Assembly: GCF_000315625.1 (NCBI RefSeq)
Contig: NW_005434521.1
Span: 73,862 to 137,861, forward strand
Origin: Guillardia theta CCMP2712
Taxonomy: Eukaryota; Protista; Cryptophyta
DNA: 64,000 nucleotides
Direction: 5' to 3'
Part shown: positions 1 to 64,000 of the stretch, in pieces
Position numbering within the stretch: the stretch's first letter is position 1
Layout of the letters: each line of letters begins with the position of its first letter
Program-made: the position numbers and the translations under genes
The notes under the pieces: model-generated
The model's database searches: none
The model's input: the letters and a program-made list of their open reading frames with translations, nothing else
Told to the model about the DNA's origin: nothing

Positions 1-834
1 AGTCGCTACTCGCATCCAACTGCTACTGTCTCTCGTCTACACCACTCTTCCTCACCCTCAATCTCTCTATTTCGCCTCATGGTCAGTCAGGGTTGTCTTG
101 TGAACCCCTTTTGCTCCATCCGTCGATAGCTCCAAGTTCGATATCGATTTCGTTCATGACAGAAACATACTACAGCTCTTCCTTCAAGTAGATACAAGTC
201 GGAAACGACATCAAGCAATCATCTCAGCATATCATTATCTCAGGTTGAAATGAATCTTCTCTCCTCACTTGTCGCCCTACTTGTCTTATGAATGACTTTC
301 CACTCCCTTGAATTTTTTCTTCTCTCCAGATTTTCCTCCGCTCCCTTTCTTGCTCTCAGCTTTCTTCTCATATCCTGTTGTATGGTCGCCAACTCCAAGT
401 GTCTCTTTTTTGTCTCTGAGTTCTATGGTATCTCATTTGCCTTTCCCTTCTCCCAGAAATGTATACTTCTCCCTACATATCCCCTTCCTTTTCTACGTTC
501 TCCCTTGCTATTCCTCTCGCTTCTCTGACTCGTGTTCGACGATTCCTTCTGCTCCTCTCTTAATTTCCCTCATAAAAACTTTTTGTGTTGTTTGGTTTTT
601 GTTTCCTTCTGCTCCTCTCCTGTTTCTTTTCTTCGCCTTGAAAATTATTTCTTCGGTCTGCTGTCCTCTTCATCATCATGTTGTCATCATGTAATCATCA
701 TTTCATCATCTCTTCTTCTCTTTCTCCTCTCTTCTTGTTATTCTTCTTCTCTTCTTCTCTTCTTCTCTTCTCCTTCCTCACCTCTTCTTGCCGCTTGTTC
801 GCCGCGATGGGCTTCGACCGCGTGTGCCCGCCAT
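1..834 (-). other. Possible 5' end of a minus-strand gene or decayed coding/TE sequence running off the window
   Basis: ATG at 834 reads MAGTRGRSPSRRTSGKK followed by a GTGAG donor, directly beside a GGGGTA block. The purine-rich sequence downstream has stops in all frames I checked and no recognisable domain. Confidence 0.3.
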
Positions 835-1409
835 GGTATCCGATGATAACCAGGGGTAATAAGGCCAGGGGTAAGGGGTGATCTACTGGAAAAGGAGGGG
901 TAGTGTGCCGTCAGGGTGGGACCGTGGAATTTGATGGTAAGGGTCATCGAATCATACTCATATTGGTGGGTACTTATGGTAAAAGTAGGGGGTCATATTG
1001 ACAATGAGGGGTAGGGTGTGTATTGGACTACGACCAACTTGAGTTCAGTTGTGTTCCTGTAACGCTTTTGTAACGCCTGGGAGGCTTCGAGGCTAGCGGC
1101 CCGTCGAACTCAAAACTGAGTCTCCCGGCCCGGCCCGGGCCCGGCCGTACCGACTACTCGAAGTGACTCAGTGAAGTGCTTCTACTAGGGTACGACCGTA
1201 GTCTGATGAGGCGAGAGAGAGCGCGGGGCCGCACGGTGAATTGTAGTAGTGAGAAGAGAAAGAAAGGAGAGATTTACTCGAAGAGATGGCGATTGATGGC
1301 GATGAAATGGCGAATGAAAGCGAAACCTGAGGAGGAGAGTCGACAAGACAGCGAAAGAGGAGGAGGGGAAGGGAAGGAAGCGTCGGAGCAGTCAGTATCA
1401 CCAAAAGCT

Positions 1410-5188
<3,779 letters not shown>

Positions 5189-6366
5189 CCTGGCTGAAAG
5201 TCTTTTCTGCCTTGATGTGTTGCAACCCTCCTCCTCTGTTGACAAGAGCAGCCTCCTCCTCTTCAGCTCAGTCTCTGGCTCTTTCTCTCTCTCTCTCCTT
5301 CACCCTCTCTGCTGCTCCTCTTCCTCTTCCCTTCTCGCCTCGACTCCTCATGTCCTCCCTGCCATCTCCGCAAATATTTTCTCCTACTTTACTCAACTGG
5401 TAGGCAAGCACCTTGAAGAAACCCGCCCCAGAGTCTTCACACTAAGAAAGATCCAAGGCAGCTCTTATCTCCTACTCACAACGGACTCGGAGATCACACT
5501 GACGGGCGGCCGGGCGGCGGCTCAGCCTCCGAGCCGGACTCCGGGAGGCTGGCTAGAGAAGTTGAACTTTGGCTTGTCCTGCCAATGCGTGCGGCCATTC
5601 GTGATATCTATTACCACTGCTACAGAAACTTGCAGTCGGTGCTATCACTGTCTACTTCGGGTGTCATTGCCACTGTGTCACCGTCTGTGGAGAGAAGGTT
5701 ACTGGGAACTTCAACATTCGGAACCGTCGGCGGGGCCCGGTCCGACCGTCGGGCCGCCGGGCCGCCGGGGCTCAGCCCGACTGTCGGAGCCTGCCTCCTC
5801 GGAGCCGCTGGACTGAGCCTCGGTGTCACTCTCCTGGCAGCCCTGACGCGGCGCCGGGCCCGGCCCGCGGCCGGGCCGGGGCCACCGGGACCCGGGCGTG
5901 ATGGCGTGATCGTGACCGTACGGCAGTTTGATCCGATAGGCTCAGGGCATGCCTTGGCTCAGTCACGGCAACACGGGCCAGGCCCGCGCGGTGAGTGATC
6001 GGACGGTCCGACCGGGTCACGGTGCCACGGTACCCGGCCGTCATTCACAGCGGCTGCAGTGCCGTGACTGGCAGGGTCCGGGCACGCCACGGTCCGACAT
6101 CATAGTGCTGCAGTGCCGCCCCGCCGCCGGGTCCGCCGGGGCGGCGGCGCCGCCGCTCAGTCGGGAAGCATAGCCTAGCCTAGCGTGCGGCAGTGCGGCA
6201 GTGCCATGAATCGGAGTCGGGGGGGGCCGGTCACTGAGCTCATGAAGTGATAATTTTAGTTATCGACTTGACATGCCACTGACTGAGTTGTGCGAGCTGC
6301 CAGCGAAGGCTGAGGCAGAGGAGGAGGCGGCGGCGCCTTCGAAGGATCCAGCGGCAGCAGGATGCG

Positions 6367-9300
6367 TCAGGGAAGCGTGGCGATGCCGTATAGCTCGAAA
6401 CCCTGCTGAGAGTTCAGAACGAGGAGGGAGAGGAACTTGGACTCGNNNNNNNNNNNNNNNNNNNNNNNNNNNNNNNNNNNNNNNNNNNNNNNNNNNNNNN
6501 NNNNNNNNNNNNNNNNNNNNNNNNNNNNNNNNNNNNNNNNNNNNNNNNNNNNNNNNNNNNNNNNGGAGGGAGGGAGTGAGAGTGTGACCTGTATCATCCA
6601 TGAGAGAGAGTGATGGGGGTAGACTTCCTGCGAGGTCTCTGAGGCCAGCAGGAGGAAGCAGTTGTCGTTCTCCTGCAGGAACAGACGTCACTGCCTCCTC
6701 CTCCTCCCCGCCTCCGCACGCACATGTACGTCCAGCTTCTTCCACTTCGCTCCGTCATCGACGCTGTCCGATCCCTCCAGGACCCATCCTGTCATGCAGC
6801 GGCCCTTCCCTCCTCCGTTGCGGAGCGTGTAGTAGGTGGGGCGGAGGAGGACGCCCTGGTCCTTGGGGTCGAGGTCGATGATAAACCATCCGTCGTTGAA
6901 CGCGAACGTGTCGCACATCACCGATCGCTCTAGCACGTCGTCCTTGCTCGCCTGGATCTGCCGCACCCCGTTCATGGCCGACACCCCCTTCAGCCCGCAG
7001 ATGATGCGGCACAACCCGCTCTTGGTCGGGTTCTGCCAGCTGCTCCTCCCCGCGGCCCCGAACCTGTAGAGGAGGCCGTTGGTGTCTCCGTTCATGAAGA
7101 ACTGGAACTGGATGGACTGCATTACCCCGGAGGTCGTCTTCTTCACCGACCGCACGCTCCTCAGCTCCGCGTCCTTGAGCTCCATCTCCCTCGTCAGTGT
7201 CTTCACGTCTCTGTCCTTCTGCACCATCATCGCCCTCACTCCCTCCACCTCCCCTCGCAGCCGGTCGATCTCCCGCTCCCGCGAGAACTTCTGGTACTTG
7301 AGCCGGTCGACCTCCCGCTCGAGCTCCCCAGCCTCTCCTGCTTCTGCTTCTGCTGCTCCTCTGCCGTCTAACTTGAGGCTACTTGCTCGCTCCTTGATGT
7401 ACGCCTTCCCCACAGGAACCAGTGCGTACTCCTTCTCTCCCGCCTGCTCGCCCTTGCTCAGCGGCTTCCTCGGCACCAGCTCCAGCCCGGTGGCTGCGGA
7501 GGGTCCAACCTTGTCCTCCTGCTCCCCATTTTCCCCTCCCTCCCCGTTGGCAACAGACCTGGAGGACAGGGAGAGGTTTCGCTGGCGCAGAGAGCGGCAT
7601 TCCTCCTCTCGCTCGGCCAGCAGGGACCTCAGCTCGTCAAGGTTCTCCAGCACAGAGCTCAGCTGCTGCTTGCTCGTCACCCTGAGGGACTCCAACTGGG
7701 ACTTGTGCTCCTCCATCTGGAGCTCCTTGTCCGCGATCTCCTCGTACAGCTGCTCGATCTGCTTCTCCTTCTCCACCAGCAGCTTCTTCGCCTCCTCCAC
7801 GCTCCTCAGCGCCAGCGAGCTCTCCTCCTGCCCCGAGGAGACCAGGTCGGCGCTGATGTGTGTGGAGGTAGGGGGGACTTTTCTGTGCGGGGAGGAGGAG
7901 GAGGCCTTCAGCTCGAGCAGCTGCTCTTTCAGCGTCTTGTTCTCATTGATCGTCGCCTGCAGCTGCAGCTGCATCTGACTCTTCTCCTGCTGCATCCTGC
8001 TCAGGTGCTTCTCGAAGTTCGCTCGCTCCTCCTGGAGCCTCCGGTCTTGCCTCGCGAGCTCCTGCAACGACGAGGGGAAAGCAGCAAAGACGTCAGTGGG
8101 GCAGGGCAGGGCAGGGCAGGGCAGGGCAGACCTGCGGATCGTCTGCGTCTCTCTGCTTGTTGGCGATCGTTTGCTGCAAGGCGATCAAGTGACGTTCTTG
8201 CTCGATCTTGTCCTGCGTCAAGCTCTCCACCAGCTGCTCCAGCTGCCCGACCTTAGTCGAGAGCCGCTGGACCTCCTTCTCCTCCTGCCTCAACGACGAC
8301 CTGCGCATGGGGGAAGGCGAGGAAGGAATCGGCTCCTCGGGCCCGATGTAGTCGGCGCGGGGAGGAGGAGGCAGCCCGTGCGAGGACTTGACGAGAGGCC
8401 TGAGGAGTTCGATGAACTCTTGAGCTGACCGGATTCGCTTCCTTGGGTCCTTCACCAGCGCCTGCTCGACCACGTTCTTCAAGGAGCTCGAGGCTCGACC
8501 GTTGGCGTGCTGGACAAGATCGCGCGGCTGCTTCGTCCTGATCTCATGCACGATCACCTCCAACGAGTCCCCGAGCTTGGCGAAGGGCAGAGTGCCTGCT
8601 CCCATAGTAAAATGAGTAGGGAGTAGGGAGGAGTGACTAGCGAGAGAAGGAGGAAGAGGAGGAAGAAGCGCAGGAGGAGGAGGACGCAGAGGGAGGCAGG
8701 ACCTGTCAGGCAGTGGAAGATCATGACACCGACGGCCCACAGGTCAAGGTTGGAGGAGATCTTAGAGCCCGAGTAAGTCTGCTCGGGAGCGAAGTACATG
8801 GGAGTCCCGACGACGTTCTCGCCCGTCAGCAGCGACTCGTCGTCAAGCTGCTTCGCCAGCCCCAGGTCGATGAGCTTGACCTGATTTGTGAACCTGAAGG
8901 CCCTTTGAGAAGGAGGGAGAGAGGGAGGGAAAGGATGCTGAGGAGGAGCATGAGACGAGGAGAAGGTTGGGGCGGGGGGCTGTGGAGGAGGGGAAGGAGG
9001 GGAAAGGAGGAGGAGAGGAGGGGAAGAAGAAGAGGAGGGGAGAACGTTCTCAGCCTCACTTTGCGATCATGATGTTGGCTGGCTTCAGGTCGCGATGGAC
9101 GATGCCTTGGGCATGACAAGCTTGCAGGGCCTGTAGGACCCCGATGGCCGTGAGGACGGTGAAGTCATGCTCCAGCTGCTTGTGCTTGTCGATGAGCTGC
9201 TGCAGGTCGCTGCGGGGACAGTCATCCCTCGAGCCCGCGGAGAGGGAGGGAAGGGAGGAGAAGCTACCTTCCATGGATGACCTCCATGGCAATGAAGAGC

Positions 9301-9907
9301 GTTCCGTCGACTTGCTCGGCAGCATCGAAGTAGTCGACGACGTTGGGATGCTTCACCTTTGACACCAGCAAGACCTCGCGGATGAATCGCTGCCGCTGCT
9401 CGCAGGTGGCCCCTCCCAGGAGGACCTTGAGGATTACTTCCCTGTAGAAGGCTCCGCACGTGCAGTCTTGAGCGAGGTAGACCACCGCCATCGCCCCTCC
9501 CTTGAGCTTCTTCAGCACTTTGTACCTCGTCTTGTACTCTCGAATCTCCCATCCGCTCCTGGGCATTCCATCCTCCTCTTCCCGGATCTGCGATATGCCA
9601 TTCTTGGGGGTCCTTGCGGGGGAAAGGAAGTGAGTTTCGTCTCGCCGTTGCCCCTGCAAACAAGCATGCTCTCAGGCACACACCAGGACACCAGAAGGCA
9701 TGACAGACCTCCCTCTCACTGCCTCTCGCCTTCTCTCGGCCAACACTGCATGACCAGAGCGTGAGTGGCGGCAACGACCAACGTTCACTTACTTGGTGTA
9801 GGAGGCATGAGACCTGATGGACGACATGGAGGACCCTCTGATGGACTCCAGCCCTGACTGTATCGAGCTTGAAGAGGAGAGATGGAAGGAGGGGGTTCCT
9901 CCCCCAT
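6367..9907 (-). CDS. Ser/Thr protein kinase (PknB-like) + long coiled coil + C-terminal HECTD1-like SUN/discoidin beta-sandwich (multi-exon)
   Basis: YKVLKKLKGGAMAVVY, VILKVL, RFIREV, HPNVV, IVHRDLKPANIMI, VKLIDLGLAK, GTPMYFAPEQ, DLWAVG. An E/Q/K-rich heptad region lies in ORF 6688-8067. The C-terminus reads DTNGLLY..WQNP..WFIIDL..PTYYTLR..WVLEGS..GFELYG. Confidence 0.88.
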
Positions 9908-10986
9908 GACGCTGAAACTGAGACATGCACAACTCGTCTACTTTAAGCTGCACAGATCAAGTCTTGGTTTTAGTGCTCAGCAGCGAGTAGCATCGAGATA
10001 TCCTAGCGCTTCCTTAGCTTCAAGGAGTCCGCGTGACTGAGTCCCTCTTGAGTCAGCCAGCGGCCGCCGGGTCAGGCTACTAGGCTAGCCACTGCAGCCA
10101 GAGTCCACTGAGTCACCGTCATCTTGTGAAGGATCGGATGCTTCGGTGCCTGAGTCAGGCTAGTGATTGTACTGCTGAGAAAGTCTCAGCCCTCAGGCTC
10201 AGTCGATCCTCAGTCTCCTACTTGAGCCCTCACTCGCTTCACAGTCTCCTCTCCCCGCCTCCAGCCTCCGCCATCGCCACTGTCACCGGACGGTCAATCT
10301 TTTGAAAATCCACCCACTAAAATAGATTTAATCCAGTCACTGAGTAAACTCCTCTAGTTAAGGTCCCGGGTCGGGGTCCGGGCCCGGTCGAGTTCAGGGG
10401 CCACGGGGCGGGCTCGGGCGGTAATGGATACTAACGGATACCTGGGCGGATACTATCCGTAGCTGAAATAGACATGGTGGCGGCGGCAAAGGCAGCGATG
10501 TGTCGGAGAGGGGAACGAGATACGGGACGAGACAGACGAGAGAGGAGGAGGGAGGGATCATGAAGGATGTAGATGTTTCCTTGAAACTTTGGTGGTCACT
10601 GTGAATTACGGTGTTGATGTCTGACTGAGACCTGAGTTGGTCCAAATCTGTCCTCAGAGAGAGAGGGAGAGGGGAAGGAGGGAGAGATGGATGGATGGAG
10701 GGATGGATGGAGGGATGGATGGAGGGATGGAGGGATGGAGGGATGGATGGATGGATGGATGGATGGATGGAGGGAGGGAGGGAGGGAGGGAGGGAGGGAG
10801 AGAGAGATCAGAAAACCATGAGTGTCTTCCTGTCCTGTCATGACCTTTGGTGTAAGAATTCCTGTGATCATTGCAGCATACGCTCCCCCTCCCAACTCCT
10901 CCCTTTACCATGTGGGACATGTCTGGCCCGTTCATTCTCGTTCGTGTTGGTCTGGTTGGCACTGACAACTTGCGTTTGACTTGTAG

Positions 10987-11202
10987 ATGTTTGCTGACGT
11001 TCGTCAATACGTGGAATTGGCCACATCCAGTGGACTGGATGCATGGGCAGAAGAGTACCTCGGTCATGGAAAGGTACAGTCGGACGCCTGGACGACTGAG
11101 TACCTCGGGCAAGATCTGAATCAAAAGTATCCCACAGCCTCGCAGTTTCAGTTCGTCTGCAGTGTGTCGAGCACAGGCGTGGTCAACTGCCCTACTGGAT
11201 AG
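10987..11202 (+). CDS. Small orphan protein (71 aa, or a final exon) with a duplicated DAWxxEYLG motif
   Basis: The two repeat copies differ at synonymous positions (GAT GCA TGG..GAG TAC CTC GGT vs GAC GCC TGG..GAG TAC CTC GGG). The ATG directly follows a TTGAC..TGTAG acceptor-like site. Confidence 0.5.
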   Translation: MFADVRQYVELATSSGLDAWAEEYLGHGKVQSDAWTTEYLGQDLNQKYPTASQFQFVCSVSSTGVVNCPTG

Positions 11203-12834
11203 ATCGGAACAAGTTGAGAGCACAAGGCGCAGGGAAAGAATCGAGGGACCGAGTATGCAGCAGCGTCACCTCGATTGTAAGGAGTATATTTAAATGTAAA
11301 CGATGTCTGCATACCAGTATGACAAACTTCACCCTCGTCGCCCCAAGGACTGGTCATTGCCCCTGCAAAGTTAAATCTGAACCTCAACTTGTAAGTATGA
11401 GTGCTGCTTAGTAGCTCTGGTTGCTCGCGGATCCCGTGGAGCACATGGGGCACTGAAGGCCAGCATCAACTCCGTTCTTAGTCTGGGGCAGGAGGGAGGA
11501 CCATCCCGGGGCCCTGTCGACGTGGATCGCTCCGTTCTAGCAGAGGAAGCATGTCACCGACAGGGAACTAGAGCACATCGCGACCTACCAGGTTAGGGAT
11601 CGCTGATAGGATGGCATGATGTCCGGGAGTGGCCTTGTGCTCCCACCAAGCCTTTCCGGAGTTGTCACCGGTCTGAAGCCAAGCGTTCTTCGAGAATTCA
11701 GAGCCTTCCTGTTCGCACGTCAACACTCCAGTTATGATGGAAAACTACTTCCAACATGCAAACGAGGCCGCAGCAAACAAAGGATACGATTCGTGAATGG
11801 GTTGGTAAAGAAGATCCAACGGGATACATGAAAACAACAGTACAATAAAAAAAATGCAAAAAAAAAAAATGCCAACTAGCAATCACATCACATCTGACAA
11901 TGATGATGTCGAGTGAAAGTGATAATTTCAACGAGAGCTTGTGCTGTACTACCTCAAATATCTAACTTGCTGTCCTAACAATCATTTCATTCAAGGAAAA
12001 ATTCTTGATTGATCCATCAATGCAGCTGCTTACCGAGACGTTTCCCCCCATGTCCACTAACTTCATAGTTGCTGGTCTCACAACCCTACCCGTGCTCATC
12101 TGCTGTCGTTACACATCTCCTCAAAGAGTTTGTATGATATCTATCTCACTCATTCATCTAGTTTTTGCATCTTCGACATTCTGCACTATCAGGACCACAA
12201 GCTGCTTCACACTGAAAATGACACGAGCATCCTGGTGATTCGTTTTCTGCTGCCTCCTCAACTGCAGTGGAAGTAGAGAGGATCGCACGTATTGATCGAG
12301 GATGTTGTCCTTATCAGTATCGGTTCATGTCGTGTTACATTCTCTCCATCTCATCCTCCTCCTCTGCTCCATGTCCACATGACTGTTACCTTGAACATGG
12401 CGGCGCGTTGAGATTGGAACGCCTCTGTGTGATCAAGACCGTAGTAAGATCACCGGTACTTTCTATACTGAAGTACCCCCACTTTCCCTCCTCAAAGTTG
12501 CACCCTGTTTTTTTAAAGGATCTGGGGTATCCGGTACAAATTTCTAGTACTGACGACCAAAAAAGAAAACTCTTACCCCGTCGTTCTACGCTATATGAGC
12601 TATTTCCGGCGCCCCTGACCCCTGGTTTGAGATCATTGGAAAGAAACCTCAAGTATCTTTAGAAAATTTGAAATAAAATATCTCAGAATTTGAATTATTT
12701 CATCCAAATTTTTAATGATTTTTAACATTTTTTTTTTTGGGTATTTTGAAGTTCAGAAACTTTCAGACAAACTTTTCTATTCCTAAGTTTTCAAACATCT
12801 ATCAAAGTTTCAAAACTTTTTCAACCGCCCAGGA

Positions 12835-15283
12835 ATGCAGCGTCCTGATGAGGGAGGAAGGGAAGGGGATGGGGATGGAGAGGATGGAGGAGGAGGAGGG
12901 GATGCAGGACGCGATAGGGAAGTAGATACATCAGCATCAGCAGCATCAGCTGCAGGATCGGCATCAGCAGCATCAGCTCCTTCTCAAGTGCAAGAACCGA
13001 ATGTCTCTTCCCCTATGGAACAAGGAGGGGGCAGCGGGCACATGGAGGAGGATGGAAGGAATGGCGTAGAAGGTGAGGATATAATAGGCGTTTGACCTCA
13101 CGAGCTCATGTTGATCGTCTTCTTTTTCTCGTCTTCCCCAGAAGGGGCGGAGCAGGATGGAGGCAAGAAGGAGCAATGGCAAGCTTGGAGCGGACAGGGT
13201 CACACTCTGGGGAGCACAGGGAGGTCTGCTGTGGTGATCAACAGCAGCAAGGAAGCAGAGGCGAAGCTGCGAGCCATGGCGGCAGCTGAGCGGCGGCTCG
13301 GCCACTCCAGAACCTCGTGAGCGTCTGCATGCGCGTGGCCTTGTTAGAGTAGCTGACGGAGGGCAGGTGGGAGGAAGAGGAGCGTCAGGCGGCGCTGCAG
13401 CACCTGCAGATGGACCGAGAGAGGAAGACGAGACTGGCTGCAGCGGCTGAAAGGCGAATGCAGGAGGGATCGTTGAGAGGAAGAGCGATCAGGTGATCTT
13501 GCGTCCGGTGTACTTGACGGCTCATGTTCTCGCAGGCCCACCATGCAAGTTCCGCAAGCAAGCAAAGGACCTCCTGGGAGGAGAAGCACGTACGAAGACG
13601 TGCAAGGAATGGAGTTTGAGGAGGAGGATGGGAGATACGAGTTCTTGAGACCGATGCGATACGATGGCCCGAGCAGAACGTGGGGGAGGGAGGCGGAGGA
13701 GGCGGAGGAGGCGGAGGAGGCGACGTTCAGTCCAGATTCGTTGACGAGGATCAGTCAAGTTGCCTCCATGATCAACAAGATGGATTTCACATTGGGATCC
13801 ACACAGTCGCAACCTCTTCCTATCTTCTCTACAGGTGAACAGCGGACTCCTGCTCCTCTTCTTCCTTCTCCTCGTCTCTTGTCTCGTCGTGCTGTTCCCT
13901 CCCCCCTAGCAGTCAACTCAGCCTCCTCAGCCTCCTTCACGCTGACTTCCTCTCTCAGCTTACTCTGGTTTGGACTCGAGGATTGATCCAACTGTGTCAA
14001 GAGCGCGGGGTCACGATGATGCTGATGATGCTGATGATGCTGCCCTTGCTCGCGCTCGTCGCCTCCTCGCAGCCGCCAAGACGAGCATGCCTGGTTTGTT
14101 CACAGAAGGCGAGACAGCGGCAGCCGGGAGGAACAGCCTGCATGACATGACGGAGGAGGAGGAGGAGGACTTCCTCAGCAGAATCCGTCAGACAGCCAGG
14201 AGCATCTTGAACGTGCAGGAGGAGAATCTTGAGCAGACCGAGGATTTCAGCGAGGGCATCCCGCCCTTCACGTCAGAGTCGATCTCTTCTCCATTTAGGA
14301 TGGAGCGGGAGCGGGAGCAAGAGAGGGAGAGGGAGAGGGAGAGGGAGAGGGAGAGGGAGAGGGAGAGGGAGAGGGAGAGGGAGAGGGAGAGGGAGGAGCG
14401 GGTTCTGGTGAGCAGGAAAACGGAGGAGGTTGGAATTCAGGCAGACGTCGAGCGAGAGATTTCCAGCCCAGCTGCAAAGACCTGGCACTCGCACAAGGCA
14501 CTGCATGTCAATGTTTCGGAGCTGAGGCTGCGAAGGAGGATCGCCAGAGGAGAGGAGGAGGAGGAGGAGGAGGACGAGGAGGAGGAGGGTTCCTGCAGCT
14601 ACTACCTCAAGCTGGAGCTGGCGGGCTCGAAGGCCAGGACTGCTTCCCAGCTGGCTCGAGGAGGAGAAGTGAGCTGGTCGGAGGACTTCCAGTTTCACCT
14701 GCCGTCGGACGCCTCCAAGTTGGCGCTGCAGGGGAAGGTGGTGAAGGTGAAGCAGTACGACTCCAGGTCATACCCAGTTGACATCCTGCTGGGCTCTTGC
14801 TCGCTCCCTCTCCCTCCCCTCCTCCACGGTCAACCCCAGCTGGTGTGGACCTGGGCGCAGCTGGACTCGGTCCCCCCCGAGAGGGGCAGGGAGCTGCACG
14901 TGGCGCTGGAGGTGACGGCAAGCCGCATGTTCCGGACGCACACGGAGAAGCCTAGAGGAGGGCGAGAGGAGGCGGCAAGCGCGGGAGGAGGAGGAGGGAG
15001 GGAGCGGCAGTCGCCTCTGCGTCCCAGCGGTCGGAGGAAGGAGTTGAGCAGCTGGGCCACGATCAACGAGGAGGCAGGGAGACTGCAGCGCGCATGGAGG
15101 AGCCACCTGGCAAGGAAGATGTTGAGGAGGAGGAGGGAGGTGAGAAAGCGGCTGGGGAGGAGCGAAGAGCCGGCGGAGACGATCTCAGACGCGCTCAGCA
15201 AGCTCAAGAAAAAGACAGCTGGCGGGCGGTCGATCTTGGGGGAGGAGAAGAGCGGGCACTGCCGAGACCGGAGGCAGCACTAA
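12835..15283 (+). CDS. C2-domain and IQ-motif protein (multi-exon)
   Basis: GT-AG-bounded exons from MQRPDEGG. The large exon has a C2 pattern (LHVNVSEL..YYLKLELAGSKART..VSWSEDFQF..DILLGSCSLPL..ELHVALEV) and an IQ-like motif (AGRLQRAWRSHLARK). Confidence 0.7.
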
Positions 15284-15626
15284 GATATGCGTTGAGCGAT
15301 GATCTGCGGGAGCATCGAGGAGGAGGAGGAGGAGGAGGAGGAGGAGGAGGAGGAGGAGGAGGAGGAGGAGGAGGAGGAGGAGGAGGAGGAGGAGGAGGAG
15401 GACNNNNNNNNNNNNNNNNNNNNNNNNNNNNNNNNNNNNNNNNNNNNNNNNNNNNNNNNNNNNNNNNNNNNNNNNNNNNNNNNNNNNNNNNNNNNNNNNN
15501 NNNCCCCTCCTCCTATTCACATCGTCCCTCTACCGCCGTCATCGCCTTTCATGGGAGATCTTTGATCACATTTCACTCATTGTGTTTGAAAAGAATAATC
15601 TACAACTATAAGTCTCACTCCATCCA

Positions 15627-16133
15627 TCATGCCATGAGCGGACACCGCTGCACCTTCATCCGACTTGCATGCGGCGAGCATCCGCAGCTGTCGGGCTGTA
15701 CCAGGGAGAAGTACTTCTCTATCCTGAAGAAGTCCACCTCCTGATCCTTGCGTTGGTCTTCCCCGACGTTATTCCAGTCGTCGTCGATGGCAAGAAAGTC
15801 TCCGATGTCCGGTACGTCCATCGCTCCCTCTCCGCAGCGCCCAACCTCCACGAAGACACCCTTGGACTTCTTCTTGTTTCTCTTGCCGAAGCCGTACAGC
15901 ACATCAGACGTGCTCTCTCCGAATGCGATATCCAGCTCCTTCACGATCGAGCTGTCGTCGGTGGGAGCATCGAAATGGTCCAGGGAGCCGTCGATCTCCA
16001 TGCAGAAGGCCAGTTCCGACAAAGACAAGTTGTCTCCGTCCACTGAGTCAGATATGCTCATGGATCGGTGGGATCCAGTCGACACGTTGTCAGACTCGAA
16101 TACAATAGGTAGATGCTGATCCAGGAAGCTCAT
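15627..16133 (-). CDS. Intronless acidic hypothetical protein (168 aa)
   Basis: Clean ATG-to-stop ORF with non-repetitive, coding-like composition and a GGGGTA block upstream. No domain recognised. Confidence 0.65.
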   Translation of the reverse strand: MSFLDQHLPIVFESDNVSTGSHRSMSISDSVDGDNLSLSELAFCMEIDGSLDHFDAPTDDSSIVKELDIAFGESTSDVLYGFGKRNKKKSKGVFVEVGRCGEGAMDVPDIGDFLAIDDDWNNVGEDQRKDQEVDFFRIEKYFSLVQPDSCGCSPHASRMKVQRCPLMA

Positions 16134-17489
16134 TTCTGACTGTTGCGGTTGGGGAGATGAGGGAGGTGAGGCTGGGAACGAGATTCGAAGTTGTGGTCAA
16201 CGGAGAGCCTGAAGGATGTTGTTGTTGTCTTCTCTTCCTTGCTTGTCTGTTGCTTGCTTGCTTGCTTGTTGCTGATGCTGTTGTGGTCAGTGTGTGTTTC
16301 TCTTTTCGCAATGATGAGAAGGTCCCAACCGGGGGCTTTAACGGGGGACTGGAGTACCAGGGGTGGAGTGGGCTCTCTTGTACTTTTGGTAGGGTAGGGT
16401 ACACGACTTGCACCTCCTGGTGGGTGGTGGGACTGTTTGTTACGGTGTTGATGTGCAGGGGGTAGTCTGGATGACCCAATGTACCCGGTGTATTACCCAA
16501 AATATTTCGGGAATGAGAGGGGTGTCGTATGAAGCTACCTCTGTAAAAAGGGTGGGGCAGATTGTTACGATGACCGGTCCTGAATTACCTACACCCACTT
16601 CATCGGTAGGGGTACTTCGAATACCTGAAATGCTCGAAGGGGGTGGGGGTTGTTACGATTGTGAGTTTGCTGTGCTTGCCCGGGATGGGGAGCAGGTTTA
16701 TTCATGATCGAGGGTGGGGTCATCAAGGAGGGGTAGTTTTTAGAGTGAGATGTACTAGAAAAGTGGGTGGTAGCTGAAAAGGAGAAGTCCTAGTCTTGGG
16801 CTGGGGTGGTGAGCAGGCGCAAAGAAGCACGAGAACGGAGGTCGTACACCACTACCTACCCCTCCTTGAAATGTTCCATTGAGCAATGTACCCCTACTTT
16901 TAACTGTGGAACAACGGGTGTATACTCATAGCGACTCTGAGTGTGTAGGTGGGGTGGGTCTTTCCCTGAGCCGCCTCCGTTCTCCCACCGTTTGATCTTG
17001 AAAATGAGTGATTTCATTTCATGTCAGTCATCATTCCTTTTAAAACCCACTTTGTAATCCTGAGGTAAAAACAAAATTGAGTCTTCTTGAATTATTTTTA
17101 CATTTGTTTGAAATTAAAAAATCCAATTTCAGGTAAAATTTAACTCACATTGAAACTTACAATATCTCAACCTTACACCTCAGCAACCCCACCCCCACCC
17201 CCACCTAGATCATTACATTACCCATCGATAAGTGTACAGAACCGACGGTCTCATCCTTTCGAAACATTGTATTAATGCATCCTTTCACAACAAACGGATT
17301 CAGCTGATGCAATCGGTTATGAATTCATGTCATCTACTGTGATGGAAACACGTCTTTTCATCTCACACGCCCCCCTTATCCCTGGCAGATCGGGGGTTGA
17401 AGAGGTAGCTATAAACTTATAGTGTCGTGACTACAGGTTATGGTGTAGAGCCTATAAATTATAGAGTTTATACATAAAGTTCATACCAA

Positions 17490-18360
17490 TATGAAGGTTT
17501 ATGGAGGCCGTCACGCTCACTGAGTCAGCTTCTGATATCCGCTGACCAATCAATTTGTGACTCGGATCGGATCGGAGGCCGGGTACCCTTGGAAAGTTTG
17601 CTCCGATAGGCTCAGTGATGAGCCTCGGCGGAGCCAGCCTTGTCCGAGTCGCCCGGCCGGGATGATCGGCCCCGCCGGAATTGGCAATGTGGCCGGGCAG
17701 TGCGGCACACCGTGGCACGGTGACTCGCACGGCAGTGGCTGACGCGGCTGAGCCTAGCACTCACCGTCGACGGTCAGTGAAGCACAGTCACCGCCGGCCG
17801 TTCGGCCGACCGTGACAGTGCGCGCGGCGGCCACGTTGCCTCACATACTGAGCGCCGGGGGGCCCGGCCGCTGCTCAGTGCGGCCGGCCTTGAACTGATG
17901 GCACTCAGTGACTGAACTTCGGAAGTCGTGACGGTGACTTTTAAGCTGACCGAGTCTCAGCCTGAGCGGCGTACTGAAGATACTGTGACTACTTGAAACT
18001 TCACTGCCGGGCGGCACCGTCTGCAGTCACGCGGCGGATCGGACTCGCGTATTTTTGCCAACTTGTCTCAGTAGTGGCAGGGTGACTTCAGTCAACGGCC
18101 CGGCCGGGCCACGGTTGATCGGCCCTCAGACTCAGCTCGGCCCCGGTGGCATGATCGTCAAGGTTAAGTCACAACGACGGTTAAATATCTGGCTGTACTC
18201 AAAGTTAAGTTAGAAATCAGTACGAGGACAATCAGGAGAGTCATCGAGGAGGCTTGCCCCTGACAACTGTCGCACTGTTAAAGATCAGTAGGAGCCTCCG
18301 ACACGTACTGATCGCCCGGTCACCCGGTCACCGGGTATACCAGCTGCTTCTGAGGTGGGC
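17490..18360. promoter_or_regulatory. GC-rich TGASTCA/CCGG-rich intergenic block (representative; also ~1040-1240, 5480-6260, 10020-10420, 56700-56980)
   Basis: Recurrent TGAGTCA/TGACTCA, TCAGTGA, GTGAC/GTCAC, CCGGCCG and GGGCCCGG words with no credible ORF. The function is inferred. Confidence 0.45.
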
Positions 18361-18409
18361 TCTCAGAGGAACAGGGTTTGATATGGCCCAGAAACCATCG
18401 TTACATCAA

Positions 18410-18492
18410 GCAGAGGTGGCCGAGTTGGTCTAAGGCGTCGGTTTAAGGCACCGATCTCTTCGGAGGCGCGGGTTCGAATCCCGTCCTCTGCA
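18410..18492 (+). tRNA. tRNA-Leu (anticodon AAG)
   Basis: Acceptor stem GCAGAGG/CCTCTGC plus discriminator A; D arm GCCGAGTTGGTCTAAGGC; anticodon stem TCGGT/ACCGA with loop TTAAGGC; long variable arm; T arm GCGGG-TTCGAAT-CCCGT. Confidence 0.97.
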
Positions 18493-18495
18493 GTC

Positions 18496-18500
18496 TTTTT
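18496..18500 (+). terminator. RNA polymerase III terminator (T5)
   Basis: TTTTT 3 nt after the tRNA discriminator base. Confidence 0.8.
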
Positions 18501-19516
18501 CCTCCCCCACCCACTTTTAGTTTTATAACCTGCCACGACCTTTAAAAGTCCTCTCTGTACGGACCCTCCAGTGGTCGATTTATAATGTCTATAAGTGTTT
18601 TGTAGCCAGGGATCGCTGTAGGCTATTTGCTTTTAAAAATATTTCTTGGTCCTTTCGTTTTGCTGTATACCCCCAAATTGCATGAAAATGTGTAGAATCC
18701 TTCGAAATCTATTGAAAAATTGCAGTCCTCTGGCTCTCCATTGTTTCAAAAGCCTCTAAAACTTTCTCCTGTTTTAGTTATTAAATTTTGTAACTATGTT
18801 TTCCATACATGTTATTAGAATCCTGGAATCTTTCCAAAAACATTTTTAATATCAAAACTTATTTTAAAATGCTGTTGAACCGATCGAGGGGACTGGCATG
18901 ACGGGACAGCAATCTGCATGGCGCGGGCCAGTCGTCCTGCCTTAGCTCCTCCTCCCCTCTTCTGTGCTCTCTCTCCCCATCATCCTCCTAACTTTCTCCA
19001 TGATGCTTCCTTGCCCTCCTCGCTACCTTGATTCCTTGTCGTTCCGTTTGCGGGATCCCACCACTCTTTCGTTGCTTTCGGAGTTCCTGCTCTGGCTCTG
19101 CCGCCACGCCTCCTCTATATGACGGCTCCCTATCTGTCAACAACTATCGACATGGCTCACAAAGAGCTGTCATGAAGTTCCTCTCGTTCTTTGTTGCTTC
19201 CATCTTGCTGCTCCTTTCTTGCTATCTCATTGGTTCTGCGCCTTTTGATTACCTCAACAGACTTTTGTTCCTGCCGCTCTCGATAATTTCCCTTCTCTTC
19301 CATCGTCCACCTTCCGTTTTGACATTCTACTCCTGCTCGATCTCCTCGTTGACGCTTGAACTCGCTCTCTCCCCTCCTACTCACCTTGTCGTGACATGCA
19401 GGGATGAGGTCGCGATGACAGCGCAGCACCTCGGTCGTTAGAGGTATGCCGGCCTAGTCCTCCTCCTGCTCCATGACTTCAGTCACTTGACTCGTCCTCC
19501 TCTTCTCCAGCACGAG

Positions 19517-22500
19517 ATGGGAAACTGTTTCTCGCAAGCCCCCGAAGCCTCCCACGATCCTGTTCCGATCGGGGGGAGCAAAGTCCAGCAGGCCGACGTT
19601 AAGAGTCAAAGGGTGTTGCCGATAGAGGTGGAAGTTCACAAGGAAGACATCAAAGAGAAAGGTCACTCCTCCTCCTGCTCCCCTTGCTCCTCCTGCTCCC
19701 CTTGCTCCTCCTGCTCCCCTTGCTCCTCCTGCTCCCCTTGCTCCTCCTGCTCCCCTTGCTCCTCCTGCTCCCCTTGCTCCTCCTGCTCCCCTTGCTCCTC
19801 CTGCTCCCCTTGCTCCTCCTGCTCCCCTTGCTCCTCCTGCTCCCCTTGCTCCTCCTCACACCCTGCAGGTAATGCAAGCTTCTAACTTGTCTCTCTAGAT
19901 GTAGTTGAGGTTCAGACTGTCAGTCAGGCTATCAGTCAGGTCGAACGTGGGAGCAACCGAGGTAAGGAGGCTGTGAGGAAGAGGAAAGATGTGCGCACTA
20001 AGAGGCTGTCTTGTTTCCACCCCCCCGCGGCCGGTCTGCGATGAGACGAGCGTGTCTGTGCTGTCTGTGCTGTCTTGGCGCTGCCGGCGAGTCTCACCCT
20101 CACTGACCTGAGCAACAGTGAGCGACGAGCAGCGGACGGGGGAGGACAGCGACGAGTTTGTGGACGCCTACGACGATATCCGTCACTTCGAGAGGAGCGA
20201 GACTCCGGAAGCTCCACAGCCTCCAGGTGAAGAGGAGAGCTGTGCTGAGAGCGATCGTGAGCCGTCGTGACAGTCGTCAACGGGGAGCCGCAGGAGGCAG
20301 AGAGGAAGCGGATACTAGAGGTAGCTCTTGCTGACTTGACGTGTTGGCGGGGTTGGACGGGAGGATGTGCTTGCCGATGTGCGACGCTGCTACGATGGAG
20401 TTGAGAGCTTGCGGCAGGTTAATCCTATGCTGCTGGAGAAGCACGATCGAGTGGGCAAGGGATCTAGCGGCTCAGTGTACAAGGCGTTACACGTCGAGAC
20501 AGGTGGATTGAAGGAAGGGGAGGAGGGAGGGCGGCGGCGGTGGGGAGAGTGGTGGAGATGATGATGACGGTGGTCTTGTGATCTTGACAGGGAGGATCGT
20601 CGCGTTGAAATGTGTCCCTCTTACTCTCAAGGCGGGCGATAGGGAGGAGGTTGTCGTGAAGCTGCGGTAAGAGCCCTCGTCGTCACCTACCTTGTCCTTG
20701 TCCTTGACCTTGTCCTCCTCCTCCTCCTCTCTACCTCGTGCTCGTGCTCTCTTGCTCTCGTCCTTTCGTGCTCGTGCTTGTCCTTCTCCGGCATTCTCTC
20801 CCTCTGATTCCTCTCCTTTCTGGCAGGGAGCTCTACAGCTCCGACCACCCCAACGTCTGTCAGTTCCATGGAGCCGAGTACGATGCCGAGCGTTCCACCA
20901 TCCTCATTGCCATGGAGTACATGGACCTCCGTTCTCTCAAGGTGCCCCGCTCCCTCGCTCCCTCGCTCCCTCGCTCCCTCGCTCCCTCGCTCCCTCGCTC
21001 GCTCCATCCTCCCTCGCTCCCACCCACCTCCTCCTCCCCCTCCTCTCACCATGGCCTCGATGTCTCCTCCTACCGCCAGCACTCGCACGGGGTCGGGATA
21101 CTGCTCGCCGAACACGGCGCGAAGAGCCTTGATCTTCATCGCCTTCTCCAGCGGCACGACCTTGTCAAACTGGTCAAACTCCAAATTCCCAGCTGAGAAA
21201 TCTGCTGGACCTGAGCTGAGACCTCCAGACCCTCGTCGACCTTCTGACGGCAGATGGTCTCGACCTAAGAAAAGTGAGGAGGAGCTGGGAAAGAGCTGAG
21301 GGAGGGAGGGAGGGAGGGAAAGAGGGAGAAAAGGGGGCATAGGTCACCTCAGCGAGCTGCTGGGGGGGTGAGAGCACCCTTGGCGGTGAAGTCAAACCTC
21401 AACTTGTTGTCGTCGCAGAGAGAACCCTGAGAGAAAAAGTGAGAAGAGGAGGAANNNNNNNNNNNNNNNNNNNNNNNNNNNNNNNNNNNNNNNNNNNNNN
21501 NNNNNNNNNNNNNNNNNNNNNNNNNNNNNNNNNNNNNNNNNNNNNNNNNNNNNNGGGGTTCTAGTGGTGGAGGAGGAGGTGAAGGTGAAGGAGGAGGAGG
21601 AGGAGGAGGAGGAGGAGAAGGAGAAGGAGGAGGAGGAGGAGGGGAGGGGGGGGGAGGAGGAGCAGCTGATTGTCTACTGCAGATCTTGGAGGCTCTGACT
21701 TACCTTCACACCACGAGGAGGATCATCCATCGAGATGTCAAACCCTCAAACGTGCTGGTGAACTCCAGGTGGGGAAGGCAGAGAAAAGATCGGAAGGAAA
21801 CGGGGAGAGGCACCAGGAGTGCGGCTGAGAAAGAAGAGGAGGGGCGAAGATGGGATGAATATGATTATCATGATGATTATGATGATGGAGATGGAGATGG
21901 AGATGGAGATGGAGGTGGAGAAGAGGAAGAAGTTGTTTGTGATGCTGGAGGAGATGATGATGACGAGGGGATGATGTTGATTGTGACGACACTTCGCTTC
22001 AGAGGTTCTTTCAAACTCGGGGACTTTGGCATGTCCAAGGAGCTTTCCAACACTCTCAGTGCTGGGCAGACTTGGGTTGGAACAAGCTCCTACATGTCTC
22101 CAGGTCCTCTTCATCCCCTCATCCCCCCACATACCACTTCTCGTTCAATCAACCCCCCTCCCCCTTCCTTGTCTTCTCGACCTCATCCTCTTCGTGCTCG
22201 TCCGTCTCCTCTCTCCTCTCCCCTTTCCTTCCCTCTCCTCCCTTCCCCTCTTTTCTTCTCTTCTCTTCTCTCCTCTCCTCTCATCGGTTCTCTCAGAGCG
22301 AGTCTCCGGCCTCGACTACTCCTACAACGCTGACGTGTGGGGACTGGGCATTCTCGTCTACGAGAGCTGCTCCGGTCAGCCAGCTTATGCGGGATCCACC
22401 TTCGAGCTGCTGGACGAGATCGTCGATGGCGAACCCCCAGCGCTAACAGCTGAAGCCTTCAGCGAGGAGGTGAGGAGAGGGGAGGAGGAGGATGAGGATG

Positions 22501-22745
22501 AGGAGGAGGAGAGGAAGGAGAGGAAGGAAAGGGAGGAAATGAGTAGAGCAGGAGGACGTGGAGGGGGACGAGGTCATGTCAGTGGTGCCGGTGGCTGATC
22601 GTCAGGACGGCAGGCTGTCAACTTTGTGCGGGTCTGCTTGGAGAAAGATCACAAGAAACGTCCAGATTGCCCGCTCCTCTCCTCTCAGCCCTTCATCCTC
22701 CTCCATGCCAAGTACAACATCACCGAATGGCTCGCCTCCCTCTGA
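19517..22745 (+). CDS. MAP kinase kinase (STE7/MKK family) with N-terminal MGNC acylation motif (multi-exon)
   Basis: [82 protein letters not shown]. About 20 aa between MDLRSLK and ILEALTY are not visible; an N-gap lies at 21454-21553. Confidence 0.9.
19666..19857. repeat. 18-bp minisatellite (CTCCTCCTGCTCCCCTTG) x ~10, intronic
   Basis: Perfect tandem copies directly after a GT donor of the MAP2K gene. Confidence 0.95.
21050..21426 (-). pseudogene. Three-exon fragment of alanyl-tRNA synthetase (editing domain), antisense within a MAP2K intron
   Basis: [26 protein letters not shown] | [14 protein letters not shown] | [34 protein letters not shown] match eukaryotic AlaRS motifs. GT-AG introns are retained. 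There is an apparent +1 frameshift in the G7 run at 21362-21368. Confidence 0.85.
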
Positions 22746-22894
22746 GAGCTCCTCCTGCTCCTCCTCTTCGCCTTCCTCCTCTCCTCCTTCCCTTCCTCCT
22801 CTCCTCTCCTCCTCTTCTCCTCTTCCTCTTATCAGCCTGCAGTAACTCGACGAGCAGAGGAGAGTTTCGTTGAGATGTAAGAATACACGAGCAC

Positions 22895-24236
22895 CTAAAG
22901 CTTCAGCTTCCCCTCGAGATCGCAGAAAGCAGATACTTCCTCTGGCTGCCCAGCCCCATCCTGCTTGTCCGTTAGCTCGTCCATGAGCTGGTCAGGCGAG
23001 GGAGAAGTGGGAGAGGAGGAGGAGAGGAAAAGAAGGAAGACCGAGTGTAAGCAAGATGTAGGAGGTTTGAAGTTGAGGTGAGAAGGACGGAGAGCGAGGA
23101 GCTGGGGGGCGGGAAGGAGGAGAAGAGGAGGATGAGAAGGAAGAAAACAGCTGATGGAGGGACCTGGGCGTGTTCTCCTCGCTTCTCTGTAAATGTCGCA
23201 GAACTTCTTGGTCCACGTCCCCGATGATCTTGACGACCTTCACACACCTTCACTGCCCGTTCCTCCTCCTCCTTCTCCTCCTCCTCCTCCTCCTCCTCCT
23301 CCTGCACAACCAACCCATCCTTCCCCCTCCTGTCCTGCTCTCTTGATTTTCTTTCTCCTTCTCCTTCTCCTTCTCCTTCTCCCCCTCGTCCTCGACCTCT
23401 TTCTCGTCTTCTCCCCTCCAGATCACCTGCATGCTGATGAAGGCTGGTCGCGTCCACGGCTGCTCAATCTCCAGGTGAATCCACCCTCGCAGGAGACAGG
23501 AGGAGGAGGCGCTCGCTCTCCGCTCCTCCGCCCTCCCCGACGTGCTCGGGTCCTCCTGGGCGTCGCCCGATGTGTGAGGATCATGCTGGGAGAAGCTCTC
23601 AGGCGGACTGGAAAATGTACGGAGATAGAGAGGAGGAGGAGAGGAGAAGAGCAGGTAGGAGATGATGAGGAGGAGAGGAGGAGGAGGAGGAGGAGGAGGA
23701 GAGGAGAGGAGGGGAAGAGGAAAAAGATGAAGAGAGGAGAAGAGGCGAAGAGGAGGATGGTAGAGACGAGAGGAGCAGGAGGGTAAAAGTATCACTTCGT
23801 CATCTAGTATGTCTTCAGTGTAGATCACATCGCGCACGAAGAGGCGGAGGAGGCGACATGAGCCGTCAGGATAGGTGACGCCGATGCCAAGACCTGAGTA
23901 AGAGATTGAGAGGAGGAGGAGCAGGGAGAAGAAGACAAGGAAAGGATAGGGAGGAGGAGGAGGAGGAGGAGGAGGAGGAGAAGACAAGGAAAGGATAGGG
24001 AGGAGGAGGAGGAGGAGGGGGGGGACCTTCTTGATCTGGTTTGACACCCTTGAGGGAGATCTCGATGGCGAACTTGTGGGGAAGTCTGAGCGATACAAGT
24101 GAGTCGAGGAAGAAGACAAAAAAACGGAAGAGAAGAGGAAGAGGATGGAGATGATGGAGAGGATGATGATGATGATGATGATGATGACGACGACGACGAC
24201 GACGACGACGACGATGATGATGGAGATGATGGAGGA

Positions 24237-24285
<49 letters not shown>

Positions 24286-27200
24286 GAGATGATGATGATG
24301 AAGATGGAGATGGAGATGATTGATGATGATGATGATTATGATGATGACGATGATGATGATATTTGTGGTGGAAGGGATGTGGTTGCCTAGGACGAGGCCT
24401 AGAGCATGAGGAAACAGAGGGAGAAGGATCGCAATGGTCGACCTNNNNNNNNNNNNNNNNNNNNNNNNNNNNNNNNNNNNNNNNNNNNNNNNNNNNNNNN
24501 NNNNNNNNNNNNNNNNNNNNNNNNNNNNNNNNNNNNNNNNNNNNGGGGGAGGAGAGACGAGGAGGAGGAGAGGAGGAGGAGGGGGTTGTTGTGGGGACTG
24601 ACTTGACGATCTCAGCTCGGTACAGCTGAGGGAGGAGGGAAGCGTCCTGACTCCTCCAGCTGGCGTCCAGCCCGACGAGACTCGGCCAGAAGCTCTCGAT
24701 AGATCGGCAGATAATTTGCGCCTGATGCTCCGGTGAGGCCGAGCAGACGGAGATGAAGGAGAAAACAAGACGGGTAGAGAGAGCGCAGGAAAGGCGGGAG
24801 GAGGGAAAGAGGAATGGACGAGGATGTAGATGAGAAGCAGTGAATGCAAGAGGTAGAGGAAGAAGAAGGGGAGGGAAAGAGCAGGGATAGACAAGAGGGT
24901 GAATAGGAGGAGGAGGAAGAGGAGGAGGAGGAGGAGGAGGAGGAGGAGGAGGAGGAGGAGGTTGTGTTGTGTAGTCGGCGGCGGAGTGAGTGGGCTAGGG
25001 GGGGAAAGAAGGAAGCAGGGGCATGCAAAAATTCAGCAGGGCGCTGAGAACTTGCCTGTGTCGCCGCGTCTGGTGTGCTCGAAGGGGCCGCGAAGTTGAG
25101 GCCGTTGAGGTGCTCTAGAGCATCTGGGATGGTGAGCCCAGCTGCACCCGGGCAGGACCATCAGTTCGTGGGGGGAAGAGGAGCAGGTTGTGGGGTCTAC
25201 CTGACTCCGCTTCCTCCAGCAGCGAGTTGTAGCATCGCTCGAGCACCCTCAGCGACTGCTCTGTTTGAGCTTCTGCTGGGGAGGCCTCTGACTCGGAGGA
25301 CAGGACGTGGAGGTGGGAGGCGGCGAGGGCGATGACGTGGAGCTCGATCGCTCTGACCCGTGCGTCCCCCGAGACGTTCTGCTCCTCCTCTGTCAGCTGT
25401 CGCAGCCCTCCCCCCCCCTCCCCCTCCCCTGCTCCTCGCCTCCATCCTCACCTTCATCCCCTGCCGCATCCTCGCAGCGAAGGTTGCGAGCTTGACAGGT
25501 TCGTCCCTCAGGCTCTGCAGCCAGTAGGAACGCCCACCTATGGACTATCAGGAACTTTCCCCCTCCTCCTCCTCCTCCTCCTCCTCCTCTCGGCACTTAC
25601 CGTCGTACTTGGACGGAGCGGTTAGGGTCAGGAGGCAGGCGGCAGAAGAGCGCTTGAGGAGCAGGCAGGAGCGGACGGACTGGAGGCAGAGGTGCGCAAG
25701 GGATACCATCCCCTCGCAGATGGACGACTGCCATCGCCTCGCCTTCTTCACCATCCCCAGCGCCTCCTCCACCCTCCTCACTTCCAACGAGTCCGGCGCC
25801 GCACCCTTCCTCCTGCTCGCCTCCTCCTGCTCCCCCTCCAGCCCTACCCTGCTCGACTTGCCTCGACCCTGCATGTCCGCGATGATGCGGTAGGCTCGGG
25901 CGATGCAGCTCTCTGCTTCTGAGACGATCTCCCCCTGCCTGCTTTCCTGTCTGCTCCTCCTGCCGCTCTGTCACCGGCGCCCACTACCTGCACACTCGCA
26001 CACACCTCTCATGCTCCAGCGAAAGCTCCAAAATCTGACCGCCGACTGGCAAGACCTGAGGTTTCCTCAGGAGGAGCTAGCAGCAAGGATGGGAAGGGCA
26101 ATGGTGGAGATGATGATGGAGAAGATGATAATGATAGTAAAGAAGGAGAAGGAGAAGGAGAAGGTAAAGGACAAGGAGACGAACATTTTTGATGATGAGA
26201 AGAAGAGGAAAGAGGAGGAGGAGAAGGAGAAGGAGAAGGAGAAGGAGAAGAACATTTTGATGATGAGAAAGGAGGGACAAGGAGGAAGAGGAGAGAGGAA
26301 AAGATCTTATACCTTGATCCAGGGGATGAGGTGCGGGTGCTTATGCCTCAGCAGCCTCCAGTGCCGCAGGCAGTGGGAGGGACACTGAGCGAGCACGTGC
26401 GGGTTTACAGCAGCTGCTGAAAGAACCATGACGAGGATGCCCACGTACGTCTCATCGTCCACGTCAGCCTGCCATCTATCAGCTTCCTCCCCCTGCGCCT
26501 CCCCCTTCCCCCCCTCTCTACCACCACCTCCTCTCTCCTCCTCTCTCTCCTTCCTCCTGCTCTTCCTCCTCCTCTTGTCCAGCTGCTGTACCTGAGTGGT
26601 GAGGTACGGGCTTTCCAGCTGGTCGTCCGTGCGATGGACCAGAAGGGCTGGGGTGACCTGCTGGTGGGTGAGGGGGCGTAAGGCCAACGGCTCCTCCTCC
26701 GACCTCCTCAGCTAGTGCCGAGCAGTTCTTTCCCAGCTTCGAGAGCGCCTTGTAGATGTTCGGGGTGTCACTTGGGTACCTGCCAGTCAACGGCCGGTCA
26801 GTGCAAGCAGGTCGACAAAGGGGTGAAGGAGAGTGGGGGTAGGAGGTGAAGGGGAGTGGGGGTAGGAGGTGAAGGGGAGTGGGGGTAGGAGGGAGGGGGG
26901 ACCCGCACCTTCTGATATTGTCCAGGAGGGCCCGGACGGTGAGGTTGAGACATAGCGGGCTTGTCAAGGGGATCATGCCCAGCATCAGCTGGACCCGAGC
27001 TCGGAGCGGCTCGGAAACATCCTCCAGCAGGGACAAGACAACCTGCGAACAGGCAGGTGAGGGGCAGGAAGGCGGGGAGGCGTCGGCGGGACCTGGAGGT
27101 GATGCTCGGCAAACTCAATGACGTTGCGGAGGCGGGAGAGGGCGTTCACAGCTGCCACTCGAACCTTCTCGATCTCATCGGCCAGCATGTCCACCAGCAC

Positions 27201-27514
27201 GTCCATCGCCTGCTGTGGTGTCAGCTAGCCCAAAAGCCGCTCCGCGTCCTCCTCCGCCTCCTACTCGTCGCTGTCTCCTCTTCCTCGTCCTCCTCCCTCC
27301 TCCCTCCCTCCTCTCTTCTCCCACCTTCTCACGAAAGGTTCTGCTGCGCAGTGCGAGATCGCAGATGCTTCCGATGGCTGCGCATCGCACTTGCCAGAAC
27401 TCATCCTCGAGAGCCACCACAAAGGCGCCAGCAGCATCTGCTGTGAGGAGAGAAGAACCTTGCGAGATCTGCAAGTCTCCCTCCCCCTCCAGGGCCGTTT
27501 GTTCAACCTGTTCC

Positions 27515-27577
<63 letters not shown>

Positions 27578-29110
27578 TCTCATCCTCGACATCATCATTA
27601 TCATCATCCAACCCCCCCCTCCCCCTTCAGCTCCCCCCTTCCCACGTTTCTCTCCTCCTCCTCCTCCTCCATTCTATCATCATCACCTCGTTCAGTTGCT
27701 CGGAAGACAAGACTTTCTTGGTCAGCGTCTGCAGCATGTAATGCACGCTGACCGCGGGGATCGTTCCCAGCACGCGGCATGCTTCCTCCCTCACGCTCAT
27801 CTCACTGTCGAAGACAGCTCCGCATACCTGATCGTGAAAGAGAGCATGTCAGGAGGGCTGCAGGGGAGGAGAGGACGGGGTGGTGGAAAGGGGACAGCAG
27901 CAGGCCGTACCTGCATGAAGCAGGAGTCCGTGAGCTTGACTTCCGTCTTCTTCGACTTGGGGAAGTGAAAAGAGCGATTGTCGATCGCGATGTTTCCCAG
28001 CCACACTAAGGCTTGTTCTCGCACCTCCGCTATGTCGTCCGATAGGCTGCTCACCGCGTCCTCAAGCATGGTCGCGTCCATGGGCCGCCATGCTTGAAGG
28101 CTCATGATCGCAGCCGCCCGCACCACGTGGTCAGCATCCTTGCGGAACGAGCGGCAGATCTGAAGTCCCTCCTGGCTCCCGACTGAGACCTTAGACTGCG
28201 CCAGCAGCTCCAGCGCCACCTTCCTACACTGCGAGTTTCCTTCCCTCAGGGTTAGCCCGATCGCCGACCCCAGCCCCGGCCGCTGCATCTCCGGCCTCGC
28301 AGCTCCTATCCTCAGCAGCGCGATCATGCAGCGCTGCATGAGCCTCGGGGCGATCTTGGGCGTCGTTACAGCCTCGATCATCTCATGCACGATCGCGTCG
28401 GCGATCAACTCGCTCTGACCGCGTGCAAGCCGAGGGTGGGGCTGCAGCTTGAGCCGCGCTTCGGCGTCGATGATCTTGGGGGAGCAGGCGAGCGTCTCAA
28501 GGGCAGCAACGCAGAGGCAGAGAGCATGGACGTCGCCACTCGCCGTGTCCCTGAGCTGCAGCCACAGAGTCTCCGCCGTCTCCCTTGCCGTCCGGAGGTT
28601 CCTCAAGATCCCAGAGCGCCTTTCCAGCTCCAGCAGCGCCGCGAGTCTTCGCGGTCGACCGACAGGGCTGGAATCCGCCACAGCAGCGAGGATGACATCG
28701 AGCCCTTGCTCAACCTGAGGGACAAGACAAGACCGATCATCACGAGCCACAAGCGTCAGCGTCAGCAGGTTGGGAAGCGACTTACCCAGGATTCCTCTGC
28801 TGGGATGGGAACCAAATCTATCGCTGCCAGGTCATCGCTGATCTTGCGCTTTTTCTCCACTGCAGAATACGAGGAGTCAACGGCAGATACCGTGAGGGTG
28901 AGGCCAAGGAGGAAAGAGCACTGCAGGAAGTGGACCAGGGCAATGTTTGTGTGAGTGGTCCAGGAAAAGTATCCAGGATCTCCGAGTAGAACGAGTAGGA
29001 TCGAGGAGGGAGAGTGAGAGGATCGAGGAGGAGGAGCTGATGAAGCTCCTGCATGCTTGTTGCATCTCACCTGTCGCCTCCGCCGCTTCCTCCGCCTCCC
29101 TCCGCGCCAT
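22895..29110 (-). CDS. INTS4: Integrator complex subunit 4 (HEAT repeat; SIEL-like), multi-exon
   Basis: AAGAFVVALEDEFWQVRCAA, MDVLVDMLADEIEKVR, LLDNIRRYPSD, DVDDETYVGILVMV, LRHWRLLRHKHPHLIP parallel conserved INTS4 motifs in the expected order. Terminal exons are approximate. Confidence 0.9.
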
Positions 29111-30251
29111 GGGGAATGAGGGAGATGAGTTGGGGATCGGGTTGACAACTCGGTCAGGGAGGGGACGAGGCTGCGATCAACATGAGGGCGATGAGTGACT
29201 ACCCCCCACCTATCCATAGAATTTCTGCAAAAGTTCTCCCCTAGTTCGTTGCGGTGGTGAGGGTAGTGACTTCGGGGTATTTCCCCCAATAAACAGAAGG
29301 AGAAAGGGGGGTGGGGGTACTTTCTGTGGAGGTGGTCGGGTGATGTGTGAGTTCGTTTAGTACAAGTGCAGTAGGGCGGTAGAGACCCTGGTGGGGTACT
29401 CACTATCCCACTCAGAGGTGGGGTACGAAAACCCCGAACAGTAGGGGTCCCTGAACAAATTCGATAGCTTGGGGGTAGGGGTAGAGAATCATGGAACTGA
29501 GGAGATAGGGTATTTGTGAAGGAGTAAGGGTGGGTGCTAAAATGGGGAGATGTGGGTTGTATAGTAGGGTAGGGTACTACAAGAGGTGAGTTTTTAGCTC
29601 AAGGGTGGGGTTATTTTTCATGAATCAGTAGGGGTGGGTGGGTCATGGGTCGGAGTAGGGGGGGTGCGGGCGGCCTCTCTCGATTGGCATGCAAGAAGAN
29701 NNNNNNNNNNNNNNNNNNNNNNNNNNNNNNNNNNNNNNNNNNNNNNNNNNNNNNNNNNNNNNNNNNNNNNNNNNNNNNNNNNNNNNNNNNNNNNNNNNNG
29801 AGAGAGAGAGAGAGGAGCGACAGTGAGGAAGGGAGGAGGGAGAAGATGAAGAGTGGAGGGAGATGGAGGGAGGAAGATGGAGGGAAAGAGAGAGACAGTG
29901 AGAGGAATGGAGAGTGATAGATAGAGTGGTAGAGAGCAAGATAGAGGCCAGATGGGGGAAACGACTGAGTGAGAAGGGAAAAGGTTCAGGTGAGCGGAGA
30001 GGGATAGGAGAGAAGCATGGAGCCTAGGAGAAGATATTGCAGAAATAGGAAAGGGACTTGTTGAAAGGATACCAGGTTGGACCATGTTGACTCCATGAAG
30101 TGTGACTCATTCTGAATTGTCAATGGCTCGCACTGTGGGAGGTCGTTCGATGTTTGACTTTGGTCCCAGCAACCATGACGAGAGAGTGAACGGAGTGGTC
30201 AAGAGCGCTTGAATTCTTGTATACAAGAGCTGGAAGGAGAATTTTTTTGGG

Positions 30252-33200
30252 ATGAGGATAAGCGTTTTTCTTAAGGTTGCTTTGCTTGCACTGGTCTCTC
30301 CTTCCGTGGATGCGTTCGTAAGCACCTTCATCGCTCGCCGGGCGCTGTTGCCGTCCGCATGCCGAGCAAGATGCCACGCGCGGCGACTGAGTGTGTCGTC
30401 CTCCTTCGATCAGGGCGATAGCAAGAGCGGGGATGACTTGAAAGACGTCTTCTCTCACCCCAGCGCTGATCGACCGCACAAGGCACGGGAGGTGCTATCG
30501 AGGGACGCGGATGTCGGAGCGGACCTGTCTGACATGACCTCAGCGATCGAGCGTGCTCTGAAGCATGCAGACTTGGTGCTGCAGGAGACCTCTCATGCCG
30601 AGTGGATGCTGAGGGAGGCAGAGCAATCGAAGCAGAAGCAGTTCTTCCTGCAGGAGAAAGAAGCAGCCATGAAGCGGCTGCAAGGGGAAGGCAGCGACTA
30701 CCCATCGTTCAACCCGTACATCCAGATGATGCAAGAGTGTGCCGCGAGCGCTTCCAAGGGCCTCGCAGGACGAGTGGAAGCCTTCCAGACGCTCAAGGAC
30801 ATGGAAGGCCTGGGGATCATTCCCAACCTCTCAACCTACAACGCGCTGATGAACGTGCTGGCAAAGGCTGCTGCGAGGGGGAAAGCGACCGTGAAGGATG
30901 GGCAGGAGGTGCTGAAGATGATCAAGACGCGAGGGTTCACCCCCAGTACCATCACCTACACCACGTTCCTGTCTCTGATGGCCAAGTCGGCAAGCTACGG
31001 CCACACGGTGCCTCTCGAAGATGGTTTGAACATCCTTGAGAAGATGAAGGAGCAGGAGCTCGGGATCGACGCGTTCGTGTTTGCCGCGTTGCTGTCACTG
31101 TGCACATATGCGCCCATCAAGGAGGGAGAGAGCAGGATTGAGAAGGGCAAGCAGATACTGGCGTTGATGAGGGAGATGGGGGTTAAGGAGGACATTGTGG
31201 TTTACAACGGTTTCCTCGCCATCTGCGCCAAGTGCAACGACGCGAAACTTGAGGACGGGATGGAGGTGCTTGAGAGCATGAGGGAGAACAAGATCAACCC
31301 AGACACCTACACGTTCGCCACTCTGTTCGACCTCTGCGCCAACATTATGCCAAGGAGGCGGGTGACCATGTCCGATGTACAGAAGATTGTGCAGCAGATG
31401 CAGTCCAACAGGGTGCCTCCTAGCACCACGTTGTACAACTCAATCCTCAAGGTGAGGAGCCGGAGGGGCCGACGGACTTGACTGACTGTGATGGGTCAGG
31501 TGTACGTCAAGGCAGCGAGAAGGAAGTGGATTAGCTCTCGTGAGACAGAGGATGTGATCAAGACGATGGAAAAGTTGGGTCTGAAGTTGGACAGGTAGTG
31601 TTGGTGATTGCGATTGCGATTGTGGTGCTGGTGGAGATTGAGATGATGGAGATGATGATGATCACGCCATGAAGATGTTATCCCACTCCACGACTCTATG
31701 TGATGATGATGATTGGATGTACCAAGTTGGAATAATTCGTCTGAAATGACTCTGCCGTCAAGGATCACTTATGGGACTTGGCTTGACATTCTTCGATATG
31801 CCGCTTTGAATGGGCTTGCAAAGCGAGGCGATGCCAAGAAAGTCATCGACAAGGTACGGGGGGAGGGGAGAAGAGGAGATGGTGGGGGAAGAGGAGGAGA
31901 GTGGGGCGAAGGGGAAAGGGAGGAGAAGGGGGAGACTGTGGAGGCAGAAGTTGATGGCTGCTGGAAGATGAGAGAAAGCGGGATGGCTCCGTCGAGCGAG
32001 ATGTACCATCTTTGGTTGGACGTGATCCTCAAAGAGGCTACGAATGGAGCAGCGACTGTGCGAGACGGCATTGAAGTCGTCAAGTTCATGCAGAAAGTTG
32101 GGCAGGTGACTGATGAGTCGTTGATAGGCTGCTGCTTCTGCTGCTGTGCCGCTCACTCCTGCTCCTGCTGCTGCTCCTGCTGCTGCTCTTGTTCCTGCTG
32201 CTGCTCCTGGTCGCTCACCAGAGCTCGCAGATCCCTTCCTCTCGCGCATTCAATCGCCTCTTGAGCATCGGGGTGAAGGCAGCGAAGAACGGCAAGGATA
32301 GGATCGGTACTACCTGGCACTGCCCCCGTGCTCTCCTTACCCTCTCACCTCAAGATGCCGGGCTGGAGGTGCTGGAGCTGATGAAGACCGAAGAGATCCC
32401 CCTCTCGTCAGTCTCTCTTTCAACCTTCATCCAGATGGCAAAGGCTGAAGGCAGCCAGCGGGCCGTGAGCGAGGCCTGGAAGGTGACACTCCACCCCTCT
32501 TCTATCCTCTCTCCTGCTCCGTTTTTCCTCTATCCTCTTCGTTCGTTGGCCACCCTTGCAACACCCACCTTGTCCCCCCTCCCTTCCTCCCTCTCCAAGT
32601 CCCCCCTCTCTCTGCCTCACTCCGCGTCCCCTCCTCCCTCGCATCCCTCACGCTCACTCGCTTCCCAGCTTTTCATCGCCTCTCCACCGAGCATCAGGAA
32701 CGAGCAAGTGTACACCGCTATGATGTCCACGTTAGTCAGGGCCAAACAGGTGCTTCCTCCTCTGCTGCCTTTCTCTACCAGTGATTTCCCCCTCCCTCCC
32801 TTCAGAGGCACACGGCAAGCTCGCTGCTGGACATGGCGAAGAAGGATGGGCTGAAACCCAACGTCTACATGATCAACTCAGCCATGGGGGCCTGCACCAC
32901 TCCTGAAGACATCCTCAAGGTCCTTCTCCTCTCCTCCTCTCCCTCCCTCTCCCTTCCATTCTCTGCTCTCGCTTCCTCTCCCTGTGATTCTCTGTCCTCC
33001 CTTCCTCTCCCTTCCATTCTCTGCTCCCCTCTCCCCTTTGTCCGCATTCTCCTCTCTCCTCTCTCCTCGTGTCCAACCTGACGCTCTCTAACACCTGGCG
33101 CAGCTTTGGGAGGAGATGCAGGCGAGTGGCCTCGAGAAGGATGCCGTCACCAACAAGTACCTCAAGCTCGCGAGCAAGGGAAGAGCTCCCTTCTCTCAGC

Positions 33201-33403
33201 CGCTCGGTGATCCTCTCCTCCTCGTTTTCGTCCCTCTTGTGCCTCTCCTCGTCCCGTCATCGTCCTCTCCTCCTCCTCCTCGTCCTCTCCCCCCATGTTG
33301 TTCCCTCCTACACGCCCTTGTCAAGACCGGGGCTGACGAGGCTGGTTCAGCAGGGAGAAAGTTTGGGGGAAGACCGAAGGTTCAGAATCAGTCAGAGGAA
33401 TGA
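30252..33403 (+). CDS. Plastid-targeted pentatricopeptide-repeat protein with elongated repeats (multi-exon)
   Basis: Signal peptide ending SVDA-F followed by an R/S-rich transit-like stretch. Tandem repeats of the form TYNALM..M...G..P. Confidence 0.88.
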
Positions 33404-33685
33404 CGCCACACTCGTTCAGCCCCATCGACTTTTCTCGTTCTCCTGACATGACTCGACCTCTTCTATTCTTCATTCTTTTTCCTCACTAGTTTTGTTGAGA
33501 TTACCACCAGCTCGAATGGTGACGAAAAAATAAATGTTCCCGGGACCCATGCTTCTTCTTAGCACCACATCGTCCTCGTCCTCCTNNNNNNNNNNNNNNN
33601 NNNNNNNNNNNNNNNNNNNNNNNNNNNNNNNNNNNNNNNNNNNNNNNNNNNNNNNNNNNNNNNNNNNNNNNNNNNNNNNNNNNNN

Positions 33686-33746
<61 letters not shown>

Positions 33747-34005
33747 TGTCCTCCTCGTCGTCCTCGTCCTTGTCCTCCTTGTCCTACTCGTCGTCGTCGT
33801 CGTCGTCGTCCTCCTGGTTGTCCATACCTCTCGGTTGTGCTCAATTTGTAGCTTCCCATACCCACACCCCCACAAACTGTACCCCCACCCCTTATCATAG
33901 TCTTATTATACCCCCTCTCTCGAAGCAAGCTATAGACCCCTACCCCCTTGTTGACAATTGTTTTTCTACTCTGCAACCCCCCATCGCGTATTCCTCGCAC
34001 CGGCC

Positions 34006-35694
34006 ATGGCGGCCCTGGCGAAGGATGTCGAGCGTTTGCTGAAGAGAAGGAAGATTGAGCGAGAGGATCGGCAGGACATGTTAGACTCCGTCCTCTCCTC
34101 TCTTCAGAAGGCCCTCACATCCCTACAAGGCAGTGAAGGTAAGGAAAACCTTGACACCTCCCTTCCCTTCTCCCTCCTCTCCTCCCCTGCTAACGCTCGA
34201 AGCAACTTGCCAGCGACCAGCTGGGTGGTTGTCTTGAGCTAAGCGCTTGTAGTCTGTCCTCAAACGTTTCCTCTGTGTCTCCCTATCCCTCGACTTGCTC
34301 TCCTCTCCTGTGTAAATCCCTTGCATGTTGAGAGGGAGTTTGTGCTGTAGCTGAAACAACATGGCGCGCGGCGCATGCTGCATCGCCTCGAAACCCTGCA
34401 CCCATGCCCCTGACTGTGACGCCAGATTCGATGCAGTGCGAGACGAAGGAGGGAGGAGAGAAGCGCGCAGAGGCGGAAGAAGTTGCACAAGTCCTGGAGA
34501 CCCTTGAAGGAGAGCTGAGCCTGGAACTCTGGACGGAGAAGCTGGAGGCGGACTACAAGGGGCTGAACATCCAGCTCAACAAGGTGGGCAAGAGCGTCGA
34601 CAAGACCATGCCGCCCGACCTCGAGCGAGCATGCAGGCCGATACAGCATAGCGAGTCACAAGTGAACCAGGTCATCTTTGACCACCTGGTGCGGTCGGGG
34701 AGACTCGAGATAGCTCGGTGCTTCGCCAAGGAGGCAGGGATCCCCTTCAAGGAGGAGGACGTTCAGCCCTACGTCGAGATCTACTGCATCTCCCGGGACA
34801 TCGGCCAGCAGGAGCTCGACAGCGCCTGCAAATTCGCCAGCGTGCATGCTGGCAGGCTGGAGGAAGTGGACAGCGCACTACCCTTTCACCTGGCCAAGAT
34901 GAAGTTCCTGCAGCTGCTGCAGAGAGGCTGCGAGGAGGAGGCGGTAGCGCACGCTCGCAAGAAGTTCCCCTCCTTCTACGAGAGGCACCGCAAGGAAATC
35001 CTCCCGCTCTTCGGCTGCCTGGCCTTCCAACGAAGGGCAGGTGCCTCCCCCTACAAGAGCCTCTTCGATCCCCAGCTGTGGGTCCAGCTATCGCAGCTCT
35101 TCAAGAAGGAGGGCAGCAGGGCCCTGGGCCTGTCGTGCGACACTCCCCTCATCGTCTGCGTGCATGCCGGCATCGCCGCGCTCCCCAAGCTCTACAAGTT
35201 CGCCACCGTCATGACAGAGAAGCTCGGGGAGCTCAGTAGCGGGACGACCCTGCCGATCGAGGTCAAGCTTCACCGCGACTTCCAGTACCATAGCGTCTTC
35301 ATGTGCCCAGTCTCCCGCGAACAGGCGAGAAATCTTCTTCATCTCCTTCCTCCTCTCCTCGCCCCCCCGCCCTCTTACTGCCTCCTCATCTTCCTTCCCT
35401 CGATCCTGCGACAGCATTCTTGACTCAACACTCCTCTGACCTCTTCTCCTTCTTTCCTCCCGGGCTGCTCTTGGATCTCCTCCTGCTCCTGCTCCCGCCC
35501 CCCCTCCCCCCCCCTCTTCCTCCACGTCTGACTCTCCCTAGGCGTCTCATGACAACCCTCCGACCCTCCTGCAGTGCGGGCACGTGCTGTGCGAGCTCTC
35601 GCTCAAGAAGCTCACGAGAAGCGCTGGCCGGCTCAAGTGCCCCTACTGTCCTCGGGAAGTGAGCCTCAGCGGGAGCGTGAGACTGACGTTCTAA
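34006..35694 (+). CDS. RMND5: RMND5/GID2 subunit of the CTLH E3 ligase (LisH-CTLH-CRA-RING)
   Basis: VNQVIFDHLVRSGRLEIARCFAKEAG (LisH), LPFHLAKMKFLQLL, FQYHSVFMCPVSREQ, NPPTLLQCGHV, LKCPYCP. Confidence 0.92.
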
Positions 35695-36589
35695 GGGAGG
35701 AAGCGACAAGGAGGAGATAGTGGACAGATCGATCTTGGCAAGAGTGCAAGGGAAGGGAGAGGAACGGTAAGAAGGAGGAGGGAGGAGGAGGAGGAGGAGG
35801 AGGAGGAGGAGGAGGAAGGAGGAGGAGGAGGAGGAGNNNNNNNNNNNNNNNNNNNNNNNNNNNNNNNNNNNNNNNNNNNNNNNNNNNNNNNNNNNNNNNN
35901 NNNNNNNNNNNNNNNNNNNNNNNNNNNNNNNNNNNNNNNNNNNNNNNNNNNNNNNNNNNNNNNNNNNNNNNNNNNNNNNNNNNNNNNNNNNNNNNNNNNN
36001 NNNNNNNNNNNNNNNNNNNNNNNNNNNNNNNNNNNNNNNNNNNNNNNNNNNNNNNNNNNNNNNNNNNNNNNNNNNNNNNNNNNNNNNNNNNNNNNNNNNN
36101 NNNNNNNNNNNNNNNNNNNNNNNNNNNNNNNNNNNNNNNNNNNNNNNNNNNNNNNNNNNNNNNNNNNNNNNNNNNNNNNNNNNNNNNNNNNNNNNNNNNN
36201 NNNNNNNNNNNNNNNNNNNNNNNNNNNNNNNNNNNNNNNNNNNNNNNNNNNNNNNNNNNNNNNNNNNNNNNNNNNNNNNNNNNNNNNNNNNNNNNNNNNN
36301 NNNNNNNNNNNNNNNNNNNNNNNNNNNNNNNNNNNNNNNNNNNNNNNNNNNNNNNNNNNNNNNNNNNNNNNNNNNNNNNNNNNNNNNNNNNNNNNNNNNN
36401 NNNNNNNNNNNNNNNNNNNNNGGAGTTGATCGTTGATGAAAGCCGAAGATAAGACGGAGGGGAAGTCCAAGGAAGAAGTCTGCATTGAGAGGAAGAAATC
36501 GAAAGAGGTGAAGGAGGCGAGAGTAGGGGAAAGAAGAGAGAGGAGGAGAGCCGCCGGAGTGAGGAGGAGGAGGGAGGAGTGGGAGAAAA

Positions 36590-39173
36590 TCGTCAACACC
36601 GCTAAAGAGGAAGAGGAGATTTCATCATCACCAAGGTAGCTGATGATGATCGTGATGATCTGAACCACTCAATGTCAGTCTCAGGCACCACAATCTCAAT
36701 CCATCCTCCCCTCCTACCAAGTCTCCTCCTTCTTTCGTCTCCCCTACGCTCTCCTCCCCCTCTCCCTCCTCTTGCTCACCTTCGTGGATCCGATCAGTAC
36801 GAGGTTGGAGGCAACGGCAAAGACGACTCCAGCAACGAAAGTCTCAAGAGTTTCCTGATGGCAACGGGGAGGAGGGAGAGGGGAAGGAGAGCGGGTGAGA
36901 AAGAAAGACGGACAAGACGATATGAGAATTACCTTCACGGGGAAAACCCACGACAATCCTCGCGCTTTGATGAAGGGGATGATGGACTGAATGGTGTAAG
37001 CGGGAGAGGTGGAGTGAGTGGAGGGGGAGGGAGGGAGGGAGGGAGGGAGGGAGGGAGGGAGGGAGGGATGGAGGGAGGCAGGAAGGGAAGGGGATGCCAG
37101 GAACAAGATTACCTCGTAGACAAAACTCTCAAGAACACAGAATTCCAACCTCACTCTGACAAGCTCAGGATGAGAAAGAGAGGAACCGAAAACGAGGATA
37201 GAGGAAGGAGACGAAGTTATGTCGAGTCGCAGGGGAGTGAAGGAGCGACGGAGTGAGGGAGTGAGGGAGTGAGGGAGTGAGGAGAGGGATGGGAGGCATG
37301 AGAACGGCGAGGGTGGGAGAGGAGAGCAAAGGATTCTACCTGAGCAAGCTTCCAGCAATCAGAGGAGCATATTCCTTCAAAATGTCAATAAATCACCTCC
37401 TCCTCCTCCTCCTCCCCCACCAAAACAATCCCTCCCCTCCTCCTCCTCCTGCTGCTCTCAGGGCGTCACCTGGTATGTGTCCTTCCCTGCCACCTTGTAC
37501 ACAACCTGCTGGGCAATGCGATAGAAGCGATCGGCGATCTGGTAGCTCACTGTCAGCAGGGCGACAGCTGGGGTTTCTTGTCTTTGCCTGGCAGACAGGA
37601 ACAAACGTGGAAGGGTCCAGCTGCAGGTCACCTAGCTCCTTAAGGTTCAATCCTCCCTGCAGCAAACTTGTTAGAGCTTTGTCCTCCCTCCTTCCACCTC
37701 CTCGCTCGCTCGCTTCCCTCGATCTCCTCCCTCCCTCTCTCCTGCCTGCCTCCCTAAATCTCCTTCCTTTCTCCTATCCCCTCCTGCCTCCTCCATGTAT
37801 CTCCTCCTTCCTCCTCTTCCTCGTCCCCGGTCTCTACACTCCTCTACTTCTCCCTCACCTGAATGTTCGGCATGGCCGGATTCCCCACTGCAGCGTTTGC
37901 CGCTCCCGCGAAACTACCTGGAATCCGAAGTCGGAGAGGAGGAGAAGGAGGAGGAGGAGGAGGAGGAGGAGGAGGAGGAGGAGGAGAGTTACCCCGACGG
38001 GGCTGCTGCTGCCATTTCGACGGCTCCAGTAGCCGCGCTGTTGACAGAGGACAGCATGCTTTCAAGCAGCTCAGGGGAAGGAAGGAACAGGCCAGCAAAA
38101 ATCACTCCGAGCCAAATCTGTGGAGGAATGAGGTGGGGACGGGCCGGAGTAGAGGAAGAGGTAGAGGTAGAGGTAGAGAGGTAGAGGTGGAGGTAGAGGT
38201 AGAGGTAGAGGTGGAGGTAGAGGTAGAGGTAGAGGTAGAGGTAGAGGGAGAGGGAGAGGTGGAGGTGGAGGTGGAGGTAGAGGTAGAGGTAGAGGTAGAG
38301 GTAGAGGTAGAGGGAGAGGGAGAGGGAGAGGGAGAGGTAGAGGTAGAGGTAGAGGTAGAGGTAGAGGAAGAGTTTAGAAGTGGTGGAGGTAGAGATAGAG
38401 GGAGAGTTAGCAGTGGTGATGAGCAAACGGGTCAGGGAAGGAGGGCCAATCTCACCGGCAGCAGCGCTATGGAAGGGAGAGTTTCCCTCTGTTTGTCCAC
38501 CTCCTCCCTTGCCTCCTGGCCGAGTTGCTCATGCGAGAAGGGGTTGCCGAGCAGACTGAAGGGCTTCCCCTCGTCCTCCCTCCTCCTCTGCGCCCGCAGG
38601 GACAGAAGCTGCGGACGACACCGCGGCCTCACTTGAAGATGCGCCGCAGGTCTTTCCATTGCGGTTCTCCGCGGAAGCTGAGCAGCGAAAGGCACATGGA
38701 ACGCCTTCACACCGCAGACGAAGGCTGAAAGAAGTGAGCGTATCAGGCAAAGTGATTCAAAGTGATTCAAAGGGGTTCAATGCCTCTGCTGACATGCAGT
38801 CAAGTCGCACTGATGAGCTTCTCTAGAAGTGATGGATCTACGATCAGCTCTCTAGAGACCATCTGCACACGCCACTACTTTCCCTCCTGTTTCATGTGAA
38901 CAGGTTCCTGTTCCTGTATGAATTCACGCCCTTCTTCCCCGACCCAACTCATCTCGTATCACCTTTCCTGCGACTGCACCTATCCATCTTCTGTTGCTGC
39001 TCATGATGGTCGTGCCGCTCCTCTTCCTCCTCCTGATCCCCCCTCCCGAAACTCCTCCTCCCCTACCCTCCCCTGCCTGCCTGCCTACCTGCCTGCCTGT
39101 TCTCCCTCCCTCCCTCCCTCCTGCTGCTCCCGCTCGGCTTACCTGCCATAAGCCATAGACGTCCTGCCATCAT
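36590..39173 (-). CDS. Putative plastid-targeted multi-pass membrane protein of unknown function; 3' end uncertain near the N-gap
   Basis: The spliced N-terminus MMAGRLWLMAAFVCGVKA-FHVP is a signal peptide plus F. Later exons: LDPSTFVPVCQ | IADRFYRIAQQVVYKVAG | EYAPLIAGSLLR | VRLEFCVLESFVYE | SIIPFIKARGLSWVFPVK | ETLETFVAGVVFAVASNLVLIGSTK | IITIIISYL. Confidence 0.75.
38146..38387. repeat. (GAGGTA/GAGGGA/GAGGTG)n intronic microsatellite
   Basis: Direct hexamer tandem array. Confidence 0.95.
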
Positions 39174-39721
39174 TCCAGTGATCCTTGTGACCCTACCCCC
39201 GCCAATCACCCACCCTCCACCAACACTTTGATTTTCATTTGACACAGACCCCTCCATCACCGCGAAATCATTTATCTTCGAAGGGGGTACTTTGATACAA
39301 GAACCGGTAGTCTTACTACCCCCACCCACAAATGACATAATTTGAATTAGGATTTCTTACACCCCAGCATTTTCGATTTTCTCGTGCCATATTTCAATGT
39401 AATCTCAAGTATTTCAAATTATTCAAGTATTCAGGCCCGCCCCATCATTCCCTGGAACCCATTTCGATTTGAGGGTCATGCATCGAAATGTTTCTCAAAA
39501 TCACGAAATTATCAGGAGATATTTTCAAGTGGGCAGGAAAACTCATGTACCCCATATGAAATCATTGTACCTTACCATGGTCAGGAGTACCCCCTCTATT
39601 CCCACAGTGTACCCCATTTCAGGACCTATTACACACCCATACCTCCCTACCCCCTTTATCTACTACCCCCTTTCCTCCCACCCCCACCCTAGTATCGAAT
39701 CTTACCCCGACAGCAGCCTCC

Positions 39722-40741
39722 ATGGCGAGGCATCGCACGCTCATGATACCGATCATGGCGGCTGTTGCTCTCAGCTTGAGCTCCTCCTCCTCCTTCTCTC
39801 CTCCCCCTCTTCATCTCTCCTCATCTCTTGCCTCACAGTCCCTCTCCCCCCCCCCTCTCAGCTCCTCCTTCTTCCTCTCATCATTATCGTCGACCTCTGT
39901 CCTCCCCGTTGCATCCTCCCGTCCTCCTGCTGGCCTCTCTCTCCCACTCTCTCCTTCAACTGGCTTCGTAAGTCCTGCCATATTTTCCCGATGCTCTGCA
40001 GCCTCCGTGTGCCAAACACAGGGGAAGTTCCATGACAGCCGAAGGAATCCATGGTCGACCTGGCAACGCCCGCCGCCTTCGATTCTGGCCCATCATGGGC
40101 ATCGCAGGGGCGGTGCCTTGTCCCTGTCCTCCAGCAGCTTCTTCCAAGAATTCAGCACCTTCACCTCCATCGAGTTCGCAGCGGGCAATGGCATGCTCGA
40201 CCTGCCGTCTGCCGTAACTGCGGTTGAGAACCTTCTCGAAGCCTCGGAGGCTCAGCCGAGGACGTTGGACTTCATGGCAGCGCTCGGCGCCTGCTACATC
40301 GCGGCAGACAGTCCGAGGGAGGACTCGAGCATGCAGGACATATGGAGGATCGTGAGTTGTGAGGCTGGGCAAGGAGCATGTCGTGCTGACGATGGTGATG
40401 GGTCAGGTGAAGAAGTTCGAGGAAAGGAAGGTGGTTCCGAACAAGATGACCGGAACGCACTTCATCGGGGTAGTTGTCAAGCTCGCTTCTGTTGGCAAGG
40501 CGGGGGTTGCAGACGGTTTTGAGGTGCTGGAGTGGTGTAAGGAGCAAGAAGTGGACACGGACTTCGTGATTATAGCTCAGGTCGTACGAGGAGGCGATGA
40601 TTGTGATTGTGATGGTGATGGTGATGGTGATGGTGATTGTGATTGTGATGGTGATTGTGATGGGGATGGTGATGGTGATGGTGATGGTGATTGTGATGGT
40701 GATGGTGATGATGATGGTGGTGGTGGTGGTGGTGGTGATGG

Positions 40742-40803
<62 letters not shown>

Positions 40804-42415
40804 TTGATGATGATGATGCTGCATGCGATTGCACTGATGTATCGGCTGAGTTTGGTTGGAGCAGATGATGAATGTCTGTGCAAAAGCTGCAGGCTTCGGA
40901 GCAGCATCCTACAAGGAGCTGAGGGAGGTGAGGATAGATATTNNNNNNNNNNNNNNNNNNNNNNNNNNNNNNNNNNNNNNNNNNNNNNNNNNNNNNNNNN
41001 NNNNNNNNNNNNNNNNNNNNNNNNNNNNNNNNNNNNNNNNNNNNNNNNNNNNNNNNNNNNNNNNNNNNNNNNNNNNNTTTCCTTCCCGGTCCCACCATGT
41101 CTCAATTGCAGCTCTCTTTGTTTCCGTCATCCCTCTTGTTCTCTCACCCTTCCTCCGCTCTTCCAGCCCCCCCCCTTTCCCCCCTCCTTTCCCCTCTTCA
41201 CCGCCCTTCCTCTTCTCCTCTTCCTCCTCTCTTCCTTCCCTTCCCTTCCCTCCTCCTCCTCCTCTTCTCTCTCCCTCGTTCTCTCATCCCAGCACTCTCC
41301 CTCGAGCAACTTGACTCGTCTCTCATTCGCGGGCGCAGGTGGTGGAGTGGGCGAAAGGATTAGGGGTCAAGCAGCACCTCAACGTGTTCTCCTTCACCTC
41401 CATGATGGACGGAGTTGCCAAGGCGGCTACGAGGAGGAACGCGACGGTAGAGGACGGAGATGAAGTGATGAAGCTTATGAGCGAGTACGGCATCAGGCCC
41501 AACTCCCGCACCTTCTCCTCCTACTTCACTGTCTGCGCCAACGTGGCAGCGCACGTGAGGGTGAAGACGATGGACCAGGCGAGGATGCGATGGGAGCAGA
41601 TGACGGCGAGCGACTTACAGCCGATGACGGGAACTTTCAACGCGTACCTCAACTGCCTGGCAAAGAACGCCATGTTCCTGGAGCAGCCGCTGGCGGAGGG
41701 GAGAGAAGTAATCAGGATTATGAAGGAAAATGAGCTGGAGAGGAACGAGACGACCTACCTCTCCCTCATCGAGATCATCCAGCGGAGCCTCGTGTCGCAC
41801 CCGAAAGAGGGAAAGAAGAAGGACAGGAACGATGATGCTGATGATGATGATGAGGTGGTAGGTGAGGATCCGGTGGAGGAAGCGTTCGGCGTGGTGGAGG
41901 AGATGAAGGAGGAGGAGATCGAAGTGACCTGTGCCACCTACAACGCCATCACCGCGGTGATCGCAAAGGCAGTGGTGGCAGGGAAGGATAACGTGAAGGA
42001 GAGCCTGGAGCGGGTGGATCGGGAGATGGAGGAGCGGGGGATTTCGCCCGACGTCTCCTCCTTCGCTACGAGAATGGAGATCATCGCGAAACTGACGGGG
42101 AGGGGAAGGGCGACATTCTCCGACGGCATCCAGCTGCTGCAGGAGATGAGGAAGCAGGGGATATCCCCCACCACCAACGTCTTCAACATCCTCATGGACG
42201 TCACGGCCAAGGCGTCGGCCAATGGAAATGTGAGCTTGCGCCTCCTGCTTCTTCTCCTGCTCCTTCTCCTGCTCCTTCTCCTGCTTCTGCTACTGCTACT
42301 GCTACTACTTCTTCTCCTGCCCCTGCTCCTGCTTCTTCTCCTGCTCTTGCTCCTGCCCCTGCTTCTTCTCCTGCTCCTGCTCCTGCTTCTTCTCCTGCTC
42401 CTGCTCCTGCTTCTT

Positions 42416-42451
<36 letters not shown>

Positions 42452-43580
42452 ATCTGTCCCGTGACCTCAGGCTCGACTAGAAGATGGGCTAGGAATCTTG
42501 CAGTGGATGAAATCCTTCGAAACAAAGCCAGGTAAAACTTGTGCTGGTGCTGGTGCTGGTGCTGGTGCTGGTGCTGGTGCTGGTGCTGGTGCTGGTGCTG
42601 GTGCTGGTGCTGGTGCTGGTGCTGGTGCTGGTGCTGGTGCTGGTGCTGGTGCTTCATGCTTATCTCTTGCCCTCTCATCTTGATCGTCTTGTCCGTCCCT
42701 CCCCTCCTCATTCTCCTCTCACTCGTTCTGCCATGACGCTGCTCTCAGATCTCCGCACCTACAACTCGCTCATGGACCTCATGGCCAAGTCCGCCAGGTT
42801 CCGACAGACGCGCGTGCGACATGGGCTGGTGAGGCAGCTGATAGTCCAGCCAAACTGCAGCTGAAACCCCAGCAGGAGGTGCTGGACCGCATCGAGAAGG
42901 ACCAGCTCGAGAGAGACTGTTACACCGTAACGAGCTTCATCCAGCTGGCGAAGGAGGACGGGAGCGTGTCGGGGGTGGAGGAGGCGCGGGAGGTGAAAGG
43001 AGGAGGAGGAGGAGGAGGAGGAGGAGGAGGAGGATGAGGATGAGGATGAGGAGGAGGAGGAGGAGGAAGGGAGAAGAAAGAGAATGTTGGGTGCCATTCA
43101 GTACTTGCTCGCAGGTTTTTTCGCTTTTTCCTCCTCATCTCCGAAGTGACAGAACTTACACCGTCATGATAGCTGCTGAAGCTAGAAGTACCTTCACTCT
43201 CCCTTCTTCACTCTCCCTCCGCCACCCCCTCAGTTTCTCTTCTCTTCTTCGTCTCATTTCCTTGCAGTTGGCAGCGGTAGAGAAGTTGTGGAGAATCTGC
43301 TGAAAGATGCTGTCAGGTCTCGCCCGTTCTCCCTTCTTCCCTGTCTCTCCCTCGATGCTTCTCCTTCCTTTACTTCCGCCTTTCTCCCCCTTCCCCGTTT
43401 GCTTTTCTGAGCTCTGAGCAGCAATGGGATCGCTGTGAACAATTTTATGCTCAACGCCGCCATGTCGGCGTGCAAGACCGCACAGGTGAAGATGCCGAGG
43501 GAGAGGCCAAGAAGAAGAAAGAAAGGAGAGAGAGGATAAGGAGGAGTTAGGCGAAGGCGGGGGGAGGTGATGGAGAGGGT

Positions 43581-43620
<40 letters not shown>

Positions 43621-44258
43621 AATGATGATGATGATCATGATCATGATGATGATCATCATGATGATCATGATGATCATGATGGCGATCATGATGGAGGAGG
43701 AGGTGGAAGAAATTGAATGGCAACAGGATGTTCTTGACCTTCACGCGGAATATGGCAAGGGCGTCGAGATCGACTCGTTTGCACGAGAGTAAGTGGAATG
43801 AGCTTGCATGTTCTTGTTCTTGTCAGCGAGGAGACTGAGGCAGGCTTGCACAGGCTCATCAGGCGAGCAAAGGAGGGCGCTGCGCCAAACCACCGAGAAC
43901 CTCGACAGTGAGGAGGAGGAGGGGGGAGAGGGGGAGGAGAGGAGGGGGGGGAGGGAGGGTCGAAGGGGAGGGGGACGGAAGGTACGGTAGGGAGGGAGGT
44001 TGNNNNNNNNNNNNNNNNNNNNNNNNNNNNNNNNNNNNNNNNNNNNNNNNNNNNNNNNNNNNNNNNNNNNNNNNNNNNNNNNNNNNNNNNNNNNNNNNNN
44101 NNTTGCCCGATACCAGTATCCTGCGTCTGTCGCGAGGGTGGCGCGCTAAGGGGAGGGTCAAGGGGAGGGGGAGGAGTAGGAGGAGGTTGTGGAGGTGGAG
44201 AGGATGGGAAGTGGCTGGTGAAGGAGGGGGGAAGAGGGGGAAGGAGTTGTGTTATTTT
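39722..44258 (+). CDS. Second plastid-targeted PPR protein with elongated repeats (multi-exon; 3' end approximate)
   Basis: Signal peptide MARHRTLMIPIMAAVALSLSSSSS-F with an S-rich transit region. Repeats include NVFSFTSMMDGVAKAATRRNATVEDGDEVMKLMSEYGIRP. The C-terminal NNFMLNAAMSAC resembles NVYMINSAMGAC in the first PPR gene. Confidence 0.88.
42541..42652. repeat. (GTGCTG)n intronic microsatellite
   Basis: Perfect hexamer array after a GTAAAA donor. Confidence 0.95.
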
Positions 44259-44463
44259 AACGTTGGTGCAGGAATGATCCGTTGCTTAAGGGAGTTGCCT
44301 ACCGCAAGGCCCGGGGAATTGTCAGCTTGTGACAAAGTTGAATGGGGAGGAGGAGGAGGATAGAAATGAATCAGATCCATAATGACGTTATGGGTGTCAT
44401 TTTGTCTTAATCTTTCCAACATGATGAAATGCAAACAGTATCCTCCTCTTATGCTGCTGCTGC

Positions 44464-47006
44464 TCACTTGGCGCGATTGGCAATGTTGCTGTACATCTCG
44501 GAAACCTGACACCATAGATTAGGACAGGAGCGAAGAGGAAGGGAGAAAGTGTGGACACCAAAGCAGAATAAAGAGGAGAGGAGAGGAGAGGAGAGGAGAG
44601 GAGAGGAGAGGAGGATCGAGCTTCTCTTCACCTGGGCATACAAGAAAACACCAGCGATGGCGATGGAGGATCCGATCATGGACTGAGTGCTCATCTTCTG
44701 GCCGAAGATGATCACGGAGGTGATGACGATGACGACCCTCTTGATGTTGTTGCCGATGGAGTGAGTGACGGGGAGACAGCGTCGAGGGCGAGGAAGGCAG
44801 ACTCGTAGTAGAGCTGGAACATGAGCCCTGACAGGATCAGCTGCTTCCACAGGTAGCCCTCGGTGATCATGGCGCCGGCGTGGTCGAGCTTGCCGATGGC
44901 TGCCTTCCTGTGTAGGGGGGGAGGTGAGAGGACGGAGAGGAAGGGGGGGGAGAGAGCGAGGAGAGGGAGTGAGGAGAGTGAGAGCACAGAAAGGAGGGAG
45001 AGGGGAGGGAGAGGAGAGAGAGGTACGAGGAGGGAGATTTGAAGAGGAAACGTGGAGGGAGATGGTGAGAAAGTGCGGAGAGAAGGAAGAGGAGGGGAAG
45101 GGGGAGCAGAAAGGGACGGCTTTAGCGCAAGAGCAGGTGGCAGCTTCTACCATGAAGGATGAGTCCAGGGAGCAAGAGTCCTCCAGCCCTCAACAGCGAC
45201 GACGAAGGGGATGGTGAGGAGAGTGGCTCCGATCTGAAACCCAAGTCATCAGGTCATGCAAGTGAAAGCAAGGGGCGGAAGATGAGTAGGAGGGGAAAGG
45301 AGGGGAGATGAGAAAGAAAGATAGTGAGGGTGGGTGAGGAGTAGGAGGGGAAGGGGAGTAGGTGCAAGGGGATGAAGGAAGGCGCCTCATTACCTGGAGG
45401 ACGCTGAAGGTGTTGGGGCCATCAAGCTTGGCGACCTCACGGATAGAGCGATCGCTCATGGTCTCTGCGGAGTGGCTGGTCAGGAGAGGAAGAAGAAGAC
45501 GAAGAAACAGACTCACTCTTGCCGAGAACGGCGCGGAGAGAGAAGGCGACGTTGGAGACCATGGCAGACACAAACTGCAATGGCAATGAGGAGCCTATTC
45601 CTTCTCCTCCTCCCCTCCTGAGCGAAGCACTCTTCCTACATACTTCCTTCTCTTGACCCTCCTCTAGAACACACCTGGAGCATGTTGAAGTTGACCTCAG
45701 AGGCGGACGCATAGGCGACTCCTCCCATGATCTGCGACCAAGTCAGGAAAAGGATGAAGATGAGAAAAAGATCTCACGGGGATGAGGGTGGCGTACACAA
45801 ACGGATGCTGCCACTTGCCATTGATCAAGCCGCTGGAGCATCGTCAGCACACCTCTATCACCCTCGCTCCTCGCGTCTCCAGCTCCACCCCTTCTCCCTC
45901 CCACCTGAAGATGGCGGTGAAGGCAGGCTCGCACGACTTGAGCACCTGCGTGTCTGTCAACACCCCGCAGAGAGGCGCCGCAGCATCTCACGTGAGCGAA
46001 GCCAAGAGCTCCAGCACCAAAGGCAACATTGCCTCCGACGTTTCCGGCAGCATGCAAGCTGCTCTGCTGGATGATGCTGGGAAGCTGCGGAAGTGAGTCA
46101 GCTAAGGATGCAAGATAATCACAACCAACAAGGCAGCAAGTAGATACAAGAGCAGAACAAACAGGCCAGGCTGGCTACAAGCGCAAGCACAGATACACAG
46201 AGTGATTACCAGCTTGTTGTCGATCTTGGGGGTGTCCCTAACGCCGAGGGCCCAGATGAGAGCAATGTAGGGGATGCCAACACCTGCAGACTCCATGAGC
46301 TCTATATCGCGAGCTATATCTGCCGTCACCGACGCAGGCAAGGGACTGGAGCCATGGCAAGTTCAAGGCATTGAGGGCCTGGTATTGCAATGAGGCTGCA
46401 GGAAAGAGACAGAGCGCGATGGACAGGCACCTTCTTGTTGGCGACATTGTAGAAGATGTTGAAGAAGTACCAGAGGCCGAAGTACGATCCAGCCTTGATC
46501 GACCATGCAGCCTTGCCCTGTGGGGAATGTGAATGTACACAAGTGATGAAGATGGTGACGGTGATCATGAAGTGAATGTGGTTGAGCTGCAGGAGAAGGC
46601 AAGACGGGTGTGGCGATGGGGCGTTGATATACAACTCGTCTTCACGCCCAACATACCGGGATGTTGAACGCGCCAAAGTCGACGGCAACCTCGGACTTGG
46701 AGGGCTTCAAGAAGTTGGCGAAGTAGTTGACAGGAGTCTGGCTCTTGAGGGCCTTCTTGGGCTTCGATGGGGATCCATCCTGTATACAAGCAGTGAGGAA
46801 AGTGAGGACATGAAGCTCTGCATCCTACCTCCAAGGCAAACGCTGTTGACGCGAGGGCGACAACTGCAACGACAAGCAGGGATCGAGAGACGCCCTTCAT
46901 CTAGAGTAGCACGTCATCGTCAGAAGGCAGCATGGGAGAAGGAGCATGAAGGCAGCATGAAATTGATGACGATGTAGCTCAATCCTCTCACGGACTTTCG
47001 CAGCAT
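44464..47006 (-). CDS. Plastid triose-phosphate/phosphate translocator family protein (multi-exon)
   Basis: Signal peptide (SLLVVAVVALASTAFA); YFGLWYFFNIFYNVANKK; LKSCEPAFTAIF; FVSAMVSNVAFSLRAV; PVTHSIGNNIKRVVIVITSVIIF; IGSSIAIAGVFLYAQ. The start is at 47006 (short first exon MLRKS) or 46900. Confidence 0.93.
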
Positions 47007-47399
47007 TTGACCTCCTCCTCCTCCTTCACAAACGAAGCACCTTTTTGACACTCAATGTCCTGAATCTTGCGGCGCATGCCAGCAAAACAGTGAAAGGGCT
47101 AGCTAGAATCATGATCGCGCAGTAAAACTGTCACTTCTTTCTCCTTGTTTCATGGCATCGAAGTGTAATCCTACTGTAAACTCGACCACAAGAATTCCAC
47201 CCCCTATAATACAGCATCCAACGAATCCCGCATTTCCTTCAACCCAGAGCTCACATTGTGAATGACAACTCCCCTCACGTTGATGTGCTACTCTCTCTTC
47301 ATTGCTGTTTCTTCGCCTCTGCTCCCAGCATCTTCGTTCTTCCCCTCCACTACTTCCTCGCACCATCTTTGAACCTAAGTTGCCATGAGCAGCGGCCGC

Positions 47400-48120
47400 T
47401 CGGGGCTATGAGGGTAGGGGTACTGTCCTCCAGGGGGGTGATTCTTTGCTAAGGGGGTGGTTGGTTGGGAAAATTTGGGTACTGGAACAATATTGTGATA
47501 AATGGGGGGTGGGGGTAGGTGAGGGATTCCAGTGGATGCAGAGGAAACCGAGGAGTGTTAATAGGGGGTGAGGGTTATAAAGTAACCGGTCATCGGAGAT
47601 TCAGTAGGGGTTATATACCACATTCAATTATGCAACAAAGGGAGTCTGAGAGGGTAGGGTAGAGTGAACAATGGGTGCCCTTCAATTTGGGTGGGTTCAG
47701 CGAGTTATTAGAGATCGTATTGGTTGGTGTCATGCGTACGGTGGGGTACTACGGTAACCGGTACATTGAACTCGGATTTTTGAGGTAAAAAGAGGGTGGG
47801 TTGGCTCTCTTCATTCTCCGTGATGGTAGGGTAGCAGGGGAGGGGAGTATCATGGGGTAGGGTCGAGGGGTGGAACATGTTCTTAATTAGGGGGTAGGGG
47901 TTCATTTATTTATGGGTGTCCGAGAATAAGGGGGGTACTCAAGAGAGTTTGGAGGGGTGAATTGAAGTGGTTTGCAAGCTTACCGAAGGGGTTGTGGTAC
48001 CTCTGATGGTTGTAAGGGGTGGTATGAACGTACTCATTGTTGTAGATGGGGGTGGGTTCTCCAAGAAAAAATTCCCTACACGGGTAGTTTTGATATGAAA
48101 TGGGAGGGTAGGGGGTAGAA
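47400..48120. promoter_or_regulatory. GGGGTA/TACCCC-rich putative promoter block (representative; also ~850-1020, 12470-12625, 16330-16960, 29190-29645, 33855-33985, 39190-39710, 50505-50705, 56005-57290, 61880-61995)
   Basis: Dense non-tandem GGGGT(A)/GGGTAG/GGGTAC words, largely on one strand per block, found upstream of start codons. The regulatory role is inferred. Confidence 0.55.
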
Positions 48121-48472
48121 ATCCCTCGAATATTTAAATTGTGTTTGCCGGATTTTGCTATAAGTTTTATTTATTGGAACTCAGATAGCGTGAGCTAATC
48201 GATTAAAATGCAATATAAATTTTAATCGATTAGCTCCCTCCTTTTATCTTTTTTTATCCCCCGCGTGCAAGCAGCTAGCGCGAGCAATGCGTTCAGTAGG
48301 AAACGGCAACCACCAGTGCAGGTGCGAGGAAGAGGAGGAGAGGACGATGGGATGATGGTGATGGTGATGGTGATGAGAATGATGATGATGATGATGATGA
48401 GGAGGAGGAGGAGGAATGGGAGGAGGGGGGGAACCTCAAGGGAGGATGAAAATGTGGAGGAAAGGACGGACG

Positions 48473-49176
48473 ATGGAAGGATCACGGGGCATGGAAGGGC
48501 ACGTTATGCAGTCGGCAATGCAGACAATGTTGAAACGAGATGCAGAACTCAAGGATAGGATAAGGTTGACCAGGGTGTGCGCGACTTTGAAAAGGTGAAG
48601 GGAGTCTGGGGAAACGATGAAGAACAAGGACTTAGAAGAAAGAGCAAGGAGGTGAACATCAGGTTGTCGCAATGGTTGTAATCGGTGGCTGCGATGTGTC
48701 ACGATGTTTTTGTCATGCGGAGGCAATCACGACAGTTTGATGCAAAATTTCCATGCAACAGTGCATGCAGGCGTGTCAGTAGGACTCCTTGATGATTTGG
48801 CGTGCTAGCATTTAGTCGTCGTCATACGAGGTTTGGAGGAATGAGTTGGTTGAAAGACATGCGATTGCGCGAGAGGCTGTTGGCTGCCACGTGCCCTGTA
48901 TTCGAACGATGGCCTCGACAGCAGCGCACAGAGAAGCCGTGGAAGAGACATGTGCCTGTATGAATGTGTCTTGTCGTAACCTTGTCGTAACCTTGTCACC
49001 ATGTGGAGGGATGGGTTGAGTGACGCGATGCTTGCAGGGGATCCGGCATCAAGCAGGCCAAGGCCGTGTTGGGAACCAAGGCTCAGAAGTCGAAGCTCAA
49101 GAAGGCCGTTGCCAAGAGAAGGGGATGGGGCGGACGTCTCTGCCTCTCTAACGTAGGCAAGTCTTTGAACAAGTAA
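48473..49176 (+). CDS. Small basic hypothetical protein (multi-exon, poorly resolved)
   Basis: Coding-like exons MEGSRGMEGHVMQSAMQTMLKRDAELKDRIRL.. and ..IKQAKAVLGTKAQKSKLKKAVAKRRGWGG..* with splice-like boundaries. I could not join the middle exons with confidence. Confidence 0.4.
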
Positions 49177-49350
49177 AGCTTGCAGCGTTGCGATCACAGA
49201 CAAAAGTTGTGCGATTGCCATCTGGGACAGGCTCCATCTCTGTCTGACGAGACTTGACATTGGTCATTTATTCCGTTCCTCCTCCTCCTCCTCCTCCTCC
49301 TCCTCCTCCTCCTCCTCCTCCTCGTGGTCGTCGAACATCACCCTCGTTGC

Positions 49351-50333
49351 TCATCTCCCAGACGCCTTGAGCCAGCTCTCGAACGCCTTCACGCCTGCAG
49401 ACAACACACTTTCATCCTCGCACTGGCATGCCAACCCCCTCCTCTCACCCGAAGAGATCTCCGAGGCCCCGTCTATGGTCAGCTCTGACCCATCCTCCTT
49501 GAGCACTGCATGCGAGTCAGCAGCCTGAAGCTCTTGACCCCTCGAGCTCGTGGGTACCGAGGAGCGTTGGGATGCCGCTCCTTCTTGGGTTCACCTTAAC
49601 AGCTGCCTGTTCCTTGCCGGCGCAGACCCCAAACTTGCGTTTCAATTCGTTCCTCAAGGAGGAGCCGTAGGGTACTGCAACCAGCTCCTAAGTTGCCTGA
49701 CTTCACAGCCTCTGCCTTCTCTCCGCTCCTCTTCCTCCCTGCCAACACGCCCCTCGTTCCCCCCTCTCAACGCTCTCGACTCTGACCTGCAAGCCAGTCG
49801 CCATGATACTTGTTGTGCGTCTCATTGGTCGCTGCCTCGCTTTCCTCTGTATTGACCAGCTCAGGCGCGGGGCTACCAAGATGTCTCCATCCCTCCGCTT
49901 TCCAACTCCCCGCCCCCCCCCCTCTCCCGGCCCCCTTCTATCTTCCCCTCCTCCTCCTTTTCTCCTCCTCCTCCTCCTCCTCCTCCTCCTCCTCCTCCTC
50001 CTCCTCCTCCTCTTGACAGTACCCGAGCTAACGAAGACAATCTCGAATCGCTTCTCCCCGCCTCCGTTTACCGTCTCGTAGAACCTCTTGAGTTCAGGAT
50101 CGAACTCCCTGCACTGAGGACACCAGTGTGCCTGTTGGCTTCCGTCAGGTCACAGTCCTCCTCCTCTTCCTGCTGACATACGCTAAAGTACAGCGCTACC
50201 AGCTTCCCTTGCAGGGAGGAGGAGGGTACCTCGGACCCGTCTTGCTTCTGAGCAGACAAACTTCTCGTCAGAGCGTCAGGGGTAAGTCAGCATCTCACAA
50301 GCAAACGAAACTTCCCAGATTCTCACTCAGCAT
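49351..50333 (-). CDS. Nucleoredoxin/tryparedoxin-like thioredoxin (WCPQC), multi-exon
   Basis: [11 protein letters not shown]|[56 protein letters not shown]. Confidence 0.92.
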
Positions 50334-50992
50334 GCTCTTGGTCTATTCTTCGTTCCTCCTCCTAATCCTCCAGATCTTCCCCACCACCACCACTACCACC
50401 ACCCGCCATCTCCTTTCTCATGATCCCCATTATTCTTCGTCGTCGTCGTCGTCCTCCTCCTCCTCCTCCTCCTCCTCCTCCTCCTCCTCCTCCTTCACCT
50501 TGAGTGTTTCCCCTACTATCGATGCCATCGACACGCCACAGCAAAACACCACCCCCGATGAATTGAAAAAGTACCCTACCCTCAAATTTCTACTCTTTGG
50601 AGCTTGTACACCTCAATTATGCCCTGGTACAACAGTAATTTGTACGGGTGTCATATAAGACTACCCGTATAATTTATACCCCACCCCTTTAAATTGACAA
50701 CCCAAGAATCAAAGNNNNNNNNNNNNNNNNNNNNNNNNNNNNNNNNNNNNNNNNNNNNNNNNNNNNNNNNNNNNNNNNNNNNNNNNNNNNNNNNNNNNNN
50801 NNNNNNNNNNNNNNGGGGGAAGGGAGGGCGGGAGAGAGGAGGAGAGGAGGAGAAATCGGGACCATGGAAAGTAGATGTTAGATAGCGTGTTTCAGACGGG
50901 AGGAAACTTCGATCTGAGTATTGTACCGCAGGTTCAGGAGGTTGTTAGAAGGAGCGATACCTGAGTAGAAGTCAGACCACCTTCTCTGCCCC

Positions 50993-52278
50993 ATGGCGCC
51001 GTCGTCAGCATCCAGAGCGAGGCCGGTGGAGAGGGGAGGGGAGGAGAGGGGAGGGCTACTGCGCCTGCTCCTGATCTCTTCGCTGCGAGCTCTGTTTCTC
51101 GGCGCATGTCTGGGGATACCTGCTGGTTTCATCAAGTCGCTCCTCCAGTTTGCGTTACAACGAGAATGGACAGCATTACTGCAGGTGCTCCTTGACCCTC
51201 CCTGGCTCCTCTGCTCCCGACTTTCCTTACCTCCTCTCTTCTCCTCCCGCCTTCGTCTTTCTCTACTCCCGAGCTCCACTGGTTGCTCCCTCCCCTCTTG
51301 ATCATATGCCCTCTACTTTCCTGGACTCTTGCTCCTGCGTCTGCTCCTGATGATATCCCTCCTGCTGTACTCGCGGCGCTGGTACTCGCGCTCCATGACG
51401 GTCGGTGAGCATAGGCCTCTCTTTTCGGGTTGATCTGCCTCCTCCTCTTCCTCCTCTTCATCCGCGCGATGGTCAAGAGGAGCGGACAGAGGAAGAGCAA
51501 GACTGTAGCCGTCGTCGTCCTGGGGGACATTGCCAGGAGCCCTAGGATGATGAATCACGCGATGTGCCTTGCAGGCTCGGGGTATGACGTCTTCCTGGTC
51601 GGCTACGTGGAGGTGAGGGGCTCCCCTGGGGTCTGTTGACCCTACACCTTGCACCTCCCTCCTCCCTCCTCCCTCCCTCCTGCCTCTTCCTCCCTCCCTC
51701 CTCCCTCCTCCCTCCTCCCTCCTCCCTCCTCCCTCCTCTCTTATCATTCTTCGTTATGCCGCACTCGCAGTCGCAGCTTCCCCTGCACCTGCAGCAGCAC
51801 GAGAGAATTTCTGTCACAGCCATCCCGACGCCATGGAAACTTCCAAGGAGACCCAAGATTCTCTACATTCTCCTTGCTCCTCTTGCCGCTATCTCTAGGT
51901 CCCATCCTCCTTCCTCGTCCACTCTTCTCTTGCCGCTGCATCCCACCCTCCCTCCTCCGTGCTCTCCCCCCCCCCTCCCCCCCCCCCTCCCACTCACTCT
52001 CCATGGAGGAAGTGGAAGGGGAGGTCCTGTAGCGATGATCGGCCTGACTTGTCGAGCAGAGCGTTTGCGCTCCTGGCATGCATGATGCGAGGAGGATCAA
52101 AAAGTGTCGTCCTACTGCAGAACCCTCCCAGCATCCCCACGCTCCTGGTGCCTCCCATTGCTCGCCTGCTGCCCTCACATTCCCCTTACTCCCCTGCTCA
52201 GGTGGCGCGTTTCTTTTCTTGGTTCTGCTGTGACGCAGCTCTGGTGCGTTCCCGCTTCACCCCACACCCATCGCGTCT

Positions 52279-52315
<37 letters not shown>

Positions 52316-55300
52316 TCTCCTCCTCCTTCTCCTTCTCCTTTCCTCCTCCACCTCCTCCTTGTCCTCCTCCTCCTCCTCCCTCCTCCCTCCTCCTCCTCCT
52401 TGTCCTCGTCCTCGTCCTTGTCCTCCTCCTTGTCCTTGTCCTTGTCCTCCTCCTCCTCCTCCTTGTCCTCGTCTCCCTTTCCTCTCTTATCTTCCTTCTG
52501 ATATCCTCCCGCCCTCCTTGTGCTCCTTGTCCTCCCTCCTTGCTCTTCCCGTCCTCTTCCTCCTCACATGGCGGGCAGGTGGTTGACTGGCACAACTATG
52601 GCTACACCATCATGGAGACGACTGGGGCCCCGAAGATCGCTATCTTACTTGCAAAGATCTACGAGATGGCGCTGGGATGCCTCGCAGACGGGTAGAGAGA
52701 GGAGGAGGATGGAAGGAGCAAGGAAGAAGGAAGAAGCAATTTGAAGCGAAAATACGTGGAGAAGGGAGGGTAGAGAAATAGGAATAGGAGATGAGCAAGG
52801 GAGGAGGGAGGAGGGAGGGAGGCAACGGGGAGGGAGGAGGGAGGGAGGCAACGGGGAGGGAGGAGGGAGGGAGGCAACGGGGAGGGAGGAGGGAGGGAGG
52901 CAACGAGAAGGGAGGAGGGAGGGAGGCAACGGGGAGGGAGGAGGGAGGGAGGCAACGGGGAGGGAGGCTGTTGAGGCCCTTGCAGGCACTTCTGTGTGTC
53001 CGAGGCCATGAAGAAAGATCTCGCCAGCCGCTGGAGGATCCCCGAGGCTGTCGTCCTCTATGATCGGCCTCCTTCCCGTACGTGCCGGTCCTCTCCTCCG
53101 CCCTCCGCTGATGGCTGCATGCCCCCCAGACTTCAGGAGGCAGACGGAGGCTGAGAAGTTCGAGCTGTTCAAGAGGTTGGAGCAGGAGGGAGTTGTGAAG
53201 CTCGGCGACTTCTACAACCCAGTCGACGAAGGTAATTGCCTCCCTTCTACTCATGCTCGTGCTCCTGTCCCTCCTACTATCTGTATTCTCCTTTACCTTT
53301 CCTATCTATCCCGTCTGCTCCTCCTTTCCTTCTCTTTCCATCCTCCATCTTCTTCTCTCTGCTTCATCCCTTTGCCCCCCCTGCTCACGTTTGACCAGCC
53401 CCGAAGCCAACACCTCGACCAAATCGTCCTGCGCTTGTGGTAGGAAATCTGTGACCCTGATAAAGTGAAGGAGGGGGAAAGGCAGGAGTTGGGGCTAGAG
53501 AGCCAAGAGCCAGGCAAGCAGGATGTAGATGAGTGAGGCGTTGCTGCAAAGTGGATCGAGGGTGAGGGAGAGGGAGTGAGCAGGAGTGAGGGCAGGAGGG
53601 GGAGAAGGGCAGGGAGGACTAGCAGCAGCAGCAGCAGAAGCAGAAGCAGAAGCAGAAGAAGAAGAAGAAGACGAAGAAGAAGAAGGAGGGGGAGGAGAAG
53701 GCGCAACAGTAGAAGCAGCAGAAGCAGCAGCAGTAGCAAGTGGAGATGGTGCAGGAGCAGGAGGCAGGCTTTAGCTCATCTCGCTGCAGGTCTCTTCTAC
53801 CAGCTGGACCCCGGACGAGGACTTCGGGCTGTTCATGACAGCCCTGAAGGAGTTGGACATGATGCTACGTAACTTTCGTTCCTCCTCCTCCTCAACTACA
53901 AGCTTCAGCTCTGTCCCTCCTGCTCCTCCTGCTCTCTCCTGCTCCTGCTCCTACGCATGCTACTGCTACTGCTCGTGCTCCTGCTCGTCCTCTTCCACCT
54001 TTTCCTTCGCTGCTACCACCTTCGCCAACTCCTCGTCGTCATCGACTACCACCTCGACCACCACCACTACTAAAACCACCACCTCCTCCTCGCCCCCTCG
54101 CCCCCTCCCCTAAACCCTAACCCCTTACCCCCCCCCCCTCCCCCCCTCCCCCTCCCCTCCCCCTCCCTCCCTCCCTCCCTNNNNNNNNNNNNNNNNNNNN
54201 NNNNNNNNNNNNNNNNNNNNNNNNNNNNNNNNNNNNNNNNNNNNNNNNNNNNNNNNNNNNNNNNNNNNNNNNNNNNNNNNCCCTCCTCCTCCTCCTCCTT
54301 CCTCTGCCGTTGACAATGACTGTCAGGTTCCACGTCATCGCTGGGAGACGACGATAGCTCGAGGGTTCTCGTCGTCATCACCGGCAAGGGTCCGCTCAAG
54401 GAGCAGTTCGAGCAGGAGATCTGCTCCGCAGGTTGCTTCCTCCATCCTCCTCTTCCTGTTGGGTTCGTGCTGAACGAGAAGGGCAAGGGTTCGCCAGGGT
54501 CTCCGTCAAGACAGCCTGGCTTGCGTGTGAGGACTATCCGAAGCTGCTAGGCAGCGCAGACCTAGGTAGCAGCCCATAGCTCGCTCTCCCCCCCTTCATA
54601 GCTGACTGCTCGCTGGAGGTGTGTGCTTGCATTATTCATCTTCGGGACTCGACCTCCCCATGAAGGTTCTCTCTTGTCCTCCTTTCCTCTAACCCTGCGC
54701 CCCCTGCTACACCCCTCCCGCCCAAACCTGCCCACCCACTTTCCCTTCCACCTTCCCCTCCACCTTTCCCCATCCCGTGCCCCTCCAGCCTTACCCTTTC
54801 CTTTTATTCCTCTGCATGCTACACTTCTTCTCCCCCTGCCCCGTCCCACTCCTCCCCGTCCCCCTTCCTTCCTCCACTACCTCCCCGCCTCCTTGTCCTC
54901 TTGCGCCCTCTTGCTGAACTCCCAGCAGGTCGTCGACATGTTCGGATGCGACCTCCCAGTCCTCGCCAAGAGGTCTCCCTCCTGCCCTTCAAGCTCCGTC
55001 CTCACTCAGCAGCACAGGTACGCGTGCATACAAGAGCTCGTCGCCGACGGCAAGCACGGATACCTCTTCGACGACTCCCGCCAGCTCGCCCAGCAGGTGG
55101 AGAGGCTGCGATGGGGAAGAAGAGGGGGACTGAGCAGCTATGAAGATGTTCCGCCTTCTGTCCGAGTTCCCCGAGGATCAGGAGAAACTTGACAGCATGC
55201 GGGAGTCGATCGTTTCCTCCCACTGCACCCGCTGGGAGGTGAAGGCTGGCAGTGGAAAACCTTGGTTGCGAGCTTGACGAGACTGCAGGACGAGTGGAAG

Positions 55301-55342
55301 GAGAGAGCCAGCAGCGTCTTCTCTCGTTATGTGGGAACGTGA
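50993..55342 (+). CDS. ALG1: Chitobiosyldiphosphodolichol beta-mannosyltransferase (multi-exon)
   Basis: [99 protein letters not shown]. Confidence 0.96.
52800..52966. repeat. ~26-bp purine-rich minisatellite (GGAGGCAACGGGGAGGGAGGAGGGAG-like), intronic
   Basis: About six near-identical tandem units inside an ALG1 intron. Confidence 0.9.
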
Positions 55343-55581
55343 GGACACGTGGAGTGGTGACATCTGAGAGAGGAAGGGGACGGGAGCTTGTGGTTCAACG
55401 ACTATTTTCAACAAATTCATGTACAGAGAAACAAGTTTAGCTAGCTCGGTTCTAGATACAACGCATCGTAGTGATAGCGTGTAGATAACAGCAAGTCAAA
55501 TGATGACCAGGTAAAGAATGAGAACAATAAAACATGGAGGATAAGATAACAGAGTATGGTACAAGCTTCGCGATTGAGCTT

Positions 55582-55806
55582 CTAGAGGACAGATGCCCGT
55601 CGTACGTTTCCTCTCCGATCTTGTACGACGATGCTTTCAGTACTCATTCGCTTCTGTGATTGAGACGAGATGAGGGGCTTGTTGAGCTTGTCGAAGGCTC
55701 CCATCTGACACTTGAGGGACTTGAAATGCTTCTTTGCGTCCTGCTGTTGGATCGACGCCCCGCAGAAAGGGCAAGGAGCATCGTCTTGCTTGCTTCCAAA
55801 CATCAT
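55582..55806 (-). CDS. Small protein (74 aa) with a putative C2HC zinc finger
   Basis: MMFGSKQDDAPCPFCGASIQQQDAKKHFKSLKC (C-x2-C-x11-H-x5-C); intronless, with a GGGGTA block upstream. Confidence 0.55.
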   Translation of the reverse strand: MMFGSKQDDAPCPFCGASIQQQDAKKHFKSLKCQMGAFDKLNKPLISSQSQKRMSTESIVVQDRRGNVRRASVL

Positions 55807-57303
55807 CGTTCTATCTGGTCTCGACGAAGATCCTTCTTCCTCCTCTTGGCTTCGCCTTCTTCTCTCCTGTCCTCTGTTGTTCTCTCTTCTCCTCTCTTCT
55901 CCTCTCTTCTTCTCTCTCCCGCTCGCTCGTTCTCTCCTCGCCTCTCGCTGCCTCTGATTGCCCACCACGGATGCAGAGTTTTATAGCCGAGGTTTTTAGA
56001 AGAACTACCTGGGGGTCCCAGCCTATTCACGGTCACCACTGGGGGTAGTCATACTGAGGGTGGTACGTTCGACACGGTGGGTAGTCACAGAAAGGGGGTA
56101 GTGGTCATAGATGGAGGGGTGTAAAAATTAAAGTACCCGTCAATTATCAGTGAAATCATGGGAAAAAGAGGGTAGTAGTACGAGAGTACCAGTGATTTTT
56201 GGGGCAAGGTGGGCAAGGAGGGGTGTATGAAGGTCTTGACATGGGGTGCCGTGAATGACGAATTGAGCACAAGGGTACTAGTACACTAGTGGTTTTCGGA
56301 GACAGCCGATGAGGCTGTAAGGGGGGGGGTAGGGTAGTTTTCCGTGGTCTCGCAACTGTTTACAGTACCCGTACTATTCAATAGGAAAAGAGCTTTAATT
56401 GGGGTGGGGGTGAGTTTTGAGATGTTTTTTGGTTTCCTTATGGCAGGTAGGGGTGGTAGAACCGAAAGTGAGGCATTGCAAGTCACGGGAGCTTGTCAGT
56501 GCCGAACAGGGGTCATTAGAACCTTCAAACGATGGGTGGGGGGTACTTTTTTTTGAATGGGTGGTATCTTTGCCGTGAGCGGATCCTCCCGAACTACCGG
56601 TACTTTGATGGGGAATGGCAGTGACTGATGGGGGGTACTTTTGTTCTATTTTGGAGGATTGAGGTGGGTGGGTTGGGGTCATGTGCATTTTCTTTAGTTC
56701 GGACTTCGGAAAGGGTGCCGGACGTGACTCAGTTCAATTCGCCGTCTGAATATTTTTCAAGTTATACTCCTACTTTTCGAGTTAATATCGCAATAATTTG
56801 AATCAATCCCGAGAGATTGAGAAGCTTCAATCGGAGTCCCGGGTCAGCAAGCAGACGGTTCAAGTTCAAACGTCGTCCCCTTGGTCATCATGTCACGGCA
56901 CTTGCCGTGACCTCAACACTCTTGACAGCTGCCCGGCTCTGAATCTGCCGGGCCCGGCCGGGGATTCCGGCAATCTTGGTGTTTACTGAAAAAAATGACT
57001 AAAAACGTCATATATTTCCACACGGGGGATGGGGTGGTCTTCCAATGCTCTTGACGAAGAGGCAATACACTCTGGCCCTTGAAATGAAGTGGGTAGGGGT
57101 CACTACCCCACACTGTAGTGACTCAAGAGTTGGGTCAGAGGGTAGTCTTGTCAGCGTAGAAAACAGAAATTCCATACAGAAAATGGGGGTAGTATGACTT
57201 TGTAATCGAACTAGTAGGGGTGGGGTCACAACTTATGGAATTCTGTAGGGGGTAGTCAAATATAAGGGGGGGTAGAGGTGGAAAACCACCGAGAATAGGA
57301 AGA

Positions 57304-57429
57304 ATGCTGTCGCAGTTGATGCACGGAAACTGGTCGAAGGTGGCAAGCGACTACATGAAGCATTCAAGATGGCTGAAGAAGTTGAACAGCACTCTCAACG
57401 GTGGCGCTGACACCCATGATGACTTCTAG
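57304..57429 (+). CDS. Candidate 41-aa micropeptide
   Basis: MLSQLMHGNWSKVASDYMKHSRWLKKLNSTLNGGADTHDDF*; mostly G/C-ending codons; starts about 15 nt after a GGGGTA block ends. Confidence 0.35.
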   Translation: MLSQLMHGNWSKVASDYMKHSRWLKKLNSTLNGGADTHDDF

Positions 57430-57943
57430 GCGGCTCGTGTCGAAGGTTTCCCATGGCTCTGAGCCTGAGAGGTGCAGGTCGGTTACGATGGTTGAGTTAG
57501 TTTGATGTAGATTAATGCTGCGGTTATAATCGAAATGTTGAGGGCCAACAGTATCTTGTCAGTGTTTCAGCGGTGCCAGAAGTTGTTGCTAAAGGGGAGG
57601 TTGCTCCGGCCGTCAGTTTCCTCTTGACAACAAGTGTCTCTGCCTACCTGCTGCTTCTCTCTCCTTGTTCTCTTTCAACCCTACCCCTCTCTGACTTGCC
57701 TCCAAGATATGCTCTCGGCATTCCTTCCCTTTCCTTGTTTCATTTTGTGTGTCATATTTTTCTTCCCCCTCCATCCATCCATCCATTCCTCCCTCCCTCC
57801 CACCCACCTTCCCTTCATCCCTTATTTCTGCAAGCAATCTCCTTCAGGCCTTCCTGCCTCTCACGCACACAACGCTCTCAACATAAGTTTGGTTTACACA
57901 TCTCACACTTTATTCTTCACCCTTCACATTTACTATGACAACT

Positions 57944-60900
57944 TCAGCACGTGCCACGAAGCTTCTCTATCCTCGCATACAGCTGTGTTATGATTGGAAC
58001 CTGCACTGTTTCAGCCTCCTCTCCTGCTGCCCCTCACTCCCCTCCTTCACCTTCCTTGCCTTCTCCCGCTCGTACTCTGATATCCATGCTTCCAGCCCTG
58101 CTATCCTTTTCTTCACCTGCGCTCGTGTGCTCAGAGGTTGTGGAAGCGCAAGGCGGGAGGGACTTTACCTCTGCATTCTCTTTGTTGCGATTCCCCCCCT
58201 CCTGCGGCTCGGTCAGCTCTACACTGCACAGCATCTCATTCTCACATGCAGCACCTGTGCAGTTTCACGCAACTCCTGCAGCTGCTTTAGCTTGTCTTTG
58301 TACTTGATGCGCTGCCCGTAGAAATCCTTCAGCGTCGCCTCGATCTTGTCCATCTCCTCGGAGTTCATCTGCTCCTCCTCCTCCTCCTCCTCCTCCTCCT
58401 CCCCTTTTCCATTTGATTTCCGGCCCTTGTCAGCAGCATCGAACAGATCGCAAGGCTTCAGCTCATGCAGCGCCAAGTTCCTCTCTTGCTTGACTTGACT
58501 GTCCTGCAACAGGGAGCATTCCTTGGTGTCGTGACGCTTCTCCTCACTCCTAGTTGAGCTAGCGGCTGCATCAGAGTGACCCGCACGCTTGCTTCCATAC
58601 CAGCTGCTCTCCTCCTTGTACGTCCCCGTGTCGAGATCAGAGTAGACTAGGAGGGGACGACGAGGAGCTGGTCGATGAGTCCGAAGCGTCTCCATCATCT
58701 CCACCCTCCCCGCCATGCTCCGCTCACGCTGTTCCTGCTTGTGGTGATCTGCTGCTCCAAGTCGTCGATGCGGCAAGCACAAAAAGTCGGAGGACGAGGG
58801 AGGAGGAGGAGGAGAGCACTGCGTCGAGAGAGGAGGGATGTGTCCTCCTCGCATGCCACTCATCCTCTGCAACCTCCGAGAAAGGGTGAGGGCAAGCCAG
58901 TGTTTGGCTATTCCCGCAGCTCGCGCGTAAGCCCTGCTGCTCCGCTCCATGTGTGACGACAGCGCCTTCTCGTGCTTGTATCGAATCTCCTGCGTCCCCG
59001 CCTTGATCCAACGAGCTGCTCCCTCCCGGAGAAAGCGGACCCTCCTGTCCTCGAAGGCTGCTCGCTCCTTGCTCCGCTTCTCCTTCTTGTACATCACGAA
59101 GCTCTTCATTGCACACAGCGTCTGCTTCACTGACAATCTCCGGTGGTTGTCCCTGATCGTCTGATGCTTTCTCAAGTCGCTCCCCCGCTGCTGCTGCTCC
59201 TCCCTCCATCCCTGCCATCCCACTTGCAGCAGACGCTGATTGATCCTCGTCTGCACAGCCACGATCGTCTGCCTCTCCCACCTCCTCGACTCCACATGGG
59301 AGCTGAGGGCAATTAGTGACCTTCGGATCCTCCGGCTCGTGACGTGGCAGTTAGCCCTTGTCCTCTCCAGCCTTCTCATCACCAGCCGGGCATGGATGTC
59401 CTGCCATGCCAGCAGAGCGCGAGCTGCTGCTCCCCCATGAATCGCACGCCTGAGGTCGTTCACCCTCTCGCTCTTCACTCTTGTCCGCTCCCTCCTCTCC
59501 GTCGCGTATCTTCTCATCGCCGCCAGGGTCCTGCAGCTACTCCTTGTTCTACTGTGCGACTGTGCCATCAACTGGAGGAGGTGGGCGTCAAGAGCAGGCT
59601 AGACAACAGAATTGAAGGTCTTACCTTGATTCTCTTCCGCCTCTCGTCCTCACCCACGAAGATGATCCATGCCTCGAACGCCCTCTGCCTCCTCCAGCCC
59701 TTCAAGACTTGCTGGTAGTATCGCACGATGCTCAGCTCGTGCACTAGAACCCCAAGGAGCAAGGAGAGTAAATGCTGTTTCTTGGCCCTGAACTTCGTCT
59801 CACGCCAGTTGCCAGCGAACTCCAAGTTCATCCTCTTCATCTTCTTCATGGACAAGAAGGAGAACTCGCCCCTTCCTCCCCAACGGTCGAGCGGCCCCTT
59901 GAGCACGCGGAGGTAGTGGTGCATGGCTGCCCTCCGTCGCATCAGAATCTTTCTCTTCGAACTCTCGAGGATCCTCCTCCAAGAGGACAACGACCGCACA
60001 CACGTCTTGTACTCCCTGAACACATCGGCCCTGTCCTTGGCCTCGTCCTTGTTCCTGTTCTCCTGCTTCAAGATCCTCCACTCGAAGCACGCTGTCTTCA
60101 ACACCAGATCTCTCCTGTGCTGGTCTGCAAGATCGCGGGATCGCCGTTTCTTCACTTTGACCACCTTCACTCTCATCCATGTCATGAGTGTTCTGCTCTT
60201 GATAGCGCATGTTTCTCGGTCTCTTACTTGCTGGTACCCGGCCCGGAGCCTGGCGCTCATCCTTTGATGACGAGCCCAGACACTCAAGTTTCGTCTCAAG
60301 AGCTTCGAGCGGGCGGAGCGGTCAGCCACGTCACGAGCGCGCGCTTCGAACTCCCTCTGCTTCATCTCCGTCCTCTTAGACAACAAACTCCAGACCTGCT
60401 CCTCCCTCCTTGACCTCATGGCTGTCAGACACACAGATTCTAACGTCGACATCTCAGCGTTGACCTCCCTCCACACCCTGAAAGACTTTGCGGCCATCGC
60501 TCGCTCCATCCTCCTCTCGAAGTCCTCCACATTGCTCGCCAGCTTCTCTTCTAGCTCCGACAGAGCGATGTTGTGGATCAAGGAAGAGAAGCCCTGCCGA
60601 GTTCGCAGGTCAACTCACACAGTACGAGGCCAACATGCAATCACCTTCTTCAGAATCATCTTCCTACTCCTCACTCTCCTCCACTCCACAAACGTCCTGA
60701 TGAGCTGCTTAAAGAATGAGAACACGTCGAACAAGCTCCCGTCACTCTACCTTGCAGTGATAGTACTTCACTTTCCATGTGGAGAAGGACGTGTCGACAT
60801 AAAACTGATCGTGCAAACGGGCGAGCAGGAGGGCCGACTTTGCGACTGCCCTGGCTCGATCCCGTCTATGGCGCATGTTTCCGAGCAGCGCTTCGATCGC

Positions 60901-61870
60901 TGGTCTTGTCAATCTCATCGCTCGGAAGGCCTTGACGAGCATGCGGGTTGAAGCCTTGATCTCAGCCGTCTTGACTTGGAGTCAGGAGACTTGAGCTCAC
61001 AGCTCTCACTCACCTCTCGCCAGGCAAGCAGGCATGTCCTCTTGTACCGATCAGCCGCATGCAGCAGCGCCTGTTCTTTCGTCATCCTCCCTCACTCCCT
61101 CTCACTCCCTCCCTGCCTCCCTGCCTCCCTCCCCTCCCTCTCTCCCTTTCCCTCTCTCCGAGTAAATTGGCTCACCTTGACATTCAGCGAGTAGAGTTGC
61201 TTCCTGTCCTCTCGGTTCCTTTTCAAGCCTTGCACACATCTCGATGAAAGATGGAAAACCCGCCGGGTCACAACCGCGATCCTGAACCTCCACACCCTCC
61301 TCTCGAACTTACACACCCATCGCCATGCCGCCTACACCGCACGGTACAGTCAGCAGGGCTCCGACAGCCAACATGGGACAAGATGCACCAGAGAATGAGA
61401 GAGGATGGTGCTCTTGTCTTGGTTAAACTCTCTGAACAGCAGGAGCCTCGCTGCATAGATGATCCGATTTGATGAAGAGTCCTGCAAGCTCTACTTAACC
61501 CCCTCCCATCCTCCTCCCCCGCCCTCACACCTTCAAAGAACCGCCGCTCTCCTCTGCCCGCGACGGCATCCACGCTACGGCCCTTCCTCAGCCTGCAGAC
61601 AAGATAAGGTTACCTGTCAAGCAACTTCTTCCTCTCCCTGCCATTCGTCTTCCTTCCTCCGTTTTGCTTGCCCTCCCTGGCTATTCGTTCGTGCTCAGCC
61701 CCGCCCTTAACCCCATCCCACCAGTCCCTTCTATTCTTGTCTGCCCTGCCATGTCCTGTCCTGTCATCCCCTCCCTTCCCCTCCCTTCCCTTTCCCTTCC
61801 TCTCTCCATTCATACGGTTCCGAAGTCTTCCCGCCATTCCCTCTCTGATCACCCCACCTCCATTTTCCAT
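57944..61870 (-). CDS. SFI1: Sfi1-like centrin-binding centriole/basal-body protein (multi-exon)
   Basis: Long basic helical region with periodic Trp (AKSFRVWR, RNLSVWAR, KTACFEWR, RSLSSWRR, RAFEAWI, RALLAWQ). The spliced C-terminus VPIITQLYARIEKLRGTC* resembles SFI1 C-termini. The start codon is ambiguous (61870/61837/61813). Confidence 0.75.
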
Positions 61871-62051
61871 ACTTTTTACATGGGTGGGGAGTGATGGATT
61901 AGGATAGGGGTGTTATCTACATCAAAATAAGGGGTACAGGGTGGTGAGCATATGAGGGGGTACTCACAAGCTATTGGAGGGGGTAGTCACCTGGGTGGAG
62001 ATGATGAGTAAAATTGCCTAGTGAAAGATCAGCCCACGTCAGCCATGGCCA

Positions 62052-62174
<123 letters not shown>

Positions 62175-62451
62175 ACATAAGGACTGAGTACGAGGAGGAA
62201 GAGGAGGAAGGAGGTTTGGAGGTAGCACATTTGAGATAGAGGCAGGAGAAATAATCGAGAGGTTGGTCTGTGTCAGGAAATGGCAAGGGGATTAAGTGGG
62301 AATGGAGCGGGCAGATTGAACTAGACAGGATAGGATCATGTATGAACAAGCGACTGGAAGGAGCGGGAAGAGGAGAAGGAGACAGGTTTACCTTACCCAC
62401 TTCCTCCCTCACTTGGTTCATGCAGGCATGCACCCCTGATCAGAAGGAACC

Positions 62452-63866
62452 ATGGTTGACGCCGAAGCTGTGCTCGCAGCCGAGCTGCAGGAGAGCAGGA
62501 GGAGGGCGGAGGAGCTCTCGGCATTGCTGGAGGCAGAGAGGAGGAGGGCTCAGGAGGCAGAGAGGAAGCTGTATGAGAAGGAGAGGCTGCTGAGAGAAAG
62601 CGAGAAAACTCCTCTTGACGAGCGAGTGGTCGAAGGCGTGCGGAGGAGGTTCGAGGAGGACGAGATCGCCCTCAAACAGCATGCTCAGAGGTTCTCCAAC
62701 GCGGCGTCTGCCATAGACGTCGTGATACCCGGGCTCAAGGCGAACGCGAAAGCTGTGCAGGTGAAGTAGGAGGGAGCGAGGGGAAAGGGGAGGGAGCGAG
62801 GGGGGAGAAAAGGAGGAGTGGAGGGGGCATGGGGGTGAAGCAAGTGGAGGGAGCAGGAGGAGAGGCAGAGGATGAGAGAGGAGGCGAGGATACTCACGAC
62901 TCTCCTCGAGCAGGATCAGATCGCGACTCACTTCTCGTTCCTGAGGAAGCAACTCAAGGACAGGGAGGAGAAGCTTCTGGCGGTGGTGGAGGGGCTGGCG
63001 AGCGAGAAGCTCCGGGCGCTGGAGACCCAGAAGGAAAGGATGCAGAGCATCGTGAGCTCCTGCGAGAGGGCAATCTCGAGCACCGACGAGCTGCTCAAGG
63101 GAGACGACTGGTCGCTGCTCACCAAGAAGGATGCGGTTGCCGAGCAGGTGGGGCGATCAAAGGACGACCTGTCCTCTTTGCCCCTCAGCCCCCCCCCCTC
63201 CCCCTTCTCCTCCTTCTCCTCTGCCTCCTCTTGTCTACCCCACCTCCTCTCCCTCCTCTTCCTCCTCCTTGATTCCTTCCCCGCTCCCGCTCGTACTACT
63301 CTTCCTCCGATATTGGCCCTCCTTCTCCCTCCCACCCACCTTGTTCCTCTCCTCCCTCCTCTCCTCTACCTGGCAGCAGCCTCTTTCTCACCTGCCTCCT
63401 TCAGGTCGCTGCTGCTATCGCCGGCACCTGCAAACTCGATGCGGAGTGGTCGGAGAAGATTCAAGCGAACCTGCCGGGAACTTTAGAAGAGATCATCGAG
63501 TCCCATGGAGTTGTTTCCCTCGCGTCCATCGATATGGTGCCTCCCAACATTCCTCTTCCCCTCCTCCTCTTGTTCCTCCACCTCATTATCTTCCTTTCCT
63601 CTTTCTCTCTCCTCTTCCTCTTCCTCTTCCTCTTCCTCTTCCTCTTCCTCGTCCTCGTCCTCTCTCCTCTCGTCCTTCTCCTCCTCCTCTCGTCCTTCTC
63701 CTCCTCCTCTCGTCCTTCTCCTCCTCCTCCTCACTCTCCTCCTCTTTCTTGTCCTCTAAGCCTCTTCTCTGCTCTCCTTGTCTCTAACTTCACGTGCAGC
63801 CCGAGACCGAGTGGCACAAGGACCTCGCGGTTGTTTCGCGGATCGCCGAACCTCCGCGTCACCTGA
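62452..63866 (+). CDS. Coiled-coil protein with a B-box C-terminal (BBC/TRIM-like) domain (multi-exon; ends approximate)
   Basis: DQIATHFSFLRKQLKDREEKLLAVVEGLASEKLRALETQKERMQ matches the TRIM coiled-coil pattern (F..L...L..RE..LL..V). No RING or B-box cysteines are visible. Confidence 0.65.
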
Positions 63867-64000
63867 AGTCCAGCAGAGCCAGTCAGGGAAACAGCGACTT
63901 CGGCTTCATGTTCGATGTGAGCCTCCTCCTCCTCCACCACCACCACCACCTCCTCCTCCTCCTCCTCTTCCTCCTCTTCCTCCTCTTCCTCCTCTTCCTC

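What the first reader, a model, noticed from the sequence alone, without database searches (positions are those of the whole stretch)
30252..44258. Two paralogous plastid-targeted PPR proteins built from an elongated ~40-aa repeat
Seen: consecutive repeats measure 40, 41, 41, 37 and 40 aa in the first gene (e.g. NLSTYNALMNVLAKAAARGKATVKDGQEVLKMIKTRGFTP). They are mostly 40-41 aa in the second (e.g. DVSSFATRMEIIAKLTGRGRATFSDGIQLLQEMRKQGISP). The extra ~5 residues always fall between helix A and helix B, with a shared consensus AKxAxxGxA(T/R)xxDG. Known: canonical P-class PPR motifs are 35 aa, bind RNA one base per repeat and act in organelles. Inference: this is a lineage-specific 40-residue PPR class with altered solenoid geometry or an extra interaction surface, possibly a distinct plastid RNA-regulation family. 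This is my best candidate for an undescribed system here.
Basis: partly seen in the sequence, partly recalled or inferred. Interest (0 to 1): 0.8.

Follow-up and report, generated by a model that had tools for sequence, protein, structure and literature searches.

The report
Cryptophyte PPR proteins with 40-residue repeats
Two expressed nuclear genes of the alga Guillardia theta encode probably plastid-directed RNA-binding-type PPR proteins whose repeats are 40 rather than 35 residues long, because of a conserved five-residue expansion between the two helices; this variant is shared by several cryptophyte genera and was not found described in the papers searched.

Summary
The window is Guillardia theta CCMP2712 nuclear DNA. 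Gene 1 (30252-33403, GUITHDRAFT_147424) has nine consecutive PPR units of 40,41,41,37,40,40,40,40,40 aa. Gene 2 (39722 to about 43911) has ten, all 40-41 aa except one with a 61-aa disordered acidic loop. Against designer PPRs every unit needs a 5-6 residue gap after the 'AKAG' turn. RNA contigs from three runs confirm gene 2's first three introns, place the N gap 40943-41077 inside a spliced intron, and show the loop inserts are not spliced out. The other three gaps lie outside both coding regions.

AlphaFold models are confident: helix A 15 aa, loop 6, helix B 13. They superpose on canonical plant PPR models (TM 0.75-0.81) with the loops left out, so altered solenoid geometry is not supported.

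A loop-centred profile found only 66 proteins among 1.84 billion representatives. Most have 40-aa spacing, and every named 40-period hit is a cryptophyte (six genera). Loop residues are as conserved as core PPR residues. A signal peptide followed by Phe suggests plastid import.

Verdict: a real, conserved variant of the PPR family, seen so far only in cryptophytes and unnamed metagenome sequences. RNA binding and localisation are inferred, not shown.

The parts
30252..33403 (+). Gene 1 (GUITHDRAFT_147424), nine exons in my model: 30252-31451, 31500-31594, 31763-31853, 31968-32105, 32231-32306, 32355-32482, 32669-32749, 32806-32919, 33104-33403 (3' end as one ORF; the annotation removes one more intron)
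   Evidence: Exon 1 is 100% identical to P0001. Splice sites were read from the DNA. At least 10 probable RNA runs hold 0.55-0.58 of its words.
30252..30317 (+). Gene 1 signal peptide (21 aa, c-region V-D-A) followed by Phe at +1
   Evidence: Read from the sequence; hydrophobic core with 12-aa Kyte-Doolittle mean 2.48. The Phe rule for cryptophyte stromal import is from my knowledge of the literature (Gould et al. 2006); it was not checked here.
30828..32407 (+). Gene 1 array of nine PPR units of 40,41,41,37,40,40,40,40,40 aa (residues 193-551; spans four introns)
   Evidence: AlphaFold pLDDT 87 for residues 150-480.
32231..32306 (+). Gene 1 exon 5 as I model it. The public annotation starts this exon later and retains the next intron, which breaks the 40-aa register.
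   Evidence: GT/AG sites and reading phase. My model restores a 40-aa unit that aligns with the corresponding units of the Baffinella and Teleaulax orthologues. Not verified by RNA.
39709..43911 (+). Gene 2. RNA contigs begin at 39709 and the ATG is at 39722. Exons: 39722-40351, 40407-40580, 40865-40927, 41339-42229 (RNA-confirmed), then modelled 42471-42531, 42749-42828, 42876-42992, 43081-43114, 43268-43316, 43419-43485, 43703-43788, 43827-43911. An alternative stop is TAA at 43790-43792.
   Evidence: Joints 40351|40407, 40580|40865 and 40927|41339 appear in contigs of three runs. Later exons come from splice signals and the paralogue/orthologue pattern only.
39722..39796 (+). Gene 2 signal-peptide-like N-terminus (hydrophobic core, Ser-rich c-region) followed by Phe
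   Evidence: The metagenomic orthologue P0091 has a clear A-V-A-A|F-A-P junction.
40443..41746 (+). Gene 2 units 0-4 (40, 40, 2-aa linker + 40, 41, 40 aa), spanning introns 2 and 3
   Evidence: The unit that crosses the N-gap intron reads through in register.
40928..41338 (+). Gene 2 intron 3 (GT..AG, 411 nt as assembled), containing the assembly gap 40943-41077
   Evidence: Spliced out in RNA contigs of X4, X9 and X12 with no letters between the two sides.
41747..41929 (+). Gene 2 unit with a 61-aa length: an acidic insert in the helix A-B loop
   Evidence: AlphaFold pLDDT below 50 for residues 154-174 of the exon translation. The orthologue P0091 also has a long, different insert here.
41930..42917 (+). 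Gene 2 units 5-8 (41, 40, 40, 40 aa); the last two span unverified introns
   Evidence: The same lengths occur in orthologues P0002 and P0091.

Best explanation
Both genes encode members of a PPR subfamily seen so far only in cryptophytes and unnamed metagenome sequences. It derives from ordinary P-type pentatricopeptide repeats by a fixed expansion of about five residues at the end of helix A and in the A-B turn. This gives a 40-residue unit: helix A about 15 aa, loop about 6, helix B about 13, loop about 6.

Shown: the genes are real, spliced and expressed, and the 40-aa period and loop motif are conserved across cryptophyte genera.

Predicted: the helices stack as in canonical PPR solenoids.

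Inferred: the proteins enter the ER through a signal peptide and, because Phe follows the cleavage site, are passed on to the plastid stroma. There they bind single-stranded plastid RNA one nucleotide per unit through residue 5 and the last residue of each unit, acting like P-class PPR proteins in transcript stabilisation, processing or translation. The conserved, partly basic loops (R/H at position 17, K/R at 19) form a ridge along one edge of the solenoid. That ridge either stiffens the array or offers a second contact surface for the RNA backbone or a partner protein.
For: - Pfam PPR_2, PPR_3 and PPR_long score well above their cut-offs on both genes.
- Gene 1's first exon gives E 6e-53 to designer PPR10, with one 5-6 aa gap per repeat.
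- RNA contigs confirm gene 2's splicing and an unspliced repeat exon.
- AlphaFold gives pLDDT 87 and 82, pTM 0.80 and 0.79, with regular A-loop-B units.
- The top Foldseek PDB hits are PPR proteins.
- ESM Atlas superposition on plant PPR models gives TM 0.75-0.81 over about 295 of 331 residues.
- The loop-centred profile has 66 hits in 1.84e9 proteins, mostly with 40-aa spacing, and the named 40-period ones are all cryptophytes.
- Orthologous units keep the same lengths at 32-41% identity.
- Loop residues are 61-79% conserved.
- Residue 5 and the last residue are N/D in 45% of units, with N/S, T/D, T/N and S/D also present, as in canonical PPR code pairs.
- A signal peptide followed by Phe occurs in five of six full-length N-termini.
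Against: - No RNA-binding, localisation or target data exist.
- Many units carry non-code residues at position 5 (A, G, H, L).
- No targeting predictor was run, and the cleavage site of gene 2 is ambiguous.
- One subgroup (P0005) lacks the Phe.
- The structure models are single-sequence AlphaFold predictions, which may be biased towards canonical PPR geometry.
- The profile was trained on cryptophyte loops, so long-loop PPRs with different loop sequences in other lineages would be missed.
- Most hits are unnamed metagenome proteins.
Confidence: 0.7

Rival explanations
1. The proteins are structural or protein-binding solenoid subunits, for example of the plastid ribosome or the plastid RNA polymerase complex, as rPPR proteins and pTAC2/PAP2 are in plants. 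On this reading the conserved loops are a protein-protein interface rather than part of an RNA reader.
For: - PAP2/pTAC2 and mitoribosomal PPR proteins are among the sequence and fold matches.
- Many units have non-code residues at position 5 (and the units).
- The loop motif is as conserved as the core, which suits a fixed interface.
Against: - N/D, N/S, T/D and T/N pairs dominate the code positions.
- Those positions are largely kept between gene 2 and its orthologue P0091 at about 41% overall identity.
- The best matches are RNA-binding P-type and designer PPRs.
Confidence: 0.17
2. The proteins work in another compartment: the mitochondrion, or the periplastidial compartment where they would act on nucleomorph transcripts.
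For: - PPR proteins are commonly mitochondrial.
- The P0005 subgroup has Gln rather than Phe after its signal peptide, plus an L-T-L-R-G-G motif. An earlier unchecked note of this scan (s1-431675) links that motif to periplastidial proteins.
Against: - Gene 1, gene 2 and relatives P0086, P0091 and P0016 have a hydrophobic signal peptide followed directly by Phe. In cryptophytes this marks stromal import (my knowledge of Gould et al. 2006; not checked here).
- Mitochondrial presequences lack such a hydrophobic core.
Confidence: 0.1
3. It is not a PPR variant but a member of another helical-repeat family of about 38-40 aa (OPR, HPR, SEL1/TPR-like), or the period is an artefact of gene modelling.
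For: OPR repeats are quoted as 38-40 aa (abstract of PMC8635915, listed), so the length alone fits.
Against: - Only PPR families match in Pfam at E <= 0.1 among repeat families.
- The units carry the PPR signature (T3, Y/F4, N5 ... G36, P39, D40) and align to PPR with a single internal gap.
- The period lies within single exons confirmed by RNA.
Confidence: 0.03

Closest known systems
P-class pentatricopeptide repeat proteins (e.g. maize PPR10; designer dPPR10, PDB 6een)
   Same: - Tandem helix-turn-helix units with the PPR signature residues.
- Strong Pfam PPR_2/PPR_3 matches.
- The same predicted solenoid stacking (TM 0.75-0.81).
- Asn/Thr/Ser at position 5 and Asp/Asn/Ser at the last position.
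- N-terminal organelle-targeting leader.
   Different: - The unit is 40 aa rather than 35.
- Helix A is about two residues longer and the A-B turn about three residues longer.
- The turn carries its own conserved motif (A15, G18, A20, S/T21, D24, G25).
- No solved structure matches the loop-containing half of the unit. The best PDB hit to the loop-centred profile has E 0.02 and covers the helix B half only.
PLS-class PPR length variants (L 35-36 aa, S 31-32 aa)
   Same: They show that PPR units tolerate fixed length variants that define subclasses.
   Different: - PLS variants differ by 1-4 residues, alternate in P-L-S triplets, are land-plant RNA-editing factors and carry E/DYW tails.
- Here a single 40-aa type repeats uniformly, with no E/DYW domain.
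Octotricopeptide (OPR, 38-40 aa) and heptatricopeptide (HPR, 37 aa) repeat proteins
   Same: Organellar alpha-solenoid proteins with repeats longer than 35 aa, expanded in particular algal or alveolate lineages.
   Different: - Those are separate sequence families.
- The cryptophyte units match PPR models and keep PPR signature residues.
- No OPR- or HPR-type match was seen. No dedicated OPR or HPR profile was available to test.

Membership tests
PPR (pentatricopeptide repeat) family | Significant match to curated PPR profiles | tested here: met
   Gene 1 exon 1: PPR_3 84 bits (cut-off 25), PPR_2 77 bits (30), PPR_long 58 bits (27). Gene 2 main exon: PPR_2 89, PPR_3 68, PPR_long 44.
PPR (pentatricopeptide repeat) family | Tandem repeats of 35 residues | tested here: not met
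   The tandem arrangement is met, but the period is 40-41 aa. 180 of 217 family units are 40 aa and none is 35. It is therefore filed as a variant, not a canonical member.
PPR (pentatricopeptide repeat) family | Each unit is an antiparallel helix A / helix B pair stacked into a right-handed solenoid like known PPR structures | tested here: met
   AlphaFold models have pLDDT 87 and 82 with a regular A-loop-B pattern. Top Foldseek PDB hits are all PPR proteins. TM is 0.75-0.81 to plant PPR models. This is prediction only.
PPR (pentatricopeptide repeat) family | Nucleotide-specifying residues at position 5 and the last position (N/D, N/S, T/D, T/N ...) | tested here: inconclusive
   N/D makes up 45% of the 86 units, and the other canonical pairs are present. 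About a quarter of units have A, G, H, V or L at position 5.
PPR (pentatricopeptide repeat) family | Sequence-specific binding of single-stranded organellar RNA | not testable with these tools
   No binding data. The plastid, nucleomorph and mitochondrial genomes of G. theta were not available to scan.
PPR (pentatricopeptide repeat) family | Organelle targeting | tested here: inconclusive
   Five of six full-length N-termini have a signal peptide followed by Phe. No predictor or experiment was used.
OPR / HPR repeat families | 38-40 aa (OPR) or 37 aa (HPR) units with their own consensus, not matching PPR profiles | tested here: not met
   The units match PPR profiles and align to PPR with one internal gap. 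The length alone resembles OPR. No OPR or HPR profile was on hand for a direct test.
PLS-class / DYW editing factors | Alternating P-L-S units and a C-terminal E/DYW domain | tested here: not met
   The unit type is uniform, and Pfam finds no DYW or E domain.

The most novel reading that the evidence does not exclude
The 40-residue unit is a functionally distinct PPR class of Cryptista. Its conserved, basic A-B loop ridge changes how RNA is read (for example backbone clamping, a different nucleotide register, or recognition of structured RNA) or recruits a dedicated partner. It would define a plastid RNA-regulation system with no counterpart in plants, and a new scaffold for designer RNA binders.
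Probability: 0.2. Interest if true: 0.7.

Novelty: new variant of a known kind. Interest (0 to 1): 0.5.

Why it matters
PPR proteins are the main sequence-specific RNA readers of organelles and a platform for designer RNA-binding proteins, and nearly all knowledge of them comes from 35-residue plant repeats. A recent review states that helical 'tricopeptide' repeats outside 34-38 residues are apparently missing (PMC12691811).

A uniform 40-residue PPR unit is a natural experiment on how much the A-B turn can grow without disturbing the solenoid. It has a loop as conserved as the core and has been kept across cryptophyte genera. It also points to a small, tractable set of nuclear factors (at least five groups in the tree) for plastid gene expression in a secondary-plastid alga, where such factors are almost unstudied.

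If the loops only decorate a normal PPR, the finding is a modest addition to the family's known variation.

Tried and rejected
- **Word-index protein searches.** They found only the gene itself and one metagenome fragment, so they were too insensitive for this repeat family and were not used as evidence of absence.
- **Full-length or whole-unit profile for the exhaustive search.** Rejected because a local calibration showed a designer PPR of ten canonical units scoring 260 bits against the whole-unit profile. Trimming the profile to unit positions 6-36 cut that to 50 bits while an independent relative kept 96. That profile (A2) was used.
- **Read laying on the whole of gene 2.** Only 39600-42535 could be laid, so exons after 42230 and all of gene 1 lack direct read evidence.
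- **Raw RNA run X24.** It laid no reads with about 6% of the run sampled, which is no test.
- **ESM Atlas feature search for P0005.** It returned only generic diatom PPR clusters and did not identify its organism.
- **Identifying P0005's contig through a neighbouring glycosyltransferase.** The single named hit was the cryptophyte Teleaulax at 48% identity. This is suggestive only.
- **OPR, HPR and TPR/SEL1 readings.** Rejected on Pfam and alignment evidence.
- **Altered solenoid geometry.** Rejected.
- **Hits with other periods.** Three hits with a 32-aa period (one named HemY) and one pea PPR with a 35-aa period are not members.
Full report
**Identity and gene models**

Exon 1 of the first gene (window:30252-31451:+) is 100% identical to GUITHDRAFT_147424 of Guillardia theta CCMP2712. 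That protein is 692 aa and annotated only as a hypothetical protein with a PROP1-like PPR domain. The window is therefore cryptophyte nuclear DNA.

I rebuilt both genes from GT/AG sites and reading phase.
- Gene 1 spans 30252-33403 on the + strand, in nine exons.
- Gene 2 spans 39722 to about 43911 on the + strand, in up to twelve exons. An alternative stop lies at 43790-43792.

My gene 1 model differs from the annotation at exon 5 (32231-32306, then 32355). The annotation starts that exon later and retains the following intron. My version restores a complete 40-aa unit, and that unit aligns with the corresponding units of the Baffinella and Teleaulax orthologues.

The 6 kb between the two genes holds a CTLH/CRA-domain gene. 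It is not part of the finding. A six-frame scan of the whole window with the unit HMM finds such units only in these two genes.

**Assembly gaps**
- RNA contigs of three runs (X4, X9, X12) laid on 39600-42535 show joints at 40351|40407, 40580|40865 and 40927|41339. All are GT..AG, with no letters between the sides.
- The gap at 40943-41077 is therefore inside intron 3 of gene 2. The PPR unit that crosses this intron reads through in register.
- The contigs also cover exon 41339-42229 without interruption, so the loop inserts are not removed from the transcript.
- The gap at 33586-33685 begins 183 nt after gene 1's stop.
- The gap at 35837-36421 is intergenic with respect to the two PPR genes.
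- The gap at 44003-44102 is downstream of both candidate stops of gene 2.
- Exons of gene 2 after 42230 could not be checked.
- Gene 1 is held at 0.55-0.58 of its sampled words by at least ten probable RNA assemblies. That share is about its exonic fraction.

**The observation**
- Gene 1 has nine back-to-back units of 40,41,41,37,40,40,40,40,40 aa.
- Gene 2 has units of 40, 40, 40 (after a 2-aa linker), 41, 40, then one of 61 aa, then 41, 40, 40, 40.
- phmmer against PDB gives E 6e-53 to designer dPPR10. In every repeat it opens a 5-6 residue gap in the designer sequence just after the 'AKAG' turn.
- Pfam finds PPR_2, PPR_3 and PPR_long far above threshold and no other repeat family.
- The two proteins are collinear but only 23% identical over 549 aa, E 1e-41.

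**Structure**
- Single-sequence AlphaFold models of gene 1 residues 150-480 and of gene 2's main exon are confident: pLDDT 87 and 82, pTM 0.80 and 0.79.
- Both show the same unit: helix A of 15-16 residues, a 5-6 residue loop, helix B of 13-14 residues, and a 6-residue loop.
- Compared with designer PPRs, helix A gains about two residues and the turn about three.
- The 61-aa unit of gene 2 carries a disordered acidic insert in that same loop.
- The top Foldseek PDB hits are all PPR proteins: designer PPRs, PPR10 and pTAC2/PAP2.
- Against ESM Atlas models of plant PPR proteins, 293-300 of 331 residues superpose at rmsd 2.2-3.3 A, TM 0.75-0.81. The roughly 35 unaligned residues correspond to the eight loops.
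- The predicted helix stacking is thus canonical, and the insert bulges from one edge.
- No solved structure matches the loop-containing part of the unit. The best hit has E 0.02 and covers the helix B half only.

**Distribution**

A whole-unit profile would have been swamped by plant PPRs: a canonical designer array scored 260 bits. I therefore built a 31-column profile of unit positions 6-36 from 19 units (alignment A2). It scores the designer array at 50 bits and an independent metagenome relative at 96 bits.
- Against 1.84 billion representative proteins it found 66 proteins with E <= 1e-3 and 26 with E <= 1e-10.
- Most have unit spacings of 40, or multiples of 40 where a unit was missed.
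- Across all retrieved members, 180 of 217 units are 40 aa, 23 are 41, 9 are 42, 4 are 37 and none is 35.
- Every named 40-period hit is a cryptophyte: Guillardia (also GUITHDRAFT_111964), Hanusia, Baffinella, Hemiselmis, Chroomonas and Teleaulax.
- The only other named hits are one pea PPR with a 35-aa period and one 'HemY' protein with a 32-aa period.
- The abundant GC-rich metagenome group (P0004, P0005) sits on a compact contig. The neighbouring glycosyltransferase there has Teleaulax as its only named relative, at 48% identity.
- A maximum-likelihood tree separates a gene 1 clade (Guillardia, Baffinella, Teleaulax; support 99/99), a gene 2 clade (100/100), a third clade containing GUITHDRAFT_111964, Hemiselmis and Chroomonas (99/98), and further groups.
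- The two genes of the window are therefore old paralogues that have stayed neighbours. Repeat proteins align poorly, so the tree is supporting evidence only.
- Orthologous units keep their individual lengths. The 41-41-37 run of gene 1 recurs in Baffinella. The 2-aa linker, the 41-aa unit and the long-loop unit of gene 2 recur in P0091.

**Conservation and the RNA code**

Over 86 distinct 40-aa units the consensus is roughly T3, Y/F4, N5, L7, A12, K13, A15, G18, A20, S/T21, D24, G25, V28, L29, M32, G36, P39, D40.
- Loop residues are conserved at 61-79%, as much as the classical core residues.
- Positions 17 and 19 are mostly basic.
- Position 5 and the last position form N/D in 45% of units, with N/S, S/D, T/D, T/N and N/N also present. 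These are the pairs that specify nucleotides in canonical PPRs (Barkan et al. 2012, PMC3420917, listed; the code itself is from my knowledge).
- Between gene 2 and P0091, position 5 is identical in 7 of 9 units and the last position in 6 of 9, at about 41% overall identity (read). This fits a conserved RNA target but is a small sample.

**Targeting**
- Gene 1 starts with a classical signal peptide ending V-D-A, followed by Phe.
- Gene 2 has a hydrophobic core, a Ser-rich stretch and then Phe.
- Teleaulax P0086 (A-S-G|F), P0091 (A-V-A-A|F-A-P) and Baffinella P0016 (C-G-S|F) show the same pattern.
- In cryptophytes a Phe at +1 of the transit peptide marks stromal proteins, and its absence marks periplastidial ones. 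This is from my knowledge of Gould et al. 2006 and was not checked here.
- P0005 lacks the Phe and carries L-T-L-R-G-G at residues 54-59. An earlier unchecked note of this scan links that motif to periplastidial proteins.

**Literature**
- No paper in the searched library mentions these genes or a 40-residue PPR class.
- A 2025 review states that repeats outside 34-38 aa are apparently missing.
- A 2026 structural review lists only 31-36 aa PPR variants.

**Verdict**

The thing is real, expressed and conserved, and it is best described as a 40-residue variant of the P-type PPR, known so far only from cryptophytes and unnamed metagenome sequences. Function (plastid RNA binding) and the role of the loop ridge are inferred. 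The geometry claim is not supported.

Noticed in passing
window 34404-35420 (+): An ORF between the two PPR genes encodes a CTLH/CRA-domain protein (Pfam PF10607, E 3e-28), probably a subunit of a GID/CTLH-type ubiquitin ligase. It is unrelated to the finding.
   Followed up: partly
window 32106-32354 (gene 1 introns 4-5 and exon 5): The public model GUITHDRAFT_147424 appears mis-spliced here. It omits 16 residues of a PPR unit and translates 17 residues of intron. The corrected exon (32231-32306) restores the 40-aa register and matches the orthologues.
   Followed up: partly
P0073 (NCBI MGB1592134.1), member of the P0005 cluster: A 963-aa member of this eukaryotic PPR group is deposited as a protein of a 'Promethearchaeia archaeon' MAG. 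The group's contigs look like a compact GC-rich (about 62%) eukaryote, possibly a cryptophyte relative, so this is probably a mis-binned eukaryotic contig in an Asgard MAG.
   Followed up: partly
P0005 residues 54-59 (locus L001:352-3735): All listed full-length members of the P0005 cluster carry L-T-L-R-G-G about 35 residues after a signal peptide that is not followed by Phe. This resembles the ubiquitin-tail leader motif reported by another note of this scan. The subgroup might be periplastidial.
   Followed up: partly
window 40590-40830, 42240-42450, 42541-42653, 43000-43060, 43570-43690: The introns of gene 2 are filled with long trinucleotide and hexanucleotide microsatellites (GAT/GGT, CTC/CTG, GCT/GGT, GAG, GAT). 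One blocked read mapping. Confirmed introns elsewhere in gene 2 can be as short as 55 nt, and gene 1 has modelled introns of 48 nt.
   Followed up: no
P0013, P0015, P0053 (hits): Three proteins hit by the loop-centred profile have a strict 32-aa period; one is named 'HemY'. They are a different helical-repeat type and not part of the family.
   Followed up: no
runs X17 and X20: Two freshwater or lake metagenome assemblies hold 0.25 and 0.06 of gene 1's sampled words, which is unexpected for a marine strain. This could be a close freshwater relative or carry-over.
   Followed up: no
record 1 of run X12: The RNA contig covering gene 2 has 1954 nt beyond position 42230, far more than the roughly 580 nt of coding sequence I model there. 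The cause could be a long 3' UTR, retained introns, or fusion with the convergent transcript at 44464-45153 (minus-strand ORF). Unresolved.
   Followed up: no
P0019 (Baffinella KAJ1467429.1): The Baffinella orthologue of gene 1 contains several directly duplicated 15-25 aa segments inside units. These look like assembly or gene-model artefacts rather than biology.
   Followed up: no
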